Below are positions 1-64,000 of a DNA stretch of 64,000 nt, in pieces. Below the pieces are notes generated by a model that saw nothing but the letters and a program-made list of their open reading frames with translations, was not told the DNA's origin and did not search any database. The stretch is from Eubacteriales bacterium (GTDB lineage Bacteria; Bacillota; Clostridia; Oscillospirales; UMGS1783), in the NCBI GenBank assembly GCA_045541395.1, contig JAZQIZ010000001.1, forward strand, positions 107,701 to 171,700. The letters run 5' to 3'. Both the position numbers and the translations under genes were made by a program. Within the stretch, counting starts at the first letter, position 1. Every line of letters starts with the position of its first letter.

Positions 1-57
1 GATGTTTTCTGTGTTTGTGTAAAACTTGCATCTGTTGAAAAGCTTATTAATGCTTAA
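1..57 (+). CDS. Probable 3' end of an upstream gene (partial, ...DVFCVCVKLASVEKLINA*)
   Basis: Open frame 1 ends at TAA 55-57 and is followed by a terminator hairpin; too short to identify. Confidence 0.4.
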   Translation, partial: DVFCVCVKLASVEKLINA

Positions 58-72
58 ATTTTATAATAAATC

Positions 73-100
73 AAAAAACAGCCGTATTACGGCTGTTTTT
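73..100 (+). terminator. Rho-independent terminator
   Basis: aaaaacagccgta-t-tacggctgttttt inverted repeat with T-tract. Confidence 0.75.
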
Positions 101-196
101 CTTTAATTATAAAAATTGTGTATAATTTTGTCGTACGGATATGTCTACCAAAACAAATAAATATAGGATATAATATAGCCAAGGAGGGGTGAATAT

Positions 197-439
197 ATGT
201 TTACTGAAGAATTTAATTATGAAAGCCCATTTGTAGTAAAATATTCGTATGAGGAGGAAAACGATAGGTTCTTTATTGTGCTTAGTAAAATTGAAAAGGG
301 GAGAGTTGTGGAAACAGAAAGAAGTTACTTTGGAAATAATAGAAATGACTGTATTTCTTTTTTACATATTCTTTATGAAAATAAGGTTACTCCCGTTCAT
401 CTTAACAGTGTTATTGAAGATAGTTTGATTAAAAATTAA
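197..439 (+). CDS. Small conserved clostridial protein, DUF6514-like
   Basis: AAGGAGG RBS at 181-187; 80 aa; C-terminal LYENKVTPVHLNSVIED resembles DUF6514 proteins. Confidence 0.65.
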   Translation: MFTEEFNYESPFVVKYSYEEENDRFFIVLSKIEKGRVVETERSYFGNNRNDCISFLHILYENKVTPVHLNSVIEDSLIKN

Positions 440-472
440 AGTGTATTTTTTTATAAATACACTTTAATTTTT
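431..472 (+). terminator. Long AT-rich inverted repeat, probable terminator
   Basis: 18-bp arms aaaaattaaagtgtattt / aaatacactttaattttt followed by T-run. Confidence 0.55.
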
Positions 473-514
473 TTTATTTATATGTTAAAATAATAAAAAA
501 AGGGAGAAAGTAGT

Positions 515-973
515 ATGAAATGTCCTTATTGTGGTCATACCGAAAGCAGTGTGTTAACCACCCGCCAATCGGAAGACTTTACAAGAATAAAAAGAAGACG
601 TGTTTGTGAAAACTGCAAGGGCAAATTCACAACCAATGAAATAATAGAAACAATTCCGGTATTCGTTGTTAAGAAAGACGGTTCAAGGCAGGCGTTTGAC
701 CGTGAAAAGCTTCTTCGCGGTTTGCTGAGAGCTTGCGAGAAGCGTCCCGTAGAAAGGGAGACTCTTGATAAGCTTATTGATGAAATGGAATATGGAATTT
801 CCAGTTCATTTGCTAAGGAAGTCAGTTCTGTTGAGTTAGGTGAGATGGCTCTTGAAAAGCTTAAAACTGTGGATCAGGTAGCTTACGTAAGATTCGCTTC
901 GGTTTATCATGAATTCCAAGATATTAATTCGTTTATGGACGAGTTGAAAAAAATACAAAAAGAAGATAATTAA
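515..973 (+). CDS. nrdR: Transcriptional repressor NrdR
   Basis: MKCPYC...RRRxCxxC zinc ribbon, ATP-cone VVKKDGSRQAFDREK, C-terminal VAYVRFASVY. Confidence 0.97.
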   Translation: MKCPYCGHTESSVLTTRQSEDFTRIKRRRVCENCKGKFTTNEIIETIPVFVVKKDGSRQAFDREKLLRGLLRACEKRPVERETLDKLIDEMEYGISSSFAKEVSSVELGEMALEKLKTVDQVAYVRFASVYHEFQDINSFMDELKKIQKEDN

Positions 974-982
974 AATAAGGAG

Positions 983-1186
983 ATGAAATTTATGAAAAAG
1001 TTTTTAAAGGTTCTCGGCATTATTGTTGGTGTAGCAGGTCTTGCTGTTAGTGTTCTGGCTTTAATTGGCAAACTTTCCGTTGTTGCAGATTTTCTTAAAG
1101 ATATTGCGGAAAAACTGAAATCCTTTGGTAAGCCCGCAGTTATTGATGATCTTGAATCTCCTGTGGTTATAGACGAAGAATTCTGA
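983..1186 (+). CDS. Small hypothetical membrane-anchored protein
   Basis: AAGGAG RBS (start may be ATG 992); one N-terminal hydrophobic helix, acidic tail; terminator follows. Confidence 0.6.
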   Translation: MKFMKKFLKVLGIIVGVAGLAVSVLALIGKLSVVADFLKDIAEKLKSFGKPAVIDDLESPVVIDEEF

Positions 1187-1192
1187 TTATTT

Positions 1193-1217
1193 AAGAGAGA
1201 AGTGCTTCTTCTCTCTT
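1193..1217 (+). terminator. Rho-independent terminator
   Basis: aagagagaag-tgctt-cttctctctt hairpin followed by T-rich sequence. Confidence 0.6.
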
Positions 1218-1249
1218 TGATTTTATAAAAAAACTGGAGTTATTGAAAA

Positions 1250-2425
1250 ATGAGCAATACAATTAAAGCGAAAATTGCCTATATGTTTTATATTCCTCAC
1301 GTAAATACCGGTACTGATGGGGCAGATAACGTAGTTTTTAGGATGCAAAACGTTGAATACTCTGCAAAGAAGGAAGGTATTCTTAAGGACATCAATACAG
1401 CCGAGAATTTTCTTTTCGGCGGTTATTTTAAGTTTCCTCACAAACGGTACATTCTACCTATTGAAGATCTTTCTCATAAGGATTACAAATTCAGCGATAC
1501 TCATATTATGATAACCGATTTTTATGATGCGAGTGTTATGGGGGTTTCACTTAATACCAGTGTTGAGGTAACTTCGGTTGATGATCTGATCTATATGCGC
1601 CAGATATTCCTTTCGGGTATGAGTGTATCGGCTGACGGTAAATCCATTACTCAGCTTGTTGACAGTGCAATTGAGCCTATTGGGCAAACTGTACATAGGG
1701 CGCAAAACGCTTATCTTGTGGAGATCAACGATTATTTTGGCAAAGACTCTATCGACGATATATTTGAAAAGGACAAATGCGCAATTTACGGTATGCTTAC
1801 GGGCGATGAAGGCTATGAGTATGTTGCAAAGGATATTGTAGATGCGCGAATGCAGAAGCATTGGTCGACAAGGGAGTTTGTTAAAGCAATTATTTTCCGA
1901 AATAACTTTATGTTGTTCAATTTAAATCAGGCCGGTGCGATTGAAGCTTATAAAAAGCACCAGGAGAGATTCGGTACTGAATTTTACGGAGCTCCTAACC
2001 CATACTTTTTTACTGACTCTGCAACAGCAGGTGTTAACCACGGTCTTATGTTCTCGGTTGAAGTAGGTATGGTTGCCAAAACAATTACCTCTTCCGTGTT
2101 GGACCGTCAGGCCTTATCATCAAAGTCTCATTCTAAAAATATCAGCGCGGAAATAAGGAAAGGCAAGGAACTCAGAAGAGACCTTATTCTTACCCTTAAC
2201 CGTTTAGAAGATATCGGTATGGCTGAAATGGGTGAGCTTGACAGCCTTATTATAGACGATCTTGATGTTGAACCCTTAGTTGAAAAGATTAAATATTTGC
2301 TTGAACTTCTGGAATCTGATTTGGATCTGTTATATCAGACCAGCACTAATAAATTAGTTAATATTTTAACCGTTGCAGGGCTTTTACTTTCTTTAATTGA
2401 GATCGCGATCGCTTTTATATTATAA
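1250..2425 (+). CDS. Hypothetical protein with C-terminal helical stalk and single TM helix (CorA-like tail)
   Basis: 391-aa ORF with GGAG RBS; ends STNKLVNILTVAGLLLSLIEIAIAFIL; no GMN motif. Confidence 0.7.
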   Translation: MSNTIKAKIAYMFYIPHVNTGTDGADNVVFRMQNVEYSAKKEGILKDINTAENFLFGGYFKFPHKRYILPIEDLSHKDYKFSDTHIMITDFYDASVMGVSLNTSVEVTSVDDLIYMRQIFLSGMSVSADGKSITQLVDSAIEPIGQTVHRAQNAYLVEINDYFGKDSIDDIFEKDKCAIYGMLTGDEGYEYVAKDIVDARMQKHWSTREFVKAIIFRNNFMLFNLNQAGAIEAYKKHQERFGTEFYGAPNPYFFTDSATAGVNHGLMFSVEVGMVAKTITSSVLDRQALSSKSHSKNISAEIRKGKELRRDLILTLNRLEDIGMAEMGELDSLIIDDLDVEPLVEKIKYLLELLESDLDLLYQTSTNKLVNILTVAGLLLSLIEIAIAFIL

Positions 2426-2427
2426 TT

Positions 2428-2457
2428 AAAAAAATCCCCCTTATGGGGGATTTTTTT
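2428..2457. terminator. Bidirectional terminator between convergent genes
   Basis: aaaaaaatccccc-ttat-gggggattttttt. Confidence 0.85.
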
Positions 2458-3820
2458 ATTTTAATAGAATATCTGCAATTTTGTATACGTCTCCTGCGCC
2501 CATTGTTAAAATGAGGGTTTTGCAGTCAGCGCATTCTTTAGCATATTCAGCTGCCTTTTCAAAGCTTTCAGCATAAACAGCGCCTTTTATATCATTTGCC
2601 AGGATTTCAGAACTTATACCCAAAGTATCCTTTTCTCTTGCAGCATAAATATCGCAGAGTATAACCTTGTCTGCAAGGGCTAGTGCCTTTTCAAAATTTG
2701 ATAATAGTGCTTTAGTTCTGGAATAGGTATGGGGTTGGAATATTAAAACTATTTTTTCGTATTCCATTTTTTTTGCCGCATTAATAGTTGCCTCTATTTC
2801 AGAAGGATGATGCGCGTAATCGTCTATTACTGTAAAGTTATTCTTGCAGCCTTTGAACTGAAACCTTCTTTGCGCACCGATAAAGGATTCAAGTCCTGCT
2901 TTAATATGTTCAGGTTTTACGCCTAGATAATCACAGCATGCAGCTGCTGCAAGAGCATTGAGAATATTGTGCTTGCCTGGTACTTTTAAGGAGACATTTG
3001 TGATTTTATTGAGTCCGTTATAGATTTCAAATGAAGGACAGCCGTTCGCGTTATACACAACGTTGTGGGCTTTGTAGTCGCCATCATTTACACCGAAGGT
3101 AATAATATTACCCTTATAATCTTCCATAACCTTAGTGCAGTTTTCGTCCTCAGCATTTGTTATAATCAAACCATCATTGACTGTATTGAGGGTATATTTT
3201 TTAAAGGTATCAATAATATCGTCAATATCCTTATAAAAATCAAGATGATCCTCGTCAACATTAAGAATAAGAGAAATTTTAGGGAAAAACTTTAAAAAAG
3301 AAGCAGCATATTCACAGGATTCAAAGATAAAGTATTCTTCAGAGCCAATATGATAATTGCTGTTAATTTGGGGTAGCACTGCGCCAACAGAAATTGTAGG
3401 ATCAAGCATAGCCTCAAGCATGATGCAGGAAAGCATAGAGGTGGTTGTTGATTTGCCGTGGGTCCCTGCAACACCAATGGGAACTTTATATTGATTTATA
3501 ATTGCGCCTAAAAGATCTGCCCTTTCAAAGCAGGGTAGCTGAAGCTCTTTTGCCTTTTTAAGTTCGGGATTATCCTGTTTAATAGCGGCGGTATATACAA
3601 TAAGCTGCGCATTTTCAATGTTTTCTTCAGCCTGACCGTCATATACTTTAATTCCTTTTTCTATAAGGTGCCTGCAATTAGCAATGTTCATATCAGAGCC
3701 TTTTACAGAGAATCCGTTAGTGCTGAGAATAAGCGCAAGGGCGCTCATGCTTACACCGCCGATGCCTATAAAATGTACAATAGGTTTATTTTTTAAATAT
3801 GTTTCAATATTGGTTTGCAA
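2456..3820 (-). CDS. murC: UDP-N-acetylmuramate--L-alanine ligase
   Basis: HFIGIGGVSMSALA, GTHGKSTTT, DDYAHHPSEI, FQPHTYSRT, MGAGD motifs; TTG start. Confidence 0.96.
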   Translation of the reverse strand: MQTNIETYLKNKPIVHFIGIGGVSMSALALILSTNGFSVKGSDMNIANCRHLIEKGIKVYDGQAEENIENAQLIVYTAAIKQDNPELKKAKELQLPCFERADLLGAIINQYKVPIGVAGTHGKSTTTSMLSCIMLEAMLDPTISVGAVLPQINSNYHIGSEEYFIFESCEYAASFLKFFPKISLILNVDEDHLDFYKDIDDIIDTFKKYTLNTVNDGLIITNAEDENCTKVMEDYKGNIITFGVNDGDYKAHNVVYNANGCPSFEIYNGLNKITNVSLKVPGKHNILNALAAAACCDYLGVKPEHIKAGLESFIGAQRRFQFKGCKNNFTVIDDYAHHPSEIEATINAAKKMEYEKIVLIFQPHTYSRTKALLSNFEKALALADKVILCDIYAAREKDTLGISSEILANDIKGAVYAESFEKAAEYAKECADCKTLILTMGAGDVYKIADILLK

Positions 3821-3895
3821 AACATTCAGATCCTTTTATAATATTCTTATATATAATATCACATTTTACCCCTATTGTGCAACAAATATAAACAA

Positions 3896-3922
3896 ACTGC
3901 TCAGGAAATTTTCCTGAGCAGT
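3896..3922 (-). terminator. Terminator of ackA
   Basis: Perfect 13-bp arms actgctcaggaaa / tttcctgagcagt, then TTGTTT on the minus strand. Confidence 0.8.
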
Positions 3923-3933
3923 ATAATTTTTGC

Positions 3934-5136
3934 TTACTTAAGGTTATTCACAATTTCAAGAGTGTCTCTTGCAATAAGAAGCTCTTCGTTTGTAGGAAGA
4001 ACCCAAGCTTCAACTTTGGAATCCTCAGCAGAGAATTTAGCTTCTTTTCTGGAAGCCTTAGCGTTGGCTTCTTTATCAACCTTCAGGCCAAGGTATTCCA
4101 TCTCGCTGCAAACAGCTTCACGGATTTCAGCATCGTTTTCACCAATACCGCCGGTGAAGAGGATAGCATCAACGCCGCCCATACCTGCAGCATAGCCACC
4201 AACGAACTTCTTGATCTGATAAACAAGCATTTCAATGGTAAGCTTAGCTCTTTCGTTGCCTTCAGCTGCAGCAGCCTTAACGTCGCGGCAGTCGCTGGAA
4301 ACACCGGAAATACCGAGGAAGCCGGATTTCTTGTTCATAATGTTTGCCATTTCATCGGCAGAAAGGCCTTCTTTGTTCATAACGAATGTAACAACAGAAG
4401 GATCAATACCGCCGGAACGAGTACCCATAATAAAGCCGTCAAGGGGGGTGAGACCCATAGAGGTATCATAACACTTACCGTCTTTAATAGCAGAAATGGA
4501 ACTACCGTTACCTAAATGGCAGGTAATAACCTTTTTGCCTTCAAGACCTCCGATGATTTGACCGTATCTCTGGCTAACAAATCTATGACTGGTGCCATGG
4601 AAGCCGTATCTTCTGATAGAATACTTTTCATAGTATTCATAAGGAAGACCAAAGATATAAGCCTTGGGAGGCATTGTCTGATGGAAGGAAGTATCGAAAA
4701 TAGCAACCATGGGAGTTTCCTTACCGAAAACTTCCTGGCAAGCCTTCATAGCGATAGCCTGGGGAGGATTATGAAGAGGGCCAAGTTCTCTGAGTGCCAG
4801 CATATCTTCAATAACCTTATCGGTAACTAAAGTAGCTTCCTTATAGATTTCGCCGCCGTGCAGTGCTCTGTGGCCTACAGCGGTGATTTCCTTAACGTCG
4901 TCAATAACCTTGCCTTCGCCATTTGTTAAAACGTCAACAACAGCAAGGAATGCTTCCTTGTGGCTGGGGAAGCTAAGTTCTTTCTTAACTTCTACGCCTG
5001 CGGCAGTTTTATGGCCGATAAGACCGTCAATGCCGATTCTTTCGCAATTGCCTTTTGCTAATACTGCTTCAGTCTCCATATCAATAAGCTGATACTTTAA
5101 GGAGGAGCTGCCTGCATTAATAACTAAGATTTTCAT
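3934..5136 (-). CDS. ackA: Acetate kinase
   Basis: MKILVINAGSSSLKYQL, PLHNP, FDTSFH, YGFHGTSH, HLGNGSS, FTGGIGEN, TNEEL. Confidence 0.98.
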   Translation of the reverse strand: MKILVINAGSSSLKYQLIDMETEAVLAKGNCERIGIDGLIGHKTAAGVEVKKELSFPSHKEAFLAVVDVLTNGEGKVIDDVKEITAVGHRALHGGEIYKEATLVTDKVIEDMLALRELGPLHNPPQAIAMKACQEVFGKETPMVAIFDTSFHQTMPPKAYIFGLPYEYYEKYSIRRYGFHGTSHRFVSQRYGQIIGGLEGKKVITCHLGNGSSISAIKDGKCYDTSMGLTPLDGFIMGTRSGGIDPSVVTFVMNKEGLSADEMANIMNKKSGFLGISGVSSDCRDVKAAAAEGNERAKLTIEMLVYQIKKFVGGYAAGMGGVDAILFTGGIGENDAEIREAVCSEMEYLGLKVDKEANAKASRKEAKFSAEDSKVEAWVLPTNEELLIARDTLEIVNNLK

Positions 5137-5166
5137 TGGTTTACCCCCATGTATTTTATTAATTAC

Positions 5167-5222
5167 TTGATTAAAATATAAAAACCACTTATAATTATAA
5201 TATTAAAGTTAAAAATAATCAA
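5167..5222. promoter_or_regulatory. Overlapping divergent sigmaA promoters for ackA and tmcAL
   Basis: Plus: TTGATT 5167-72, 17 bp, TATAAT 5190-95. Minus: TTGATT 5222-17, 17 bp, TATAAT 5199-94. Confidence 0.6.
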
Positions 5223-5249
5223 CCTTTTTTTGCATTAATGGGAGGTTTT

Positions 5250-6437
5250 ATGGTAAATACAGCTATAATATCTGAATATAATCCATTTCATAAAGGCCAT
5301 AAGTATCTTATAGAAGAAGCAAGAAGGATAACCGGAGCTGATTATATTACGGTTATTATGTCAGGATCCTTTGTTCAAAGAGCAGAGCCTGCTGTTTTTT
5401 CCAAGGAAGCCAGAGCAAAAATGGCCCTTGAAAGCGGTGCTGATATTGTAATTGAATTGCCCTGTGTAAATGTACTGCAAAGCGCGGAACGATATGCTAT
5501 GGGTGCTGTTTTCGTTGCGAACAGCATAAAAGCTGATTATCTGGCCTTTGGAAGCGAATGCGGCGATATTGATAAAATTATAAAAACAGCAGAAGCTGTA
5601 ACTACAGATAGAGTCAATAGCAGATTGCAGGATTTTTTGCAATCCGGTAGTTCTTTTCCGGCGGCAAGGGCAAAAGCCATTGAACTGATATGCCCTGAAA
5701 TAGGCGATATTCTCAGTAAACCCAATAATATTCTGGGTGTAGAATATGTAAAAGCATTAAGAACTTTAAATTCAGATACAATACCGGTTACAGTTAAACG
5801 TATTGGTGCAAATCACGATGACTCTCAGATAAATAACGGTTTTGCATCTGCTACGCATATAAGGAAAATGTTATTGGAGCAGAAAAGTACTTCGGAATTT
5901 GTGCCGGAAGCTGTTGCGAAAATAATAAATGAAGAAATTGCCGGCGGTCGCTGTGTTCTTAATAAAGAATTCTTTAACAGAGCAATGCTTGCTTCTCTCA
6001 GAACAAAGGATATCCAAAGCATTTCTTTGGCTACGGATTGTGCCGAAGGACTGGAGTATAAAATTATTTCCGGAATTCAAAACCATAATTCCATTGATGC
6101 GATCACCGATGAAGTAAAATCTAAAAGATACACCCATTCCCGTATTAGAAGAATCCTCTTGTCTGTTTTTTTGGGAATAAATAAATGCGATCATACTATG
6201 CCATCTTATGTTAGGCTGTTAGGGCTGAGAAAGAGTGCTTCTAAAGCCTGGAACGAAATAAAAGAGTTCTGTTTTCTTCCTGTAATTGAGCGACCGGCAA
6301 AGCAGATTTCTTATTTGGATGAAAACGTCCGACAGGCATTGGAAAGGGAAATGATTTTTGATGAAATATGGGGGAGTTTTTGCGAAAAAGTAATGGATTT
6401 TGGTGAAAATTACAGAAAATATCCTGTTGTTCTGTAG
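5250..6437 (+). CDS. tmcAL: tRNA(Met) cytidine acetate ligase (YlbM/HIGH nucleotidyltransferase)
   Basis: SEYNPFHKGH, MSGSFVQR, PNNILGVEY, SATHIR, KSKRYTHSRIRR; GGAGG RBS before ATG 5250. Confidence 0.9.
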   Translation: MVNTAIISEYNPFHKGHKYLIEEARRITGADYITVIMSGSFVQRAEPAVFSKEARAKMALESGADIVIELPCVNVLQSAERYAMGAVFVANSIKADYLAFGSECGDIDKIIKTAEAVTTDRVNSRLQDFLQSGSSFPAARAKAIELICPEIGDILSKPNNILGVEYVKALRTLNSDTIPVTVKRIGANHDDSQINNGFASATHIRKMLLEQKSTSEFVPEAVAKIINEEIAGGRCVLNKEFFNRAMLASLRTKDIQSISLATDCAEGLEYKIISGIQNHNSIDAITDEVKSKRYTHSRIRRILLSVFLGINKCDHTMPSYVRLLGLRKSASKAWNEIKEFCFLPVIERPAKQISYLDENVRQALEREMIFDEIWGSFCEKVMDFGENYRKYPVVL

Positions 6438-6503
6438 TTTTGGTTGAAATTATTTGCAAATTATGATAAATTATTATCAAATCCAAGAAAAGAGGTTTTT
6501 CAT

Positions 6504-7817
6504 ATGAAGAAAGGAAATGCAATTGCACTTTTACCTATAGCCGTATTTATTATTTTATATCTTGGCTTAGGTATACTTTTTGAGTACGTACTCAAAATTG
6601 AAATGGGTTTCTATAATATCCCTATTGTTGTTATCTTTTTGATCGCATTACTTGTTGCCTGTTTGCAGAATAAAGGAATCAACTTTGATAAAAAGCTTGA
6701 AATAATGGGCAAGGGTGTTGGTGATAAGAATATTATTACCATGATTTTAATTTTCCTTTGTGCCGGCGCTTTTGTTGGCGTTGTTGGCAGAAGCAGTGCA
6801 GAAAGTGTTGCCTATTTTATGCTTTCTATTATTCCTGCTGAATTTGCAGTTGCTGTTCTGTTTGTGGTTAGCTGCTTTGTTTCTACTGCAATGGGCACCT
6901 CTGTGGGGACAATTACACTTATAACCCCTATAGCTGTTGCAGTTTCCGCTGCTTCCGGTTTCAGTATGCCTTTATGTGTAGGTACTGTTGTTGGCGGTGC
7001 TATGTTCGGTGATAACCTTTCCTTTATTTCCGATACTACTATTGCCGCCTGTAACGGTCAGGGATGCGCCATGAAGGATAAGTTTAAAGCTAACTTCTGG
7101 ATCGCGCTTCCTGCTGCTATAGCAACTTTAATTATAATTATAATATTCTCATTAACTGCCGAAAATCCTGTAGCTGTAGAAAATACATATAATCTTGTTC
7201 AGATCATTCCTTATATTCTCGTTCTTATTGGCGGTATTGCCGGTATTAACGTATTTGCGGTTCTGCTTATCGGCATAGTGTCAGGTTCTGTTATTATGCT
7301 TGCTACCGGCGCTATTGAACCCACTGCTCTTCTGGCTAATATGGGCACCGGCGCTGCAGGTATGTTTGAAACAACAATGGTTGCTATTTTAGTATCTGCC
7401 ATCTGCGCACTTATTCGTGAATACGGCGGCTTTGATGCTCTTCTTAGCGGCATTAAGCGTGTATTCAAGGGCAAAAAGGGCGGTCAGTTAGGTATGGGCC
7501 TTTTAGTTGGTGCAATGGATATTGCTACTGCAAATAATACTGTTGCTATTGTAATGGCTAACCCCATTGCAAAAGAAATGTCTGAAACCTATGGTATATC
7601 TCCCAAGAAATCTGCTTCTCTGCTTGATACTTTCTCTTGCATATTCCAGGGCATTATTCCTTACGGCGCACAGATACTTGTTGCAATAGCCGCTGTATCT
7701 ACTGCGGGTTATTCTATTTCCGCTTTTGAAATAATACCCTACCTGTTCTATCCGTTCTTATTGCTTGTAAGCTCACTTATTTTCATTTTCCTTGTTCCTG
7801 AAAAGAAAAATAAATAA
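6504..7817 (+). CDS. Na+/H+ antiporter NhaC-family transporter (MetT-like amino-acid transporter group)
   Basis: Multi-TM; MGTSVGT, GGAMFGDNLSFISDTTIAA, ANNTVAI, IPYGAQ motifs; GAGG RBS before ATG 6504. Confidence 0.85.
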   Translation: MKKGNAIALLPIAVFIILYLGLGILFEYVLKIEMGFYNIPIVVIFLIALLVACLQNKGINFDKKLEIMGKGVGDKNIITMILIFLCAGAFVGVVGRSSAESVAYFMLSIIPAEFAVAVLFVVSCFVSTAMGTSVGTITLITPIAVAVSAASGFSMPLCVGTVVGGAMFGDNLSFISDTTIAACNGQGCAMKDKFKANFWIALPAAIATLIIIIIFSLTAENPVAVENTYNLVQIIPYILVLIGGIAGINVFAVLLIGIVSGSVIMLATGAIEPTALLANMGTGAAGMFETTMVAILVSAICALIREYGGFDALLSGIKRVFKGKKGGQLGMGLLVGAMDIATANNTVAIVMANPIAKEMSETYGISPKKSASLLDTFSCIFQGIIPYGAQILVAIAAVSTAGYSISAFEIIPYLFYPFLLLVSSLIFIFLVPEKKNK

Positions 7818-7823
7818 ATAAAT

Positions 7824-7849
7824 AATCGGCAATCAAAAGATTGCCGATT
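7824..7849. terminator. Bidirectional terminator
   Basis: aatcggcaatc-aaaa-gattgccgatt between convergent genes. Confidence 0.8.
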
Positions 7850-7853
7850 TTCT

Positions 7854-9056
7854 TTATTTATTTGCCAGTCTGCCTAAGCACTGCTCTGCCATAACAAGCA
7901 TTCTCGGAATATGGAATGGGCCTTTAAACAGATTACCTTTACATGCCGGAGTTGTAGGTGTGCCGTCTTTTCTTAAATACCCAAACCATTCTCCTCCGCC
8001 TTCCTTATCGGAAAAATGTTCAAAGGCATATTTGTCTGCCATAATAAAATCGTTCCAATATTTTTCTTTGCCGGTTGCTTCAAATAAGAGCAGGGAAGAA
8101 ATAATTGTTTCGCAGGTGGGCCACCAAAGCTTCATATCGTGTTCAAGGGCTTCCGGTGGATAGCCTAGTACGTCCGTAAATGCAATAAGACCTCCGTTTT
8201 CATAGTCCCAACCTTTTTCCATGGCCCATTCATACATATTCTCCGCTTTTTCAAGAACGGTCATATCGCCGGTGTTTTGAGCTTGATTAATAAGAAACCA
8301 AACTCCTTCAATAGTATGCCCCGGATTCATTGTTCTTCCGCCGTAGGCATCCTTTAAAAATTCACCGTCAGGTCCGGTCATCTCAAGTAAGGCTTTAAGC
8401 TCTGGCTTATAGAAATATCTGAATATTTCATCTGTGAGGGACTTTGCGATCGCATTATATTTATCGGCGTTTTCTTTATCGTTACGAAGCATAATATGGG
8501 TAATGTTAAGAAGGATCATAGGCTCGGAATAAGCTCGGGTAGGGCGGCTGCCGGGAATAGTTTTAGGAGTAATTTTAAAAGGATCATTATTGCGGTCACA
8601 GTAAATATCCATTATAAAATCATAATACTTTCTTGCTTTTTCAAGGTATTCAGGAGCGTCAAATGCAGTAGCATATTCAGCGCATGCAATAATGTAAAAT
8701 GTTTCTGAGAAGAAATAACGGCGTTTCCTTAAGGGAATACCTTCCTTGGTAACAGAAAAGTACATTCTTCCGTCTTTTTTGTCGATACAATGGTCCTCAG
8801 CAAAGCTTATACAGCTTTTTGCAAAGTTTTTATATTCTTCGTTATATCCGTATACGTTACACAGATTAGAGAAAACCCAGGCGCATCTGCCCTGAAACCA
8901 AACTGATTTATCGGTACAATATTCTATACCCCTCTGATCTACGCAGGTTATTACACCGCCGTGTTCCTTATCCTGTCCGTGCTTCAGCCAGAATTCAATT
9001 ACGTTTTCATTCAGTTCCTTAAGGTATTTTGCCTGATACTCACTGTAATGGTTCAT
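7854..9056 (-). CDS. N-acylglucosamine 2-epimerase (AGE family)
   Basis: DKSVWFQGR, RKRRYFFSETF, NPGHTIE, KLWWPTCE, KGNLFKGPFHIPR; start could be 9074, 9062 or 9056. Confidence 0.88.
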   Translation of the reverse strand: MNHYSEYQAKYLKELNENVIEFWLKHGQDKEHGGVITCVDQRGIEYCTDKSVWFQGRCAWVFSNLCNVYGYNEEYKNFAKSCISFAEDHCIDKKDGRMYFSVTKEGIPLRKRRYFFSETFYIIACAEYATAFDAPEYLEKARKYYDFIMDIYCDRNNDPFKITPKTIPGSRPTRAYSEPMILLNITHIMLRNDKENADKYNAIAKSLTDEIFRYFYKPELKALLEMTGPDGEFLKDAYGGRTMNPGHTIEGVWFLINQAQNTGDMTVLEKAENMYEWAMEKGWDYENGGLIAFTDVLGYPPEALEHDMKLWWPTCETIISSLLLFEATGKEKYWNDFIMADKYAFEHFSDKEGGGEWFGYLRKDGTPTTPACKGNLFKGPFHIPRMLVMAEQCLGRLANK

Positions 9057-9119
9057 AATCATACTCACTTTCATTTGTGTCAGTAGGTTGATACGGAATC
9101 AAGATTAACCCTGTATCCT

Positions 9120-9148
9120 ATTATGACACTTTTAGGGCCGTATGTCAA
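9120..9148 (-). promoter_or_regulatory. sigmaA promoter of the epimerase gene
   Basis: Minus strand TTGACA-17 bp-CATAAT. Confidence 0.7.
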
Positions 9149-9187
9149 TATAATTTGAAAATACAGCCTGCAAATCATAAAAAAACC

Positions 9188-9216
9188 TTGACAAACAGCA
9201 GGTATCGCACTATACT
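9188..9216 (+). promoter_or_regulatory. sigmaA promoter of the ROK repressor operon
   Basis: TTGACA-17 bp-TATACT. Confidence 0.75.
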
Positions 9217-9224
9217 GAACGTAG

Positions 9225-9249
9225 TTAGTTTGAATTCCGAACAAATTAA
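9225..9249. promoter_or_regulatory. XylR/ROK-type operator
   Basis: 25-bp imperfect palindrome TTAGTTTG-N9-CAAATTAA just downstream of the promoter; same layout as Bacillus xylO (TTAGTTTG...CAAACTAA). Confidence 0.65.
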
Positions 9250-9260
9250 GTGAGGCATAT

Positions 9261-10448
9261 ATGAAAACTCCTGGGTCAGTCGATATATCGATAGTAAGAA
9301 ATATAAACAGCCGCGCGTTGCTTGATGCGATCTTTAGTCTTGAGGTTACCTCCCGTTCTGCATTAGCTAAAAAACTTGGTATGAGTAAGTCCTCCGTTTC
9401 GACAAATCTTATTCCCCTTATAGAAAGTGGAATTGTATCCGAATTGGGGGAAGGTGAAGTTTCCGTTGCAGGCGGAAGAAAACCTCAGCTTATCTCTTTT
9501 AATAAGAATAATAAATACGTTATTGCTGTTGACCTTAATATGTCAAGTCCTTTGTTTGTTTTGGGCAATCTCAAGGGGGAACAGCTCAGTGAGTTTACCT
9601 GTAAGCTGAACAGCAGTGTTTCTCAGGAAGATTATCTCAATATGCTCTATAATGCAGTTGAACTGCTTATTTCAGCAAGAGGCATATGCAAGGAAGATAT
9701 TTGCTATATTGCCATTGCTTCTCCGGGTGTATTTGACGAGCACAGCCGTTTGTGTTCAAGCAACCGTAACTACGGAGGTGTACGGTTTAAAACTCTTGAT
9801 CTTAGAAATGTTATAGAGGAAAAGTACGGGATCCCCGTTTTTATTAAAAATGATGTTAAGACCGCTGCACTGGGAGAATGGGCAAATAACAGCAGAAATA
9901 CTGATAATATGTTATATCTCAGCTGTGGTCTCGGCATAGGTACAGGCCTTATTTTAGAAGGAAGACTTTTTGACGGCTTCAGCAACGCAGCAGGCGAAAT
10001 ATATAATTATCTTGATTACTCCTCAATAAATAGTGAGGTAACTATTGAAGATACTGTTTGTATGAAATGGCTTATTAATAAGGTTAACGGCGATGTTTCA
10101 AAAGGAGTTGATACCTGTCTTTCGAAACAGTCTCAGATCGACTTTGAAGGTATCGTAAATGCCTATAAATCAGAAGATAAGTATATTATTTCGGTTGCTG
10201 AGGAAATTGCACACAAACTTAATACCGTAATAGTAAACCTTGTTAATCTTCTTGATATAGATAGCGTTGTATTGGGCGGCGAATATTTAAAATTTGCTCC
10301 AACCGTTATAACGGATTTTGAAGATAATTTTATAAAATACTGCAGAAGGGCGCCTAAAATTGTACCCGGTATTTTAAAGCAGTATGCAGGTGTCCAGGGG
10401 TTGTTTTTAACAGCAAGAGAAAAATATTTTAAGTTTTTATGTAAATAA
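9261..10448 (+). CDS. ROK-family transcriptional repressor (XylR/NagC-like)
   Basis: N-terminal HTH (SRSALAKKLGMSKSSVS), GGRKP linker, KNDVKTAALGE, GIGTGLI, AGEI. Confidence 0.92.
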   Translation: MKTPGSVDISIVRNINSRALLDAIFSLEVTSRSALAKKLGMSKSSVSTNLIPLIESGIVSELGEGEVSVAGGRKPQLISFNKNNKYVIAVDLNMSSPLFVLGNLKGEQLSEFTCKLNSSVSQEDYLNMLYNAVELLISARGICKEDICYIAIASPGVFDEHSRLCSSNRNYGGVRFKTLDLRNVIEEKYGIPVFIKNDVKTAALGEWANNSRNTDNMLYLSCGLGIGTGLILEGRLFDGFSNAAGEIYNYLDYSSINSEVTIEDTVCMKWLINKVNGDVSKGVDTCLSKQSQIDFEGIVNAYKSEDKYIISVAEEIAHKLNTVIVNLVNLLDIDSVVLGGEYLKFAPTVITDFEDNFIKYCRRAPKIVPGILKQYAGVQGLFLTAREKYFKFLCK

Positions 10449-10469
10449 ATTTTCAAAGGAGATATTAAT

Positions 10470-11237
10470 ATGACCAGAGAAGAATTTGCAAAAACCATTG
10501 ATCACGCAATGTTATGGCAGGATACTCCCAGAGAATTACTTATTAAGAGATGCCATGATGTTGTAAAGTATGGCTTTGCCTGCATCTGCTGTTTTCCCAG
10601 TGATGTTCCCATTGCCAAGGAAATAATAGGCGATAAGGGCAATATTTGTGCTGTTGTTGGCTATCCTATGGGTATGAATACCACCGAAACAAAGGTATTT
10701 GAAGCTTTGGATGCTATCGAAAAAGGAGCCAATGAAATTGACGTTGTAATGAATGTATCCCGTTTTCTTAACAAGGAATACGATTATGTTCTTAATGAAT
10801 TAAAGGCAGTTGTTAATGCTTGTAAAGAAAAGCTTCCTGAATGTATTGTTAAGGTTATTATAGAAGTTTATCATCTTGCTCCTGCAGAAGCTATGAAGGG
10901 GGCTAAGACCATGCTTCCTCCTGAAGAGTTTATTAATAAGCTCCATAATAACGAAAACCTTGCTAAGGCGTGCGAACTTGTTATTGAATCTGGTGCAGAT
11001 TACGTTAAGCAGGCAACCGGCTATGCTCCCGATCCTGATTTCAATAATGGCACTCAGAATCTTATAGATATCCACAATATTGTTGGTGATCGTATTAAGG
11101 TTAAAAATGCAGGTATTCCCAAGGATCTTGAAGAAGCTGTTTATTACGTTAAGGAGCTTGGTGTTTATAGAATAGGACACAATAATATGCCTGAATGGCT
11201 TGATGAAGCAGGGGAAGAATTCTGGAAAGATAAATAA
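10470..11237 (+). CDS. deoC: Deoxyribose-phosphate aldolase-like class I aldolase (divergent)
   Basis: IDHAML, VVGYPMG, GANEIDVVMN, VKVIIE, GADYVK (Schiff-base Lys); phosphate-site motifs altered. Confidence 0.75.
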   Translation: MTREEFAKTIDHAMLWQDTPRELLIKRCHDVVKYGFACICCFPSDVPIAKEIIGDKGNICAVVGYPMGMNTTETKVFEALDAIEKGANEIDVVMNVSRFLNKEYDYVLNELKAVVNACKEKLPECIVKVIIEVYHLAPAEAMKGAKTMLPPEEFINKLHNNENLAKACELVIESGADYVKQATGYAPDPDFNNGTQNLIDIHNIVGDRIKVKNAGIPKDLEEAVYYVKELGVYRIGHNNMPEWLDEAGEEFWKDK

Positions 11238-11359
11238 TAAGCCATTTGTTTATTTGTGTTGAAATGTCTTTTTGTGTACATTTCTTACCTTAAAAAATAT
11301 AGTAAATAAAAGATCTCTTTGCTATAATTATGGCAAAGAGATTTTTTAGAGGTGATAAT

Positions 11360-12187
11360 ATGCGAGTATATATTCCCGATAATGTTTCTGAAAAAACTGC
11401 TTTTGAGCGAACAACCGATCTTTGCATTTGCGCCCATCAAGATGATGCTGAAATAATGGCATTTTGTGCTATTAACAACTGCTTTAATCGGCCGGATAAA
11501 TGGTATACAGGGATTACGGTAAGTGACGGTGCAGGTTCTCCGCGTATCGGAAAATTTGAAAATTTTACTGATGAACAAATGAAAGCAGTAAGAGTTATAG
11601 AACAGGAGCGTGCCGCAGATTTAGGCAAATATTCGGCGCAGGTTCAATTAGGCTTTAGCAGTAAGGAAATCAAGTACGATGCCTGTACAAAGCTGGAAGA
11701 GGAGCTTTCGGAGCTTTTGGCGGCAATTAAACCTCAAAGAGTTTTTATTCATAATCCTGCCGATAAGCACCCAACCCACGTTGCTTGTTGTCTGAGGGCG
11801 ATAAATGCCCTTAGGACTTTGCCTAAAGATATCCGTCCGGAGAAAATTTACGGTATGGAGGTATGGCGTTCTCTTGATTGGTTAAATGAAGAGTATAAGA
11901 TTTTATTTGATTGCAGCGCAGGGAAAGACCTTGCATTAAAAATACTCAGCGTGTTTGAATCTCAGATAGCAGGTGGTAAAAATTATGACGAGGCAGCCTG
12001 TGGACGTATGATAGCAAATGCAACCTTTCTGGAAAGCCATAATACCGATAATTTCTCTCTTGTTTCTTATGGCCTTGATTTAACCGATGCAGTTTATTCC
12101 AATACGGATATATGTGAGTATATTTTAAGTCTTTACAATAGAACAGGTGAAGACATCAAATCTCTTATAGGGAGCTTAAGAAAATGA
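11360..12187 (+). CDS. PIG-L/LmbE-family N-acetyl sugar deacetylase
   Basis: AHQDDAEIM, SDGAG, R..EQ..AA, HNPADKHPTH metal motifs; GAGGTG RBS; extended -10 TGcTATAAT at 11320-28. Confidence 0.85.
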   Translation: MRVYIPDNVSEKTAFERTTDLCICAHQDDAEIMAFCAINNCFNRPDKWYTGITVSDGAGSPRIGKFENFTDEQMKAVRVIEQERAADLGKYSAQVQLGFSSKEIKYDACTKLEEELSELLAAIKPQRVFIHNPADKHPTHVACCLRAINALRTLPKDIRPEKIYGMEVWRSLDWLNEEYKILFDCSAGKDLALKILSVFESQIAGGKNYDEAACGRMIANATFLESHNTDNFSLVSYGLDLTDAVYSNTDICEYILSLYNRTGEDIKSLIGSLRK

Positions 12188-13455
12188 AATTCGTTCCTCC
12201 TTTGGAAGAAAACTTTGATCCGTTAGCGTTACATTTAACCGAAGAAAAAAACCGCTTTGCCATTCTTTACGGGATAAACGGTAAGGCCGATGTAGTTCGT
12301 TTCGGTATAAACGATAAGTACCTTGAACGAATAATAAAATTTCTGTTATGGCAAAGAGGTCCTGTTAAAATTGAAGTAAGTAATGTAAGTGATGAGTGCT
12401 GTAAAGCATACTCTGAAAACGGAGCAAGATACTTTGATTATAACTTTTTTTCAGATTCATATAAGAAAGAACTTATTGTTGGGAAAGCAGACATTCTTCC
12501 TTTTGTAACTGAGAAGATAAGTATTCCCGTACGGGCATCCTTTGAAGGTAGCCGTATCGGTATTGATCTTGGCGCTTCTTCAATTAAAATATGGGCCGGA
12601 ATAAACGGTGAAGAACGGTTGAATACATCGTTACCTTGGCGGCCAAAGGATAAAAAGGATATTGGTTATCATATTTCAGCAATAAAAAAAGCCATTGAAA
12701 TGGCAGAGGATACTTTGCCCCGGATAGATGCAATTGGAATAAGTACTGCAGGAATTGTAAATAATAACTGTATATTAATTTCTTCTTTGTTTAATAATAC
12801 TGAAAACTATAACATCAATGCAGTATATAATACAGCACTTTCTTTTAAGCCCAAAAGAATTACCATTTGTAATGACGGTGATGCAGCTGCGGCCGCAGCA
12901 TACGTTCTTTGTAATAAAAGTAATGTTTTAGGGCTTTCAATGGGATCTTCGCTGGCAGGTGGGTACATTAATTCTGACGGTTGCTTTGCTGATTATATCA
13001 GTGAACTTGCATTTTGTCCTGTTGACGTAAGTGAAAACGCCCCTTGTGATCCTTGGTCGGGTGACATAGGCACAGGTGTAGATTATTTTTCAGCCCAGGC
13101 CGTTGCAAGGTATGCTAAGAAAGCGGGCATTGAATTTGAAGAAGGATTGCCGGATTCAAAAATCACCGCTTTGGTATATAAACTATTTTGTGCAGGGGAC
13201 AAAAGGGCTGAGGATATTTATAAAACCATTGGCATAATCTTGGGTTATACCGTACCGCTGTATTATTATTTTTATAAAATGGATACAGTAATGCTTTTAG
13301 GCGGAGTAGCTAAAGGTAAAGCAGGGCAATTTATTGCTGAGAATGCAAGTAAAGTGCTCCGTGAAGAGTTTTGCAATATTAACTCAAGCTTGCTTATTCC
13401 TGATGAAATAATAAGACTTACCGGCCAGGCTAAAATAGCAGCTGCATTGCCATGA
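12184..13455 (+). CDS. ROK-family protein, putative sugar kinase with N-terminal extension
   Basis: IGIDLGASS, GISTAG, NDGDAAA, MGSSLAGG, SELAFCPVD; ATGA overlap with the deacetylase stop. Confidence 0.8.
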   Translation: MKFVPPLEENFDPLALHLTEEKNRFAILYGINGKADVVRFGINDKYLERIIKFLLWQRGPVKIEVSNVSDECCKAYSENGARYFDYNFFSDSYKKELIVGKADILPFVTEKISIPVRASFEGSRIGIDLGASSIKIWAGINGEERLNTSLPWRPKDKKDIGYHISAIKKAIEMAEDTLPRIDAIGISTAGIVNNNCILISSLFNNTENYNINAVYNTALSFKPKRITICNDGDAAAAAAYVLCNKSNVLGLSMGSSLAGGYINSDGCFADYISELAFCPVDVSENAPCDPWSGDIGTGVDYFSAQAVARYAKKAGIEFEEGLPDSKITALVYKLFCAGDKRAEDIYKTIGIILGYTVPLYYYFYKMDTVMLLGGVAKGKAGQFIAENASKVLREEFCNINSSLLIPDEIIRLTGQAKIAAALP

Positions 13456-13499
13456 GCGGCCAAAAATTAAAAAATATAATTGTTTTTTTTAATAAATAC

Positions 13500-13528
13500 T
13501 TGAAAATATCGCGTAAATGTACTATAAT
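13500..13528 (+). promoter_or_regulatory. sigmaA promoter
   Basis: TTGAAA-17 bp-TATAAT upstream of the CofE-like gene. Confidence 0.6.
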
Positions 13529-13577
13529 TCCTATGTTGTGCTAAACAAAGAATCCAAAACAAAATGAGGGGATTTAA

Positions 13578-14780
13578 ATGGAAGAAAATACAAGAAGAGT
13601 TGGCACTGTATCACGCGGTATTCGTTGTCCTATAATCCGCGAGGGTGATGATCTTGCTGAAATTGTTGCCCGGAGTGTTCTTGAGGCAGCAGAAATTGAA
13701 GGTTTTGCCCTGCGCGATAAAGACGTTATTTCTGTAACCGAATCAATAGTAGCCCGTTCTCAGGGTAATTATGCTAAGGTTGAAGATATAGCGCAGGATG
13801 TTAAAACAAAGCTTGGTGGGGGAACCATAGGTGTTATATTTCCCATACTTTCCCGTAACCGTTTTGCTATTTGCCTCAGAGGTATTGCTTCAGGTGCAAG
13901 GAAAATTGTTTTACAGTTAAGCTATCCTTCTGATGAAGTTGGTAATGCTCTTTTAAGCTATGATCAGATAGATAATGCAGGTATTAATCCTTATTCTGAT
14001 ATTTTAACCTTAGAACGTTATCGTGAGCTTTTCGGTGAAAACAAGCATGAATTTACCGGTATAGATTACGTTGATTATTACTGTAATATTATTAAAGAAA
14101 GCGGAGCTGAGGTTGAAGTAATCTTTGCCAATAATCCTAAGGCTATTCTTGACTATACTAAAAATATATTAACTTGCGATATTCATACAAGAAAACGCAC
14201 TAAACGTATTCTCAGAGAGGCCGGCGCTCAGGTCGTTTGCGGTCTTGATGATATACTTAATGCTCCTGTTAACGGCTCAGGCTTTAATGAAAAATACGGT
14301 CTTTTAGGCTCCAATAAATCAACTGAAGATTCCGTTAAACTTTTCCCTAAGGAATGTAAGGACTTTGTGCTTGACGTGCAGAAGCGTATTTTAGATGCAT
14401 GCGGTGTTAATGTTGAGGTTATGGTTTACGGTGACGGTGCGTTTAAAGATCCTCAGGGTAAGATTTGGGAACTGGCAGATCCTGTTGTTTCTCCCGCATT
14501 TACCGATGGTCTTATCGGCACTCCCAATGAGCTTAAATTAAAGTATCTTGCTGATAATGATTTCAAAGATCTTTCCGGTGAAGAACTTAAAAAGGCTATT
14601 TCCGATAGTATCAAGGCTAAGGACGGCTCAAGTCTTGTTGGTAATATGGCTGCTCAGGGTACAACTCCAAGACAACTGACTGACCTTATCGGTTCTCTTT
14701 GTGACTTAACAAGCGGCTCCGGCGATAAGGGGACTCCCGTTGTTCTTGTACAGGGCTATTTTGATAATTATACTAACTAA
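13578..14780 (+). CDS. Coenzyme F420-0:gamma-glutamyl ligase (CofE) family protein
   Basis: PIIREGDDL, VTESIVAR, GDGAFKDP, GTTPR, DLTSGSGDKGTPVVLVQGY. Confidence 0.8.
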   Translation: MEENTRRVGTVSRGIRCPIIREGDDLAEIVARSVLEAAEIEGFALRDKDVISVTESIVARSQGNYAKVEDIAQDVKTKLGGGTIGVIFPILSRNRFAICLRGIASGARKIVLQLSYPSDEVGNALLSYDQIDNAGINPYSDILTLERYRELFGENKHEFTGIDYVDYYCNIIKESGAEVEVIFANNPKAILDYTKNILTCDIHTRKRTKRILREAGAQVVCGLDDILNAPVNGSGFNEKYGLLGSNKSTEDSVKLFPKECKDFVLDVQKRILDACGVNVEVMVYGDGAFKDPQGKIWELADPVVSPAFTDGLIGTPNELKLKYLADNDFKDLSGEELKKAISDSIKAKDGSSLVGNMAAQGTTPRQLTDLIGSLCDLTSGSGDKGTPVVLVQGYFDNYTN

Positions 14781-14783
14781 TAA

Positions 14784-14813
14784 AAAACATGTTCGGTTAA
14801 CCGAACAGGTTTT
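14784..14813. terminator. Bidirectional terminator
   Basis: aaaacatgttcgg-ttaa-ccgaacaggtttt between convergent genes. Confidence 0.7.
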
Positions 14814-14816
14814 CTT

Positions 14817-15908
14817 TTATTTTAGCATATTGCTATTATTAAGAACCGACGTATTGTAAATAAACAATACGTCCTGACCGCTAAATTCAACGTAGTCACC
14901 TAAAAGGTCACTTTGAATATATCTTGTGTCAAGAAGTGTAATTTTAGAGTAATACTCGGTAAAGTAGGGCGCAAGTGAAGAACCGAATGAATCTCTGAAT
15001 ATAATAAGTTCCTTATCTGTTTTTGCTTTTGGGGAGATTATTTCAATTATTGAAACGGCGCCGTCAAGGAAAATATCGTAGGGATCCTTTGCTGTAAATT
15101 TATCAGTATTATATACGGGAAGATATTTACCGGTTTCATAATTAATAACTGTTGCGCTTTCGGTGTATTCATTTGTAAGGTAGGTTATCTTATCTGCTTT
15201 TAAGGGAAGGGCAGACTGTCCGTAATATACACCGAAAAAGGGTTCCAATACGTTTTCTTTGTAATCTGCGTTGAGCTGTATTTCCATACCGTTTGCAAGA
15301 GCATTAACAGTATCCTTGATATTAGCTTGATCCCAATGGGTATCGGTAGGGTAGTAATCGTCAATATCAAGGGTATTGAAAATATCAATATAAGTTACAC
15401 CTTCAAGATTGTTGTTGAATACAGACATCATTTTATCGTAGTCAACACCGGGATAACCGTTTTCTGCTGCCAGAAAGTAGTTTTTATCCGGTATAACAGA
15501 ACAGTAAACCTTTGAACCATTCAAATATTTGTTGCAGAGATACTCTATTTTTTCAGTTGCTTCAATTACAGAGTTTTCTCTTAAGGGAAATTCCATCTTT
15601 GAAGCTTGGTCTCCTATAACGTAAATGTCATTATTGTCCTTTTGCATAAATACGTTGTACGTGAAAAAAGCCTTTATTTTTCTAAACTGTTCGCGCAAAG
15701 GGAATTGATCAACAGCGTAATCGGAAAATTTAGAGAAGAAATCTCCTTTAAAAACGTTTTCAAATGAGACTTCAGGGAATTGGTTAAGTTTTCTGCGCTC
15801 ACTTTCGGAATATTCGGTTGCGGGTTTTATAATGCAGCAGATAAATGCGCCTATAAATATAAGTGAGAATACGGCAACTATAATTTTGTGTTTTATATTA
15901 CTGTTCAT
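14817..15908 (-). CDS. DHHW-family / AlgJ-like SGNH O-acyltransferase partner
   Basis: N-terminal TM, ERRKL, DQFPLR, TDTHW, RDSFG motifs; directly downstream of MBOAT gene. Confidence 0.85.
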   Translation of the reverse strand: MNSNIKHKIIVAVFSLIFIGAFICCIIKPATEYSESERRKLNQFPEVSFENVFKGDFFSKFSDYAVDQFPLREQFRKIKAFFTYNVFMQKDNNDIYVIGDQASKMEFPLRENSVIEATEKIEYLCNKYLNGSKVYCSVIPDKNYFLAAENGYPGVDYDKMMSVFNNNLEGVTYIDIFNTLDIDDYYPTDTHWDQANIKDTVNALANGMEIQLNADYKENVLEPFFGVYYGQSALPLKADKITYLTNEYTESATVINYETGKYLPVYNTDKFTAKDPYDIFLDGAVSIIEIISPKAKTDKELIIFRDSFGSSLAPYFTEYYSKITLLDTRYIQSDLLGDYVEFSGQDVLFIYNTSVLNNSNMLK

Positions 15909-15920
15909 CAGTATTCCCCC

Positions 15921-17297
15921 TTAAAATCTAAAGTATAAAAACGGGTTAAAAGAGCCGTCTACCAAATATGCGGTAATGGGTACTATAAGCCCAATTAAAA
16001 CAATAGGCTCAAGTATATTTGAAACTTTTTCCGGTATTTTATTTGCTAAATTCTTAACTAAAGGCGTTGCTCCAATAATTGCGGCAATAATAACCAGAGC
16101 ATAGCTTCTTAAATAGTATAGGGTAACCGTATTGCTTATCGGAATATTGCCTGCGCCGAAAAGACCGCCTATATCGGACAAAACTGTTTTCATATCGGGT
16201 GCATTGAATATTACAAAGCTTATTATAACTGCGAACAAAACATAAATATGGGATATAATATCGGGAATATTCTTCATAAACAGCTTTTCAAGTAAAAGCA
16301 GTGCGCCAAAATATAGACCCCATATAATAAAGTTCCAGCCTGCTCCGTGCCAAAGCCCGGTAAACAGCCAAACGATCAAAATGTTTCTAAGCCATTTGAT
16401 CTTGGTTGTTCTGCTTCCGCCAAGGGGAATATAAATATAATCCCTGAACCAGGTACCTAAAGAAATGTGCCATCTGCGCCAGAATTCAGTTACACTCTTT
16501 GAAATATAAGGGTAATTAAAGTTTTCCATAAATTCAAAGCCAAATATTCTGCCAAGGCCTATTGCCATATCACTGTAACCGGAAAAATCAAAGTAAATGT
16601 GCAAGGAAAAGCTTATGGCATAAATCCAGAAAAACAAAACGCTTTTTTCCGGTGTATTTCTAAAAATATCACAAAGCTGTCCTAATGCGTTGGCTATAAG
16701 AACTTTTTTTGATAGGCCTATAATAAATCTTCTTATACCGTCGGAAACCTTCTTAACAGTAATCGTGCGGTGCTGCAGTTGGTTATCGATATCAGAATAA
16801 CGAACAATGGGGCCGGCAATAAGCTGAGGGAATAATGCAACGTAAGCCGCAAGGTCAATGATATTTCTCTGAGCCTTCACATCTCCCCGGTATACGTCAA
16901 CTGTGTAACTCAAAGTCTGAAAAGTGTAAAAACTGATGCCTATAGGTAATGCAATATTTGCAAGTGTAATGTTTACACCTAATAAAGAATTAAGGTTATC
17001 TACGGTAAAGTTTGCATATTTAAAGAATACCAGCATTCCTGCATTTATTGCTATGGATAAAATAAGAAATAACTTTGAAAGCTTGGTTCCTCTAAATTTT
17101 TCTATAAGCAAACCGTTTACGTATGCAGAAACAATTGCGGCTAACATTAATATTATATAAACTTTTTCGCCGTAAAAATAGAAGAACAGGCTTGTTATTA
17201 ACAGTATGAAATTTTTTAATTTCATGGGAACTGCAAAATAAAGTATGATTACAATGGGCAAGAAATAGAAAAGGAATTCTATTGATGAAAAAACCAT
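15921..17297 (-). CDS. MBOAT O-acyltransferase (AlgI/DltB-like)
   Basis: MVFSS.EFL, LPIGISFYTFQ, FPQLIAGPIVR, YFDFSGYSDMAIG, FWRRWHISL, GLWHGA, FLYFRF. Confidence 0.95.
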   Translation of the reverse strand: MVFSSIEFLFYFLPIVIILYFAVPMKLKNFILLITSLFFYFYGEKVYIILMLAAIVSAYVNGLLIEKFRGTKLSKLFLILSIAINAGMLVFFKYANFTVDNLNSLLGVNITLANIALPIGISFYTFQTLSYTVDVYRGDVKAQRNIIDLAAYVALFPQLIAGPIVRYSDIDNQLQHRTITVKKVSDGIRRFIIGLSKKVLIANALGQLCDIFRNTPEKSVLFFWIYAISFSLHIYFDFSGYSDMAIGLGRIFGFEFMENFNYPYISKSVTEFWRRWHISLGTWFRDYIYIPLGGSRTTKIKWLRNILIVWLFTGLWHGAGWNFIIWGLYFGALLLLEKLFMKNIPDIISHIYVLFAVIISFVIFNAPDMKTVLSDIGGLFGAGNIPISNTVTLYYLRSYALVIIAAIIGATPLVKNLANKIPEKVSNILEPIVLIGLIVPITAYLVDGSFNPFLYFRF

Positions 17298-17319
17298 TTC
17301 TTTATGTCCTTTCAGTAAA

Positions 17320-17342
17320 AAAGGCCTGTGAAACAGGCCTTT
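17320..17342 (-). terminator. Intra-operon terminator or stabilising hairpin
   Basis: aaaggcctgt-gaa-acaggccttt with T-run on the minus strand, between lipoprotein and MBOAT genes. Confidence 0.6.
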
Positions 17343-17353
17343 AAGTATTTTAA

Positions 17354-17878
17354 TTATTCGCCGGCTCTTTCTATAACTGTACCAACTTTGCCGCCTGCAA
17401 CTTCTTCAAATGCACCGTATACGGTGTCTGCAGTAGCTGCATCAGCCATAACTAAAATAATAACGTCTCCGCAGTTATTAACAATAACCTTTTCTGCAGT
17501 AACGCAGATCCACTTTCTTGCATCTACATTGTCGGAAATGCTCTTTTTAATTGTTTCAACATCAGCGCCGTCTTCGGTTTTAACAAGGCATACGGAGTAT
17601 GCAATAGAACCGATCATAGGCTCAGAGAAAACTGCTTCGGTAATACCGTCTGCGCTATCAAGACCAAGATAGTACTTAACTGCGTCTGCATCAGCGGTGT
17701 CTATGGGAAGAGCTTCGCCGATAGCAATTTCAAGTGTTACCTTTTCGTAAATGCTTGCCATAATCTCGGAAAGAGTTCCTTCAAGGCTACCTTCGTCTTC
17801 TGCAGGTGCCTTTGCACCGCAGGCACAAAGAGCTAATAACATTGTAAGTACAAGGATGAGAGCTAATACTTTTTTCAT
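17354..17878 (-). CDS. Lipoprotein (DUF4358-like) associated with MBOAT locus
   Basis: Signal peptide with lipobox LCAC; EPMIGSIAYS and RKWICV motifs. Confidence 0.75.
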   Translation of the reverse strand: MKKVLALILVLTMLLALCACGAKAPAEDEGSLEGTLSEIMASIYEKVTLEIAIGEALPIDTADADAVKYYLGLDSADGITEAVFSEPMIGSIAYSVCLVKTEDGADVETIKKSISDNVDARKWICVTAEKVIVNNCGDVIILVMADAATADTVYGAFEEVAGGKVGTVIERAGE

Positions 17879-17899
17879 TTTTTATTCTCCTTTAATATA

Positions 17900-18778
17900 T
17901 TATTTTAATTTATAACGCATTATATTGTTGTCAAACACTACTTCAACTGTACCTTCATCATAAAGATAGGTCATATAGGAACGGAAAGTTGCTGAGCAGA
18001 GCATATTTTGAGATAAACTCATTTTCATTTCATACTTATCAAAGAAAGCTTTTAGTAGTTCGTCAACTGATTTGGGTGTTTTGCATTCTTTCTTTAAGAA
18101 CTCTAGTACGCCTTGTATATGCTTAACGTTAATATCAATAACCTCTGCAAGGTCAGTAAGTACCTCACCGTGCGAAGGAATATAGAGCTTTCCTTCTATA
18201 CTCTTAAGCTTCTCTAAAGAAGCGAGCGTCTCTTTAATATTATAAAAATAACAGATATTGTATTTTTCAATTGTAGATGCGGGTGTTAAGGCATCTCCTA
18301 TAAACCAAATATTATCCTTTGTTTTATAGGCTGTCTGAGCAGGCGAGTGGCCTGAAAATAAACTAAATGTAATTCCCTTTGGCAGCAACTCTTCTTTTAA
18401 TTCCTGGGTTTGAGTAGGTTGAGCGTAAAAGAATTTTCCCAGCATATCCTTATTGGGATATCCGCCGTAAAGGGTCGTTGGCTGAATAAGCGTGTTGCAG
18501 ATCAGAGCCGCATCAGGATTTGAGCACATAATTTTTAAGTTATATTTTTGCTGTAAATAAGCATTTCCGCCAACGTGGTCCGCATGGGAATGAGTGTTTA
18601 AAAGCAAAACGGGATTCCAACCCATTTTGTCAATATGGGTTGAAAGCTTTTTGGCCGCCCCTTTATCGCTTCCTCCGTCAATTATACAAACATCATTATC
18701 ATCTATTACGTATATACCGCAACGGGAAGGGCAGTCCATATAATAAGTTGAGAAACCTGCCTGAATTAATTCGTACAT
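17900..18778 (-). CDS. MBL-fold metallo-hydrolase
   Basis: THSHADHVGG, GHS, GDA, PSHG motifs. Confidence 0.9.
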   Translation of the reverse strand: MYELIQAGFSTYYMDCPSRCGIYVIDDNDVCIIDGGSDKGAAKKLSTHIDKMGWNPVLLLNTHSHADHVGGNAYLQQKYNLKIMCSNPDAALICNTLIQPTTLYGGYPNKDMLGKFFYAQPTQTQELKEELLPKGITFSLFSGHSPAQTAYKTKDNIWFIGDALTPASTIEKYNICYFYNIKETLASLEKLKSIEGKLYIPSHGEVLTDLAEVIDINVKHIQGVLEFLKKECKTPKSVDELLKAFFDKYEMKMSLSQNMLCSATFRSYMTYLYDEGTVEVVFDNNIMRYKLK

Positions 18779-18779
18779 A

Positions 18780-19514
18780 TTACATTTCCTTGTTGATAGT
18801 ATTGATTATTGCTTCAATATTTATATTATCACCGTTATAAGTGCGGAAATAATAGTTGTTGGCTTGTTTTTTTTCTTCTGCACGTTTAATTTTAATATTT
18901 GCGCCCAAGGGAGCTTCGTTTATATAATTAATACAGATCGATCTGATTATTTCATTATCAATACCATCAATATAGTTGCAAAGCATATCGGGATAATTAG
19001 TGTTATTCATATGCATATTACAATCGGTATCGGAGTATAAAACCTTTTTATGTCCAACCTCTTTATATTCAAGCTCCTTAGGTAGATGAAATTTCTTGGG
19101 AAGGGGAAGCTCAAGTCCTTTATCGTTGGTATAATGTAGGTCGGCTTGTTTAACGGTACAAAGCTTTTTGGTTTCTATGTCAATAAGCGCCCAAATAGCA
19201 TAAGCTTCAACAAGAACTTCTTCTTTGTTGTTTAATAACTGATAGCTTCGGCAAAATGACGCTCCTCTTTCATCACATGCCCAGGTCCTGCATGTTATTT
19301 TTTCAAAAGGAACTATAGGTTTGTGAAAAAGAACGTTAATTCTGCTTAAAACAAAAGCAAAGCCTTTATTCCATAATTGTTCGTATGATGGGCCCTCAGC
19401 AGACATCTGCCTGCTGGCGCTTTCCTGAAGGTATCTCCAAACAGTAGTCGGACGGATATTCCCATTTGGCCAAAATTCCTGTGAAGATACGTCATACTCT
19501 TCTTTGTGGTACAT
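18780..19514 (-). CDS. Acyl-ACP thioesterase
   Basis: Double hot-dog fold; SDTDCNMHMNNTNY motif; GGAGG RBS before ATG 19514. Confidence 0.85.
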   Translation of the reverse strand: MYHKEEYDVSSQEFWPNGNIRPTTVWRYLQESASRQMSAEGPSYEQLWNKGFAFVLSRINVLFHKPIVPFEKITCRTWACDERGASFCRSYQLLNNKEEVLVEAYAIWALIDIETKKLCTVKQADLHYTNDKGLELPLPKKFHLPKELEYKEVGHKKVLYSDTDCNMHMNNTNYPDMLCNYIDGIDNEIIRSICINYINEAPLGANIKIKRAEEKKQANNYYFRTYNGDNINIEAIINTINKEM

Positions 19515-19543
19515 AGAAACCTCCTGTTCAGGCAACTTTTATT

Positions 19544-19572
19544 ATGATAGCATTTAAATTTTTCCTTGTCAA
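19544..19572 (-). promoter_or_regulatory. sigmaA promoter of thioesterase-MBOAT operon
   Basis: Minus strand TTGACA-17 bp-TATCAT with extended TG. Confidence 0.7.
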
Positions 19573-19632
19573 TAAGGCATTTATGCTGTAAAATATATTA
19601 GATATATGTTAACCATGCTAATGTGCAGCTAT

Positions 19633-19693
19633 TTTGAATTTTTATGCATAAATATCTTGACTTTTATCGCATAATGATGTATATTTATACATA
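19633..19693 (+). promoter_or_regulatory. ARG boxes (ArgR/AhrC operators) overlapping the arg promoter
   Basis: TGAAT-TTTT-ATGCA (19635-48) and TGTAT-ATTT-ATACA (19678-91) flank or overlap TTGACT-17-TATATT (19657-85). Confidence 0.75.
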
Positions 19694-19735
19694 ATATTAG
19701 TATGAGACAGTTTTGGCTTTGGAAAGGAAAGAAGT

Positions 19736-20662
19736 ATGAAAAAAGTATTTATTGACGGAAGCGCCGGAACTACCGGACTTCGTATATATGACAGGCTAAC
19801 AGGGCGAAAAGATATTACCCTTATCACTCTTAAAGAAAGCGAAAGAAAAGATGATAATTTTAGAAAAGCTGCCCTTAATGAAAGTGATATAGCTTTTTTA
19901 TGTTTGCCGGATGAAGAGGCACGAAGAGCGGTCGTGATGACTGAAAATAATAATACTGTGCTTATAGATACTTCTACTGCTCACAGAACTTTTGAAGATT
20001 GGGCTTACGGTTTTCCTGAACTTTCAAAAGAGTTATATGCTAAAATAGAAAATTCAAAAAGAATTGCAGTTCCCGGATGCCATGCAAGCGGGTTTATTGC
20101 CCTTGTATACCCTCTTATAGAAAAAGGGATTATAAATAAGGACATTTTACTAACCTGCCACTCTGTTACCGGTTACAGCGGAGGCGGTAAAAAAATGATA
20201 ACGGAATATGAGGGCGAGGGAAGGGATTTTCTTTTAGGTGCTCCTCGTCAGTACGGCATCACGCAGAATCATAAACATCTTAAAGAGATGGTTAAGATCT
20301 CAGGCATTGAGAATACACCTATATTTTGCCCAATAGTATCGGATTTTTACAGCGGTATGGCGGTAACCGTCCCTCTGTTTAAAAAGGATATTCAGGGCAG
20401 CTTTGATGATATTAAAAAAGTTTATTCCGAAAAATATAACACAAATACTGTTTACTATAAAGAAGATATATCAAAAGGCGGCTTTATAAGCGCTCTTGGT
20501 ATGAGCAAAAAAGACAGTATGGAAATAAGTGTTTGCGGTAATGAGGATAGGATCCTTTTAACTGCATTGTACGACAATTTAGGTAAAGGCTCTTCAGGTG
20601 CTGCAATTCAGTGTCTCAATATTGTTATGGGAGCAGAAATGACCGAAGGTCTTGAACTTTAA
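19736..20662 (+). CDS. argC: N-acetyl-gamma-glutamyl-phosphate reductase (type 2)
   Basis: VFIDGSAGTTG, AVPGCHASG, GYSGGGK, DNLGKGSSGAA. Confidence 0.95.
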   Translation: MKKVFIDGSAGTTGLRIYDRLTGRKDITLITLKESERKDDNFRKAALNESDIAFLCLPDEEARRAVVMTENNNTVLIDTSTAHRTFEDWAYGFPELSKELYAKIENSKRIAVPGCHASGFIALVYPLIEKGIINKDILLTCHSVTGYSGGGKKMITEYEGEGRDFLLGAPRQYGITQNHKHLKEMVKISGIENTPIFCPIVSDFYSGMAVTVPLFKKDIQGSFDDIKKVYSEKYNTNTVYYKEDISKGGFISALGMSKKDSMEISVCGNEDRILLTALYDNLGKGSSGAAIQCLNIVMGAEMTEGLEL

Positions 20663-20674
20663 AGGAGAATTAAT

Positions 20675-21889
20675 ATGAAATTAACAGAAGGCGGCGTTTG
20701 CGCTGCACAGGGCTTTAGTGCTAACGGTATTCATTGCGGCATACGCGCAGGCAAAACTAAGCGTGATCTTGCTCTTATATTCAGTGAGGTTCCTGCGTCT
20801 GCTGCTTCGGTTTATACAACAAACCTTGTGAAGGGCGCTCCTATTACCGTAACCAAAGAAAATATATCCAACGGTATTGCTCAGGCAATTATCTGCAATA
20901 GCGGTAACGCAAATACTTGCAATGCAAACGGTGTTGAAATTGCTAAAAAGACCTGTAAGCTCATTGCAAATGAGCTTAAAATAAACGAAAATGACGTTGT
21001 TGTTGCTTCTACAGGCGTTATAGGTCAGCCTTTAAGCATTACTCCTATAGAAAAAGGTATTCCTGAGTTGGTTAAAGGTTTAAATAAAAACAACAGTGAA
21101 ATTGCCGCAGAAGGTATTATGACTACCGATACAAGGCTTAAGCAGATAGCGATATCATTTGATATTGACGGTGTTGAATGTAAAATAGGCGGTATTGCAG
21201 AGGGCTCCGGTATGATCCACCCCGATATGGCCACTATGCTGGTGTTCATTACTACCGACTGTGCAATTTCTCCCGAACTTTTGCAGAAAGCATTAAGTAC
21301 CGATATTAAAAATACCTTCAATATGGTTAGTGTCGACGGGGATACATCTACTAATGATATGGTTACTGTTCTGGCAAACGGTATGGCCCAAAACGAACCT
21401 ATTTGTATTGAAGATGAAAACTTTGAGATATTCATGAAGGCCCTGAATACGGTTACTGTATATTTATGCAGATGCATAGCAGGTGACGGTGAAGGTGCTA
21501 CCAAGCTACTTGAATGCAAAGTTGAAGGCGGCAAAACAGAAGATATTGCAAAAACGGTTGCCAAATCCGTTATCTGTTCCTCCCTTACAAAAGCAGCAAT
21601 GTTTGGCGCAGATGCGAATTGGGGCAGAGTACTATGCGCTATCGGATACAGTAAAGCGCCTGTTGACGTAAATAAGATCGACGTTTCATTTAGATCCGAA
21701 AAGGGTCAGATCAACGTTTGCAGGAACGGTGCAGGTATTGAATTTTCGGAAGAAAAGGCAAAAGAAGTACTTCTTTGTAATGAAATAGAAATACTCATTA
21801 ATTTAAACTCAGGTGAAAATAAGGCTACTGCCTGGGGCTGTGATCTTACTTATGATTACGTTAAGATCAACGGCGATTACAGGACTTAA
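20675..21889 (+). CDS. argJ: Ornithine acetyltransferase / N-acetylglutamate synthase
   Basis: NSGNAN, STGVIG, MTTDT, GMIHPDMATML, DGDTSTND, DGEGATK, NWGR, NGDYRT. Confidence 0.95.
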   Translation: MKLTEGGVCAAQGFSANGIHCGIRAGKTKRDLALIFSEVPASAASVYTTNLVKGAPITVTKENISNGIAQAIICNSGNANTCNANGVEIAKKTCKLIANELKINENDVVVASTGVIGQPLSITPIEKGIPELVKGLNKNNSEIAAEGIMTTDTRLKQIAISFDIDGVECKIGGIAEGSGMIHPDMATMLVFITTDCAISPELLQKALSTDIKNTFNMVSVDGDTSTNDMVTVLANGMAQNEPICIEDENFEIFMKALNTVTVYLCRCIAGDGEGATKLLECKVEGGKTEDIAKTVAKSVICSSLTKAAMFGADANWGRVLCAIGYSKAPVDVNKIDVSFRSEKGQINVCRNGAGIEFSEEKAKEVLLCNEIEILINLNSGENKATAWGCDLTYDYVKINGDYRT

Positions 21890-21902
21890 TAAGGAGATAA
21901 AA

Positions 21903-22766
21903 ATGGAACTTACTAATGCACAAAGGGCGGACGTTCTTACACAGGCACTGCCATATATACAAAAATACACCAATAAGATCATTGTTATTAAATACGGCGG
22001 TAACGCAATGATCAACGAAGAATTAAAGCAGGCTGTTATGAGGGATATTGTTCTTATGTCACTTATAGGAATCAAGGTAGTTCTGGTTCACGGTGGCGGT
22101 CCTGAAATAACGGATATGCTTGGTAGAATAGGCAAGAAGAGTGAGTTTGTTAACGGTCTCCGTGTTACCGACAGAGAAACGGCAGAGGTAGTTCAAATGG
22201 TTCTTGCCGGCAAAATAAATAAGAATCTTGTTAATCTGTTGCAGAATAACGGAGGCAAGTCTATTGGTCTTTGCGGTATGGACGGTCATCTGATTGAAGC
22301 AAAGATTAAAGATGAACAGCTTGGTTTTGTAGGAGAAATAACTAATATTAACGTTGAACCCATTCTTGATGTTCTTGAAAAGGGTTATATTCCTGTTGTA
22401 TCTACTGTTGGTTGTGATGCAGAGGGAAATACATATAACATTAATGCAGATACTGCCGCTTCTAAAATTGCAGGAATGCTTAAGGCTGAGAGCCTTATTT
22501 CTATGACAGATATTGCAGGGTTATTAAGAGATAAGGATGATCCTGAATCCCTTATTAAAGTGGTGAACGTAAGTGAAGCTCCTTTGCTTGTTAAGGAAGG
22601 AATCATATCCGGAGGTATGATACCTAAAGTTGAATGTTGTATAGAAGCTATTCGCATGGGCGTTCACAAGGTATTTATTCTTGACGGTCGAGTTCCTCAT
22701 TCAATTATTATAGAAATGCTTACCGACGAAGGTATTGGAACAATGTTTGTTGGAGGTAATATATGA
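21903..22766 (+). CDS. argB: Acetylglutamate kinase
   Basis: KYGGNAM, VHGGGP, GLRVTD, NINAD, GGMIPK; AAGGAG RBS before ATG 21903. Confidence 0.96.
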   Translation: MELTNAQRADVLTQALPYIQKYTNKIIVIKYGGNAMINEELKQAVMRDIVLMSLIGIKVVLVHGGGPEITDMLGRIGKKSEFVNGLRVTDRETAEVVQMVLAGKINKNLVNLLQNNGGKSIGLCGMDGHLIEAKIKDEQLGFVGEITNINVEPILDVLEKGYIPVVSTVGCDAEGNTYNINADTAASKIAGMLKAESLISMTDIAGLLRDKDDPESLIKVVNVSEAPLLVKEGIISGGMIPKVECCIEAIRMGVHKVFILDGRVPHSIIIEMLTDEGIGTMFVGGNI

Positions 22767-23926
22767 ATACCAAAGAGAGGGATAGTTTGTACGTAGCTCA
22801 TACCTACGGAAGATTTCCTTTGGAGATCGTTAGTGGTAAAGGCTCTGTTGTTAAAGATGAAAACGGTAAGGAATATATTGATCTTGGTACAGGTATTGCT
22901 GTAAACGCATTTGGTATTTGTGATGATATCTGGGTAAAGGCTGTAACAGAACAGCTTGCCAGGTGTCAGCATACCTCAAATCTGTATTATTCTGAGCCAT
23001 GTACTAAGCTAGCGCAGCTGCTTTGCGAAAAAACCGGAATGAAGAAAGTGTTCTTTTCCAATTCAGGTGCAGAGGCTAATGAGTGTGCAATAAAGGGCGC
23101 AAGAAAATATGCACAGGACAAAAAGGGCAAGGATTATTACACAATAATTACTCTTGTTAACAGCTTTCACGGAAGAACCATAACAACTCTTGCTGCAACC
23201 GGCCAAGAAACCTTCCATAAGGAATTTACACCTTTAACAGAAGGCTTTGTATATGCGCAGTCTAATAATATTGAGGACCTTAAAGAAAAGGTTAACAATA
23301 ACAAGGTTGCTGCTATTATGTTTGAGGTTGTACAGGGTGAAGGCGGTGTTTTGCCTTTAGAAAGAGACTTTGTTGAGGCAATGGTTCAGATTGCAATGGA
23401 GCAGGATATTCTTCTTATTGCGGATGAAGTTCAAACCGGTAACGGCAGAACTGGTATGCTTTACGGATATATGAATTTTGGATTTACTCCCGATATTGTT
23501 TCAACAGCTAAGGGCCTTGGCGCAGGGCTGCCTATCGGTGCAACAATGTTTAACGAAAAAACCGAAAACGTTTATTCTCCCGGCCTTCACGGATCTACTT
23601 TTGGCGGAAACCCTGTATGTTGTGCAGGCGCAATTTCGGTTGTTGAGAGAATGGATAAAGAGTTTCTTGAAAGTGTTAGAGAAAAATCAGATTATATATT
23701 TACTGCTCTTAACGGTGCAAAGGGTGTAAAGAGCGTATCCGGTATGGGCCTTATGATAGGTATCGAAACCGAAAAGGATGCAAAACAGGTTATTTCAGAA
23801 TGTATGGAAAAAGGTGTTTTAGTTATTAGCGCAAAAACAAAAGTAAGGCTTTTGCCTGCATTGAATATTCCAATGAGACAGCTGGAGAAGGCTATTGAAA
23901 TTATTAAAGAGGTGTGTGCAAAATGA
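22763..23926 (+). CDS. argD: Acetylornithine aminotransferase
   Basis: NSGAEANE, SFHGRT, QGEGG, DEVQTG, AKGLG, HGSTFGGNP. Confidence 0.95.
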   Translation: MNTKERDSLYVAHTYGRFPLEIVSGKGSVVKDENGKEYIDLGTGIAVNAFGICDDIWVKAVTEQLARCQHTSNLYYSEPCTKLAQLLCEKTGMKKVFFSNSGAEANECAIKGARKYAQDKKGKDYYTIITLVNSFHGRTITTLAATGQETFHKEFTPLTEGFVYAQSNNIEDLKEKVNNNKVAAIMFEVVQGEGGVLPLERDFVEAMVQIAMEQDILLIADEVQTGNGRTGMLYGYMNFGFTPDIVSTAKGLGAGLPIGATMFNEKTENVYSPGLHGSTFGGNPVCCAGAISVVERMDKEFLESVREKSDYIFTALNGAKGVKSVSGMGLMIGIETEKDAKQVISECMEKGVLVISAKTKVRLLPALNIPMRQLEKAIEIIKEVCAK

Positions 23927-24831
23927 AGCATTTATTGAAACTTATGGATCTCTCTTCCGAAGAAATTCGTGAAATACTTGATCTTGCCGATCAGTTAAAA
24001 TATGAAAAGAAAAACGGTATCGAGCATCATTTACTTAAAGGGAAAACACTTGGTATGATATTCTCCAAATCTTCTACACGTACAAGAGTTTCTTTTGAGG
24101 TAGGTATGTACGATTTAGGTGGCAGTGCTTTATTTTTAAGCGCACGTGATCTGCAAATAGGTCGTGGCGAGCCTGTTGAAGATACTGCAAGGGTACTGTC
24201 AAGATACCTTGACGGTATTATGATACGAACCTTCGATCAGAGTGAGGTCGAAGACCTTGCAAAATACGGTTCTATACCCATTATTAACGGGCTTACAGAC
24301 TACTGCCATCCATGCCAGGTTCTTGCTGATTTACTTACAATTCGTGAGTATAAGGGTATTCTTAGCGGTAAAAAGCTTTGCTATATAGGTGACGGAAATA
24401 ATATGACCAACTCCCTTATTGTTGGCGGTATTAAAATGGGAATGAAGGTAAGCGTAGGTTGCCCCGATAACTACAGACCTGATGCTGAGCTCATGAAATG
24501 GGCAAATGAAAACGGTGAATTTGAATGTACTTCCGATATATACAAAGCAGCAAAAGACGCAGACGTTTTATATACCGACGTTTGGGCGTCTATGGGGCAG
24601 GAACAGGAAGCGCAGCTTAGAAAAGAAGTGTTTAAGGGCTATCAGATCAATAACAGCGTAATGGCTGTAGCAAAGCCCGATGCAATGGTTCTTCACTGTC
24701 TGCCTGCTCACAGAGAAGAAGAAATTACTGCAGAGGTATTTGAAGCCCATGCAAATGAAATTTTTGATGAAGCTGAAAACAGACTTCATGCACAGAAGGC
24801 TGTTCTTGTTAAGTGTATGTCGGAGAAATAA
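23923..24831 (+). CDS. argF: Ornithine carbamoyltransferase
   Basis: SSTRTRVSFE, HPCQ, DVWASMG, HCLP, AENRLH. Confidence 0.97.
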   Translation: MKHLLKLMDLSSEEIREILDLADQLKYEKKNGIEHHLLKGKTLGMIFSKSSTRTRVSFEVGMYDLGGSALFLSARDLQIGRGEPVEDTARVLSRYLDGIMIRTFDQSEVEDLAKYGSIPIINGLTDYCHPCQVLADLLTIREYKGILSGKKLCYIGDGNNMTNSLIVGGIKMGMKVSVGCPDNYRPDAELMKWANENGEFECTSDIYKAAKDADVLYTDVWASMGQEQEAQLRKEVFKGYQINNSVMAVAKPDAMVLHCLPAHREEEITAEVFEAHANEIFDEAENRLHAQKAVLVKCMSEK

Positions 24832-24837
24832 TTTTTT

Positions 24838-25884
24838 ATGAAAAAAGCATATTTGGTATTGGAAGACGGTACCGTATTTGAAGGTTACCGTTTCGGTGCA
24901 CAGGCCAACGCATTAGGTGAGCTTGTGTTTACAACAGGGGTTTGCGGTTATATTGAGACCCTTACAGATCCTTCATATTGTGGTCAGATAGTAGTACAGA
25001 CCTTTCCTATGATAGGTAACTACGGTTTTATTTCTGAGGATATGGATGGAAAATGCGCTCTGACAGGCTACGTTGTAAGGGAATGGTGCGATTCGCCCTC
25101 AAACTTTCGCTCTGAAGGTACAATAGATGAATTTCTGAAGAGAGCAGGTATTCCCGGTATTTGTGGAGTAGATACAAGGCATCTGACTGCCATACTGAGA
25201 GAAAAGGGAAGTATGAACGCTTACATTTGTGATAGTGTTCCCGATGATCTAAGTATTGTTAAATTTCACAAATCGGAAGAGCCAGTTAAGAAGGTTACCT
25301 GCGAGGAAGTTAAAAAATACGCGGCTGATAAAGCAAAACATAATATTGCATTAATTGATTTCGGAACAAAGATATCTCTTATACAGGCTTTGAACAATAA
25401 AGGCTGTAACGTTTCTGTTTATCCTGCTAATTCACCCCTGATCAGTGTTTTACCGGATCTTTATGACGGTATTGTGCTTTCCGGAGGTCCGGGCGAGCCT
25501 AAGCCGGGAGAGTATACCGAGACCATTAAGGCGCTGTTTGGCAAAAAGCCCGTATTGGCAATTGGCCTTGGGCATCAGCTTCTTGCTTTGGCATGCGGTG
25601 CAAAAATATTTAAAATGAACCACGGCCACCGTGGTGCTAACCAGCCGTGCCGATATTTAGCAGGTAATCGAACCTATATAACCGAGCAAAACCATGGTTA
25701 TGCTGTTGATAAAGACAGTGTTATTACAGGCGTAATTAGTTTTGTTAATGCTAATGACGGCACCTGTGAGGGTATTGAATATAAAGAACAAAGGGCTGTT
25801 TCGGTTCAGTTTTATCCTGATGATTGTAATGGTACGGAGTTTGTGTATCATCAGTTCATTGATATGATGGGAGGTGCAAACTAA
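24838..25884 (+). CDS. carA: Carbamoyl-phosphate synthase small subunit with degenerate glutaminase site
   Basis: LVLEDG, TDPSY.GQ, GVDTR, GHRGANQP, QNHGYAV; AIGLGHQ replaces GICLGHQ and QFYPD replaces QxHPE. Confidence 0.92.
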   Translation: MKKAYLVLEDGTVFEGYRFGAQANALGELVFTTGVCGYIETLTDPSYCGQIVVQTFPMIGNYGFISEDMDGKCALTGYVVREWCDSPSNFRSEGTIDEFLKRAGIPGICGVDTRHLTAILREKGSMNAYICDSVPDDLSIVKFHKSEEPVKKVTCEEVKKYAADKAKHNIALIDFGTKISLIQALNNKGCNVSVYPANSPLISVLPDLYDGIVLSGGPGEPKPGEYTETIKALFGKKPVLAIGLGHQLLALACGAKIFKMNHGHRGANQPCRYLAGNRTYITEQNHGYAVDKDSVITGVISFVNANDGTCEGIEYKEQRAVSVQFYPDDCNGTEFVYHQFIDMMGGAN

Positions 25885-28800
25885 TGCCATTAGACAGCAC
25901 TATAAAGAAAGTAATGGTAATTGGTTCCGGCCCTATTATTATCGGTCAGGCCGCAGAATTTGACTATGCGGGTGCTCAGGCTTGCCGTGTGCTTAAACAA
26001 GCAGGCGTTAACGTTGTGCTTGTAAATTCCAATCCCGCCACAATTATGACGGATAAGGCATTGGCCGATGAAATATATCTTGAACCTTTAACAACAGAAA
26101 CTTTAAAAAGGATAATAGAAAAAGAAAAACCTGACAGTTTACTGGCGGGTCTTGGCGGACAAACAGGTCTTACTTTATCTATGCAGTTGTCTAAGGACGG
26201 ATTTTTGAAAAATCACGGAGTAAGGCTCATTGGTACTAATGAAGAGGCTATTGACAAAGCCGAGGACCGTCAGCTTTTTAAGGACGCAATGGAGGCTATA
26301 GGTCAGCCTGTTATTCCTTCAGAGATCTCAAACACAGTAGAAGATTCTCTTATGATCGCCGATAGAATTGGTTATCCCGTTATTGTAAGACCTGCCTTTA
26401 CTTTGGGTGGTTCCGGCGGCGGTGTTGCTTATAATGAAGATGAGTTGAAGGAAATTGCTAGATCCGGTCTTGATGCTTCTCCTATAACACAGATACTTGT
26501 TGAGAAATATATTTGGGGTTGGAAGGAAATTGAGTTTGAAACCATGCGAGATTACGCAGGCAATGCTATTGCGGTTTGCAGTATGGAAAACTTCGACCCT
26601 GTAGGTGTGCACACAGGCGACAGTATTGTTTGTGCGCCGGCCCTTACTTTATCTTCTAAAGAATACAAAATGCTGCATGACGCATCTATGGCGATAGTTA
26701 ACGAACTCGAGATCGTTGGTGGCTGCAACTGCCAGTTTGCTCTTAATCCTGATAGTATGGAGTACGCTGTAATTGAAGTAAATCCTAGGGTCTCTCGTTC
26801 TTCGGCGCTTGCTTCAAAGGCAACCGGTTATCCTATTGCAAAAATAACAACAAAGGTTGCTCTTGGGTACACTTTAGATGAAATTGAAAATGAAATAACA
26901 GGGAAGACCTGCGCTTGCTTTGAGCCTACTGTTGACTACGTTGTTGTGAAATTTCCAAAGTGGCCTTTTGATAAATTTGTGGGAGCAAGCAGAAAGCTTG
27001 GAACACAAATGAAGGCAACGGGAGAGGTAATGTCTATAGGTACCTCTTTTGAAATGGCTATTATGAAGGCCGTTCGTGGCGCTGAAATCTCATTGGATAC
27101 CCTTAATGCGGCACCAATAAACGATCTTTCTTTGGAAGAAAGGCTTGCTGCCTGCGATGACCGCAGGATATTCACTGTTTTTGAAGCAATTAAAAGCGGT
27201 TTTGATATTGAAAAGATTTATGAAATAACTAGAATAGACAGGTTCTTTCTTTATAAACTTAAAAAACTTGCAGATTATGAAAAAGATATTGAACGAAATG
27301 GTTTAAATGAAGAAACATATTATTTGGGTAAAGATTTAGGGTATCCCGATGCAGCACTTATGCGCATTGCAAACCTTAAAGCCCTTCCTGTGAACAAGAA
27401 TGCAGTATATAAGATGGTAGATACTTGCGCAGCGGAATTTGATGCAAAAACACCGTATTTTTATTCTACGTACGATAATTACTGCGAATCAAAGAATTTT
27501 GTCAGAAGCGGCAATCCTGTTGTTATGGTTTTAGGTTCAGGTCCAATCAGGATTGGTCAGGGTATAGAGTTTGACTATTCTTCGGTTCACTGCGTTTGGA
27601 CTTTGAAAGAGCAGGGATACGACGTAGTAATTGTAAATAATAACCCTGAGACTGTTTCAACCGACTACGACACTGCCGACAGGCTTTATTTTGAACCTTT
27701 AACTCCTGAAGATGTTATGAATATAATAAGGGTCGAAAATCCAATTGGTGTTGTTGTTGCATTTGGCGGACAAACTGCCATCAAGCTTACTAAGTTTTTG
27801 GATGATAACGGTATTCCTATTTTAGGAACTTCGGCTGAAGGTATTGATATTGCCGAAGACAGAGAACGTTTTGATGAGCTTCTTGAAAGTTTCTCAATTA
27901 AGCGTCCTAAGGGTTTTGGTGTCATGACAGAAAAAGAGGCCCTTGAGGCGGCTGAAAGTTTGGGATATCCTGTGCTTTTGCGTCCTTCTTACGTTATTGG
28001 TGGGCAGAATATGTCTATCGTTCATAATGAAAAGGAAGTAAAAGTTTATATGGAACGAATACTTTCTACAGGTATTGAGAATCCTGTGCTTGTGGATAAG
28101 TATATGATGGGAACAGAGCTCGAGGTAGACGTTATTTCTGATGGAGACGATGTTCTTATTCCCGGAATTATGGAGCATATTGAACGTGCAGGCGTTCATA
28201 GCGGTGACTCCATTGCAGTATACCCTCCATACAATATTAACGATAAAATGATAAGCACTGTTGTTGAGTGTTCATCTAAACTTGCTCTTTCAATGGGGAC
28301 TAAAGGCCTTGTAAATATTCAATATCTTATTTACAATAATGAGCTTTACGTTATTGAGGTAAATCCCAGAGCATCCCGTACAGTTCCCTATATAAGTAAG
28401 GTGACCGGGGTTCCGATGGTTGATCTTGCTTCAAAGGTTATGCTTGGTGCTTCCCTTGAGTCATTGGGTTATGGCACCGGTCTTTATAAGCTTCCGCCTT
28501 ATTATGCTGTAAAAGTGCCCGTATTTTCTTTTGAAAAGTTAACAGATGTTAATTCCTATCTTGGACCTGAAATGAAGTCTACAGGTGAGGTTCTTGGTAT
28601 TGGTAAGACCCTGAATGAAGCATTGTTTAAGGGAATGACATCCGCTGGCTTTGAATTGAAAACTCCTCATAAAGGTGAAGATGCCGGTGTACTGATAAGC
28701 GTTAGCGAGCATGATCTATTAGAGGTTGTTGCCTTAGCTAAAAAACTGGACGACCTTAATATGAAAATATATGCTACAAAGGACACCGCAGAATCTATTT

Positions 28801-29924
28801 CTCAACTTGGAATAGATGTAACCGTAATAAGCGGTATTAGAGAAAGTGATGATGCTTTCAAACTTCTCGAAAGCGGGAAAATAAGCTATATTGTTTATAC
28901 CGGTGCAGTTTATGATAGTACAGAAGAGGATTATATTGCTCTTCACAGAAAAGCGCTTTCGTTGTCTATTGCTTGCCTTACTTCTTTAGATACTGCGAAT
29001 GCTTTGGCTGACGTTATTGCCGCAAGATATAATGAATGTAATACGGAACTTGTTGATATCAATAATATGCGCTCCTCCCGCAGGAAGATTAATTTCTCCA
29101 AAATGCAGGGTTGCGGGGATGACTATATTTTCATTGAGAATTTTGACGGAGCAATAACCTGTCCGGAATCTCTGTGTATACAGCTATGTGACCGTCATTA
29201 CGGTATTGGTGCAGACGGTATTGTTCTTATAGAGAATTCTCAGGTCGCAGATGCGAAAATGCGTATTTTTAATATTGATGGCAGTGAAGGCAAGATGGCA
29301 GGTAACAGTATCCGCTCTGTAGGTAAATACCTTTACGATAACGGTATTGTGAATTCCCTTAATATTACTGTTGAAACTGCAAGCGGTATTAAGAGTATGT
29401 CAATGTTTTTGCGTAACGGCAAGGTGAATTTCGCAAGTGTGGATATGGGCAGAGCAAGTCTTGATCCAAAATCTTTACCTTGCACCCTTGAAGGAGAAAA
29501 GATCATTAATAAGCCTGTAAAGATCGGCGGGCAGACCTACAGCATTAACTGTGTTTCTATGGGAAATCCTCATTGTGTAGTATTCTGCGACAGAGTAGAC
29601 AGAATTGATATCAACAATATAGGGCCCTTATTTGAAACTGCAGAAATTTTCCCTGAAAGGGTAAATACTGAATTTGTACGTGTTGTTAATGAAAATACCC
29701 TTAAAATGCGTGTATATGAGCGGGGTAACGGCGAAACAATGGCCTGTGGTACAGGTGCTTGTGCAGCGGTTGTTGCTGCTTGCGAAAACGGGCTTTGCAA
29801 AATGGGAGTAGATATTACCGTGAAAGTTAAGGGCGGCGACCTTATTGTTAACTACACAAACGAAAGAATTATTCTTTCCGGTGATACAAGGCTTGTATAT
29901 ACCGGTGTGTATGACGGTATGTGA
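25884..29924 (+). CDS. carB: Carbamoyl-phosphate synthase large subunit fused to a C-terminal diaminopimelate-epimerase-like domain
   Basis: Two ATP-grasp halves (GSGPIIIGQAAEFDY; GSGPIRIGQGIEFDY), MGS-like domain, then from about residue 1069 (nt 29088) a DapF fold: FSKMQG, GIGADG, SMGNPH, NTEF, YERG.GET.ACGTG. Confidence 0.95.
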   Translation: MPLDSTIKKVMVIGSGPIIIGQAAEFDYAGAQACRVLKQAGVNVVLVNSNPATIMTDKALADEIYLEPLTTETLKRIIEKEKPDSLLAGLGGQTGLTLSMQLSKDGFLKNHGVRLIGTNEEAIDKAEDRQLFKDAMEAIGQPVIPSEISNTVEDSLMIADRIGYPVIVRPAFTLGGSGGGVAYNEDELKEIARSGLDASPITQILVEKYIWGWKEIEFETMRDYAGNAIAVCSMENFDPVGVHTGDSIVCAPALTLSSKEYKMLHDASMAIVNELEIVGGCNCQFALNPDSMEYAVIEVNPRVSRSSALASKATGYPIAKITTKVALGYTLDEIENEITGKTCACFEPTVDYVVVKFPKWPFDKFVGASRKLGTQMKATGEVMSIGTSFEMAIMKAVRGAEISLDTLNAAPINDLSLEERLAACDDRRIFTVFEAIKSGFDIEKIYEITRIDRFFLYKLKKLADYEKDIERNGLNEETYYLGKDLGYPDAALMRIANLKALPVNKNAVYKMVDTCAAEFDAKTPYFYSTYDNYCESKNFVRSGNPVVMVLGSGPIRIGQGIEFDYSSVHCVWTLKEQGYDVVIVNNNPETVSTDYDTADRLYFEPLTPEDVMNIIRVENPIGVVVAFGGQTAIKLTKFLDDNGIPILGTSAEGIDIAEDRERFDELLESFSIKRPKGFGVMTEKEALEAAESLGYPVLLRPSYVIGGQNMSIVHNEKEVKVYMERILSTGIENPVLVDKYMMGTELEVDVISDGDDVLIPGIMEHIERAGVHSGDSIAVYPPYNINDKMISTVVECSSKLALSMGTKGLVNIQYLIYNNELYVIEVNPRASRTVPYISKVTGVPMVDLASKVMLGASLESLGYGTGLYKLPPYYAVKVPVFSFEKLTDVNSYLGPEMKSTGEVLGIGKTLNEALFKGMTSAGFELKTPHKGEDAGVLISVSEHDLLEVVALAKKLDDLNMKIYATKDTAESISQLGIDVTVISGIRESDDAFKLLESGKISYIVYTGAVYDSTEEDYIALHRKALSLSIACLTSLDTANALADVIAARYNECNTELVDINNMRSSRRKINFSKMQGCGDDYIFIENFDGAITCPESLCIQLCDRHYGIGADGIVLIENSQVADAKMRIFNIDGSEGKMAGNSIRSVGKYLYDNGIVNSLNITVETASGIKSMSMFLRNGKVNFASVDMGRASLDPKSLPCTLEGEKIINKPVKIGGQTYSINCVSMGNPHCVVFCDRVDRIDINNIGPLFETAEIFPERVNTEFVRVVNENTLKMRVYERGNGETMACGTGACAAVVAACENGLCKMGVDITVKVKGGDLIVNYTNERIILSGDTRLVYTGVYDGM

Positions 29925-29968
29925 TAGTATATTATTAAATATTAAGGTTAAAAATAGAGTAATTATGA

Positions 29969-29997
29969 TTGACTTTTTTTTGAAAATAGTTTATAAT
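29969..29997 (+). promoter_or_regulatory. sigmaA promoter of the purine operon
   Basis: TTGACT-17 bp-TATAAT. Confidence 0.75.
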
Positions 29998-30012
29998 TTA
30001 CTCATAATTTAA

Positions 30013-30086
30013 TCTTCCTGTAACTGACGGAAAAGTGGAGCACCACAAGGGAGCAGGAAGAGCTGTTTTAGCCGACCGTCTGGGCA
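30013..30086 (+). ncRNA. ZMP/ZTP (pfl) riboswitch aptamer
   Basis: P1 tcttcctg/caggaaga; GTAACTGACGG; P2 gtgg/ccac; GGGAGC; 3' hairpin GCCGACCGTCTGGGC; pseudoknot GACGG(30026-30)/CCGTC(30076-80); upstream of pur and fhs genes. Confidence 0.9.
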
Positions 30087-30128
30087 GTCTTATCCTTGTG
30101 GAGGGTAGGACTGCCTTGCTGTTTTTTT
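30083..30128 (+). terminator. Riboswitch expression-platform terminator
   Basis: ggcagtcttatcc...gggtaggactgcc hairpin plus T-tract; 5' arm overlaps the aptamer P3. Confidence 0.8.
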
Positions 30129-30148
30129 GGATAGAAGGAGAAATTACT

Positions 30149-30643
30149 ATGAAAAAAATTGGTATTATTATGGGAAGTGACAGCGATCTGCCGGTAGTAG
30201 AAAAGGCTGTTAATATTCTCAATGAGTTTGAAGTGCCCTATGAGGTTCACATTTATTCTGCTCATCGCACACCTGTTGAAGCAAAAGAATTTGCTGCAGG
30301 TGCAAGAGCAAACGGTTACGGTGCTTTAATTGCTGCTGCAGGAATGGCTGCTCATCTTGCAGGTGCTATTGCTGCTAACACTACTCTGCCTGTTGTAGGT
30401 ATTCCTGTTAAGTCCTCTACCTTTGATGGCTTGGATGCTCTTTTATCCACCGTTCAGATGCCAACAGGTATCCCGGTTGCAACTGTTGCGGTTAACGGCG
30501 CTGCAAATGCTGCTCTTTTGTGTGTGCAAATACTTGCAGTTGAGGATAAAGATCTTGCCGCAAAACTTGATAAGAAGCGCGCTGATGATGCCGCAAAAGT
30601 TCTTCAAAAAGATGCTGCTGTTGCAGCTCAGTTTAATAAATAA
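30149..30643 (+). CDS. purE: N5-CAIR mutase
   Basis: IIMGSDSD, SAHRTP, AGMAAHL, STVQMP.GIPVATV; GAAGGAG RBS before ATG 30149. Confidence 0.96.
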   Translation: MKKIGIIMGSDSDLPVVEKAVNILNEFEVPYEVHIYSAHRTPVEAKEFAAGARANGYGALIAAAGMAAHLAGAIAANTTLPVVGIPVKSSTFDGLDALLSTVQMPTGIPVATVAVNGAANAALLCVQILAVEDKDLAAKLDKKRADDAAKVLQKDAAVAAQFNK

Positions 30644-30670
30644 TTATTCAATATAAAGGAGATTACTATC

Positions 30671-31357
30671 ATGGAAAAGAAACTTGTTTACACCGGAAAA
30701 ACTAAAGACGTATTTGCACTTGACAATGGCAACTATATGCTCAAATTCAAAGATGATTGTACCGGAAAAGACGGTGTTTTTGATCCCGGTGAAAATGCAG
30801 TAGGTTTAACTATTGATGGTGTAGGTGACGTTAACCTTCGCATGTCTATTTATTTCTTTGAGAAGATCAATGCTGCAGGTATTAAAACTCATTACATCAG
30901 TGCTAATCTTGAAGACACTACTATGGAAGTTCTCCCTGCTAAGGCATTCGGTAAGGGTCTTGAAATCATTTGCCGCTATAAGGCAGTTGGCAGCTTTTAT
31001 CGTCGCTACAGTGATTATATTGAAGAAGGCGCTGATCTTCCTGCTTACGTTGAAGCAACCTTCAAGAACGATGCAAAGGGTGATCCCCTTGTTACTAAGG
31101 ATGGTCTTGTAGATCTTGGCGTTATGACAAGCGAACAGTATGATGATATTAAGCATATGACTCAGCAGATTACCAAGATTGTTGCTGATGATCTTAAGGA
31201 AAAAGGTCTTGATATGTATGATATCAAGTTCGAATTTGGTTACGATGCTGAAGGCAACGTAATGCTTATCGATGAAATTGCTTCCGGCAATATGCGTGTT
31301 TATAAAGATGGAGAATATATTGATCCTATGACTCTTTCCAAGCTTTTCTTTGCTTAA
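30671..31357 (+). CDS. purC: SAICAR synthetase
   Basis: [24 protein letters not shown]. Confidence 0.93.
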
Positions 31358-31372
31358 TAAAGGAGATAACCC

Positions 31373-32797
31373 ATGGGTGGATTTTTTGGTGCAGTCGGCA
31401 GGGGTGACGTTCTTTCGGATGTGTTCTTTGGAACAGATTATCATTCTCATTTAGGAACAAAACGCGCCGGTATAGCTGCATTTGATAAAGAGATCGGTTT
31501 GCAAAGAGAAATTAAAAATATTCAGAATTCTCCCTTCAGAACAAAATTTGAGCATGTGTTTGAAACCATGAGGGGTACTTCTGCCTTAGGATGCATAAGT
31601 GACTTGTATCCTCAGCCTTTGCTTATAAGATCACATTTGGGCACATACGCTTTATGTATGATAGGCGCAATTAACAATGCGGACGAGCTTATTGAACAGT
31701 ATTTTACTGTAGGTGGTGGGCATTTCGATGCAATGACAGGCGGTGCGGTAAATAACATTGAGCTTGTTGCTGCAATGATAAGCCAGCAGAAAAACTTTGT
31801 TGACGGTATTAAGTACGTTCAAAATAGTATAGATGGTTCTGTTACAATAGTAATTCTTAAAGATGACGGTAATATAATTGCTGCCAGAGATAAAGTGGGA
31901 AGATTGCCTATCCTTATTGGTAAGGGTGAGAGCGGTTATTGTGTTGCAATGGAATCATTTGCGTATCAGAAGTTGGAATATGAAGATTATATGGAGCTTG
32001 GCCCCGGCGAAATTGTTGAACTTTCGATTGATAAGGTAACGCAGCTGAGCGCACCCGGTGATGAAATGAAAATTTGCTCCTTCCTTTGGAGTTATTACGG
32101 CTATCCTACCTCAACTTACGAAGGTGTTAACGTTGAAATGATGCGTTACCGTAATGGTGCTATTATGGCGGAGTATGATGTAAAAGAAGGCCTCAATGAG
32201 GGCGTTGATTATGTTGGAGGAGTTCCTGATTCCGGCACTCCTCATGCAATAGGATATGCAAATAAAAGCAGAATTCCGTTTGCCAGAGCTTTTATAAAAT
32301 ACTCTCCAACATGGGCAAGAAGCTTTACGCCTGCAAAACAAGCCGAAAGAGCTAAGGTTGCCAAAATGAAGCAGGTTCCCGTGTATGACCTTATTAAAGA
32401 TAAGAGCTTGTTGTTTGTTGATGATTCTATTGTTCGAGGAACGCAGCTCAAGGAAACAGTTGAGTTTTTATATAATAACGGAGCTAAGGCGGTTCATATC
32501 CGATCTGCATGTCCGCCTATTATGTACTCCTGTAAATATCTTAACTTCTCAAGAACCAAAGACGATATGGAGCTTTTGTCCCGTCGTATAATTATGGAGC
32601 TTGAAGGGGAAGAAGGATTTAATCATATTGAAGAATACAGCGATGCATCCACAGAGAGAGGCAAGAAGTTCCGTAAAACAATTTGTAAGCAGATGAATTT
32701 CTCATCTTTGGAATTTCAGTCCTTAAAGGGTGTTATAGAATCTATTGGTTTACCGCCCTGTAAACTTTGTACTTATTGCTGGAACGGAAAGGAATAA
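31373..32797 (+). CDS. purF: Amidophosphoribosyltransferase lacking the N-terminal Cys nucleophile
   Basis: VPDSG, VDDSIVRGT PRPP motif, SACPP, C-terminal CTYCW; N-terminus is MGGFFG rather than (M)CG. Confidence 0.9.
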   Translation: MGGFFGAVGRGDVLSDVFFGTDYHSHLGTKRAGIAAFDKEIGLQREIKNIQNSPFRTKFEHVFETMRGTSALGCISDLYPQPLLIRSHLGTYALCMIGAINNADELIEQYFTVGGGHFDAMTGGAVNNIELVAAMISQQKNFVDGIKYVQNSIDGSVTIVILKDDGNIIAARDKVGRLPILIGKGESGYCVAMESFAYQKLEYEDYMELGPGEIVELSIDKVTQLSAPGDEMKICSFLWSYYGYPTSTYEGVNVEMMRYRNGAIMAEYDVKEGLNEGVDYVGGVPDSGTPHAIGYANKSRIPFARAFIKYSPTWARSFTPAKQAERAKVAKMKQVPVYDLIKDKSLLFVDDSIVRGTQLKETVEFLYNNGAKAVHIRSACPPIMYSCKYLNFSRTKDDMELLSRRIIMELEGEEGFNHIEEYSDASTERGKKFRKTICKQMNFSSLEFQSLKGVIESIGLPPCKLCTYCWNGKE

Positions 32798-32803
32798 ATT
32801 GTT

Positions 32804-33847
32804 ATGACACAGTCTAAATCTGACAGCTATGCAGCAGCCGGTGTGGATATAACCGCAGGCTACAAGTCTGTTGAACTTATGAAAAAGCACATAGCACGTA
32901 CTAAAAACGAAGGCTGCCTTGATGACGTCGGTGGATTCGGCGGTTGTTTCGGCCTTAATCTTGCAGGTATTGAAGAACCTGTACTTGTTTCCGGTACTGA
33001 TGGTGTTGGTACCAAACTCAGATTTGCAATGCTTATGGATAAACACGATACCATTGGTATCGACTGTGTTGCAATGTGCGTTAATGACGTAATTTGTTGT
33101 GGCGCAAAGCCTTTGTTCTTCCTTGATTATATTGCTTGCGGCAAGAATTATCCCGAAAAAATTGCGCAGATAGTTGCCGGTGTAGCAGAAGGATGTGTTC
33201 AATCAGGTAGTGCTCTTATTGGCGGTGAAACCGCTGAGCATCCCGGTATGATGCCTGAAGACGATTATGATCTTGCAGGTTTCAGCGTAGGTATTGTTGA
33301 TAAAAAGAAAATAATTGACAATACAAAAATGAAAGCCGGAGATGTTGTTATTGCAATGGCATCTACTGGCGTTCATTCCAACGGCTTCAGCCTTGTTCGT
33401 AAGGTTTTTGACGTTGAAAATAATAAGAATCTTTTGGATCCCTGTGAGGCACTAGGTGGTAAGTCTATTGCGGAAACTCTTCTTACTCCTACCAAAATCT
33501 ATGTTAAGAGCATACTTGCCCTTCTTGATAAGGTTGAAGTTAAGGGTATTTCCCATATTACCGGTGGCGGGTTTTATGAAAATATTCCCAGAAGCATACC
33601 TAATGGTCTGGGCGCTAAGATTAAAAAGGATGATATTAAAGTTCTTCCTATATTTGATCTTATTGCAAAAACAGGAAATATTCCTGAACGTGATATGTAC
33701 AATACCTATAACATGGGTGTTGGTATGAGCGTAATAGTGGATAAGAATGATGTTGATAATGCTCTTGAAATTTTAAATGCTAACGGTGAAGATGCTTACG
33801 TTATCGGTGAAATTATTGAATCCGAAGAAGGCGTTGTATTATGGTAA
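32804..33847 (+). CDS. purM: AIR synthetase
   Basis: [48 protein letters not shown]. Confidence 0.97.
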
Positions 33848-34476
33848 AAAAAAGAATAGCAGTTCTTGTATCGGGTGGGGGCACTAATTTACAGGCCCTC
33901 ATCGATGCGCAGAATAGGGGAGAAATTGATAAGGGCGAAATTGCTTTGGTAATAGCCTCAAAGCCCGGTGTATATGCACTTGAAAGGGCCGCTAATCACG
34001 GCATAGAGAGCAAGGTTCTTTGCCGTAAGGAGTACAGTAGCATTGCCGAATATTCCAAAGCATTGGTAGAAGAAATGCAGGAAAAGAATATAGATCTTGT
34101 TGTGCTTGCAGGTTTTCTTACTATTTTTGACGAGCAGGTTTATAATGCATTTCCTAATAAAATCCTGAATGTTCACCCTGCGCTTATTCCCTCTTTTTGC
34201 GGTAAAGGATTTTATGGGTTACATGTTCATGAGGCTGCTCTTAAAAAGGGTGTAAAGGTTTCCGGTGCTACAGTGCATATTGTTACACCCGAATGCGATG
34301 CCGGCCCTATTGTGTTGCAAAAAGCAGTAGAAGTAAAGTCTTTTGATACTCCTGAAATACTGCAGAAAAGAATTATGGAAGAGGCTGAATGGCGTATTTT
34401 GCCGGAGGCTGTTAAGCTATTTTGTGAGGACCGTATTTCTGTTAAAGATAATATTGTATACATAAAGGAGAACTGA
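33841..34476 (+). CDS. purN: GAR transformylase (folate-dependent)
   Basis: [31 protein letters not shown]. Confidence 0.96.
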
Positions 34477-34477
34477 A

Positions 34478-35194
34478 ATGAAAGTATCTTCAATTAAAGA
34501 CGAACTTAATTCACTTGCATATCACGGCAGAGGTATAATGATAGGAAAAAGTGCTGATAGTAAAAAGGCTGTAACTGCATATTTCATTATGGGCAGAAGC
34601 GAAAACAGCCGTAACAGAGTATTCGTTGCTGAAGGCGAAGCTATGCGCACAAAGGCTTTCGATGAATCAAAGATGACAGATCCTCATCTTATTATATATT
34701 ATCCTGTTCGTGTTCTTGGCAACAAAACAATAGTTACTAACGGTGACCAAACCGATACTATATATGAGTTAATGGATAAACAGATGACCTTCGAACAGGC
34801 TCTTCGAACCAGAGAATTTGAAGATGATAAGCCTAATTTTACCCCCAGGATTTCAGGTATTATTCACCGTGAAAACGGCGATATAAATTATGCTATGTCT
34901 ATTCTTAAAAGTGCTGAGGGGGATGACAGTTCCTGTGAGCGTTTCACATATGCTTATTCTTCTCCCAAAGCCGGTTATGTGAAGTTTATTCATACCTATA
35001 ACGGTGACGGTAATCCGCTTCCTTCATTTGAAGGTGAACCTAAAACTTTAGAACTTCCCAATACTGATATTGATTCTTTGACAGAATTACTTTGGGAAAA
35101 TCTGAATGAAGATAACAAAGTGTCTCTGTTTGTAAGATATATTGATATTGCGACAGGTGAAACTGAAACAAGAATTGTTAATAAAAACAAATAA
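34478..35194 (+). CDS. purO: Stand-alone IMP cyclohydrolase (PurO-like Ntn fold)
   Basis: YHGRG, YFIMGRSENSRNR, VTNGDQTD, FEDDKPNFTPRISG; located between purN and the AICAR transformylase. Confidence 0.8.
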   Translation: MKVSSIKDELNSLAYHGRGIMIGKSADSKKAVTAYFIMGRSENSRNRVFVAEGEAMRTKAFDESKMTDPHLIIYYPVRVLGNKTIVTNGDQTDTIYELMDKQMTFEQALRTREFEDDKPNFTPRISGIIHRENGDINYAMSILKSAEGDDSSCERFTYAYSSPKAGYVKFIHTYNGDGNPLPSFEGEPKTLELPNTDIDSLTELLWENLNEDNKVSLFVRYIDIATGETETRIVNKNK

Positions 35195-35206
35195 AGGGGA
35201 ATTACA

Positions 35207-36391
35207 ATGAAAGAATTTGAACTTAAATATGGCTGTAACCCCAATCAGAAGCCTTCTAAAATTTATATGCACGACGGAAGCGATCTTCCTATTGAGATCC
35301 TTAACGGTCGTCCCGGCTATATTAATTTTTTAGATGCTTTTAATAGTTGGCAGCTTGTGAAAGAACTTAAGGCTGCTTTAGGAATGCCTTGTGCTACTTC
35401 ATTTAAGCATGTTAGCCCTACTTCAGCAGCTGTTGGCACCAAGCTATCAGATGAACTGAAAAAGGCATGCTTTGTTGATGACGTTGAAGGTCTTGACGAT
35501 TCTCCGTTGGCTTGTGCCTATGCCAGAGCAAGAGGCACTGACAGAATGTCTTCTTTTGGTGATTTCATTGCTCTTAGTGATGTTTGTGATGTTACAACTG
35601 CAATGCTTATTAAAAGGGAAGTTTCTGATGGTGTAATTGCTCCGGGATATACTGAAGAAGCTCTTGAAATTTTAAAGGCAAAGAAAAAGGGCAATTACAA
35701 TGTTATTAAAATTGATCCTGCTTATATACCCGATCCTCAGGAACACAAGCAGGTTTTCGGAATAACATTTGAGCAGGGAAGAAACAATTTTGAAATAAAT
35801 AAAGAACTTTTAAATAATCTTGTTACAAAAAATAAAGAGCTTCCGGAAAGTGCAGTTCGTGACCTTATAATTGCACTTATTACTTTAAAGTATACACAGT
35901 CTAATTCTGTTTGCTATGCTGTTGATGGCCAGGCAATAGGTGTTGGTGCCGGCCAGCAGTCCAGAATTCATTGTACAAGACTTGCCGGTTCCAAAGCAGA
36001 TAACTGGCATCTTCGTCAGAGCGAAAAGGTGCTTAATCTTCCTTTCTTGCCTAAGTTGGGCAGACCTGATAGAGACAATGTAATTGACGTTTATATTTCA
36101 GATGACTATGAGGATGTTATTGGTGAAGGTAATTGGCAACAGTATTTTACTGTAAAGCCTGAAGCCTTTACTAAGGAAGAGAAGAGAGCTTATCTTGATA
36201 AGATTAGCGGTGTTTCAGTTGGAAGCGATGCATTCTTCCCGTTTTCTGATAATATTGAAAGAGCTAAAAAGAGTGGAGTCAGCTACATCGCTCAGCCCGG
36301 TGGTTCAATCAGAGATGATGCTGTTATTGATTGTTGTGATAAATACGGTATTGCTATGGCGTTCACCGGCATGCGACTTTTCCATCATTAA
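35207..36391 (+). CDS. purH: AICAR transformylase lacking the IMP-cyclohydrolase domain
   Basis: Begins at LKYGCNPNQ; SFKHVSP, KYTQSNSV, GQQSRIHC, SDAFFPF, QPGGSIRD, RLFHH. Confidence 0.9.
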   Translation: MKEFELKYGCNPNQKPSKIYMHDGSDLPIEILNGRPGYINFLDAFNSWQLVKELKAALGMPCATSFKHVSPTSAAVGTKLSDELKKACFVDDVEGLDDSPLACAYARARGTDRMSSFGDFIALSDVCDVTTAMLIKREVSDGVIAPGYTEEALEILKAKKKGNYNVIKIDPAYIPDPQEHKQVFGITFEQGRNNFEINKELLNNLVTKNKELPESAVRDLIIALITLKYTQSNSVCYAVDGQAIGVGAGQQSRIHCTRLAGSKADNWHLRQSEKVLNLPFLPKLGRPDRDNVIDVYISDDYEDVIGEGNWQQYFTVKPEAFTKEEKRAYLDKISGVSVGSDAFFPFSDNIERAKKSGVSYIAQPGGSIRDDAVIDCCDKYGIAMAFTGMRLFHH

Positions 36392-36409
36392 TAAAGGAGA
36401 ACACAAATT

Positions 36410-37681
36410 ATGAATATAATGGTTGTTGGCGGCGGCGGAAGAGAGCATGCTATTATTAAGAAACTTAAGGAAAACAAAAGCATTTCTAAAATATATGCTT
36501 TACCTGGTAACGGCGGTATTGCTAAAGATGCTGAATGTGTTAATATTGGCGCTAAGGATATTTCGTCTATAGTTAATTTTGCCAAAGAGAACAATATTGA
36601 ATTTGCGGTTGTTGCACCTGATGATCCTTTGGTATTAGGATGTGTTGATGCTCTTAATGAAATCGGTGTTCCTTGCTTCGGCCCCAATAAAAATGCAGCA
36701 ATAATTGAAGGCAGTAAGGTATTTTCTAAAAATCTTATGAAGAAATATGGTATTCCTACTGCTCAATACGAGGTTTTTGATAACCTTGAAAAGGCTCTTG
36801 AATACCTTGATACTGCGCCGATACCTACTGTAGTCAAGGCAGATGGTCTTGCTCTTGGTAAGGGTGTTATAATTGCTATGACCAGAGAGGATGCAAAAGA
36901 AGCTGTTATCTCTATGATGCAGGATAAGGTATTTGGTGAAAGCGGCAGTAACGTTGTTATTGAAGAATTTTTAGAAGGTCCTGAAGTTTCGGTGCTTTCT
37001 TTTACTGACGGCAAAACATTGGTTCCTATGATCTCTTCAATGGACCATAAACGTGCTCACGATAATGATGAAGGCTTAAATACCGGCGGTATGGGAACTA
37101 TTGCTCCAAACCCTTATTACAACGATGAAATAGCCAATGAATGTATGAAAAAGATCTTCTTGCCTACAATGGAGGCTATGAATAAGGAAGGCAGAACCTT
37201 TAAAGGTTGCTTGTATTTTGGACTGATGCTTACTAAAAACGGACCTAAGGTTATTGAATACAATTGTCGCTTTGGTGATCCGGAAACACAGGTAGTGTTA
37301 CCTTTGCTTAACAGTGATCTTTTTGAAATTATGAAGGCCGTCAGCAATCAGACTCTTTCTGAGAGTATGGTAAAATTCTCTGATAATAGCGCTTGTTGTG
37401 TTATTCTTGCTTCGAAGGGATACCCGCTAAAGTATCAGAGTGGTTTTGAACTGACTCTTCCTGCAGATAGCGAAGATCAGTTTATTTACGTTGCCGGCGC
37501 TAAGAATGAAGGGGAAAAGCTTCTTAGTGCAGGCGGCAGAGTACTTGGTGTAACTGCAGTTGCAGAGGATCTGCCTGGTGCAATAGAAAAAGCGTATGCT
37601 CATACTAAGAAGGTTGGCTTTGAAAATGGTTTTTGCCGTTCGGATATAGGTCAGCGTGCTTTAAAAGCACTGAATAAGTGA
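36410..37681 (+). CDS. purD: Phosphoribosylamine--glycine ligase
   Basis: GGGGREHA, EGSK, KADGLALGKGV, NTGGMG, EYNCRFGDPE, GGRVL. Confidence 0.97.
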   Translation: MNIMVVGGGGREHAIIKKLKENKSISKIYALPGNGGIAKDAECVNIGAKDISSIVNFAKENNIEFAVVAPDDPLVLGCVDALNEIGVPCFGPNKNAAIIEGSKVFSKNLMKKYGIPTAQYEVFDNLEKALEYLDTAPIPTVVKADGLALGKGVIIAMTREDAKEAVISMMQDKVFGESGSNVVIEEFLEGPEVSVLSFTDGKTLVPMISSMDHKRAHDNDEGLNTGGMGTIAPNPYYNDEIANECMKKIFLPTMEAMNKEGRTFKGCLYFGLMLTKNGPKVIEYNCRFGDPETQVVLPLLNSDLFEIMKAVSNQTLSESMVKFSDNSACCVILASKGYPLKYQSGFELTLPADSEDQFIYVAGAKNEGEKLLSAGGRVLGVTAVAEDLPGAIEKAYAHTKKVGFENGFCRSDIGQRALKALNK

Positions 37682-37691
37682 GGATAGATCA

Positions 37692-40600
37692 ATGGTATAT
37701 AGAGTTTATGTTGAAAAGAAAAAGGAACTTGCTCATGAGGCTTCCGCTCTTAAGAATGATATAGTTTCTTTGTTGCAAATCAAATCCTTAGAAGATATTC
37801 GCGTTATAAATAGATATGACGTTGAAAACATTGAAGAAGAACTGTTTGATTACTGTGTTAAAACTGTATTTTCCGAACCCCAGCTTGATATAGTTTCCAA
37901 GGAGATTACCGGTACGGAAAATGCAAAGATTTTTGCGGTTGAGCCATTACCGGGTCAGTATGACCAGAGAGCAGACTCTGCTGCACAGTGTATTCAGATC
38001 ATCTCACAGGGTGAGAGACCTTTAGTTGGTACAGCAAAGGTTTATGTTCTTTCAGGAAATATTTCCGATTCTGAATTTGAGGAAATTAAGAGATATGTTA
38101 TTAACCCTGTTGAATGCAGAGAAGCTGATCTTGCTGCAAAGGAAACCTTAGCTGTAGATTATGAAATTCCTACTGAGGTTGCAACTGTAGAAGGCTTTAT
38201 AGAGCTTGACAAGGAAGGTCTTGTACAGTTTATCAATGATAACGGTCTTGCAATGGATGCTGATGATATTAAGTTCTGTCAGGATTATTTCAAGGCTGAA
38301 AAGAGAAACCCGACAATTACTGAAATTAAAATGATTGATACCTATTGGTCCGATCATTGCCGTCATACTACATTCTCTACTATTATTGATAACATTACAT
38401 TTGAAGACGATCTTTTGCAGAAAACTTATAACGAGTATATTGCAATAAGAGAAAGCTTAAACAGAACAAAACCTGTTACTCTTATGGATATTGCAACTAT
38501 TTCGGTTAAATATTTAAGAGCAAATGGTTTGCTTGATAAACTTGATGAATCCGAAGAGATCAATGCTTGTACAGTTAAGATGGACGTGGATGTTGACGGT
38601 AAAACCGAAAAATGGTTGTTGCTCTTCAAGAATGAAACCCATAACCATCCCACTGAAATTGAACCCTTTGGCGGCGCTGCAACCTGTGTTGGCGGTGCAA
38701 TTCGTGACCCTCTTTCCGGACGTTCTTACGTTTATGCTGCAATGCGTGTAACAGGTGCCGGGAACCCTCTTAAGCCTGTTAATGAGACTATACCCGGTAA
38801 ACTTCCGCAAAGAAAAATAGTTACAACTGCCGCTGCCGGGTATTCTTCTTACGGTAACCAGATAGGCCTTGCAACAGGTCAGGTAGATGAGCTTTATCAT
38901 GACGGTTATGTTGCTAAAAGAATGGAAATTGGTGCTGTAATTGCTGCAGCACCTGCTGAAAATGTTCGCAGAGAGCGTCCTGAGGACGGAGATATTGTTA
39001 TTCTTTTAGGCGGCAGAACCGGTAGGGACGGTTGCGGTGGCGCAACCGGTTCTTCCAAGTCTCATAATCTTCATTCTCTTGAAAGCTGTGGTGCTGAGGT
39101 TCAGAAGGGTAATGCTCCTGAGGAACGTAAGCTTCAGCGTCTGTTTAGAAATAAAGAGGCTTCTCAGCTTATTAAGCGTTGTAATGACTTTGGCGCAGGC
39201 GGTGTTTCTGTTGCTATCGGCGAATTAGCTGATGGACTTGAAATTAACCTTAACGCTGTTCCCAAAAAATATGATGGTCTTGACGGTACAGAACTTGCTA
39301 TCAGTGAATCTCAGGAAAGAATGGCTGTTGTTGTTGAAAGCAAGGATGTTGCCCGTTTCTGTGAGCTTGCCAAGGAAGAAAACCTTGAAGCTACAGTTGT
39401 TGCCACTGTTAAAGCAGAGCCGCGTCTCGTTATGCATTGGAATGGCAAAAATATTGTTGATATTTCTCGTGAGTTCCTTAATTCCAACGGTGCTCCCAAG
39501 CATATGGATATTACCATTTCTGCTCCTGAGAAATTCGATAAGGAAGTTAAGGGCACATTTACAGATAACTACAAAGAACTTGCACAGGATCTTAACGTTT
39601 GCTCCAAGCGCGGTCTTTCTGAAAGGTTTGACTCAACAATTGGTGCAGGCACAGTTCTTATGCCTTTTGGTGGTAAGAATCAGCTTACTCCTATACAGGC
39701 AATGGCTAATAAGGTTTCTGTTGAAAAGGGTATAACCAATACCTGTTCAGTAATGTCTTGGGGCTATAATCCTTTTATTGCTGAAAAGAGCCCCTTCCAC
39801 AGTGCTTATCTTGCTGTTGTTGAATCTGTTTCAAAACTTATTGCTACCGGTGCCAAATTTGAAGACGTTTATTTAACCTTCCAGGAATACTTTGAAAAGC
39901 CCATGAAGGACGGACGTCGTTGGGGTAAACCCCTCTCTGCTCTTTTAGGCGCATTTAAGGCGCAGCAGGCTCTTAAGATCGGTGCTATCGGCGGTAAGGA
40001 CTCTATGAGCGGCACCTTTGAAGATATTGACGTTCCTCCTACACTTGTTTCATTTGCTGTTACTACAGATAAGGTAGATAATATTGTTTCTCCTGAATTT
40101 AAGAAGCAGGGAAGTAAGGTTGTATTAATTAAGCCTGTATACGGTGAAGATAAACTTCCTGAAACCGAATCCTTGCTTAAAGCATACTACACAGTTAATG
40201 GTCTTGTTGAAAATAAAAAGGCACTCAGCATTTATACTCCTGTATACGGTGGTATTGCTGAAGGTGTTATGAAAATGTGCTTCGGTAACGGCATAGGCTT
40301 CAATTATGCTGATAATATTTCTTTAGAAGAAATGTTCGGCTATAATTACGGTTCATTTATTGTTGAGCTTACAGAAGATATGGAAGTTGGCACAACTTTG
40401 GGTTACACTACAGAAGAACAGACTATAGTATATAAGGAAGAAGCTATTGAACTTGCAGAACTTTTGCAACTTTACGAAGATAAGCTTGAACCTATTTTCT
40501 CTTGTAACATTAAGAGCGTTAAGAAAGATATACCTGCATTTAATTATGAAGCTAATGAATATCCTGTTATTCAAACCAAGGTTGCTTCTCCTAAGGTTCT

Positions 40601-41384
40601 TATTCCCGTATTCCCCGGAACTAACTGTGAATATGATACCGCTAAGGCTTTAAGAAATGCCGGTGCGGATCCGGAGATCTTTGTTATAAACAATCTGTCA
40701 TCTGCAGGAATAACTGAATCTGTTGAAAGCTTTGCTAAGAAGGTTAAGGATTCTCAGATAATCTTTATTCCCGGTGGTTTTTCCGGCGGTGACGAGCCTG
40801 ACGGTTCCGGTAAGTTTATAACTGCATTTTTCCGTAATGGTGCGGTAAAAGAAGCTGTTTCCGATCTTTTGGAAAACAGAGACGGTTTAATGGCAGGTAT
40901 TTGTAACGGATTCCAGGCCCTTATTAAGCTTGGTTTAGTTCCTTATGGTAAGATTATTGATACAGACGAGAACTGTCCCACTCTTACCTTTAACACTATT
41001 TCCCGTCATCAGTCACGTCTTGTTCGTACAAGAATTGCTTCTAATAAATCTCCTTGGCTTATGTATACTAAGCCCGGTGACGTTTATACTGTACCTATTT
41101 CTCACGGCGAAGGTAGATTCTTAGCAGATGAAAAGTTAATTCTTGAACTTGCGAATAATGGTCAGATAGCTACACAGTATGTTGACCTTAACGGTGTTCC
41201 CACAAATGACGTTCGTTTTAATCCCAATGATTCTGCTTTTGCTATTGAAGGTATTACTTCTCCTGATGGCAGAGTATTCGGTAAAATGGGCCATTCTGAA
41301 AGAATCGGTAACGGTCTTTACAAGAACGTTGACGGTGATTATAACATTGGCATGTTTGATGCCGCTGTAAAGTACTTTAAATAA
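37692..41384 (+). CDS. purL: Phosphoribosylformylglycinamidine synthase (single-chain clostridial type)
   Basis: YWSDHCRH, KNETHNHPTEIEPFGGA, DFGAGG, SESQERM; intact glutaminase GICNGFQ and GHSER. Confidence 0.96.
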   Translation: MVYRVYVEKKKELAHEASALKNDIVSLLQIKSLEDIRVINRYDVENIEEELFDYCVKTVFSEPQLDIVSKEITGTENAKIFAVEPLPGQYDQRADSAAQCIQIISQGERPLVGTAKVYVLSGNISDSEFEEIKRYVINPVECREADLAAKETLAVDYEIPTEVATVEGFIELDKEGLVQFINDNGLAMDADDIKFCQDYFKAEKRNPTITEIKMIDTYWSDHCRHTTFSTIIDNITFEDDLLQKTYNEYIAIRESLNRTKPVTLMDIATISVKYLRANGLLDKLDESEEINACTVKMDVDVDGKTEKWLLLFKNETHNHPTEIEPFGGAATCVGGAIRDPLSGRSYVYAAMRVTGAGNPLKPVNETIPGKLPQRKIVTTAAAGYSSYGNQIGLATGQVDELYHDGYVAKRMEIGAVIAAAPAENVRRERPEDGDIVILLGGRTGRDGCGGATGSSKSHNLHSLESCGAEVQKGNAPEERKLQRLFRNKEASQLIKRCNDFGAGGVSVAIGELADGLEINLNAVPKKYDGLDGTELAISESQERMAVVVESKDVARFCELAKEENLEATVVATVKAEPRLVMHWNGKNIVDISREFLNSNGAPKHMDITISAPEKFDKEVKGTFTDNYKELAQDLNVCSKRGLSERFDSTIGAGTVLMPFGGKNQLTPIQAMANKVSVEKGITNTCSVMSWGYNPFIAEKSPFHSAYLAVVESVSKLIATGAKFEDVYLTFQEYFEKPMKDGRRWGKPLSALLGAFKAQQALKIGAIGGKDSMSGTFEDIDVPPTLVSFAVTTDKVDNIVSPEFKKQGSKVVLIKPVYGEDKLPETESLLKAYYTVNGLVENKKALSIYTPVYGGIAEGVMKMCFGNGIGFNYADNISLEEMFGYNYGSFIVELTEDMEVGTTLGYTTEEQTIVYKEEAIELAELLQLYEDKLEPIFSCNIKSVKKDIPAFNYEANEYPVIQTKVASPKVLIPVFPGTNCEYDTAKALRNAGADPEIFVINNLSSAGITESVESFAKKVKDSQIIFIPGGFSGGDEPDGSGKFITAFFRNGAVKEAVSDLLENRDGLMAGICNGFQALIKLGLVPYGKIIDTDENCPTLTFNTISRHQSRLVRTRIASNKSPWLMYTKPGDVYTVPISHGEGRFLADEKLILELANNGQIATQYVDLNGVPTNDVRFNPNDSAFAIEGITSPDGRVFGKMGHSERIGNGLYKNVDGDYNIGMFDAAVKYFK

Positions 41385-41397
41385 GAGGTAGTTATAA

Positions 41398-43065
41398 ATG
41401 ATGACTGATATAGAAATTGCTCAGAGCGCCATAATGCAGCCCATAACCGAAATTGCTAAAACAGCGGGCGTGGACGATAAGTATTTAGAACAGTATGGCA
41501 AATATAAAGCAAAAGTTGATATTTCTTTGCTTAATGAAAGCAGTAAAGAGAATGGCAAGTTAGTTCTTGTTACTGCAATTACCCCTACGCCTGCAGGTGA
41601 GGGTAAAACAACTACTACCATTGGCCTTGCTGATGGTATGAAAAAGCTCGGTAAGAATGTAATAGTTGCTCTTCGCGAACCTTCTTTAGGTCCTGTATTC
41701 GGTGTCAAGGGTGGTGCAGCAGGTGGCGGTTATGCACAGGTTGTTCCTATGGAGGACATTAACCTTCATTTTACCGGTGACTTTCATGCTATAGGTGCAG
41801 CCAATAATCTGCTTGCAGCAATGCTTGATAATCATATCTATCAGGGGAATAAGCTTAATATCGATGTTCGCAGAATTACATGGAAGCGTTGCGTTGATAT
41901 GAATGACCGTCAGCTCAGAGCTATTGTTAACGGCCTTGGTGCAAGAGTAAATGGCATTCCCAGAGAGGACGGTTATGATATTACTGTTGCTTCTGAAATT
42001 ATGGCTGTTTTATGTTTGGCTTCAGATATAACCGATCTGAAGAATCGTCTTGCACGTATTATTGTAGGCTATACCTATGCGGATGAACCTATAACAGCAG
42101 GTGATCTTAATGCACAGGGTGCTATGGCTGCACTTTTAAAGGATGCTATTAAGCCGAATCTCGTGCAGACATTGGAAGGAACTCCCGCATTTGTTCACGG
42201 AGGACCGTTTGCAAATATTGCTCATGGCTGTAACTCTGTTACTGCGACCAAAATGGCGTTAAAGCTTGGTGATTATGCAATTACCGAAGCAGGATTTGGT
42301 GCTGATCTTGGCGCTGAAAAGTTCTTGGATATTAAGTGCCGTTACGCAGGGCTTACTCCTTCTGCAGTTGTTATTGTAGCAACCGTTCGTGCCCTTAAAA
42401 TGCACGGTGGCCTACCTAAAACTGAACTTGGAGAAGAAAATCTTGAAGCTTTAAAGGCTGGTATGCCTAACCTTCTCCGCCATGTTTCAAATATTAAGGA
42501 AGTATATAAACTGCCTTCTGTTGTTGCTGTTAATAAATTCCCAACAGATACTGATGCTGAGGTTCAGCTTATTATTGATGAATGTAAAAAGCTTGGTGTA
42601 AATGTAGTTCTGTCTGACGTTTGGGCCAAGGGCGGCGAAGGCGGTATAGAGCTTGCGCATGAGGTTATTTCACTTTGCGAACAGACTAATGAATTTTCAT
42701 ATGCATATGAGCTTGACCTTCCTATTGAAGAAAAAATACGTGCTATTGTTCAGAGAGTTTATAGAGGTGCTGACGTTGCATTTGCTCCTTCGGCAAAGAA
42801 GCAGATTGCTAAGTTTGCTGCAATGGGATTTGATAATATTCCTGTATGTATGGCAAAAACTCAGTATAGTTTCTCTGATGATGCAACTAAGCTTGGTGCA
42901 CCGGATGGCTTTATTGTAACTGTTAAAACAGTTAAAATCAGTGCAGGCGCTGGATTTATAGTTGCTTTAACTGGTGATATAATGACTATGCCCGGATTAC
43001 CTAAGGTTCCCGCAGCAGAACGTATTGACGTTGATGAAAACGGTGTTATAACCGGTTTATTCTGA
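41398..43065 (+). CDS. fhs: Formate--tetrahydrofolate ligase
   Basis: [52 protein letters not shown]. Confidence 0.98.
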
Positions 43066-43070
43066 TAAAA

Positions 43071-43127
43071 AAAACGGAGCAGATATTTCTGCTCCGTTTT
43101 AATATAGCCGCCACAGTTTGTGGCGGC
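43071..43127. terminator. Tandem terminator hairpins between convergent operons
   Basis: aaaacggagcaga-tatt-tctgctccgtttt (43071-100) and gccgccaca-gtt-tgtggcggc (43107-127). Confidence 0.8.
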
Positions 43128-43133
43128 ATTTAT

Positions 43134-43565
43134 TTAATAGTTAATTAATTCTTCCTGCTTCATAAGAGGAATATTTGCTTCCTTTAAAAGAGCGGTAGCC
43201 TTTTCGTTATCATTAACTCTGATAATAACACAGGCTTCGTGGCCGGACTTAAGAACAAAGGCGTAAAGATATTCTACTTCAATACCATTGTTAGCAAGTA
43301 ATTCAAGTAACATTGCAAGACCGCCGGGTTGATCGCTCATTTTTGCGGCAATAACTTCATTTAAAGAATAGATGCAACCGTCTTCCTTTAAAGCTTCTGA
43401 TGCGACTTCATTATCGGTAGCAATAAATCTTAAAATACCGAAATCACTTGTATCGGCAATAGATAGAGCGCGAATACCAACGTTTTTTGCTGATAATAAT
43501 TTAAGAACCTCTGCTAATGTACCTTTCTTGTTTTCGAGGAATACGGAAAACTGCTTAACTGTCAT
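43134..43565 (-). CDS. ACT-domain protein
   Basis: QFSVFLENKKG.L, LSIADTSDFGILR, DQPGGL, EYLYAF: tandem ACT repeats typically found beside paaK. Confidence 0.9.
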   Translation of the reverse strand: MTVKQFSVFLENKKGTLAEVLKLLSAKNVGIRALSIADTSDFGILRFIATDNEVASEALKEDGCIYSLNEVIAAKMSDQPGGLAMLLELLANNGIEVEYLYAFVLKSGHEACVIIRVNDNEKATALLKEANIPLMKQEELINY

Positions 43566-43582
43566 TTTGTTTCATTCCTTTC

Positions 43583-44893
43583 TTAATCGTGAAGTTTACG
43601 TTTATCAATAACACGCTTTGCTTTGCCTTCACTTCTTGTTATTGTTTTAGGAGCAACAAGGTGAATCTTAGGTGAAATACCAAGCATAGTTCTCATAGCA
43701 TCAGCAAGCTTATGCTCCGCAGAGGAGATTTCCTTAACGGTATCGGAGAATGCTTCGGGGGTTAGTTCAACGTTAATATCAAGAGTATCTGTGTTGTTAA
43801 CGCGGTCAACAATAATAAGATAGTTGGGAGTATATCCTTCTTTAAGCAGAACGGTTTCGATCTGAGAGGGGAATACGTTAACGCCACGGATGATCATCAT
43901 ATCGTCACTTCTGCCCATAGGCTTAGACATCTTTACAAGAGTTCTGCCGCAGGAGCATTTCTTTCTGCTGAGAACGCAAATATCTCTTGTGCGATAACGG
44001 AGCAAGGGGAAAGCTTCTTTTGTAATTGCGGTAAATACGAGTTCACCTTTTTCGCCGTCTGGAAGAACTTCTCCGGTTTCGGGATCAATAATTTCAGGAA
44101 TAAAATGGTCTTCATTAACGTGCATGCCGGTTTGTTCGGTACATTCAAATGAAACGCCCGGACCGGAAGTTTCAGTAAGACCGTATATATCATAAGCCTT
44201 AATGCCAAGACTTTTTTCAATATCTCTGCGCATTTCTTCGGTCCAGGGTTCTGCACCAAAAATGCCTGCCTTGAGGCTGTTATCTTCAGGTTTGTAGCCT
44301 GCTTCCTTAAGGGATTCGCCGATATAAGCGGCATAAGAAGGAGTGCAACAAAGAATAGTGGCTTTCAGATCCATCATAAATTGAATTTGTCTCTCTGTAT
44401 TGCCTGAAGACATAGGGAGGGTAAGACAACCAACTTTGTGAGAGCCGCCGTTAAGACCGGGGCCGCCGGTAAACAAGCCGTAGCCGTAGCAAACCTGACA
44501 AACGTCTTCATTTGTACCGCCAACAGCAACAACTGCTCTGGCACAACAGTCTTCCCAAAGGTCAACGTCTTCCTGTGTGTAGAATGCAACTACTCTTCTG
44601 CCGGTAGTACCGGAAGTAGACTGGATCCTAACGCAGTTTTTTATGTCGGTAGCCAGTAAGCCGTAAGGATACTGATCGCGAAGATCGTCTTTTGTAATAA
44701 AGGGCAACTTGTGAAGATCTTCAACGCCTTTGATATCGTCAGGGGTCAGGCCCTTTTCTTCCATCTTGGCGCGATAAAAGGGAACGTTATCCCATACGTG
44801 CTTTACCTGTTTGACAAGACGTTCGCTTTGTAATTTACGCATGTCTTCATAGGCCATTGTTTCAATTTCTTTCTGATAGTAGTTCTGTGCCAT
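43583..44893 (-). CDS. paaK: Phenylacetate--CoA ligase family protein
   Basis: STSGTTG, YGLFTGG, GAEPW, DIYGLTE, RYRTRD, GRSDDM.IIRGVNVFPSQIE, GKAKR. Confidence 0.92.
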   Translation of the reverse strand: MAQNYYQKEIETMAYEDMRKLQSERLVKQVKHVWDNVPFYRAKMEEKGLTPDDIKGVEDLHKLPFITKDDLRDQYPYGLLATDIKNCVRIQSTSGTTGRRVVAFYTQEDVDLWEDCCARAVVAVGGTNEDVCQVCYGYGLFTGGPGLNGGSHKVGCLTLPMSSGNTERQIQFMMDLKATILCCTPSYAAYIGESLKEAGYKPEDNSLKAGIFGAEPWTEEMRRDIEKSLGIKAYDIYGLTETSGPGVSFECTEQTGMHVNEDHFIPEIIDPETGEVLPDGEKGELVFTAITKEAFPLLRYRTRDICVLSRKKCSCGRTLVKMSKPMGRSDDMMIIRGVNVFPSQIETVLLKEGYTPNYLIIVDRVNNTDTLDINVELTPEAFSDTVKEISSAEHKLADAMRTMLGISPKIHLVAPKTITRSEGKAKRVIDKRKLHD

Positions 44894-44927
44894 TTTAAAA
44901 TTTTTTCTCCTTTCGTAAGTAATTATG

Positions 44928-45500
44928 TTAAGAATTATATCCTAGCATAAATGCTTTTGAATTTATTTCTACAAACTTTGTTGCAACAGTTTTAGCCAGA
45001 ACGTCAAGCCATTTCTGAGGTTCTAAACCAAAGTGTTTAGCGAGTTTGCCCATAAGTACAATATTAACGGCTTTACTTGTTCCTGCTTCATTAGCAAGAG
45101 CAAGTGCATCAAAGTCTTCAATATTACAACCTTTATTTTTAAGCTCGTCCAAAATTTCAGTAGGATATTCCTTTGCACCGGTAATAACGGGCATCGGATC
45201 GATTTGCTGTGTGTTGGTAATAATTATACCGCCTTTTTTTAGATATGAAATATATCTTGCTGCTTCTAGTTTTTCAAAGGAAATAATATAGTCTGCTTCG
45301 CCTAAATCAATAATAGGGGAGTAAACCTTTTCACCAAAGCGGACGTAAGTAACAACCGAGCCGCCTCGCTGGCTCATACCGTGTACCTCAGACACCTTAA
45401 CGTCATAACCTTCGTTGGTTAGCAGATTTCCTAAAAGTTTACTTGCAAGAAGAGAGCCCTGTCCACCAACGCCAACTATCATAATATTTTTTGTTTCCAT
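44928..45500 (-). CDS. iorB: Indolepyruvate:ferredoxin oxidoreductase beta subunit
   Basis: GVGGQG, SEVHGMSQRGGSV. Confidence 0.93.
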   Translation of the reverse strand: METKNIMIVGVGGQGSLLASKLLGNLLTNEGYDVKVSEVHGMSQRGGSVVTYVRFGEKVYSPIIDLGEADYIISFEKLEAARYISYLKKGGIIITNTQQIDPMPVITGAKEYPTEILDELKNKGCNIEDFDALALANEAGTSKAVNIVLMGKLAKHFGLEPQKWLDVLAKTVATKFVEINSKAFMLGYNS

Positions 45501-45515
45501 TATTAGGCTCCTTTC

Positions 45516-47243
45516 TTAATGAATTGCATCAAATGAGCACATTTGCTTGCAAACACCGCAACCGATGCATTGAGTATTATCAATTATTGCTTTTTTGTTT
45601 CTGAAACTTATTGCCGGACATCCTATCTTCATGCATTTTTTGCAACCGCGGCATTTATCAATATCAACAACAGAGGCAGGGTTCTTTTTAACGGTTTTAA
45701 GCAGAGCACAAGGTCTTCTGGAGATAATAACAGAAGGTTCTTCTGCTTCAAGTTCTTCTAAAAGTGCATTTTCGCATTGTGCAATATTATAAGGATCAAC
45801 TACCTGAACACGCTTAATGCCTATTGCTTTGCATAAAGCTTCAAGATCTATCTTGCCTGCAGGATTGCCTTTAATATCAAGACCTGTTGTTGGATTCTGC
45901 TGATGTCCGGTCATCCCGGTAATAGAATTATCAAGAATTATTACGGTTGATGCTGACTGATTGTATGCTATATCAACAAGACCGGTAATGCCTGAATGCA
46001 TAAAGGTAGAGTCGCCGATAACTGCAACAGATTTTGTTTCTCCATCCCTGCCACGAGCTTTGTTAAAGCCGTGAAGCCCTGAAACGGAAGCGCCCATACA
46101 TAAAGTAGTATCAATTGCATTCAAGGGCTGCTGTGCACCTAAGGTGTAACAACCTATATCGCCCATAACAGTAATCTTGTGTTTAGAAAGTACATAATAC
46201 ATACCTCTGTGAGGGCAGCCGGCACACATTACGGGAGGTCTTACAGGTATTTCAGTTTCAGAAACAGTAGTTTTGGGGAGTGAAATTCCAAAAGCCTTTG
46301 CAATCGTAGACTGTGAAAGTTCACCTATATTTGAAAATATATTTTTACCTTCAACCTGTAGGTCAAGGGTTTTACAGAAGGTCTCTATAATTCCGTCCAA
46401 CTCTTCAACAACATACAGCTTCTTTACTTTACCGGCAAAGTATTTAATCATCTTAGGGGGAAGTGGGTGTACCATACCGAGTTTTAATACGGGAACAGAA
46501 TTTTTGAAAACCTCTTTAACATACTGGTAAGCTGTACCTGAGGTAATAATACCAAATTCGTTGCTTTCTCCCTCATCGATCCTGTTGTATTCACAGTTTT
46601 CAGCAAATTCAGAAAGCTTTAGCATACGTTCTTCTACAAAAGGATGACGGAATTTGGCATAGCCGGGCATCATTATGTATTTGGATGGAGTCTTCTCATA
46701 GGGTTTGTCTTTAATATCAATTCTGCCTGAAGTTTCAACTATACTTTGTGAGTGAGCTATTCTTGTACATGTTCTCATAAATACTGGAGTATCAAACTTT
46801 TCCGAAAGTTCAAAAGAAGATTTTGCAAATCTTAGGGCTTCATCGGAATCTGCAGGTTCAAGCATAGGAATTTTTGCTGCAATTGCATAGTGTCTTGAAT
46901 CCTGCTCGTTTTGAGAAGAATGCATAGCAGGGTCATCAGCAACACAAATAACAAGACCGGCATTTACTCCTGTATAAGAAAGAGTGAATATAGGGTCAGC
47001 AGCAACGTTAAGACCAACGTGCTTCATACAGCAAACAGAACGTTTTCCGCCAAGCGCTGCACCAAATGCAACTTCTGCAGCAACTTTTTCATTGGGAGCC
47101 CATTCACTGTATATATCATCATATTTTGCAAGGAATTCTGTTATTTCAGTGGAAGGAGTGCCGGGGTAACTGGATACTACTCCTATTCCGCCTTCATAAA
47201 AGCCTCTGGCAAGTGCTTCGTTGCCAATCATAAGTTTTTTCAT
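45516..47243 (-). CDS. iorA: Indolepyruvate:ferredoxin oxidoreductase alpha subunit
   Basis: YPGTPSTE, NEKVA, MKHVGLNVAAD, CAGCPH, GDIGCY, GDST, MTGHQ, two C-terminal 4Fe-4S motifs. Confidence 0.95.
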   Translation of the reverse strand: MKKLMIGNEALARGFYEGGIGVVSSYPGTPSTEITEFLAKYDDIYSEWAPNEKVAAEVAFGAALGGKRSVCCMKHVGLNVAADPIFTLSYTGVNAGLVICVADDPAMHSSQNEQDSRHYAIAAKIPMLEPADSDEALRFAKSSFELSEKFDTPVFMRTCTRIAHSQSIVETSGRIDIKDKPYEKTPSKYIMMPGYAKFRHPFVEERMLKLSEFAENCEYNRIDEGESNEFGIITSGTAYQYVKEVFKNSVPVLKLGMVHPLPPKMIKYFAGKVKKLYVVEELDGIIETFCKTLDLQVEGKNIFSNIGELSQSTIAKAFGISLPKTTVSETEIPVRPPVMCAGCPHRGMYYVLSKHKITVMGDIGCYTLGAQQPLNAIDTTLCMGASVSGLHGFNKARGRDGETKSVAVIGDSTFMHSGITGLVDIAYNQSASTVIILDNSITGMTGHQQNPTTGLDIKGNPAGKIDLEALCKAIGIKRVQVVDPYNIAQCENALLEELEAEEPSVIISRRPCALLKTVKKNPASVVDIDKCRGCKKCMKIGCPAISFRNKKAIIDNTQCIGCGVCKQMCSFDAIH

Positions 47244-47260
47244 ATCTCAATCTTCCTTTT

Positions 47261-48901
47261 TTAACTTTCAGTTGCTTTTTCTACAAGACGAACACCGCAA
47301 TATATTTCTCTCAACTTAGGCTTTTCAATTTTGCCTGTTGCATTACGGGGAACCTTTGCAAAAATTATTTTTTTAGGTCGTTTATAGCGGGGTAACTCTG
47401 CACAGAATTCATAAATCTCTTCTTCTGAGCAGGTATACTCAGGCTTTATTTCTATTATTGCAGTTGCGATTTCTCCTAAGCGTGAATCAGGAAGACCAAT
47501 AACAGCAACATCCTTGATTTTATCGTTTGCTCTGAGATAATCTTCAATCTGAACAGGATACAGGTTTTCACCGCCGCTGATAATAACATCTTTTTTACGG
47601 TCAACAAGATATATAAATCCGTCTTCATCTATCTTGGCCATATCGCCTGTAAGCAACCACTCACCCTTAATAACTTCATTTGTAGCGTCTGGATTCTTAT
47701 AGTAACAACGCATAACACCGGGGCCCTTAACTGCAAGTTCGCCAACCTGCCCCTGAGGTACCTCATTAAGGTTCTCGTCAACAACCTTTGTTTCCCATCC
47801 GTAACCAGCAACACCAATTGCGCCAACCTTATGTATATTTTCCATTCCAAGATGTACACAGCCGGGGCCAATAGATTCGGAGAGACCATAGTTGGTATCA
47901 TACTGATGCTCAGGGAAGACAGATTTCCATCTTCTGATAAGGCTTGGAGGAACAGGCTGTGCGCCAATATGCATAAGTCGCCATTGACCTAAACGGTAAT
48001 CAGATAATTTAACCTCTCCGCTTTCTATAGCATCGAGAATATCCTGTGCCCAGGGAACAAGAAGCCAAACTATAGTGGCTTTTTCTTCTGAAACGCACTG
48101 TAAAATCCATTCTGGCTTTACGCCTCTGAGGATAACTGCCTTAGACGCAGATAATAAACTGCCGAACCAATGCATTTTAGCACCGGTATGATATAGGGGA
48201 GGGATGCATAAAAATACATCGTCTTTAGTTTGCTGATGATGCGCCTGTTCGGTTAAACAGGAAGAAACCAGGGCCTTGTGACTATGTAAGATCGCTTTGG
48301 GAAAGCCTGTGGTGCCTGATGAAAAATAAATAGCGGCATCATCTTCATCTTGAATGTCTGTAGGTGGAACAATAGAAGAACAGCAATATACCATGTCAGC
48401 ATAATTATCTGCAAATGTAGGGGTATCATTTCTTTCTCCTACAAAAAAGAAATGCTTTATGTTAGAAAGCTTGTCCATTATCTGTTCAATTCGTTCTGTA
48501 AATTCAGGTCCAAAAATAAGGATTGAACAATCTGCCAAATCGGCACAGTATGCTATTTCATCGGAAGTGTATCTGTAGTTCATAGGTACAGCAAGTGCAC
48601 CTGTTTTAAGGATGCCAAAATATATAGGAAGCCATTCAATACAGTTCATTAGCAGGATAGCAACCTTATCACCTTTTTTTACTCTCCTTGTTATAAGAAG
48701 ATTTGCAAAACGATTTGAGTTTGTATCGAATTCACGCCAGGTTATTTCCCTGCGATATTTTTCACTTTCGGTTGCTTCGATAAGATTATACTCTCTCCAG
48801 GTAATATTTCGTTCCGGTTGATTTTGCGGAGTAATTTCAGCAAGAGCAACCTCGTTAGGGTATAATCGAGCATTCTTTTCAAGAAAATCAGTAATGGGCA
48901 T
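47261..48901 (-). CDS. AMP-forming acyl-CoA synthetase (class I adenylate-forming enzyme)
   Basis: FSSGTTGFPK, YGLSE, TGDMA, DRKKD.IISGGEN, PRNATGKI; GAGG RBS before ATG 48901. Confidence 0.9.
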   Translation of the reverse strand: MPITDFLEKNARLYPNEVALAEITPQNQPERNITWREYNLIEATESEKYRREITWREFDTNSNRFANLLITRRVKKGDKVAILLMNCIEWLPIYFGILKTGALAVPMNYRYTSDEIAYCADLADCSILIFGPEFTERIEQIMDKLSNIKHFFFVGERNDTPTFADNYADMVYCCSSIVPPTDIQDEDDAAIYFSSGTTGFPKAILHSHKALVSSCLTEQAHHQQTKDDVFLCIPPLYHTGAKMHWFGSLLSASKAVILRGVKPEWILQCVSEEKATIVWLLVPWAQDILDAIESGEVKLSDYRLGQWRLMHIGAQPVPPSLIRRWKSVFPEHQYDTNYGLSESIGPGCVHLGMENIHKVGAIGVAGYGWETKVVDENLNEVPQGQVGELAVKGPGVMRCYYKNPDATNEVIKGEWLLTGDMAKIDEDGFIYLVDRKKDVIISGGENLYPVQIEDYLRANDKIKDVAVIGLPDSRLGEIATAIIEIKPEYTCSEEEIYEFCAELPRYKRPKKIIFAKVPRNATGKIEKPKLREIYCGVRLVEKATES

Positions 48902-48971
48902 AATGCTTACCTCGCTTTTTTGCAAAAAAATGAATAAATACTCATTTTTCACTTGATTAAATATAAAAAAT

Positions 48972-49000
48972 ATTTTATCATTATTTTCGGCATATTACAA
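48972..49000 (-). promoter_or_regulatory. sigmaA promoter of acyl-CoA synthetase-ior-paaK operon
   Basis: Minus strand TTGTAA-17 bp-TAAAAT with extended TG. Confidence 0.5.
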
Positions 49001-49033
49001 GTAATTTTTATTATATTATTTTAAAAATAGGGG

Positions 49034-49062
49034 TTGCATAATACTTAGGGATATGCTATAAT
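49034..49062 (+). promoter_or_regulatory. sigmaA promoter of his operon
   Basis: TTGCAT-17 bp-TATAAT with extended TG. Confidence 0.7.
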
Positions 49063-49078
49063 CACTTTATTGGTTCAT

Positions 49079-49098
49079 CACTTTAATTCGATAAAGCA
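49079..49098. promoter_or_regulatory. HisR (TrpR/YerC-family) operator-like palindrome
   Basis: CACTTTA-attcga-TAAAGCA between promoter and hisZ RBS; extra CACTTTA half-site at 49063-69. Confidence 0.65.
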
Positions 49099-49113
49099 AA
49101 TAAGGAGTCTGAA

Positions 49114-50220
49114 ATGATAAATTCCATACTTAATAAAGAGGAAAGTTTAATACTTGAGCTTCGTAGTATTTTTGAGGCATATGGTTATAAGAAATACAGA
49201 ATGAATAGATTTGAAGAGTATTCTTTGTATATGAATAATAAGGATTTTCTTGTTAGTGAGTCTGTTATTTCCTTTACTAATCTTGATGGTAAACTACTTG
49301 CTCTTAAGCCTGACGTTACATTGTCTATAGTAAAATATGCAGCAATGGACCGAGAACAGAGATTGTATTATATTGAAAACGTTTATCGCCCTGATAAGGC
49401 CAAACGCAATTATTGTGAAATTGAGCAAATGGGCTTAGAAAGAATCGGTGTAATTGACGATTACGCTATTGCTGAAACATTATATTTAGCTGGTCGCAGC
49501 TTGAATACTGTTTCTAAAGATAGTCTTTTGGAAATAAGTCATATGGGTTATGTTTTTGGCTTATTTAATTATTATAATATTTCTTCTGAATATATTCCTG
49601 AATTGCTAAAGCTAATTGCCGGTAAAAACTCTGCCGGTATTAGAAAGTATGTTTTATCTATTGGCATCGAAGAGCAAGGAGCTGAAGCTATTTCTCAGAT
49701 ACCGTTTTTGTTTGGTGATTGGAATACTGTAATTGATAAGGCTAAAGCTTTGTGCTCTACAGATGAGTGTGCTGCTGCTCTTAAGCAGCTTGTGACACTT
49801 GGTAAATTATTATCCGATAACAAGGGTATTTGTCCTGTCCGACTTGATCTTTCTGTTGTTGGTGATTCGGATTATTATAACGGTATAATATTTAATGGTT
49901 ATATAAATGGGTTACCTGCTAAAGTACTATCCGGTGGCCAGTATGACAGAATACTAAAAAAACTAAGAAAAAGCGGTGGGGCAATTGGTTTTGCTATCTA
50001 TTTAAATGAATTAAGTTATATTTTAGCCTCGAAATATGATTATGATTGTGATATAATAATTAAATATGATTCCGAAGATGATATTTCTGACCTCAATAAA
50101 TTTATTAACACACTTATAAAAGAGGGTAAAACTGTTTATGCGTGTCTCAAAGGTTTGAAAACAGATATTAGAGCTAAAGAAGAGATTATTTTTAATGGTG
50201 AGCTTGTGGAGGAAATGTAA
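49114..50220 (+). CDS. hisZ: ATP phosphoribosyltransferase regulatory subunit
   Basis: LALKPDVTLSI, QMGLE, YYNGIIF, SGGQYD, AIGFAI; precedes short HisG. Confidence 0.9.
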   Translation: MINSILNKEESLILELRSIFEAYGYKKYRMNRFEEYSLYMNNKDFLVSESVISFTNLDGKLLALKPDVTLSIVKYAAMDREQRLYYIENVYRPDKAKRNYCEIEQMGLERIGVIDDYAIAETLYLAGRSLNTVSKDSLLEISHMGYVFGLFNYYNISSEYIPELLKLIAGKNSAGIRKYVLSIGIEEQGAEAISQIPFLFGDWNTVIDKAKALCSTDECAAALKQLVTLGKLLSDNKGICPVRLDLSVVGDSDYYNGIIFNGYINGLPAKVLSGGQYDRILKKLRKSGGAIGFAIYLNELSYILASKYDYDCDIIIKYDSEDDISDLNKFINTLIKEGKTVYACLKGLKTDIRAKEEIIFNGELVEEM

Positions 50221-50847
50221 ATGCTGACAATCGCATTACCAAAAGGCAGACTTGGTAATTCTGTTTATAAAATATTGGAACAATCCGGGTATGGCTGTCC
50301 GGAAATGAACGAAAGCAGCCGTAAACTTGTATTTGAAAATAAAGAGGCCGGTGTAAGATATCTTACAGTTAAGCCATCTGACGTTACAGTATATGTTGAA
50401 AGAGGCGCTGCTGATGTAGGTATAGCAGGTAAGGATATTTTGTCTGAAACAGAAGCTAACGTTTATGAACTTCTGGATTTAGGTTTTGGTAAGTGCCGAA
50501 TGGCGGTTGCGGCAAAACGTAATTTTCAGGATGATACCGATAGGGCACTTCGTGTTGCAACCAAGTTTGTCAATATAGCTAACAAGCATTATGCAAATAA
50601 GGGAAGAGTTATTGACATTATTCCTTTGCATGGCAGCATTGAACTTGCACCTATACTTGGAATGTCCGATGTTATTGTAGATATTGTTGAAAGCGGAAGT
50701 ACACTAAAGGAAAATGACCTTGTTGTTATAGAAGAGTTTATGCAGATATCAGCAAGGTTTATAGTTAATCAGTCTAGCTATAAGTTTAAACAGAATGAGA
50801 TAGACTGTATGGTAGAAAAGCTTAAGGAGGCTATTGGTAATGATTAA
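50221..50847 (+). CDS. hisG: ATP phosphoribosyltransferase (short form)
   Basis: IALPKGR, GIAGKD, VATKF, GSIELAP, DIVESGSTLKEN. Confidence 0.96.
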   Translation: MLTIALPKGRLGNSVYKILEQSGYGCPEMNESSRKLVFENKEAGVRYLTVKPSDVTVYVERGAADVGIAGKDILSETEANVYELLDLGFGKCRMAVAAKRNFQDDTDRALRVATKFVNIANKHYANKGRVIDIIPLHGSIELAPILGMSDVIVDIVESGSTLKENDLVVIEEFMQISARFIVNQSSYKFKQNEIDCMVEKLKEAIGND

Positions 50848-52117
50848 AATTTTTGATTCAAATAAATGCTCAAAAAAAGAATTGCTGGACAGAGTTTTGC
50901 CTGAAACTCCACAGGTTGATACCATAGTTAAGGATATTATAGAAAATGTTATACAGAATGGCGATGAGGCGCTTTATGAATATGCATTAAAATTCGACGG
51001 TGCATTACTAGAAGAACTTGAAGTCTCTCAACAGGAAATAGATACTGCACTTAATGAAATAAACAGAGATTTTATTGTAACCTTAGAAATGGCAAAAGAG
51101 AACATTTCGGATTTTCACAAACGTCAGGTGAGACAAAGTTTTGTTGCGGATGCAAAAGAGGGTATTGTACTCGGACAAAGAGTGATTCCTCTTGAAAGAG
51201 TCGGAATTTACGTTCCAGGCGGAACTGCAAGTTATCCCAGTACGGTATTAATGAATGCTGTACCTGCAAAGATCGCCGGAGTCAAGGAAATAATTATGGT
51301 TACTCCGCCCGATAAAAACGGCAGAATAGCCAATGAAATCCTGGTTGCAGCCCACCTTGCAGGTGTTGACAGAATATTTAAAATCGGCGGTGCGGGCTCT
51401 ATTGCGGCTTTAGCTTATGGTACTGAATCTGTTCCTGTTGTAGATAAAATCGTTGGCCCCGGAAATGTATTTGTTGCTACGGCTAAGCGTATGGTTTTTG
51501 GAAAAGTTGCAATAGATATGGTTGCGGGCCCCAGCGAAATACTTGTTGTTGCTGATGGCAGTTGTAATCCTGCTTATGTTGCTGCAGATCTGCTTTCTCA
51601 GGCAGAACATGATAAACTTGCATCTTCCGTTCTTGTTACAGATAGCTTGGAGTTGGCAGAGGCAGTGAGAGATGAGCTTGAAGTTCAGCTTCCTTTACTG
51701 GAGAGATATGAAATAGCACGCGAAAGTATAGATAATAACGGTAAGATCATAGTTGTTAATAATATTTTGGATGCAGTTGATATTGCAAACGAATACGCTC
51801 CTGAGCATCTTGAACTTAGCGTTGATAATCCTATGGGGCTACTGCCATATATAAAGAACGCAGGTAGTGTATTCCTTGGTAAGAATGTTCCCGAAGCTTT
51901 GGGGGATTACTTTGCAGGGCCTAATCATACCTTACCCACTAGCGGTACTGCAAGATTTGCCAGTCCTTTGGGCGTTGATGATTTTGTTAAAAGAAGCAGT
52001 TTTATTTATTACAGCAAAGAAGCTCTTGGTAAGGTTCAGGAGCGTATAGTAGATTTTGCTACCCGTGAAGGTCTTACCGCTCATGGGAGAAGTATTGCAA
52101 TTAGATTTGAGGATTGA
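50840..52117 (+). CDS. hisD: Histidinol dehydrogenase
   Basis: YVPGG, GPGN, AGPSE, QAEHD, APEHL, GDYFAGPNHTLPT. Confidence 0.97.
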   Translation: MIKIFDSNKCSKKELLDRVLPETPQVDTIVKDIIENVIQNGDEALYEYALKFDGALLEELEVSQQEIDTALNEINRDFIVTLEMAKENISDFHKRQVRQSFVADAKEGIVLGQRVIPLERVGIYVPGGTASYPSTVLMNAVPAKIAGVKEIIMVTPPDKNGRIANEILVAAHLAGVDRIFKIGGAGSIAALAYGTESVPVVDKIVGPGNVFVATAKRMVFGKVAIDMVAGPSEILVVADGSCNPAYVAADLLSQAEHDKLASSVLVTDSLELAEAVRDELEVQLPLLERYEIARESIDNNGKIIVVNNILDAVDIANEYAPEHLELSVDNPMGLLPYIKNAGSVFLGKNVPEALGDYFAGPNHTLPTSGTARFASPLGVDDFVKRSSFIYYSKEALGKVQERIVDFATREGLTAHGRSIAIRFED

Positions 52118-52131
52118 AAAGAGGATACATA

Positions 52132-53205
52132 ATGAGCAGGTTTCTTTCAGAAAAGCTTAACGTTTTGAAACCGTATATTCCGGGTGAACAGCCGCAGGAT
52201 ATGAAATATATTAAATTAAATACTAATGAATCCCCATATCCACCTGCACCTGCAATTGCAAAGGCTTTAAATGAAAATGAGGTAAATAATCTTCGGCTGT
52301 ATTCTGACCCCGAATTAAAAGACCTTATTGATGCAATTGCGCAGTATCATGGACTTAACCCTAAAAACGTGTTTTGTTCTAACGGCAGTGATGAAGTTTT
52401 AAGCTTTGCATTTTTAGCATGGGGTTCAAGGGGTGTTGCTTATGCAGATATTACATATGGTTTTTATCCTGTATTTACCGAGCTTTACGGTCTGGAAGAA
52501 ACTATAATTCCATTGAAAGATGATTTTTCTATTGATTATAAGGATTATCTGGGACTCAGTAAGATGTGCGTTATTGCTAATCCTAATGCACCTACAGGTA
52601 AGGCGATCTCTGTTGATGAGATAAAAGAAATTGCAATAAGCAATCCGGATAACGTAGTTATTGTAGATGAAGCCTATGTGGATTTCGGGGCAGAAAGCGC
52701 GCTGCGACTTATAAATAATTATAATAACGTTTTAGTTGTAAGAACCTTTTCAAAGTCACGTCAGCTTGCAGGCGCCCGTCTTGGATATGCTATGGGCAGT
52801 GAAGAGTTGATAGGTGACTTAAACAGAATTAAATTCAGTTTTAATCCTTATAACGTAAACCGTCTTACGGCTCTTGCAGGAAGGTTATCAATACTTGATA
52901 ATGATTGGTTTGAAAACTGTAGAGCAAATATTATAGACACCCGAGAGTTCACTGTTAATGAACTCAGAAGCAAAGGCTTTAAGGTTATAGATAGTTTAGC
53001 AAACTTTATATTTGTAAAGCCATGTAATATTTCCGGTGAAGAGTATTATTTAATGCTTAAGAAAAATGGTGTTCTTGTAAGATATTTTAATAAAGCCAGA
53101 ATTTCTGATTACGTAAGAATAACAATTGGCACAAAAGAAGATATGGAGATCCTTTTAAATAAAACAGATTTGATAATTAAGGAGAGTAAAAATGAGAGTT
53201 GCTGA
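52132..53205 (+). CDS. hisC: Histidinol-phosphate aminotransferase
   Basis: KLNTNESP, NGSDE, NPNAPTG, DEAYVDF, RTFSK, RITIG. Confidence 0.95.
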   Translation: MSRFLSEKLNVLKPYIPGEQPQDMKYIKLNTNESPYPPAPAIAKALNENEVNNLRLYSDPELKDLIDAIAQYHGLNPKNVFCSNGSDEVLSFAFLAWGSRGVAYADITYGFYPVFTELYGLEETIIPLKDDFSIDYKDYLGLSKMCVIANPNAPTGKAISVDEIKEIAISNPDNVVIVDEAYVDFGAESALRLINNYNNVLVVRTFSKSRQLAGARLGYAMGSEELIGDLNRIKFSFNPYNVNRLTALAGRLSILDNDWFENCRANIIDTREFTVNELRSKGFKVIDSLANFIFVKPCNISGEEYYLMLKKNGVLVRYFNKARISDYVRITIGTKEDMEILLNKTDLIIKESKNESC

Positions 53206-53779
53206 GATCAACAGAAAAACTACCGAAACTGATATTTTTTTAAAACTTAATATTGACGGTTCCGGTATGTATGAGATCAATACCGGCTGCGGTTTTTTGA
53301 ATCATATGCTTGAGTTATTTACAAGATACTCCCGTATGGACCTTACCGTTAATTGTATTGGGGATACTTATGTTGATTATCACCATACAACCGAGGATAT
53401 AGGTATAGCATTGGGCATGGCATTAAAAGAGGCCCTAGGTGATGCAAGAGGAATTTCGCGATACGGCAATTTTTATCTTCCTATGGATGAAGCTTTGGTT
53501 CTTTGCGCTATTGATATTTCCGGCAGATCATTCTGTGCCTGTAATTTAGAGTTGGAGAATCCTAAGGTTGGTGATTTTGACACTGAACTTGTAGAGGAGT
53601 TCTTTATGGCGTTTTGCCGTACTGCAGGTGTTACTTTGCATATAAAGAAAATGTCAGGCAGTAATACACATCACATTATAGAGGCGTCATTTAAGGGATT
53701 TGGTAAGGCTATGCGACAGGCAGTTGGAATTGACAGTGCTTTTTCAAATGAAATTCCCAGTACAAAAGGTATATTATAA
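53192..53779 (+). CDS. hisB: Imidazoleglycerol-phosphate dehydratase
   Basis: RKTTETDI, HHTTED, PMDEAL, NTHHIIE, PSTKG. Confidence 0.96.
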   Translation: MRVAEINRKTTETDIFLKLNIDGSGMYEINTGCGFLNHMLELFTRYSRMDLTVNCIGDTYVDYHHTTEDIGIALGMALKEALGDARGISRYGNFYLPMDEALVLCAIDISGRSFCACNLELENPKVGDFDTELVEEFFMAFCRTAGVTLHIKKMSGSNTHHIIEASFKGFGKAMRQAVGIDSAFSNEIPSTKGIL

Positions 53780-54402
53780 TGGCTAAGAATGTTACTGCTA
53801 TAATAGATTACGGAGTTGGTAATCTGTTTAGCTTAAAATCAAGTTTTTCTGCTTGCGGCGCAGATTGTGTTGTTACAAATGATCCGCAAGTGCTTAAGAG
53901 TGCATCCAGAATTGTGCTGCCTGGTGTAGGAGCTTTTGAAGATGCTGCCAAAAAGCTTTTTGATTCCAATCTGGTACCGATTATTAAGGAGCAGGTGAAT
54001 AATGGTAAGCCGATGCTTGGTATTTGTCTTGGAATGCAGTTATTGTTTGAAAAGAGTTATGAATACGGTGAACACAGTGGTCTTGGCTTTATTCCCGGTA
54101 AAGTAATTCCTTTAAAAGATGAAAAAGAATGTGAAGGTTTAAAGATTCCTCATATAGGTTGGAACAAGCTAGAATTCGTTACAGACGAACCGTTATTTAA
54201 GTATTTAAACAAAGATTCCTATGTATATTACGTACACAGTTTTTATGCAAAAACTTCAAAGGAGTATATTACATCGGTTAGTGAATACGGTATTTCTGTT
54301 ACAGGCTCAGTTCGAAACGGCAACGTTATGGGAACTCAGTTCCATCCGGAAAAGAGTGGTAACTGCGGAATTAATATACTTAAAGCTTTTTGTGAAATGT
54401 AA
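53779..54402 (+). CDS. hisH: Imidazole glycerol phosphate synthase, glutaminase subunit
   Basis: DYGVGN, LPGVGAF, GICLGMQ, PHIGWN, QFHPEKS (triad intact). Confidence 0.96.
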   Translation: MAKNVTAIIDYGVGNLFSLKSSFSACGADCVVTNDPQVLKSASRIVLPGVGAFEDAAKKLFDSNLVPIIKEQVNNGKPMLGICLGMQLLFEKSYEYGEHSGLGFIPGKVIPLKDEKECEGLKIPHIGWNKLEFVTDEPLFKYLNKDSYVYYVHSFYAKTSKEYITSVSEYGISVTGSVRNGNVMGTQFHPEKSGNCGINILKAFCEM

Positions 54403-54412
54403 GGAGCTAATA

Positions 54413-55132
54413 ATGAAAATATATCCTGCAATAGATTTAAGAAACGGAAAAGCTGTCAGGCTTACTCAGGGAGATTACGACCGTATGACAGTATACAGTA
54501 ATAACCCCGTAGAGGTTGCTAAAAGCTTTTTTGAGGCAGGTGCAAGATATCTGCATATTGTAGACCTTGACGGTGCGAAAGATGGTACTATGTCCAATTT
54601 TGGCGTTATTAAGGATATTGTAGCTGCAACCGGAATGTTTTGTGAGGTTGGAGGCGGAATAAGAAACCTTGAAAGAATAGAAGAATATCTGAAAGTTGGT
54701 GCCGGTAGGGTAATTTTAGGTACTGCTGCTGTGAACGATCCTGAATTTTTAAAGGAAGCGATTAAAAAATACGGTAACAAAATTGCTGTAGGCGTAGATG
54801 CAAAAGACGGATACGTTGCAGTTGACGGTTGGTTAAACGTTACTGAAGTCAATGGTATTGAGTTTTGCTATAAATTAAGGGATATGGGTGTAGATACAGT
54901 AATTTATACTGATATTGCAAAGGATGGCAATATGTGCGGCACTAATATTCCATTATACAAAGAGCTTTCAATAATCGACGGTCTTAATATAACTGCAAGC
55001 GGCGGAATTTCATCTCTTGAGGAAATTGCTGAACTTAGTAATATGAATATTGCAAATGCAATTTTAGGTAAGGCTTTATATACAGGGACATTGGACCTCT
55101 CTAAAGCCATTGATTGTGGAGGCAGACAGTGA
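54413..55132 (+). CDS. hisA: ProFAR isomerase
   Basis: IYPAIDL..GKAVRL.QG, HIVDLDGA, GGGIR, TDIAKDG, ASGG; AAGGAG RBS before ATG 54413. Confidence 0.95.
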   Translation: MKIYPAIDLRNGKAVRLTQGDYDRMTVYSNNPVEVAKSFFEAGARYLHIVDLDGAKDGTMSNFGVIKDIVAATGMFCEVGGGIRNLERIEEYLKVGAGRVILGTAAVNDPEFLKEAIKKYGNKIAVGVDAKDGYVAVDGWLNVTEVNGIEFCYKLRDMGVDTVIYTDIAKDGNMCGTNIPLYKELSIIDGLNITASGGISSLEEIAELSNMNIANAILGKALYTGTLDLSKAIDCGGRQ

Positions 55133-55887
55133 TAACAAAAAGAATAATACCTTGTCTTGATGTTAGAAACGGCAGGGTAGTTAAAGGCGTTAATTTTGAA
55201 GGAATTAAGGATATTGCCGATCCTGTAGATATGGCAAAATTTTATAACGACTCAGGTGCCGATGAACTTGTGTTTTATGATATTACCGCTACCTTTGATG
55301 GTCGTAAGCTTTTTACCGATATTTTAACTTCAGTTGCTAATCAGGTTTTCATACCCCTTACTGTAGGTGGTGGCATTAATACCCTTGATGATTTTGATAG
55401 GGTACTAAAGTGTGGAGCCGATAAAGTAAGCGTAAACAGTGGCGCAATAAGAAATCCTGATCTTATAGAACAGGCAGCAAAAAAATACGGTGATCAGTGT
55501 GTTGTGCTTTCAATGGACGTTAAGCGTACAGAAAAAGGTTTTTCTGTGTTTGCCAGAGGCGGACGAGATAATACAGGTATTGATGCTATTGAATGGGCAA
55601 AGCTGGGAGTGCAAAAAGGCGCGGGAGAGCTGGTTATTAACAGTATAGATACTGATGGTGTAAGAAACGGCTTTGATATTGAACTGTTGAATGCTATTTC
55701 CGAGGTGGTTGATGTTCCTATTATTGCTTCCGGTGGAGCCGGATGTATGGAGGATTTTAAGCTTTTATTTGAAAGTAATTCTAAAATTGATGCAGGCTTA
55801 GCGGCAGGCATTTTTCATACTAAAAAAGTATCTATTACAGAACTCAAACAGTATTTAAGAACAAACGGAATTGAAATGAGGGTATAA
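55129..55887 (+). CDS. hisF: Imidazole glycerol phosphate synthase, cyclase subunit
   Basis: [34 protein letters not shown]; GTG start overlapping the hisA stop. Confidence 0.96.
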
Positions 55888-55889
55888 TA

Positions 55890-56525
55890 ATGAGTTTAAA
55901 ATTTGATGAAAAAGGTTTAATTCCTGTAATTGTTCAGGATCATTATACAAAGCAGGTTTTAACTTTAGCATACATGAATGAAGAAAGTCTTGCTATTACC
56001 ATTGCAGAAAAAAAGACTTGTTTTTTCAGTAGAAGCAGACAGTGTCTGTGGCGCAAGGGTGAAACCAGCGGTAATTTCCAACATGTAGTTTCTATTACTG
56101 CAGATTGTGATGGCGATGCCCTTGTAGTAGAGGTTAAGAAGGATGGTCCTGCGTGCCATACGGGCAGTGAAAGTTGTTTTTATGATCCTATATTTGTCAG
56201 CGATGAAATCAAGCCCTTTTGCTATGAAGGCCTGTATAATTTAATTAAGGGCAGAAAAGACGACCCCAAAGAAGGTAGCTATACTACTTATTTATTTAGT
56301 AAGGGCCTTGATAAAATACTGAAAAAAATAGGTGAGGAGTGTACTGAAGTAATAATTGCAGGTGCAAAAGAAGATAAAGAAGAAACAATTTATGAGCTTG
56401 CAGATCTAATTTATCACTGTATGGTTCTTATGGTTAATGCAGATATCACTCTTGAGGACGTTACGGAAGAATTATCTAAGAGACACGTAATTGACCATAA
56501 AGTTAAGCAGGAGAGAATGCAATGA
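55890..56525 (+). CDS. hisIE: Bifunctional phosphoribosyl-AMP cyclohydrolase / phosphoribosyl-ATP pyrophosphatase
   Basis: [38 protein letters not shown]. Confidence 0.95.
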
Positions 56526-57337
56526 TTTCTTGCGTACACACACATTCCGATTTTTGCGATGGCAAAAATACAATGGCTCAAATGGCAAAATCAGCATATG
56601 AACTTGGAATTAAGGTATATGGGTTTTCAAGCCACTCTTACTTTCCCGATTATGATTTCGGCATGAAAGAATCAGTGTTACAGGATTATTATAATACTGC
56701 TATGACCTTAAAGGAAGAATATACCGGCAAAATGGATATCCTTTGCGGAATTGAAATCGATGAAACTATCCCTGATGATTATCCATATAAAATCTTTGAT
56801 TATATTATAGGTTCTTCTCATGCAGTGAAGGCGGAAAACGATACATATTATATGGTTGATCATTCTCCCGAATGTTTCTTGCAATCAATATCTGAAGGTT
56901 TTAATGGTAAAGTATCAGAGTTTATTTATGAGTATTATAAACAGTTTTCCAGGTTTATAAATACAGTTAAGCCGGATATTATAGGCCATTTTGATCTCAT
57001 CTGTAAGTTCAATAAAAATAACAGATTCTTTGATGAAGATTCAAAAGAATACAAAGAAATTGCCTTAAATGCCTTAGATGAGGCTATAAAATCAAATAGT
57101 GTTTTTGAAATCAATAGCGGTGCCATTAGTCGAGGATATATGGAAAGACCTTATCCTGACAGATTTTTACTTGAAAGAATTTTTGAAAAGCATGGTAGAG
57201 TTATAATTACTACTGATACTCATTCTATCAATACCATAGATTTCTTTGAAAAGGAGTCTAAAGAAATACTTAAGTCTGTTGGTTTTAAAGAGGTGTATCA
57301 CCTTGGAGTTAACGGATTTTTTGCCGAAAAAATATAA
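56522..57337 (+). CDS. hisK: Histidinol-phosphatase, PHP family
   Basis: [29 protein letters not shown]; last gene of the his operon. Confidence 0.85.
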
Positions 57338-57374
57338 ATAGTCCATATAAACTATAAATAATTTGAGGTGTATT

Positions 57375-59081
57375 ATGGCGGAATATATTGATTTATACAC
57401 AAAGGAAGGCAAGGAACTTAATGGAATTCCATGGAATAGCTATCCCCGTCCTCAATTAAAGAGAGATTCGTTTTATAACCTTAACGGTTATTGGGGATTC
57501 GCTGTTACAAATGGAGATGAACCTATAGAATATTCAGATAAAATACTTGTTCCTTTTTCTCCGGAAACGTTGCTTTCAGGTATTCATAAGTGTTTCAAAG
57601 AAGAAGATGTATTGTGGTATAGTAGGTCATTTTCTTTGCCGAAAGATTTTCTTAGGGAAAAGGTAATACTGCACTTTGGCGCCTGTGACCAGTTTGCGGA
57701 TGTGTATGTTAATGGAAAATTGGTTGGAAGTCATAAAGGAGGTTATCATCCTTTCAGCTTTGATATAACCGATTATTTAATGGCAGATAATATCATTACA
57801 GTAAGAGTTGAAGATCATTTAAGTAATTGCAAATTGCCTTACGGAAAACAAAAGCATAACCGAGGCGGTATGTGGTATACTCCGGTTTCGGGCATTTGGC
57901 AAACAGTTTGGCTGGAAAGTGTTCCTGATGAATATATCAGGAGCGTCAGGATCAATACAGGATCGGACTATGCCGAAATAATTGTAACTGGCGTGTCGGA
58001 GGGAAGGATTATAGTTGATACGCCTGATGGGAAAAGGGAAGTTGCATTAGTGGACGGCAGAGCTGTAATTGCTTTTGCTGAGCCAAGGCTTTGGTGCCCG
58101 GATGATCCTTATCTATATGAATTTACTATTATTACTCAATATGATAGCGTAAGTTCTTATTTTGCTTTACGTACACTTGAAATCAAAGAAATTAAAGGGT
58201 ACAAACGTTTGTGTTTAAATGGTAAGCCATATTTCTTCCATGGTCTACTAGATCAAGGCTATTGGAGTGACGGGTTATTTACACCCGCTACGGAGAAAGG
58301 TTACGAAAAAGATATTCTTGCAATGAAATCTTTAGGGTTTAATACCTTAAGAAAGCATATTAAAATTGAACCTGAACTGTTTTACTATGAATGCGATAGA
58401 TTAGGTATGGTTGTTTTTCAGGATATGGTTAATAACGGAGATTATAAATATTTTCGCGACACCGCTTTTCCTGCCGTTTCATTTAAATATGCTCTGGATA
58501 ACTTTTTGCATATGGATAAAGAAACAAGAGAAAATTTTATTGACAGTATGGATCAAACTGTTATCGGGTTGTATAATCACCCCTGTATTTGCTACTGGAC
58601 AATATTCAATGAAGGTTGGGGGCAATTTTCAAGCACCAAAATGTATAATCATTTAAAAGAAATGGATAATACTCGTTTTATTGATTCAGCTTCCGGTTGG
58701 TTTTTTGGAGGCAAAACCGATGTTGATAGTTGGCATATATACTTCCAGAAAAAGAAGCTTAAGGCAAGGAAGAAACCTCTATGTCTCACTGAATGCGGAG
58801 GCTATTCCTGGAAACCGGAAGGTCATGTTTATAATAATGATAAAACCTATGGTTATGGCAGTTATTATGACAGAGGCAGCTTAGTTGAAGGGATTAGAAA
58901 GTTATATCTTGATAAAATTATTCCTCTTGCAAAAAAGGGATTATGCTGTGCTATATATACGCAGGTATCCGATATTGAAGATGAAACAAACGGATTATTT
59001 ACTTATGATCGCGAAGTATTAAAAATTCGACCTGAAGAATTCACTGATATTGCGTTAATGCTTCAGGAAAATGTAAAATAA
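57375..59081 (+). CDS. Glycoside hydrolase family 2
   Basis: YPRPQL, LHFGACD, GIWQTVWLE, LDQGYWSDG, RKHIKIE, FNEGWGQ, TECGG, YTQVSDIEDETNG; no signal peptide. Confidence 0.9.
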   Translation: MAEYIDLYTKEGKELNGIPWNSYPRPQLKRDSFYNLNGYWGFAVTNGDEPIEYSDKILVPFSPETLLSGIHKCFKEEDVLWYSRSFSLPKDFLREKVILHFGACDQFADVYVNGKLVGSHKGGYHPFSFDITDYLMADNIITVRVEDHLSNCKLPYGKQKHNRGGMWYTPVSGIWQTVWLESVPDEYIRSVRINTGSDYAEIIVTGVSEGRIIVDTPDGKREVALVDGRAVIAFAEPRLWCPDDPYLYEFTIITQYDSVSSYFALRTLEIKEIKGYKRLCLNGKPYFFHGLLDQGYWSDGLFTPATEKGYEKDILAMKSLGFNTLRKHIKIEPELFYYECDRLGMVVFQDMVNNGDYKYFRDTAFPAVSFKYALDNFLHMDKETRENFIDSMDQTVIGLYNHPCICYWTIFNEGWGQFSSTKMYNHLKEMDNTRFIDSASGWFFGGKTDVDSWHIYFQKKKLKARKKPLCLTECGGYSWKPEGHVYNNDKTYGYGSYYDRGSLVEGIRKLYLDKIIPLAKKGLCCAIYTQVSDIEDETNGLFTYDREVLKIRPEEFTDIALMLQENVK

Positions 59082-59084
59082 GAA

Positions 59085-59110
59085 AAGACGTTGCTGTATA
59101 GCAACGTCTT
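59085..59110. terminator. Bidirectional terminator
   Basis: aagacgttgct-gtat-agcaacgtctt between convergent genes. Confidence 0.8.
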
Positions 59111-59113
59111 ATT

Positions 59114-60079
59114 TTATAACTGTTCAAAGGCCTGTATCTGATATTCTGTGCTCATAGGATCTTCAGGCTGCCAACCCATTAAATCAAAATCAAAGATTTC
59201 AGGAATAAAACCGCCTTTTTCATCGCCTAACAGGCTGTGAATGTATTTTGCTTCTGCAAAAATATCTTCTTTTGTGCCGGAAATGCAGGTTTTTTGATAA
59301 TCGAGAGGTTGACAGAAGCAAACTTTTCCTTTAAAGTCCTTAGCAAGATTTTCGGGATCGTTTAGGTTTATTTGCCCTAAGTTAAGTATATCTACACCTG
59401 CATCTATTAGATCTTTAATAATTGGATATACAACTCCGCAGGTATGGAAGAATACGTCCATGCCAAGGCTATGCGCAAGATCAAACTGTTTTTTATAATG
59501 TGGAAGAAAGTGCTCTCTCCACATTTCAGGTGAAATAAACAGTGAACGTTGTGTGCCCCAGTCATCAAACAGAGCAACACCGTCAAACCCCAGCTTATGC
59601 ATATTTTCTATTATACGATTTTCAACACCGAAAACAGCATCAGCAAGTTTTTTAACGTTTTCAGGTTCCATATATAGGTCGCACATAAGATTTTCAAAAC
59701 CTCTGAGCATCATCATTACAGTAAAACCACTTAAGAATGTACTGCCCATAAGGTATCTGTCGCCAACCTCATAGTCATTAAGCCTGCGAAATCGGTCAGC
59801 TCTGTTAGGGTCAGGAAGCTTTGTTGCAATATAGTTATCAAGGTCTTCAATATTGGCTATTGGATTAAAATGCGGTACCCCCATAGGAGCAGATTCGCCC
59901 GGTTCTATGTCCCAGGTGAATCCCCATTCAACACCGTCCTGCTTTTCTCCCATGGCCCAATCTTCACATACAACCATTACTATGTCTGAACGTGAAAGAT
60001 CTCCGTTAAAAAAGAATTTTGGAACTCTTCCGGGAGTATTGAATTTTATTGCTTTTTTAACTACTTCTTTTCTCGTCAT
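59114..60079 (-). CDS. Uroporphyrinogen-decarboxylase-fold protein (methyltransferase-like)
   Basis: LRGFENLMCDL, FDDWGTQ, ISPEMWRE, FFHTCG, GGFI; GAGG RBS before ATG 60079. Confidence 0.85.
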   Translation of the reverse strand: MTRKEVVKKAIKFNTPGRVPKFFFNGDLSRSDIVMVVCEDWAMGEKQDGVEWGFTWDIEPGESAPMGVPHFNPIANIEDLDNYIATKLPDPNRADRFRRLNDYEVGDRYLMGSTFLSGFTVMMMLRGFENLMCDLYMEPENVKKLADAVFGVENRIIENMHKLGFDGVALFDDWGTQRSLFISPEMWREHFLPHYKKQFDLAHSLGMDVFFHTCGVVYPIIKDLIDAGVDILNLGQINLNDPENLAKDFKGKVCFCQPLDYQKTCISGTKEDIFAEAKYIHSLLGDEKGGFIPEIFDFDLMGWQPEDPMSTEYQIQAFEQL

Positions 60080-60089
60080 ATTATAATCC

Positions 60090-61100
60090 TCATTTGTTGT
60101 AGAAATCATTCACTGCCTTAAAGAAAGAGTTAATATTATCCCATGGAGTCATGGGGGGAATATCGCATCCACTTGAAATAATAAAGTTGTTTTTATAACA
60201 ACAATTGTTCATAATTTTTATTGTGGTTTCATAAACAGAATTTACGGTGCCGTTTAATAACTGTTCGGAAGGACTAAGGTTACCCATTACAAGTACGTCG
60301 TCCGGTGAATCCGGAAGCATATCCTCCATTTTAACAGCATCACCGAAGTGATATCCCATTGCTCCGATCTCATAAATATCCTTTGCCATAGGAACAACAT
60401 TATTGCCACAGTTATGATAAATTACCGCAAAGTTGTCATCCTGAACAGCATCAATTATTTTTTTAACGTAAGGATGAGAAAATTCTTTTGCAAGATTAGG
60501 AGATAAAAGCCCCGCCAAAGGTTCTGCCATAAGCACACCGTTAGCGCCTGCTTCTTTGTAAGCTTTACAATATTCAATTGTGAAATCGCTTACCTTTTCA
60601 AGAACTTTATGAACCATGTCAGGCTCAGCATAGCAATAGATCATTGCTTCGTTTACGTCCATAAGACGACCTGCCAATGAAAAAGGTCCAATTACACCTG
60701 CGAATACAGGCCTGTCAGTAATTTCTTTAGTTGCAATTTTAATGGCATCAATATAAAGACCTGTTCTTGCATCTCCAACCTTAGGAACTTTAAGAGAATC
60801 AGCCTCTTCTTCTTCGGATACAATAGCACCAATAACTGTAGGAACTTCTGTATCGCTGACACTGATTGTTGCGCCAAATGCTTCAGCTTCAACCGAAAGA
60901 TCCATAAGAGATACAGAAGCAGCACTATCAATGTTTTTAGATGTTAAAATCATGCCTTGAGCCTGATATTCACTGGAGTTTATCAGTTCTTTAACGGATA
61001 TACCCATTAAGCTTACACAAGGAAAGGAAAGTATAGGCATTGCTTTTTTTTGGGGTGCGTTGATTTGGTCAGCTACCCAATTTTTCATATTCATAATCAT
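60090..61100 (-). CDS. MtaA/CmuA-family methylcobamide methyltransferase (UroD fold)
   Basis: MDLSVEAEAFG, GPFSLA, AEP.AGLLSP, YHNCG and SSGCDIP (Zn ligands H-x-C...C). Confidence 0.85.
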   Translation of the reverse strand: MIMNMKNWVADQINAPQKKAMPILSFPCVSLMGISVKELINSSEYQAQGMILTSKNIDSAASVSLMDLSVEAEAFGATISVSDTEVPTVIGAIVSEEEEADSLKVPKVGDARTGLYIDAIKIATKEITDRPVFAGVIGPFSLAGRLMDVNEAMIYCYAEPDMVHKVLEKVSDFTIEYCKAYKEAGANGVLMAEPLAGLLSPNLAKEFSHPYVKKIIDAVQDDNFAVIYHNCGNNVVPMAKDIYEIGAMGYHFGDAVKMEDMLPDSPDDVLVMGNLSPSEQLLNGTVNSVYETTIKIMNNCCYKNNFIISSGCDIPPMTPWDNINSFFKAVNDFYNK

Positions 61101-61103
61101 TTA

Positions 61104-62552
61104 TTATTGCCTTTCAAACATCATTTGTTCAATATAGTTATTATTAAACAGCTCGTCTCCGCCAATATTTATATGTTCAGAATTTGAAGCTAAAACTTCT
61201 AGTTCCGAAATCAGATTTCTATTAAATATCAGCTCGGTTGCTCCGGCAAGGGAGGCATTGCCTAAGATAAGCTCTTTATTTTTAAATTCTTTAGGAATAA
61301 GACCTGTATTTATTGCACTGTTAATATTAATATGCGCACCAAAACCGCCTGCAATATATAAGTTTTTTATATCCTCAGGTTTTATATTGGATTTACTGAT
61401 GACAGTTAGAATACCTGCGCATATGGCTGCTTTGGCAAGTTGGAATTGCCTAATATCTCTTCCTGTAACTGTAACGTTTTTACAAAGAGAAATATCATTA
61501 TCGACAGCCCCGGTTTCATCTATTATTTCAAAGTCCAAATAGGTAGAAACAGCATCAATAAGGCCAGAACCGCATATTCCAACAGGTGTGCAATCATTAA
61601 TTGTATGTATTTCCACTTTGCCGTTATTTATTGCTACTTTATCAATTGCACCTTCAATGCTCTGGCAACCGCAGGAAATTCCAACTCCTTCAAATGCAGG
61701 ACCGGCAGCAGTTGAAGTTACGTATAATTTTTTATTTTTCCATAGTGCGACCTCACCGTTTGTGCCAAGGTCACATAATAAATTAATATTTTCATTGCAC
61801 ATGCCGCTCGAAAGAACGGCACAGGTAACATCCGCCCCAACAAACGCATTCATACAAGGGGGTATATATGCTTTTTTACCAAGTACAGTGGTTTCATAAC
61901 CAAAAAGCTCATCAGCATCAAAAGGAGCGGTTGCAATACTTTTAGGATTTTTTTCTGTTAGAAGATACATCATTGTAGTATTGCCGGTAATAACAAGACC
62001 TTTTACGTCACAGATCGAAATGTTGCACTTATTGCAAGCATTTTCTAATAATTCATTAATGTCAGAAATAACTTGTTCTTTTAATATATGTGCTTTTCCT
62101 GTAAGGGCAGCATCTATTCTACCCATTACGTCAGATGCAACAGCGCTTTGAGAATTTAGCTTTGCACAAGTATAAATAACTTTACCGTTTTCAATATCGC
62201 AAAGATTTAATACGACCGTTGTGGTTCCAATATCTATAGCTGCACCGTAACCTTCGCAATAGGGTGCGATAGGTGTAAAAAATTGCTTATTTCCTTTTGC
62301 AATTTGCTGTATTGGTTTATTGTCCTTTAAAATGACTGTTGTGTCATTGGTAATAACAGTATTACAGGTAAGGCCTTCAAAGGTGCCGTCAGAGTTTATA
62401 AAAAATGCATTGCATTTTTTACATATACCTTTTTTACCGCAAGGGTGCGGAGCAAATATGCCCGCACCCTCTAAAACTTCACATACTAAAGGAGCGCCTT
62501 CAAAGGGGGCTTTCAATTCTTTTCCGTTTTGTAAAACAGTAAGTACTGCCAT
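61104..62552 (-). CDS. ASKHA-type ATP-dependent corrinoid reductive activator (RACo/DUF4445) with N-terminal 2Fe-2S domain
   Basis: CGKKGICKKC...C, AIDIGTTT, FVGAD, DLGTNGE, AAGPAFEG, GICGSG, QLAKAAI, AGGFG, GNASL.GA. Confidence 0.9.
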   Translation of the reverse strand: MAVLTVLQNGKELKAPFEGAPLVCEVLEGAGIFAPHPCGKKGICKKCNAFFINSDGTFEGLTCNTVITNDTTVILKDNKPIQQIAKGNKQFFTPIAPYCEGYGAAIDIGTTTVVLNLCDIENGKVIYTCAKLNSQSAVASDVMGRIDAALTGKAHILKEQVISDINELLENACNKCNISICDVKGLVITGNTTMMYLLTEKNPKSIATAPFDADELFGYETTVLGKKAYIPPCMNAFVGADVTCAVLSSGMCNENINLLCDLGTNGEVALWKNKKLYVTSTAAGPAFEGVGISCGCQSIEGAIDKVAINNGKVEIHTINDCTPVGICGSGLIDAVSTYLDFEIIDETGAVDNDISLCKNVTVTGRDIRQFQLAKAAICAGILTVISKSNIKPEDIKNLYIAGGFGAHININSAINTGLIPKEFKNKELILGNASLAGATELIFNRNLISELEVLASNSEHINIGGDELFNNNYIEQMMFERQ

Positions 62553-62560
62553 CCTTATAT

Positions 62561-63103
62561 TTACTCCTTTATTAGCAACAATCCAAAATAAGTTACAGTG
62601 TTTTCACCGTTTATATATTTCAGTGATGTATCTTTACATGTATTATATACGTCAATCCCATGGCCTTCCATTGGAGGAAGGGCTAAATCCGGATGACGGC
62701 AAGGCTCATTTGAATGAATTGCGCATTCATCGCAAATCTTACATCCTCCGCCGCTTAAGTGTAGGAATTCATCATTCATATACGATTTAACTGCTTTTTG
62801 GATTTCAATTGTTAATTCTTCGTGCTTTTTGCCTGCTTCCATCATGCCTTCAAAATCATAACTGTCTTCAATTTCATATACAGTTTGATATAAAACGCCT
62901 TTGGAGAAGGAACGCACTTTTTCAATCAATTCATTTATCTCACCAATACAGGGAGGGCACATCCAATTCTTACCGTACAAACCGCATTGATTCGATGCAC
63001 AGACCTCTCTGAAATAAGGGGATAAAACAATTTTGTCTTTGGCTATGATTTCGGCTTTATATGCGCCTGAATCTATAGCGATATCTAATAGTTTATTGAT
63101 CAT
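62561..63103 (-). CDS. DUF2284-family Cys-rich metal-binding protein
   Basis: C..N.CG.YGKNWMCPP, GGCKICDEC, PCRHP, MEGHGIDV. Confidence 0.85.
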   Translation of the reverse strand: MINKLLDIAIDSGAYKAEIIAKDKIVLSPYFREVCASNQCGLYGKNWMCPPCIGEINELIEKVRSFSKGVLYQTVYEIEDSYDFEGMMEAGKKHEELTIEIQKAVKSYMNDEFLHLSGGGCKICDECAIHSNEPCRHPDLALPPMEGHGIDVYNTCKDTSLKYINGENTVTYFGLLLIKE

Positions 63104-63732
63104 TATTCAAAATAAGAAACTGCTTTTTCTGCGCAGGAAGTAGCGTCGCAAGTATAAGCATCTGCACCTATCTGCTGGCAGAAGGATTCTGTTACAGGAG
63201 CGCCGCCCACCATGATCTTAACTTCTTCTCTGATGCCTGCTTCCTCTGCTGCTTTAACAACGTCAGCCATAACGCCCATAGTTGTTGTTAAAAGAGCGGA
63301 GCAGCAAATAACTTTACAGCCTTGATCCTTAGCTGCTTCAATAAATTTTGCAGGGGATACGTTTGTGCCAAGATCAACAACGTCAAGACCTTTGCCTTCA
63401 AGCATCATCTTAACAAGGTTCTTGCCTATATCGTGAAGGTCACCTTCAACGGTACCAATGCAAACCTTGCCCTTAGCCTTTGCGCCTTCTTCAGCAAGAA
63501 GGGGTTTAAGAATAGCAGTACCCTGCTGCATAGCGCGAGCCGCAACAAGAACCTCAGGTACGTAAATTTCATTGTTTTTAAACTTTTCGCCAACAACGTT
63601 CATACCGTCAAGTAAGCCTTCTTCTAAGATTGTTTTAGCAGGGATGCCTTCATCAACCGCCTGCTGTACAAGCTCTTTTACCATTTTGAATTTGCCTTCC
63701 TGCAATTTTAAAGAAATTTCTTTTACGTCCAT
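63103..63732 (-). CDS. Corrinoid (B12-binding) methyltransferase cognate protein
   Basis: Cap motif GM..VG..F.....YVPEVL; GDLHDIGKNLV; SALLTTTM; VGGAP. Confidence 0.93.
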   Translation of the reverse strand: MDVKEISLKLQEGKFKMVKELVQQAVDEGIPAKTILEEGLLDGMNVVGEKFKNNEIYVPEVLVAARAMQQGTAILKPLLAEEGAKAKGKVCIGTVEGDLHDIGKNLVKMMLEGKGLDVVDLGTNVSPAKFIEAAKDQGCKVICCSALLTTTMGVMADVVKAAEEAGIREEVKIMVGGAPVTESFCQQIGADAYTCDATSCAEKAVSYFE

Positions 63733-63864
63733 TATTATTTCCTCCCATTTTAATAGTAAATAAAATAATTATTGTCTTTTTATCTTGATTGTAGTATAAT
63801 CTTATTCGTAATGATAGTATTGTTAAAATAAACTTTTTTTTGTTTTTTTATTAGGTGATAATCT

Positions 63865-64000
63865 ATGAATTCCGAATTATTTGCCATCTTACCCCAAAGC
63901 AGAATTAGTGAAGTATTGGATAATCTTCAGCAATTTACATCATTATCAATACAGCTTATTGATAATCGCGGTGAAATGCTTATGTCCTTTGGTAAAACAA
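63865..64000 (+). CDS. N-terminal fragment of a probable PocR-sensor transcriptional regulator (partial)
   Basis: AGGTG RBS, ATG 63865, MNSELFAILPQSRISEVLDNLQQFTSLSIQLIDNRGE... open to window end; resembles PocR-domain N-termini; divergent from the corrinoid cassette. Confidence 0.55.
   Translation, partial: MNSELFAILPQSRISEVLDNLQQFTSLSIQLIDNRGEMLMSFGKT

What the first reader, a model, noticed from the sequence alone, without database searches (positions are those of the whole stretch)
25884..29924. CarB fused to a catalytically incomplete DapF domain: candidate new type of regulated carbamoyl-phosphate synthetase
Seen: a single 1346-aa ORF in which the last ~280 aa (nt 29088-29924) form a complete DapF fold. 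The first catalytic motif MCGNGxRC reads MAGNSIRS (Ala1139, GCA 29298), GNDF reads GDDY, and the second motif ACGTG (Cys1288) is intact. The preceding MGS allosteric domain is divergent (ATKDTA, IVYTG, DYIALHRKA versus ATxGT, VINT, DxxxIRR). Known: DapF needs two cysteines, and CarB is normally regulated through the MGS domain. Inference: the dead epimerase has been co-opted as an amino-acid sensor (DAP, Lys, Orn, Arg or citrulline) that replaces nucleotide allostery, or it is a one-cysteine enzyme using channelled carbamoyl phosphate. With the inactive CarA, this is the best candidate for an undescribed system in the window.
Basis: partly seen in the sequence, partly recalled or inferred. Interest (0 to 1): 0.82.

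Follow-up and report, generated by a model that had tools for sequence, protein, structure and literature searches.

The report
Carbamoyl-phosphate synthetase carrying a dead DAP-epimerase domain
A gut bacterium's carbamoyl-phosphate synthetase ends in a well-conserved diaminopimelate-epimerase domain that has lost one catalytic cysteine, so it probably now works as a ligand-binding or structural part of the synthetase, and this fusion is common in gut Clostridia yet did not turn up in my literature searches.

Summary
ORF 25884-29924 (1346 aa) is a complete CarB (aa 1-1048) joined by a very short tether to a full DapF domain (aa 1069-1346). The first catalytic Cys is Ala1139 and the second, Cys1288, is intact.

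It is not an assembly artefact. The same fusion occurs in 14 of 41 related genomes, 36 of 80 public contigs and thousands of metagenomic proteins.

The fusions fall into two kinds.
- Type I keeps the CarB nucleotide-effector residues and usually both DapF cysteines (18 of 27). In one genome it is the only DapF found.
- Type II includes the window. It lies mostly in arg operons, has lost effector Lys993, and never has the first Cys (0 of 23; 0 of 120 closest homologues).

Every DAP-contacting residue is still invariant in type II, and the domain evolves no faster than in type I. The window's genome makes meso-DAP by Ddh and has no other dapF.

A complex prediction docks the DapF hinge side onto the second ATP-grasp domain (0.65 against 0.00 for controls).

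Best reading: a dead epimerase kept as a ligand-binding regulatory module. The sensor role is inferred, not shown. The dead CarA is real but is not linked to the fusion.

The parts
25884..29924 (+). Whole ORF: CarB fused to a DapF-derived domain (1346 aa plus stop).
25884..28673 (+). CarB catalytic core, aa 1-930: two ATP-grasp units and the oligomerisation domain.
   Evidence: Pfam PF02786 x2, PF25596 x2 and PF02787. NF003671 scores 1432 bits.
28674..29027 (+). MGS-like allosteric domain, aa 931-1048. The nucleotide-effector residues are degenerate: K954->L945, K993->G984, N1015->Y1005, T1017->G1007. S948, T974, T977 and T1042 are kept.
   Evidence: PF02142. Alignment to E. coli 1a9x. Column counts.
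29028..29087 (+). Native CarB C-terminal tail ('NTELVDINNMR') and a tether of about 6 residues. Unfused CarBs of the same order end at about aa 1062.
   Evidence: In the AlphaFold2 model these residues have pLDDT 88-89.
29088..29921 (+). DapF-derived domain, aa 1069-1346.
   Evidence: TIGR00652 scores 267.6 bits. Matches 2otn at E 1.8e-71.
29298..29300 (+). Ala1139 codon, at the position of catalytic Cys73.
   Evidence: At this position, 118 of the 120 closest homologues have Ala and 2 have Gly.
29745..29747 (+). Cys1288 codon, the retained second catalytic Cys (Cys217 equivalent).
   Evidence: Cys in 120 of 120.
29118..29120 (+). Asp1079 codon, at the position of Asn11, which contacts the reactive alpha-amino group in H. 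influenzae DapF.
   Evidence: Asp in 107 and Asn in 13 of 120. Residue role taken from a passage of PMC8225329.
24838..25884 (+). carA, with the glutaminase triad destroyed (C269G, H353Y, E355D). It is the only carA found in the genome.
19736..24831 (+). argC, argJ, argB, argD and argF directly upstream on the same strand. This is the operon context of the type II fusions.
   Evidence: ORFs. Same gene order in L025-L031 and others. Gene names come from my reading of the translations and from homology between loci, not from a family scan.

Best explanation
The gene encodes the large subunit of a carbamoyl-phosphate synthetase, here embedded in an arginine operon. Its native C-terminus is joined by about six residues to a domain descended from a genuine diaminopimelate epimerase.

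In this lineage ('type II' fusions) the domain no longer epimerises DAP, because the Cys73 equivalent is Ala and no other Cys sits nearby in the motif. It still keeps every residue that holds DAP in real DapF, including the second Cys, and it is under the same purifying selection as fused domains that keep both cysteines. It is predicted to sit rigidly, through its hinge side, on the carbamate-phosphorylating ATP-grasp domain next to the allosteric domain. That allosteric domain has lost the lysine needed for UMP binding.

Most likely mechanism (inferred): the domain binds meso-DAP or a molecule of the same length bearing an L-alpha-amino-acid end. The open-to-closed hinge motion of the DapF fold is then passed to the synthetase, giving it a new effector site. 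An obligatory structural or dimerising role probably adds to this.

Shown: the anatomy, the conservation, the distribution, and that the epimerase is dispensable.
Inferred: ligand binding, the identity of the ligand, and any effect on synthetase activity.
For: 1. The DapF domain is a true DapF homologue with Cys73->Ala and Cys217 kept.

2. The genome has no other PF01678 match (97.5% complete). It has Ddh (427 bits, cut-off 180.6), LysA and DapA, and no DapL over cut-off, so DapF is not needed.

3. All 11 related genomes whose fused domain lacks Cys73 have a stand-alone dapF and/or ddh. In G021 and G028 the stand-alone dapF lies beside dapL.

4. Types were defined by the N1015/T1017-equivalent residues. 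Type II has Cys73 in 0 of 23 (A 20, G 2, S 1); type I has it in 18 of 27. The K993 equivalent is Lys in 3 of 23 type II, 26 of 26 type I and 14 of 18 unfused CarBs. Thr977 and Lys993 are crucial for UMP inhibition and binding (passage of PMC6245113).

5. There is no relaxation of the domain. The divergence of the DapF domain relative to the CarB core is 1.62 in type II (253 pairs) and 1.64 in type I (325 pairs).

6. The pocket is kept. The equivalents of N64, N157, H159, N190, E208, R209, C217, G218 and S219(T) are identical in 120 of 120 closest homologues and at least 95% conserved in the 23 type II sequences. Their roles in holding DAP are given in PMC8225329 (passage), which also shows that these distal residues are replaced when a DapF relative changes substrate.

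7. A natural control exists. In L070 the fused domain has decayed (both Cys lost, GNPH->GNPS, ER->KR) beside an intact stand-alone copy, so decay does happen when the domain is unconstrained.

8. All 74 of 74 stand-alone DapFs in the tree keep Cys73. Fitch parsimony gives 4 changes, all inside the fused clade.

9. Docking. ESMFold2 complex of CarB 553-1060 with the DapF domain scores 0.65 against a best of 3 controls of 0.00. That mark was reached by 58 of 80 solved complexes and 2 of 110 mismatched pairs; these counts hold only roughly because my own alignments were used. The runs agree in at least 96% of contacts, and the partner's pLDDT is at least 89. No solved chain or 65 holds both parts, so the pass is not from a remembered complex.

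10. AlphaFold2 of aa 553-1346 gives pTM 0.85 and mean pLDDT 86.9, with the tether at 88-89.

11. The CarB-side contact residues are conserved in fused CarBs only. D787 is present in 23 of 23 type II, 23 of 26 type I and 9 of 18 unfused CarBs, and 'GLYK.PP' (866-872) is conserved in fused forms only.
Against: - No ligand binding or regulatory effect has been measured, and no tool here could dock DAP.
- Type II is one clade (SH-like support 0.80). The link between losing Cys73 and losing the nucleotide site may therefore rest on a single evolutionary event.
- In 3 of 8 type II genomes among the relatives (G021, G028, G014) the fused CarB is the only CarB found, so 'arginine-specific' does not hold for all of them.
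- Pocket residues could also be conserved because they hold the two-domain fold together.
- The predicted interface lies on the ATP-grasp domain rather than on the allosteric domain. It comes from a model's own confidence only.
- Fused CarBs are related to each other, so conservation seen only in fused forms at the interface may be inheritance.
- In Ser variants (L029, L035, L088) some epimerase activity could remain.
Confidence: 0.5

Rival explanations
1. The domain has a structural or oligomerisation role only. It is kept because it is docked on CarB and, as a natural dimer, strengthens the synthetase dimer that forms through the regulatory-domain side. Ligand binding would then be irrelevant.
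For: - E. coli DapF is a tight dimer (passages of PMC6061791).
- E. coli CPSase dimers form through the regulatory domains (passage of PMC6245113).
- The tether is only about 6 residues, and a defined interface is predicted.
- The equivalent of the dimer-interface Tyr268 is Tyr or Phe in the 14 aligned fused domains (the position mapping is my own reading).
Against: - This reading does not explain why all DAP-contacting polar residues and Cys217 stay invariant in 120 of 120 homologues, while a truly unconstrained fused copy (L070) lost them.
- In E. coli, oligomerisation by itself does not affect regulation.
Confidence: 0.25
2. The domain is still an enzyme. It would be either a slow epimerase using water or another group in place of Cys73, or a one-base enzyme using Cys1288 on another substrate, for example an elimination or an exchange reaction.
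For: - Cys217 is kept in 120 of 120 closest homologues, in 23 of 23 type II sequences and in 26 of 27 type I sequences.
- Losses hit Cys73 far more often than Cys217: 4 parsimony changes against two sequences that lack Cys217 (L037 and L070).
- I recall, without checking it here, that single-Cys DapF mutants can catalyse HF elimination from fluoro-DAP.
Against: - The E. coli C73A/C217A double mutant shows no activity (PMC6061791 passage). A single C73A mutant was not seen in any paper I read.
- No candidate replacement base is conserved: the +3 and +6 positions vary among S, C, N, A and G.
- No pathway in the neighbourhood calls for such a reaction.
- All genomes with such a domain have another route to meso-DAP.
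Confidence: 0.15
3. The domain is a fully active DAP epimerase, making this a bifunctional CarB/DapF like the type I relatives.
For: - The TIGR00652 score is over cut-off.
- Type I fusions with both Cys exist, and the fused domain is the only DapF found in G012, which has DapL and LysA and no Ddh.
Against: - Ala sits at the Cys73 position.
- The genome uses Ddh and has no DapL over cut-off.
Confidence: 0.04
4. The fusion is an assembly or frameshift artefact joining separate carB and dapF genes.
For: None found.
Against: - The same open frame is found in 14 of 41 related genomes, in 36 of 80 public contigs, and in 120 listed proteins from several sources.
- A contig from another run (X20) covers 28888-29103 without indels.
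Confidence: 0.01

Closest known systems
E. coli carbamoyl-phosphate synthetase CarAB (PDB 1jdb, 1a9x and others)
   Same: - CarB aa 1-1048 aligns end to end with the family models.
- It has the same domain order.
- The equivalents of E783, D791 and T1042 (ornithine region) and of S948, T974 and T977 are kept.
   Different: - It carries an extra 278-residue DapF-derived domain after the native C-terminus.
- Lys993, needed for UMP binding, is Gly. The K954, N1015 and T1017 equivalents are also changed; the roles of these last three are recalled, not checked.
- The partner CarA has no catalytic triad.
Canonical diaminopimelate epimerase DapF (for example B. anthracis 2otn, H. influenzae 1gqz/2gke)
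   Same: - It has the full two-domain fold by sequence (E 1.8e-71).
- All DAP-contacting residues and the second Cys are kept.
   Different: - The first catalytic Cys is Ala, and Asn11 is Asp.
- It is fused to CarB.
- It is not needed for DAP synthesis in this genome.
Type I CarB-DapF fusions of other Clostridia (for example the Neglectibacter caecimuris M00184 locus L052, Ruminococcaceae bacterium AM07-15 locus L073, and genome G012)
   Same: - They have the same architecture, the same conserved tail 'NTELVDIN.MR', and fall in the same clade of DapF domains (support 0.93).
   Different: - Type I keeps both cysteines in 18 of 27 and keeps K954 and K993.
- Type I is rarely in an arg operon (1 of 27).
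- It is presumably a true bifunctional enzyme.
Human CPS1 (PDB 5dot/5dou)
   Same: - CPS1 appears among the PDB sequence matches of this CarA (E 1.1e-52).
- I recall, without checking it here, that the CPS1 glutaminase-like domain is inactive. The abstract of PMC4655335 (search listing) says its activator N-acetylglutamate binds at the C-terminal domain.
   Different: - CPS1 uses its MGS-like domain for the activator and has no DapF domain.
- Here the extra ligand pocket is a separate, borrowed enzyme fold.
E. coli DapF as activator of RppH
   Same: It is a precedent for a DapF fold acting on another enzyme by contact (PMC6061791, abstract and passages).
   Different: - That partner is a separate protein, and the DapF there is catalytically active.
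- Here the domain is fused and has lost a catalytic Cys.

Membership tests
CarB, carbamoyl-phosphate synthase large subunit (NF003671 / TIGR01369) | Full-length match over the curated cut-off, with two ATP-grasp units, an oligomerisation domain and an MGS-like domain. | tested here: met
   1432 bits against a cut-off of 599, and 1393 bits against 1027. Pfam domains.
CarB, carbamoyl-phosphate synthase large subunit (NF003671 / TIGR01369) | Nucleotide (UMP/IMP) effector site: the Thr977 and Lys993 equivalents. | tested here: not met
   Thr968 is kept but the Lys993 equivalent is Gly984. Residue roles come from a passage of PMC6245113. This is a regulatory feature, not a catalytic one.
Glutamine-dependent CPS (CarA glutaminase) | Cys269-His353-Glu355 triad in the small subunit. 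| tested here: not met
   The triad reads G, Y and D in the alignment to 1c30_B. This is the only PF00988 match in the genome.
DapF, diaminopimelate epimerase (TIGR00652 / PF01678) | Sequence match over the curated cut-off across both half-domains. | tested here: met
   267.6 bits against a cut-off of 114.65. PF01678 has two stretches.
DapF, diaminopimelate epimerase (TIGR00652 / PF01678) | Two catalytic cysteines (Cys73 and Cys217). | tested here: not met
   Ala1139 and Cys1288. All 74 of 74 stand-alone DapFs keep the first Cys.
DapF, diaminopimelate epimerase (TIGR00652 / PF01678) | DAP-binding residues: G74, N75, G218 and S219 at the reacting centre; N64, N157, N190, E208 and R209 at the distal centre. 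| tested here: met
   All are present. All are invariant in 120 of 120 homologues, except the N75 equivalent, which is N in 98 and S in 22. Roles.
DapF, diaminopimelate epimerase (TIGR00652 / PF01678) | Epimerase activity on LL-DAP / meso-DAP. | not testable with these tools
   Comparative genomics argues that the activity is dispensable.
Ligand-sensing pseudoenzyme domain (functional class, not a curated family) | Loss of a catalytic residue with the binding pocket retained under purifying selection. | tested here: met
Ligand-sensing pseudoenzyme domain (functional class, not a curated family) | Ligand binding that changes the activity of the host enzyme. | not testable with these tools
   Only a predicted docking is available.

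The most novel reading that the evidence does not exclude
A dead diaminopimelate epimerase has become the effector domain of a carbamoyl-phosphate synthetase. meso-DAP, the shared precursor of cell wall and lysine, would then control carbamoyl-phosphate supply for arginine (and in some species pyrimidines) in place of UMP/IMP. This role would have begun in bifunctional CarB-DapF ancestors that are still common in gut and rumen Clostridia.
Probability: 0.3. Interest if true: 0.85.

Novelty: new variant of a known kind. Interest (0 to 1): 0.7.

Why it matters
Carbamoyl-phosphate synthetase is a textbook allosteric enzyme. Four literature searches found no paper describing a C-terminal DapF domain on it. 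Yet thousands of protein clusters from gut, rumen and faecal metagenomes carry one, and public records name them simply 'carbamoyl-phosphate synthase large subunit' or 'diaminopimelate epimerase, partial'.

Three consequences follow.

1. Annotation pipelines may credit a genome with dapF on the strength of a domain that cannot epimerise. They may also miss a real dapF hidden inside carB, as in G012.
2. The family offers a natural series from a bifunctional enzyme to a pseudoenzyme. This is well suited to studying how a catalytic fold is turned into a regulatory or structural module.
3. If DAP, or a relative of it, regulates the enzyme, that would be a new link between cell-wall/lysine metabolism and arginine/pyrimidine metabolism in abundant gut anaerobes.

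Cultured strains with a type I fusion exist (Neglectibacter caecimuris M00184 and Ruminococcaceae bacterium AM07-15), so the work is feasible.

Tried and rejected
- Stand-alone paralogues. A search for homologues of the DapF domain at 153-489 aa was meant to find stand-alone paralogues without the Cys. The best hits are fragments of fused genes: many carry PF02142 or are named CarB. P0245, a hit of the representatives search, starts inside the tail as 'MDINALR'. No stand-alone Cys-less family was identified, but the listing of 120 cannot exclude one.
- Representatives search. Of 150 representatives, 134 have Cys at the first site. I looked at 5 of the 16 others. Four are fragments of fusions. 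P0319 has an unrelated Cys-rich N-terminus and was not pursued. P0368 (280 aa, Ser at the site) was not pursued either.
- Dead CarA as partner of the dead DapF. Rejected: the triad is destroyed in 6 of 41 CarAs, spread over both types.
- N11->Asp as a replacement base. Rejected as a general feature: 15 of the 23 type II sequences keep Asn.
- Reads. Only short Logan contigs were available. Other records stop too close to it. I draw no conclusion on expression or on uncovered parts.
- Literature. Four searches for the fusion or for a DapF pseudoenzyme found nothing relevant. The GapMind 2026 paper (passages only) treats DapF2, not this fusion. Subscription journals and supplements were not searchable, so an earlier description could have been missed.
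- dN/dS was not attempted, because synonymous sites are expected to be saturated at 57-75% protein identity.
- The AlphaFold2 model gives no coordinates to me, so I could not compare its interface with that. No fold search was run.


Full report
**1. Observation**

The window holds one uninterrupted ORF, 25884..29924 on the + strand, of 1346 aa.
- Residues 1-1048 match the CarB equivalog models far above cut-off (NF003671 1432 bits, TIGR01369 1393 bits).
- Residues 1069-1343 match the DapF equivalog TIGR00652 at 267.6 bits against a cut-off of 114.65 (Pfam).
- Against solved structures the C-terminal 279 residues hit only DapF-family entries: 16 annotated diaminopimelate epimerase plus the O-ureido-serine racemase 7vdy. 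The best is B. anthracis 2otn, E 1.8e-71.
- The printed alignment places 'kmagnsirs' against 'kscgnglrc' and 'macgtgac' against 'qacgtgac'. The first catalytic Cys is Ala1139, and the second is present as Cys1288.

**2. Surroundings**

- Upstream on the same strand lie ORFs that I read as argC, argJ, argB, argD and argF, then carA. Downstream is a purine operon (purE, PurO-like and PurH-like confirmed).
- CarA has lost its whole catalytic triad: Gly for Cys269, Tyr for His353, Asp for Glu355 (alignment to 1c30_B). Cys269 and His353 are essential for glutamine hydrolysis (passage of PMC6245113).
- The genome (1.78 Mb, 35 contigs, 97.5% complete) has only this carA.
- It has a second, ordinary-length carB on contig C27. 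I read that neighbourhood as pyrC-carB-pyrK-pyrD-pyrF-pyrE-pyrB, from ORF order and N-terminal sequences only.

**3. Is DapF needed here?**

- The only PF01678 matches in the genome are the two halves of this fused domain.
- LysA and two DapA are present. Meso-DAP dehydrogenase Ddh scores 427 bits against a cut-off of 180.6, lying between lysA and dapA. No LL-DAP aminotransferase reaches its cut-off.
- The organism can therefore make meso-DAP directly and needs no epimerase.

**4. The fusion is a large family**

- Searching the DapF part among long proteins gave 6967 hits among 8000 scored candidates. All 120 listed proteins carry CarB domains plus PF01678, and sources name them 'carbamoyl-phosphate synthase large subunit'.
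- Among 41 genomes (own, genus, family, order), 14 have the DapF match inside an open frame of 1325-1432 aa.
- A scan of species-representative genomes returned 80 loci. Of these, 36 are fused. By record title they come from Oscillospiraceae, Ruminococcus, Christensenellaceae, Selenomonadaceae, Treponema and Spirochaetaceae MAGs, and from the isolate Ruminococcaceae bacterium AM07-15.
- Neglectibacter caecimuris M00184 also has a fused gene (L052 4119..8198), plus a stand-alone dapF 1.8 kb downstream.
- Unfused CarBs of the same order end at about window residue 1062 with '..LVDITKI'. The conserved 'NTELVDINxMR' is therefore the native CarB tail, and the tether to the DapF domain is about six residues.

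**5. Two kinds of fusion**

I sorted 50 fused sequences by the residues aligned to E. coli N1015 and T1017.

| Feature | Type I (Ser-Ser, 27 sequences) | Type II (Tyr/Phe/Leu-Gly/Ala, 23 sequences, window included) |
|---|---|---|
| K993 equivalent is Lys | 26 of 26 full-length | 3 of 23 |
| DapF first Cys | 18 of 27 (others G 3, S 2, A 4) | 0 of 23 (A 20, G 2, S 1) |
| arg genes directly upstream | 1 of 27 | 18 of 23 |

- K954 shows the same pattern as K993.
- Among unfused CarBs the K993 equivalent is Lys in 14 of 18.
- Thr977 and Lys993 are the residues singled out for UMP inhibition and binding (PMC6245113 passage). The roles of K954, N1015 and T1017 are recalled, not checked.
- For the arg-operon counts, several loci are cut by contig ends.
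- The 120 closest homologues are all of type II pattern: first Cys A 118, G 2.

**6. Who supplies DapF?**

Combining:
- All 11 related genomes whose fused domain lacks the first Cys have a stand-alone dapF and/or ddh: G000, G021, G032, G026, G029, G018, G028, G014, G023, G037 and G017.
- G012 (99% complete) has DapL (525 bits) and LysA, but neither Ddh nor a stand-alone dapF. Its fused domain keeps both cysteines. There the fused domain must be the working epimerase; this is an inference.
- G016 is unresolved. Its second Cys is Ser, no other route was found, and it is 90% complete.

**7. Is the Cys-less domain decaying? No.**

- At equal CarB-core identity (0.736 in type II, 0.731 in type I), DapF-domain identity is 0.573 in type II and 0.559 in type I. 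The ratio of divergences is 1.62 against 1.64.
- By contrast, the allosteric domain is more diverged in type II (0.504 against 0.634).
- In type II, 66 of 278 positions are at least 95% conserved, against 74 in type I with both Cys. 51 positions are shared.
- The shared set contains the equivalents of N64, G74, N75, N157, N190, E208, R209, C217, G218 and S219.
- In the 120 closest homologues, N64, N157, H159, N190, E208, R209, C217, G218 and T219 are identical in all 120.
- A passage of PMC8225329, citing Pillai 2006, gives the roles of these residues:
  - G74, N75, G218 and S219 hold the carboxylate at the reacting centre.
  - N11 holds the reacting amino group.
  - E208 holds the distal amino group.
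  - N64, N157, N190 and R209 hold the distal carboxylate.
- That paper also notes that the distal residues are replaced in a DapF relative with a different substrate. Their retention here points to a ligand of DAP's length with an L-amino-acid end.
- A natural contrast is the Acutalibacter MAG locus L070. Its fused domain has lost both Cys and several pocket residues, beside an intact stand-alone copy.

**8. Phylogeny**

- In a FastTree of 126 DapF domains, the fused domains form one clade (SH-like support 0.93) with three stand-alone sequences nested inside. Two of the three are the neighbours of fused genes in L052 and L070.
- Type II is monophyletic (support 0.80) and nested within type I.
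- Fitch parsimony needs 4 changes of the first Cys, all within the fused clade.
- All 74 stand-alone DapFs keep it.
- Deep nodes are weakly supported (0.37-0.56), so the number and order of losses are approximate.

**9. Docking**

- AlphaFold2 on aa 553-1346 with 47 aligned fusions gave mean pLDDT 86.9 and pTM 0.85, with the tether at 88-89.
- The complex test paired CarB 553-1060 with the DapF domain, each given as a 47-row alignment. It scored 0.65 (runs 0.65, 0.66, 0.63) against 0.00 for the best of three controls.
- That mark was reached by 58 of 80 solved complexes and 2 of 110 mismatched pairs. These counts hold only roughly, because my own alignments were used. The runs share at least 96% of contacts, and the partner's pLDDT is at least 89.
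- This is the model's own confidence, not a measurement. No PDB chain or 65 holds both parts, so it is not a remembered complex.
- The contacts are CarB 786-788, 790-791, 818-820 and 869-870 (E. coli about 802-807, 834-836 and about 883-884) with DapF-domain residues 107-110, 114-115, 117, 201-203, 241-244, 251, 253 and 264-266.
- By my reading of the two-domain topology (recalled), the stretches 114-117 and 264-266 are the two crossovers between the DapF half-domains, that is, the hinge.
- On the CarB side, D787 and the loop 'GLYK.PP' (866-872) are conserved in fused CarBs but variable in 18 unfused ones. Because fused CarBs are kin, this is supportive only.

**10. Interpretation**

- The window's protein is a synthetase whose C-terminal DapF-derived domain is no longer the DAP epimerase. 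It is still kept as a constrained, ligand-competent, docked module, in a lineage whose nucleotide-effector site has degenerated.
- I put 0.5 on a ligand-binding regulatory role, with meso-DAP the first candidate. It is the only DAP isomer expected in this Ddh organism, and its D-centre faces the retained Cys217 (recalled).
- Asn11->Asp, found in the window's subgroup, would favour binding an ammonium group.
- I put 0.25 on a purely structural or dimerising role and 0.15 on residual or new chemistry.
- The dead CarA and the lack of a second carA suggest that this organism's synthetases use ammonia directly. That trait is sporadic (6 of 41) and independent of the DapF state.

**11. Novelty**

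- Four literature searches found no description. Subscription journals and supplements were out of reach.
- The finding is a new variant of a known enzyme: a new accessory domain, with a bifunctional form and a pseudoenzyme form.

Noticed in passing
window 24838-25884; G000:C27:73153-76386: The only carA in the genome has no glutaminase triad (G/Y/D). A second, ordinary carB sits in what I read as a pyr operon (pyrC-carB-pyrK-pyrD-pyrF-pyrE-pyrB) with no carA of its own. Both synthetases may run on free ammonia.
   Followed up: partly
L029, L032, L043, L058, L099 (CarA partners of fused CarBs): Glutaminase-dead CarA (Cys269 replaced by Gly or Ser, His353 lost) recurs in 6 of 41 CarAs next to fused carB, in both fusion types.
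   Followed up: partly
L049, L050, L069: argF is followed directly by the fused carB, with no carA detected between them. The small subunit may be lost or encoded elsewhere.
   Followed up: no
G000:C1:318587-323870: lysA, ddh (427 bits) and dapA lie together, indicating the meso-DAP dehydrogenase route. No DapL reaches cut-off in the genome.
   Followed up: partly
L052 4119-8198 and 9986-10843: The cultured Neglectibacter caecimuris M00184 has a fused CarB-DapF with both cysteines and, 1.8 kb downstream, a stand-alone dapF paralogue. This makes it a tractable organism for experiments.
   Followed up: partly
L070 4414-6171 and 6843-7703: In an Acutalibacter MAG the fused DapF domain has decayed: both Cys are lost and pocket residues are changed. 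An intact stand-alone dapF lies downstream. The record has masked letters inside carB.
   Followed up: partly
L067, L068, L098: Treponema and Spirochaetaceae MAGs carry the fusion in longer open frames (1398-1451 aa) with Ala at the first Cys. Within the DapF tree they sit inside the Clostridia fused clade, which suggests transfer.
   Followed up: no
P0104: This 1509-aa protein carries PF00988 (the CarA N-domain) in addition to the CarB and DapF domains. It may be a three-part fusion that lacks the glutaminase domain.
   Followed up: no
G016 / L037: The fused domain keeps the first Cys but has Ser at the second. No stand-alone dapF, Ddh or DapL over cut-off was found, although LysA is present (90% complete genome). 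The DAP route is unexplained.
   Followed up: partly
window 34478-35194 and 35207-36391: A PurO-type IMP cyclohydrolase (PF07826, 228 bits) lies next to a PurH-like protein that matches only profile positions 76-311 of 311 of PF01808 and lacks the N-terminal MGS-like part typical of full-length PurH. This points to a split purine final step.
   Followed up: partly
fused CarB alignment, aa 931-1048: The allosteric domain is more diverged within type II (mean identity 0.504) than within type I (0.634) at equal core identity. The MGS domain has relaxed, not the DapF domain.
   Followed up: partly
P0319: This 332-aa protein has a Cys-less DapF-like C-terminal part joined to an unrelated Cys-rich N-terminus. 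It could be a chimera or another fusion.
   Followed up: no
G001-G011 (same family as the window's genome): No fused form was seen among the 11 other genomes of the family, and only 3 of them have any DapF-like match. The closest fused relatives are in other families, so the arg-carAB::dapF block is patchy and may be mobile or often lost.
   Followed up: no
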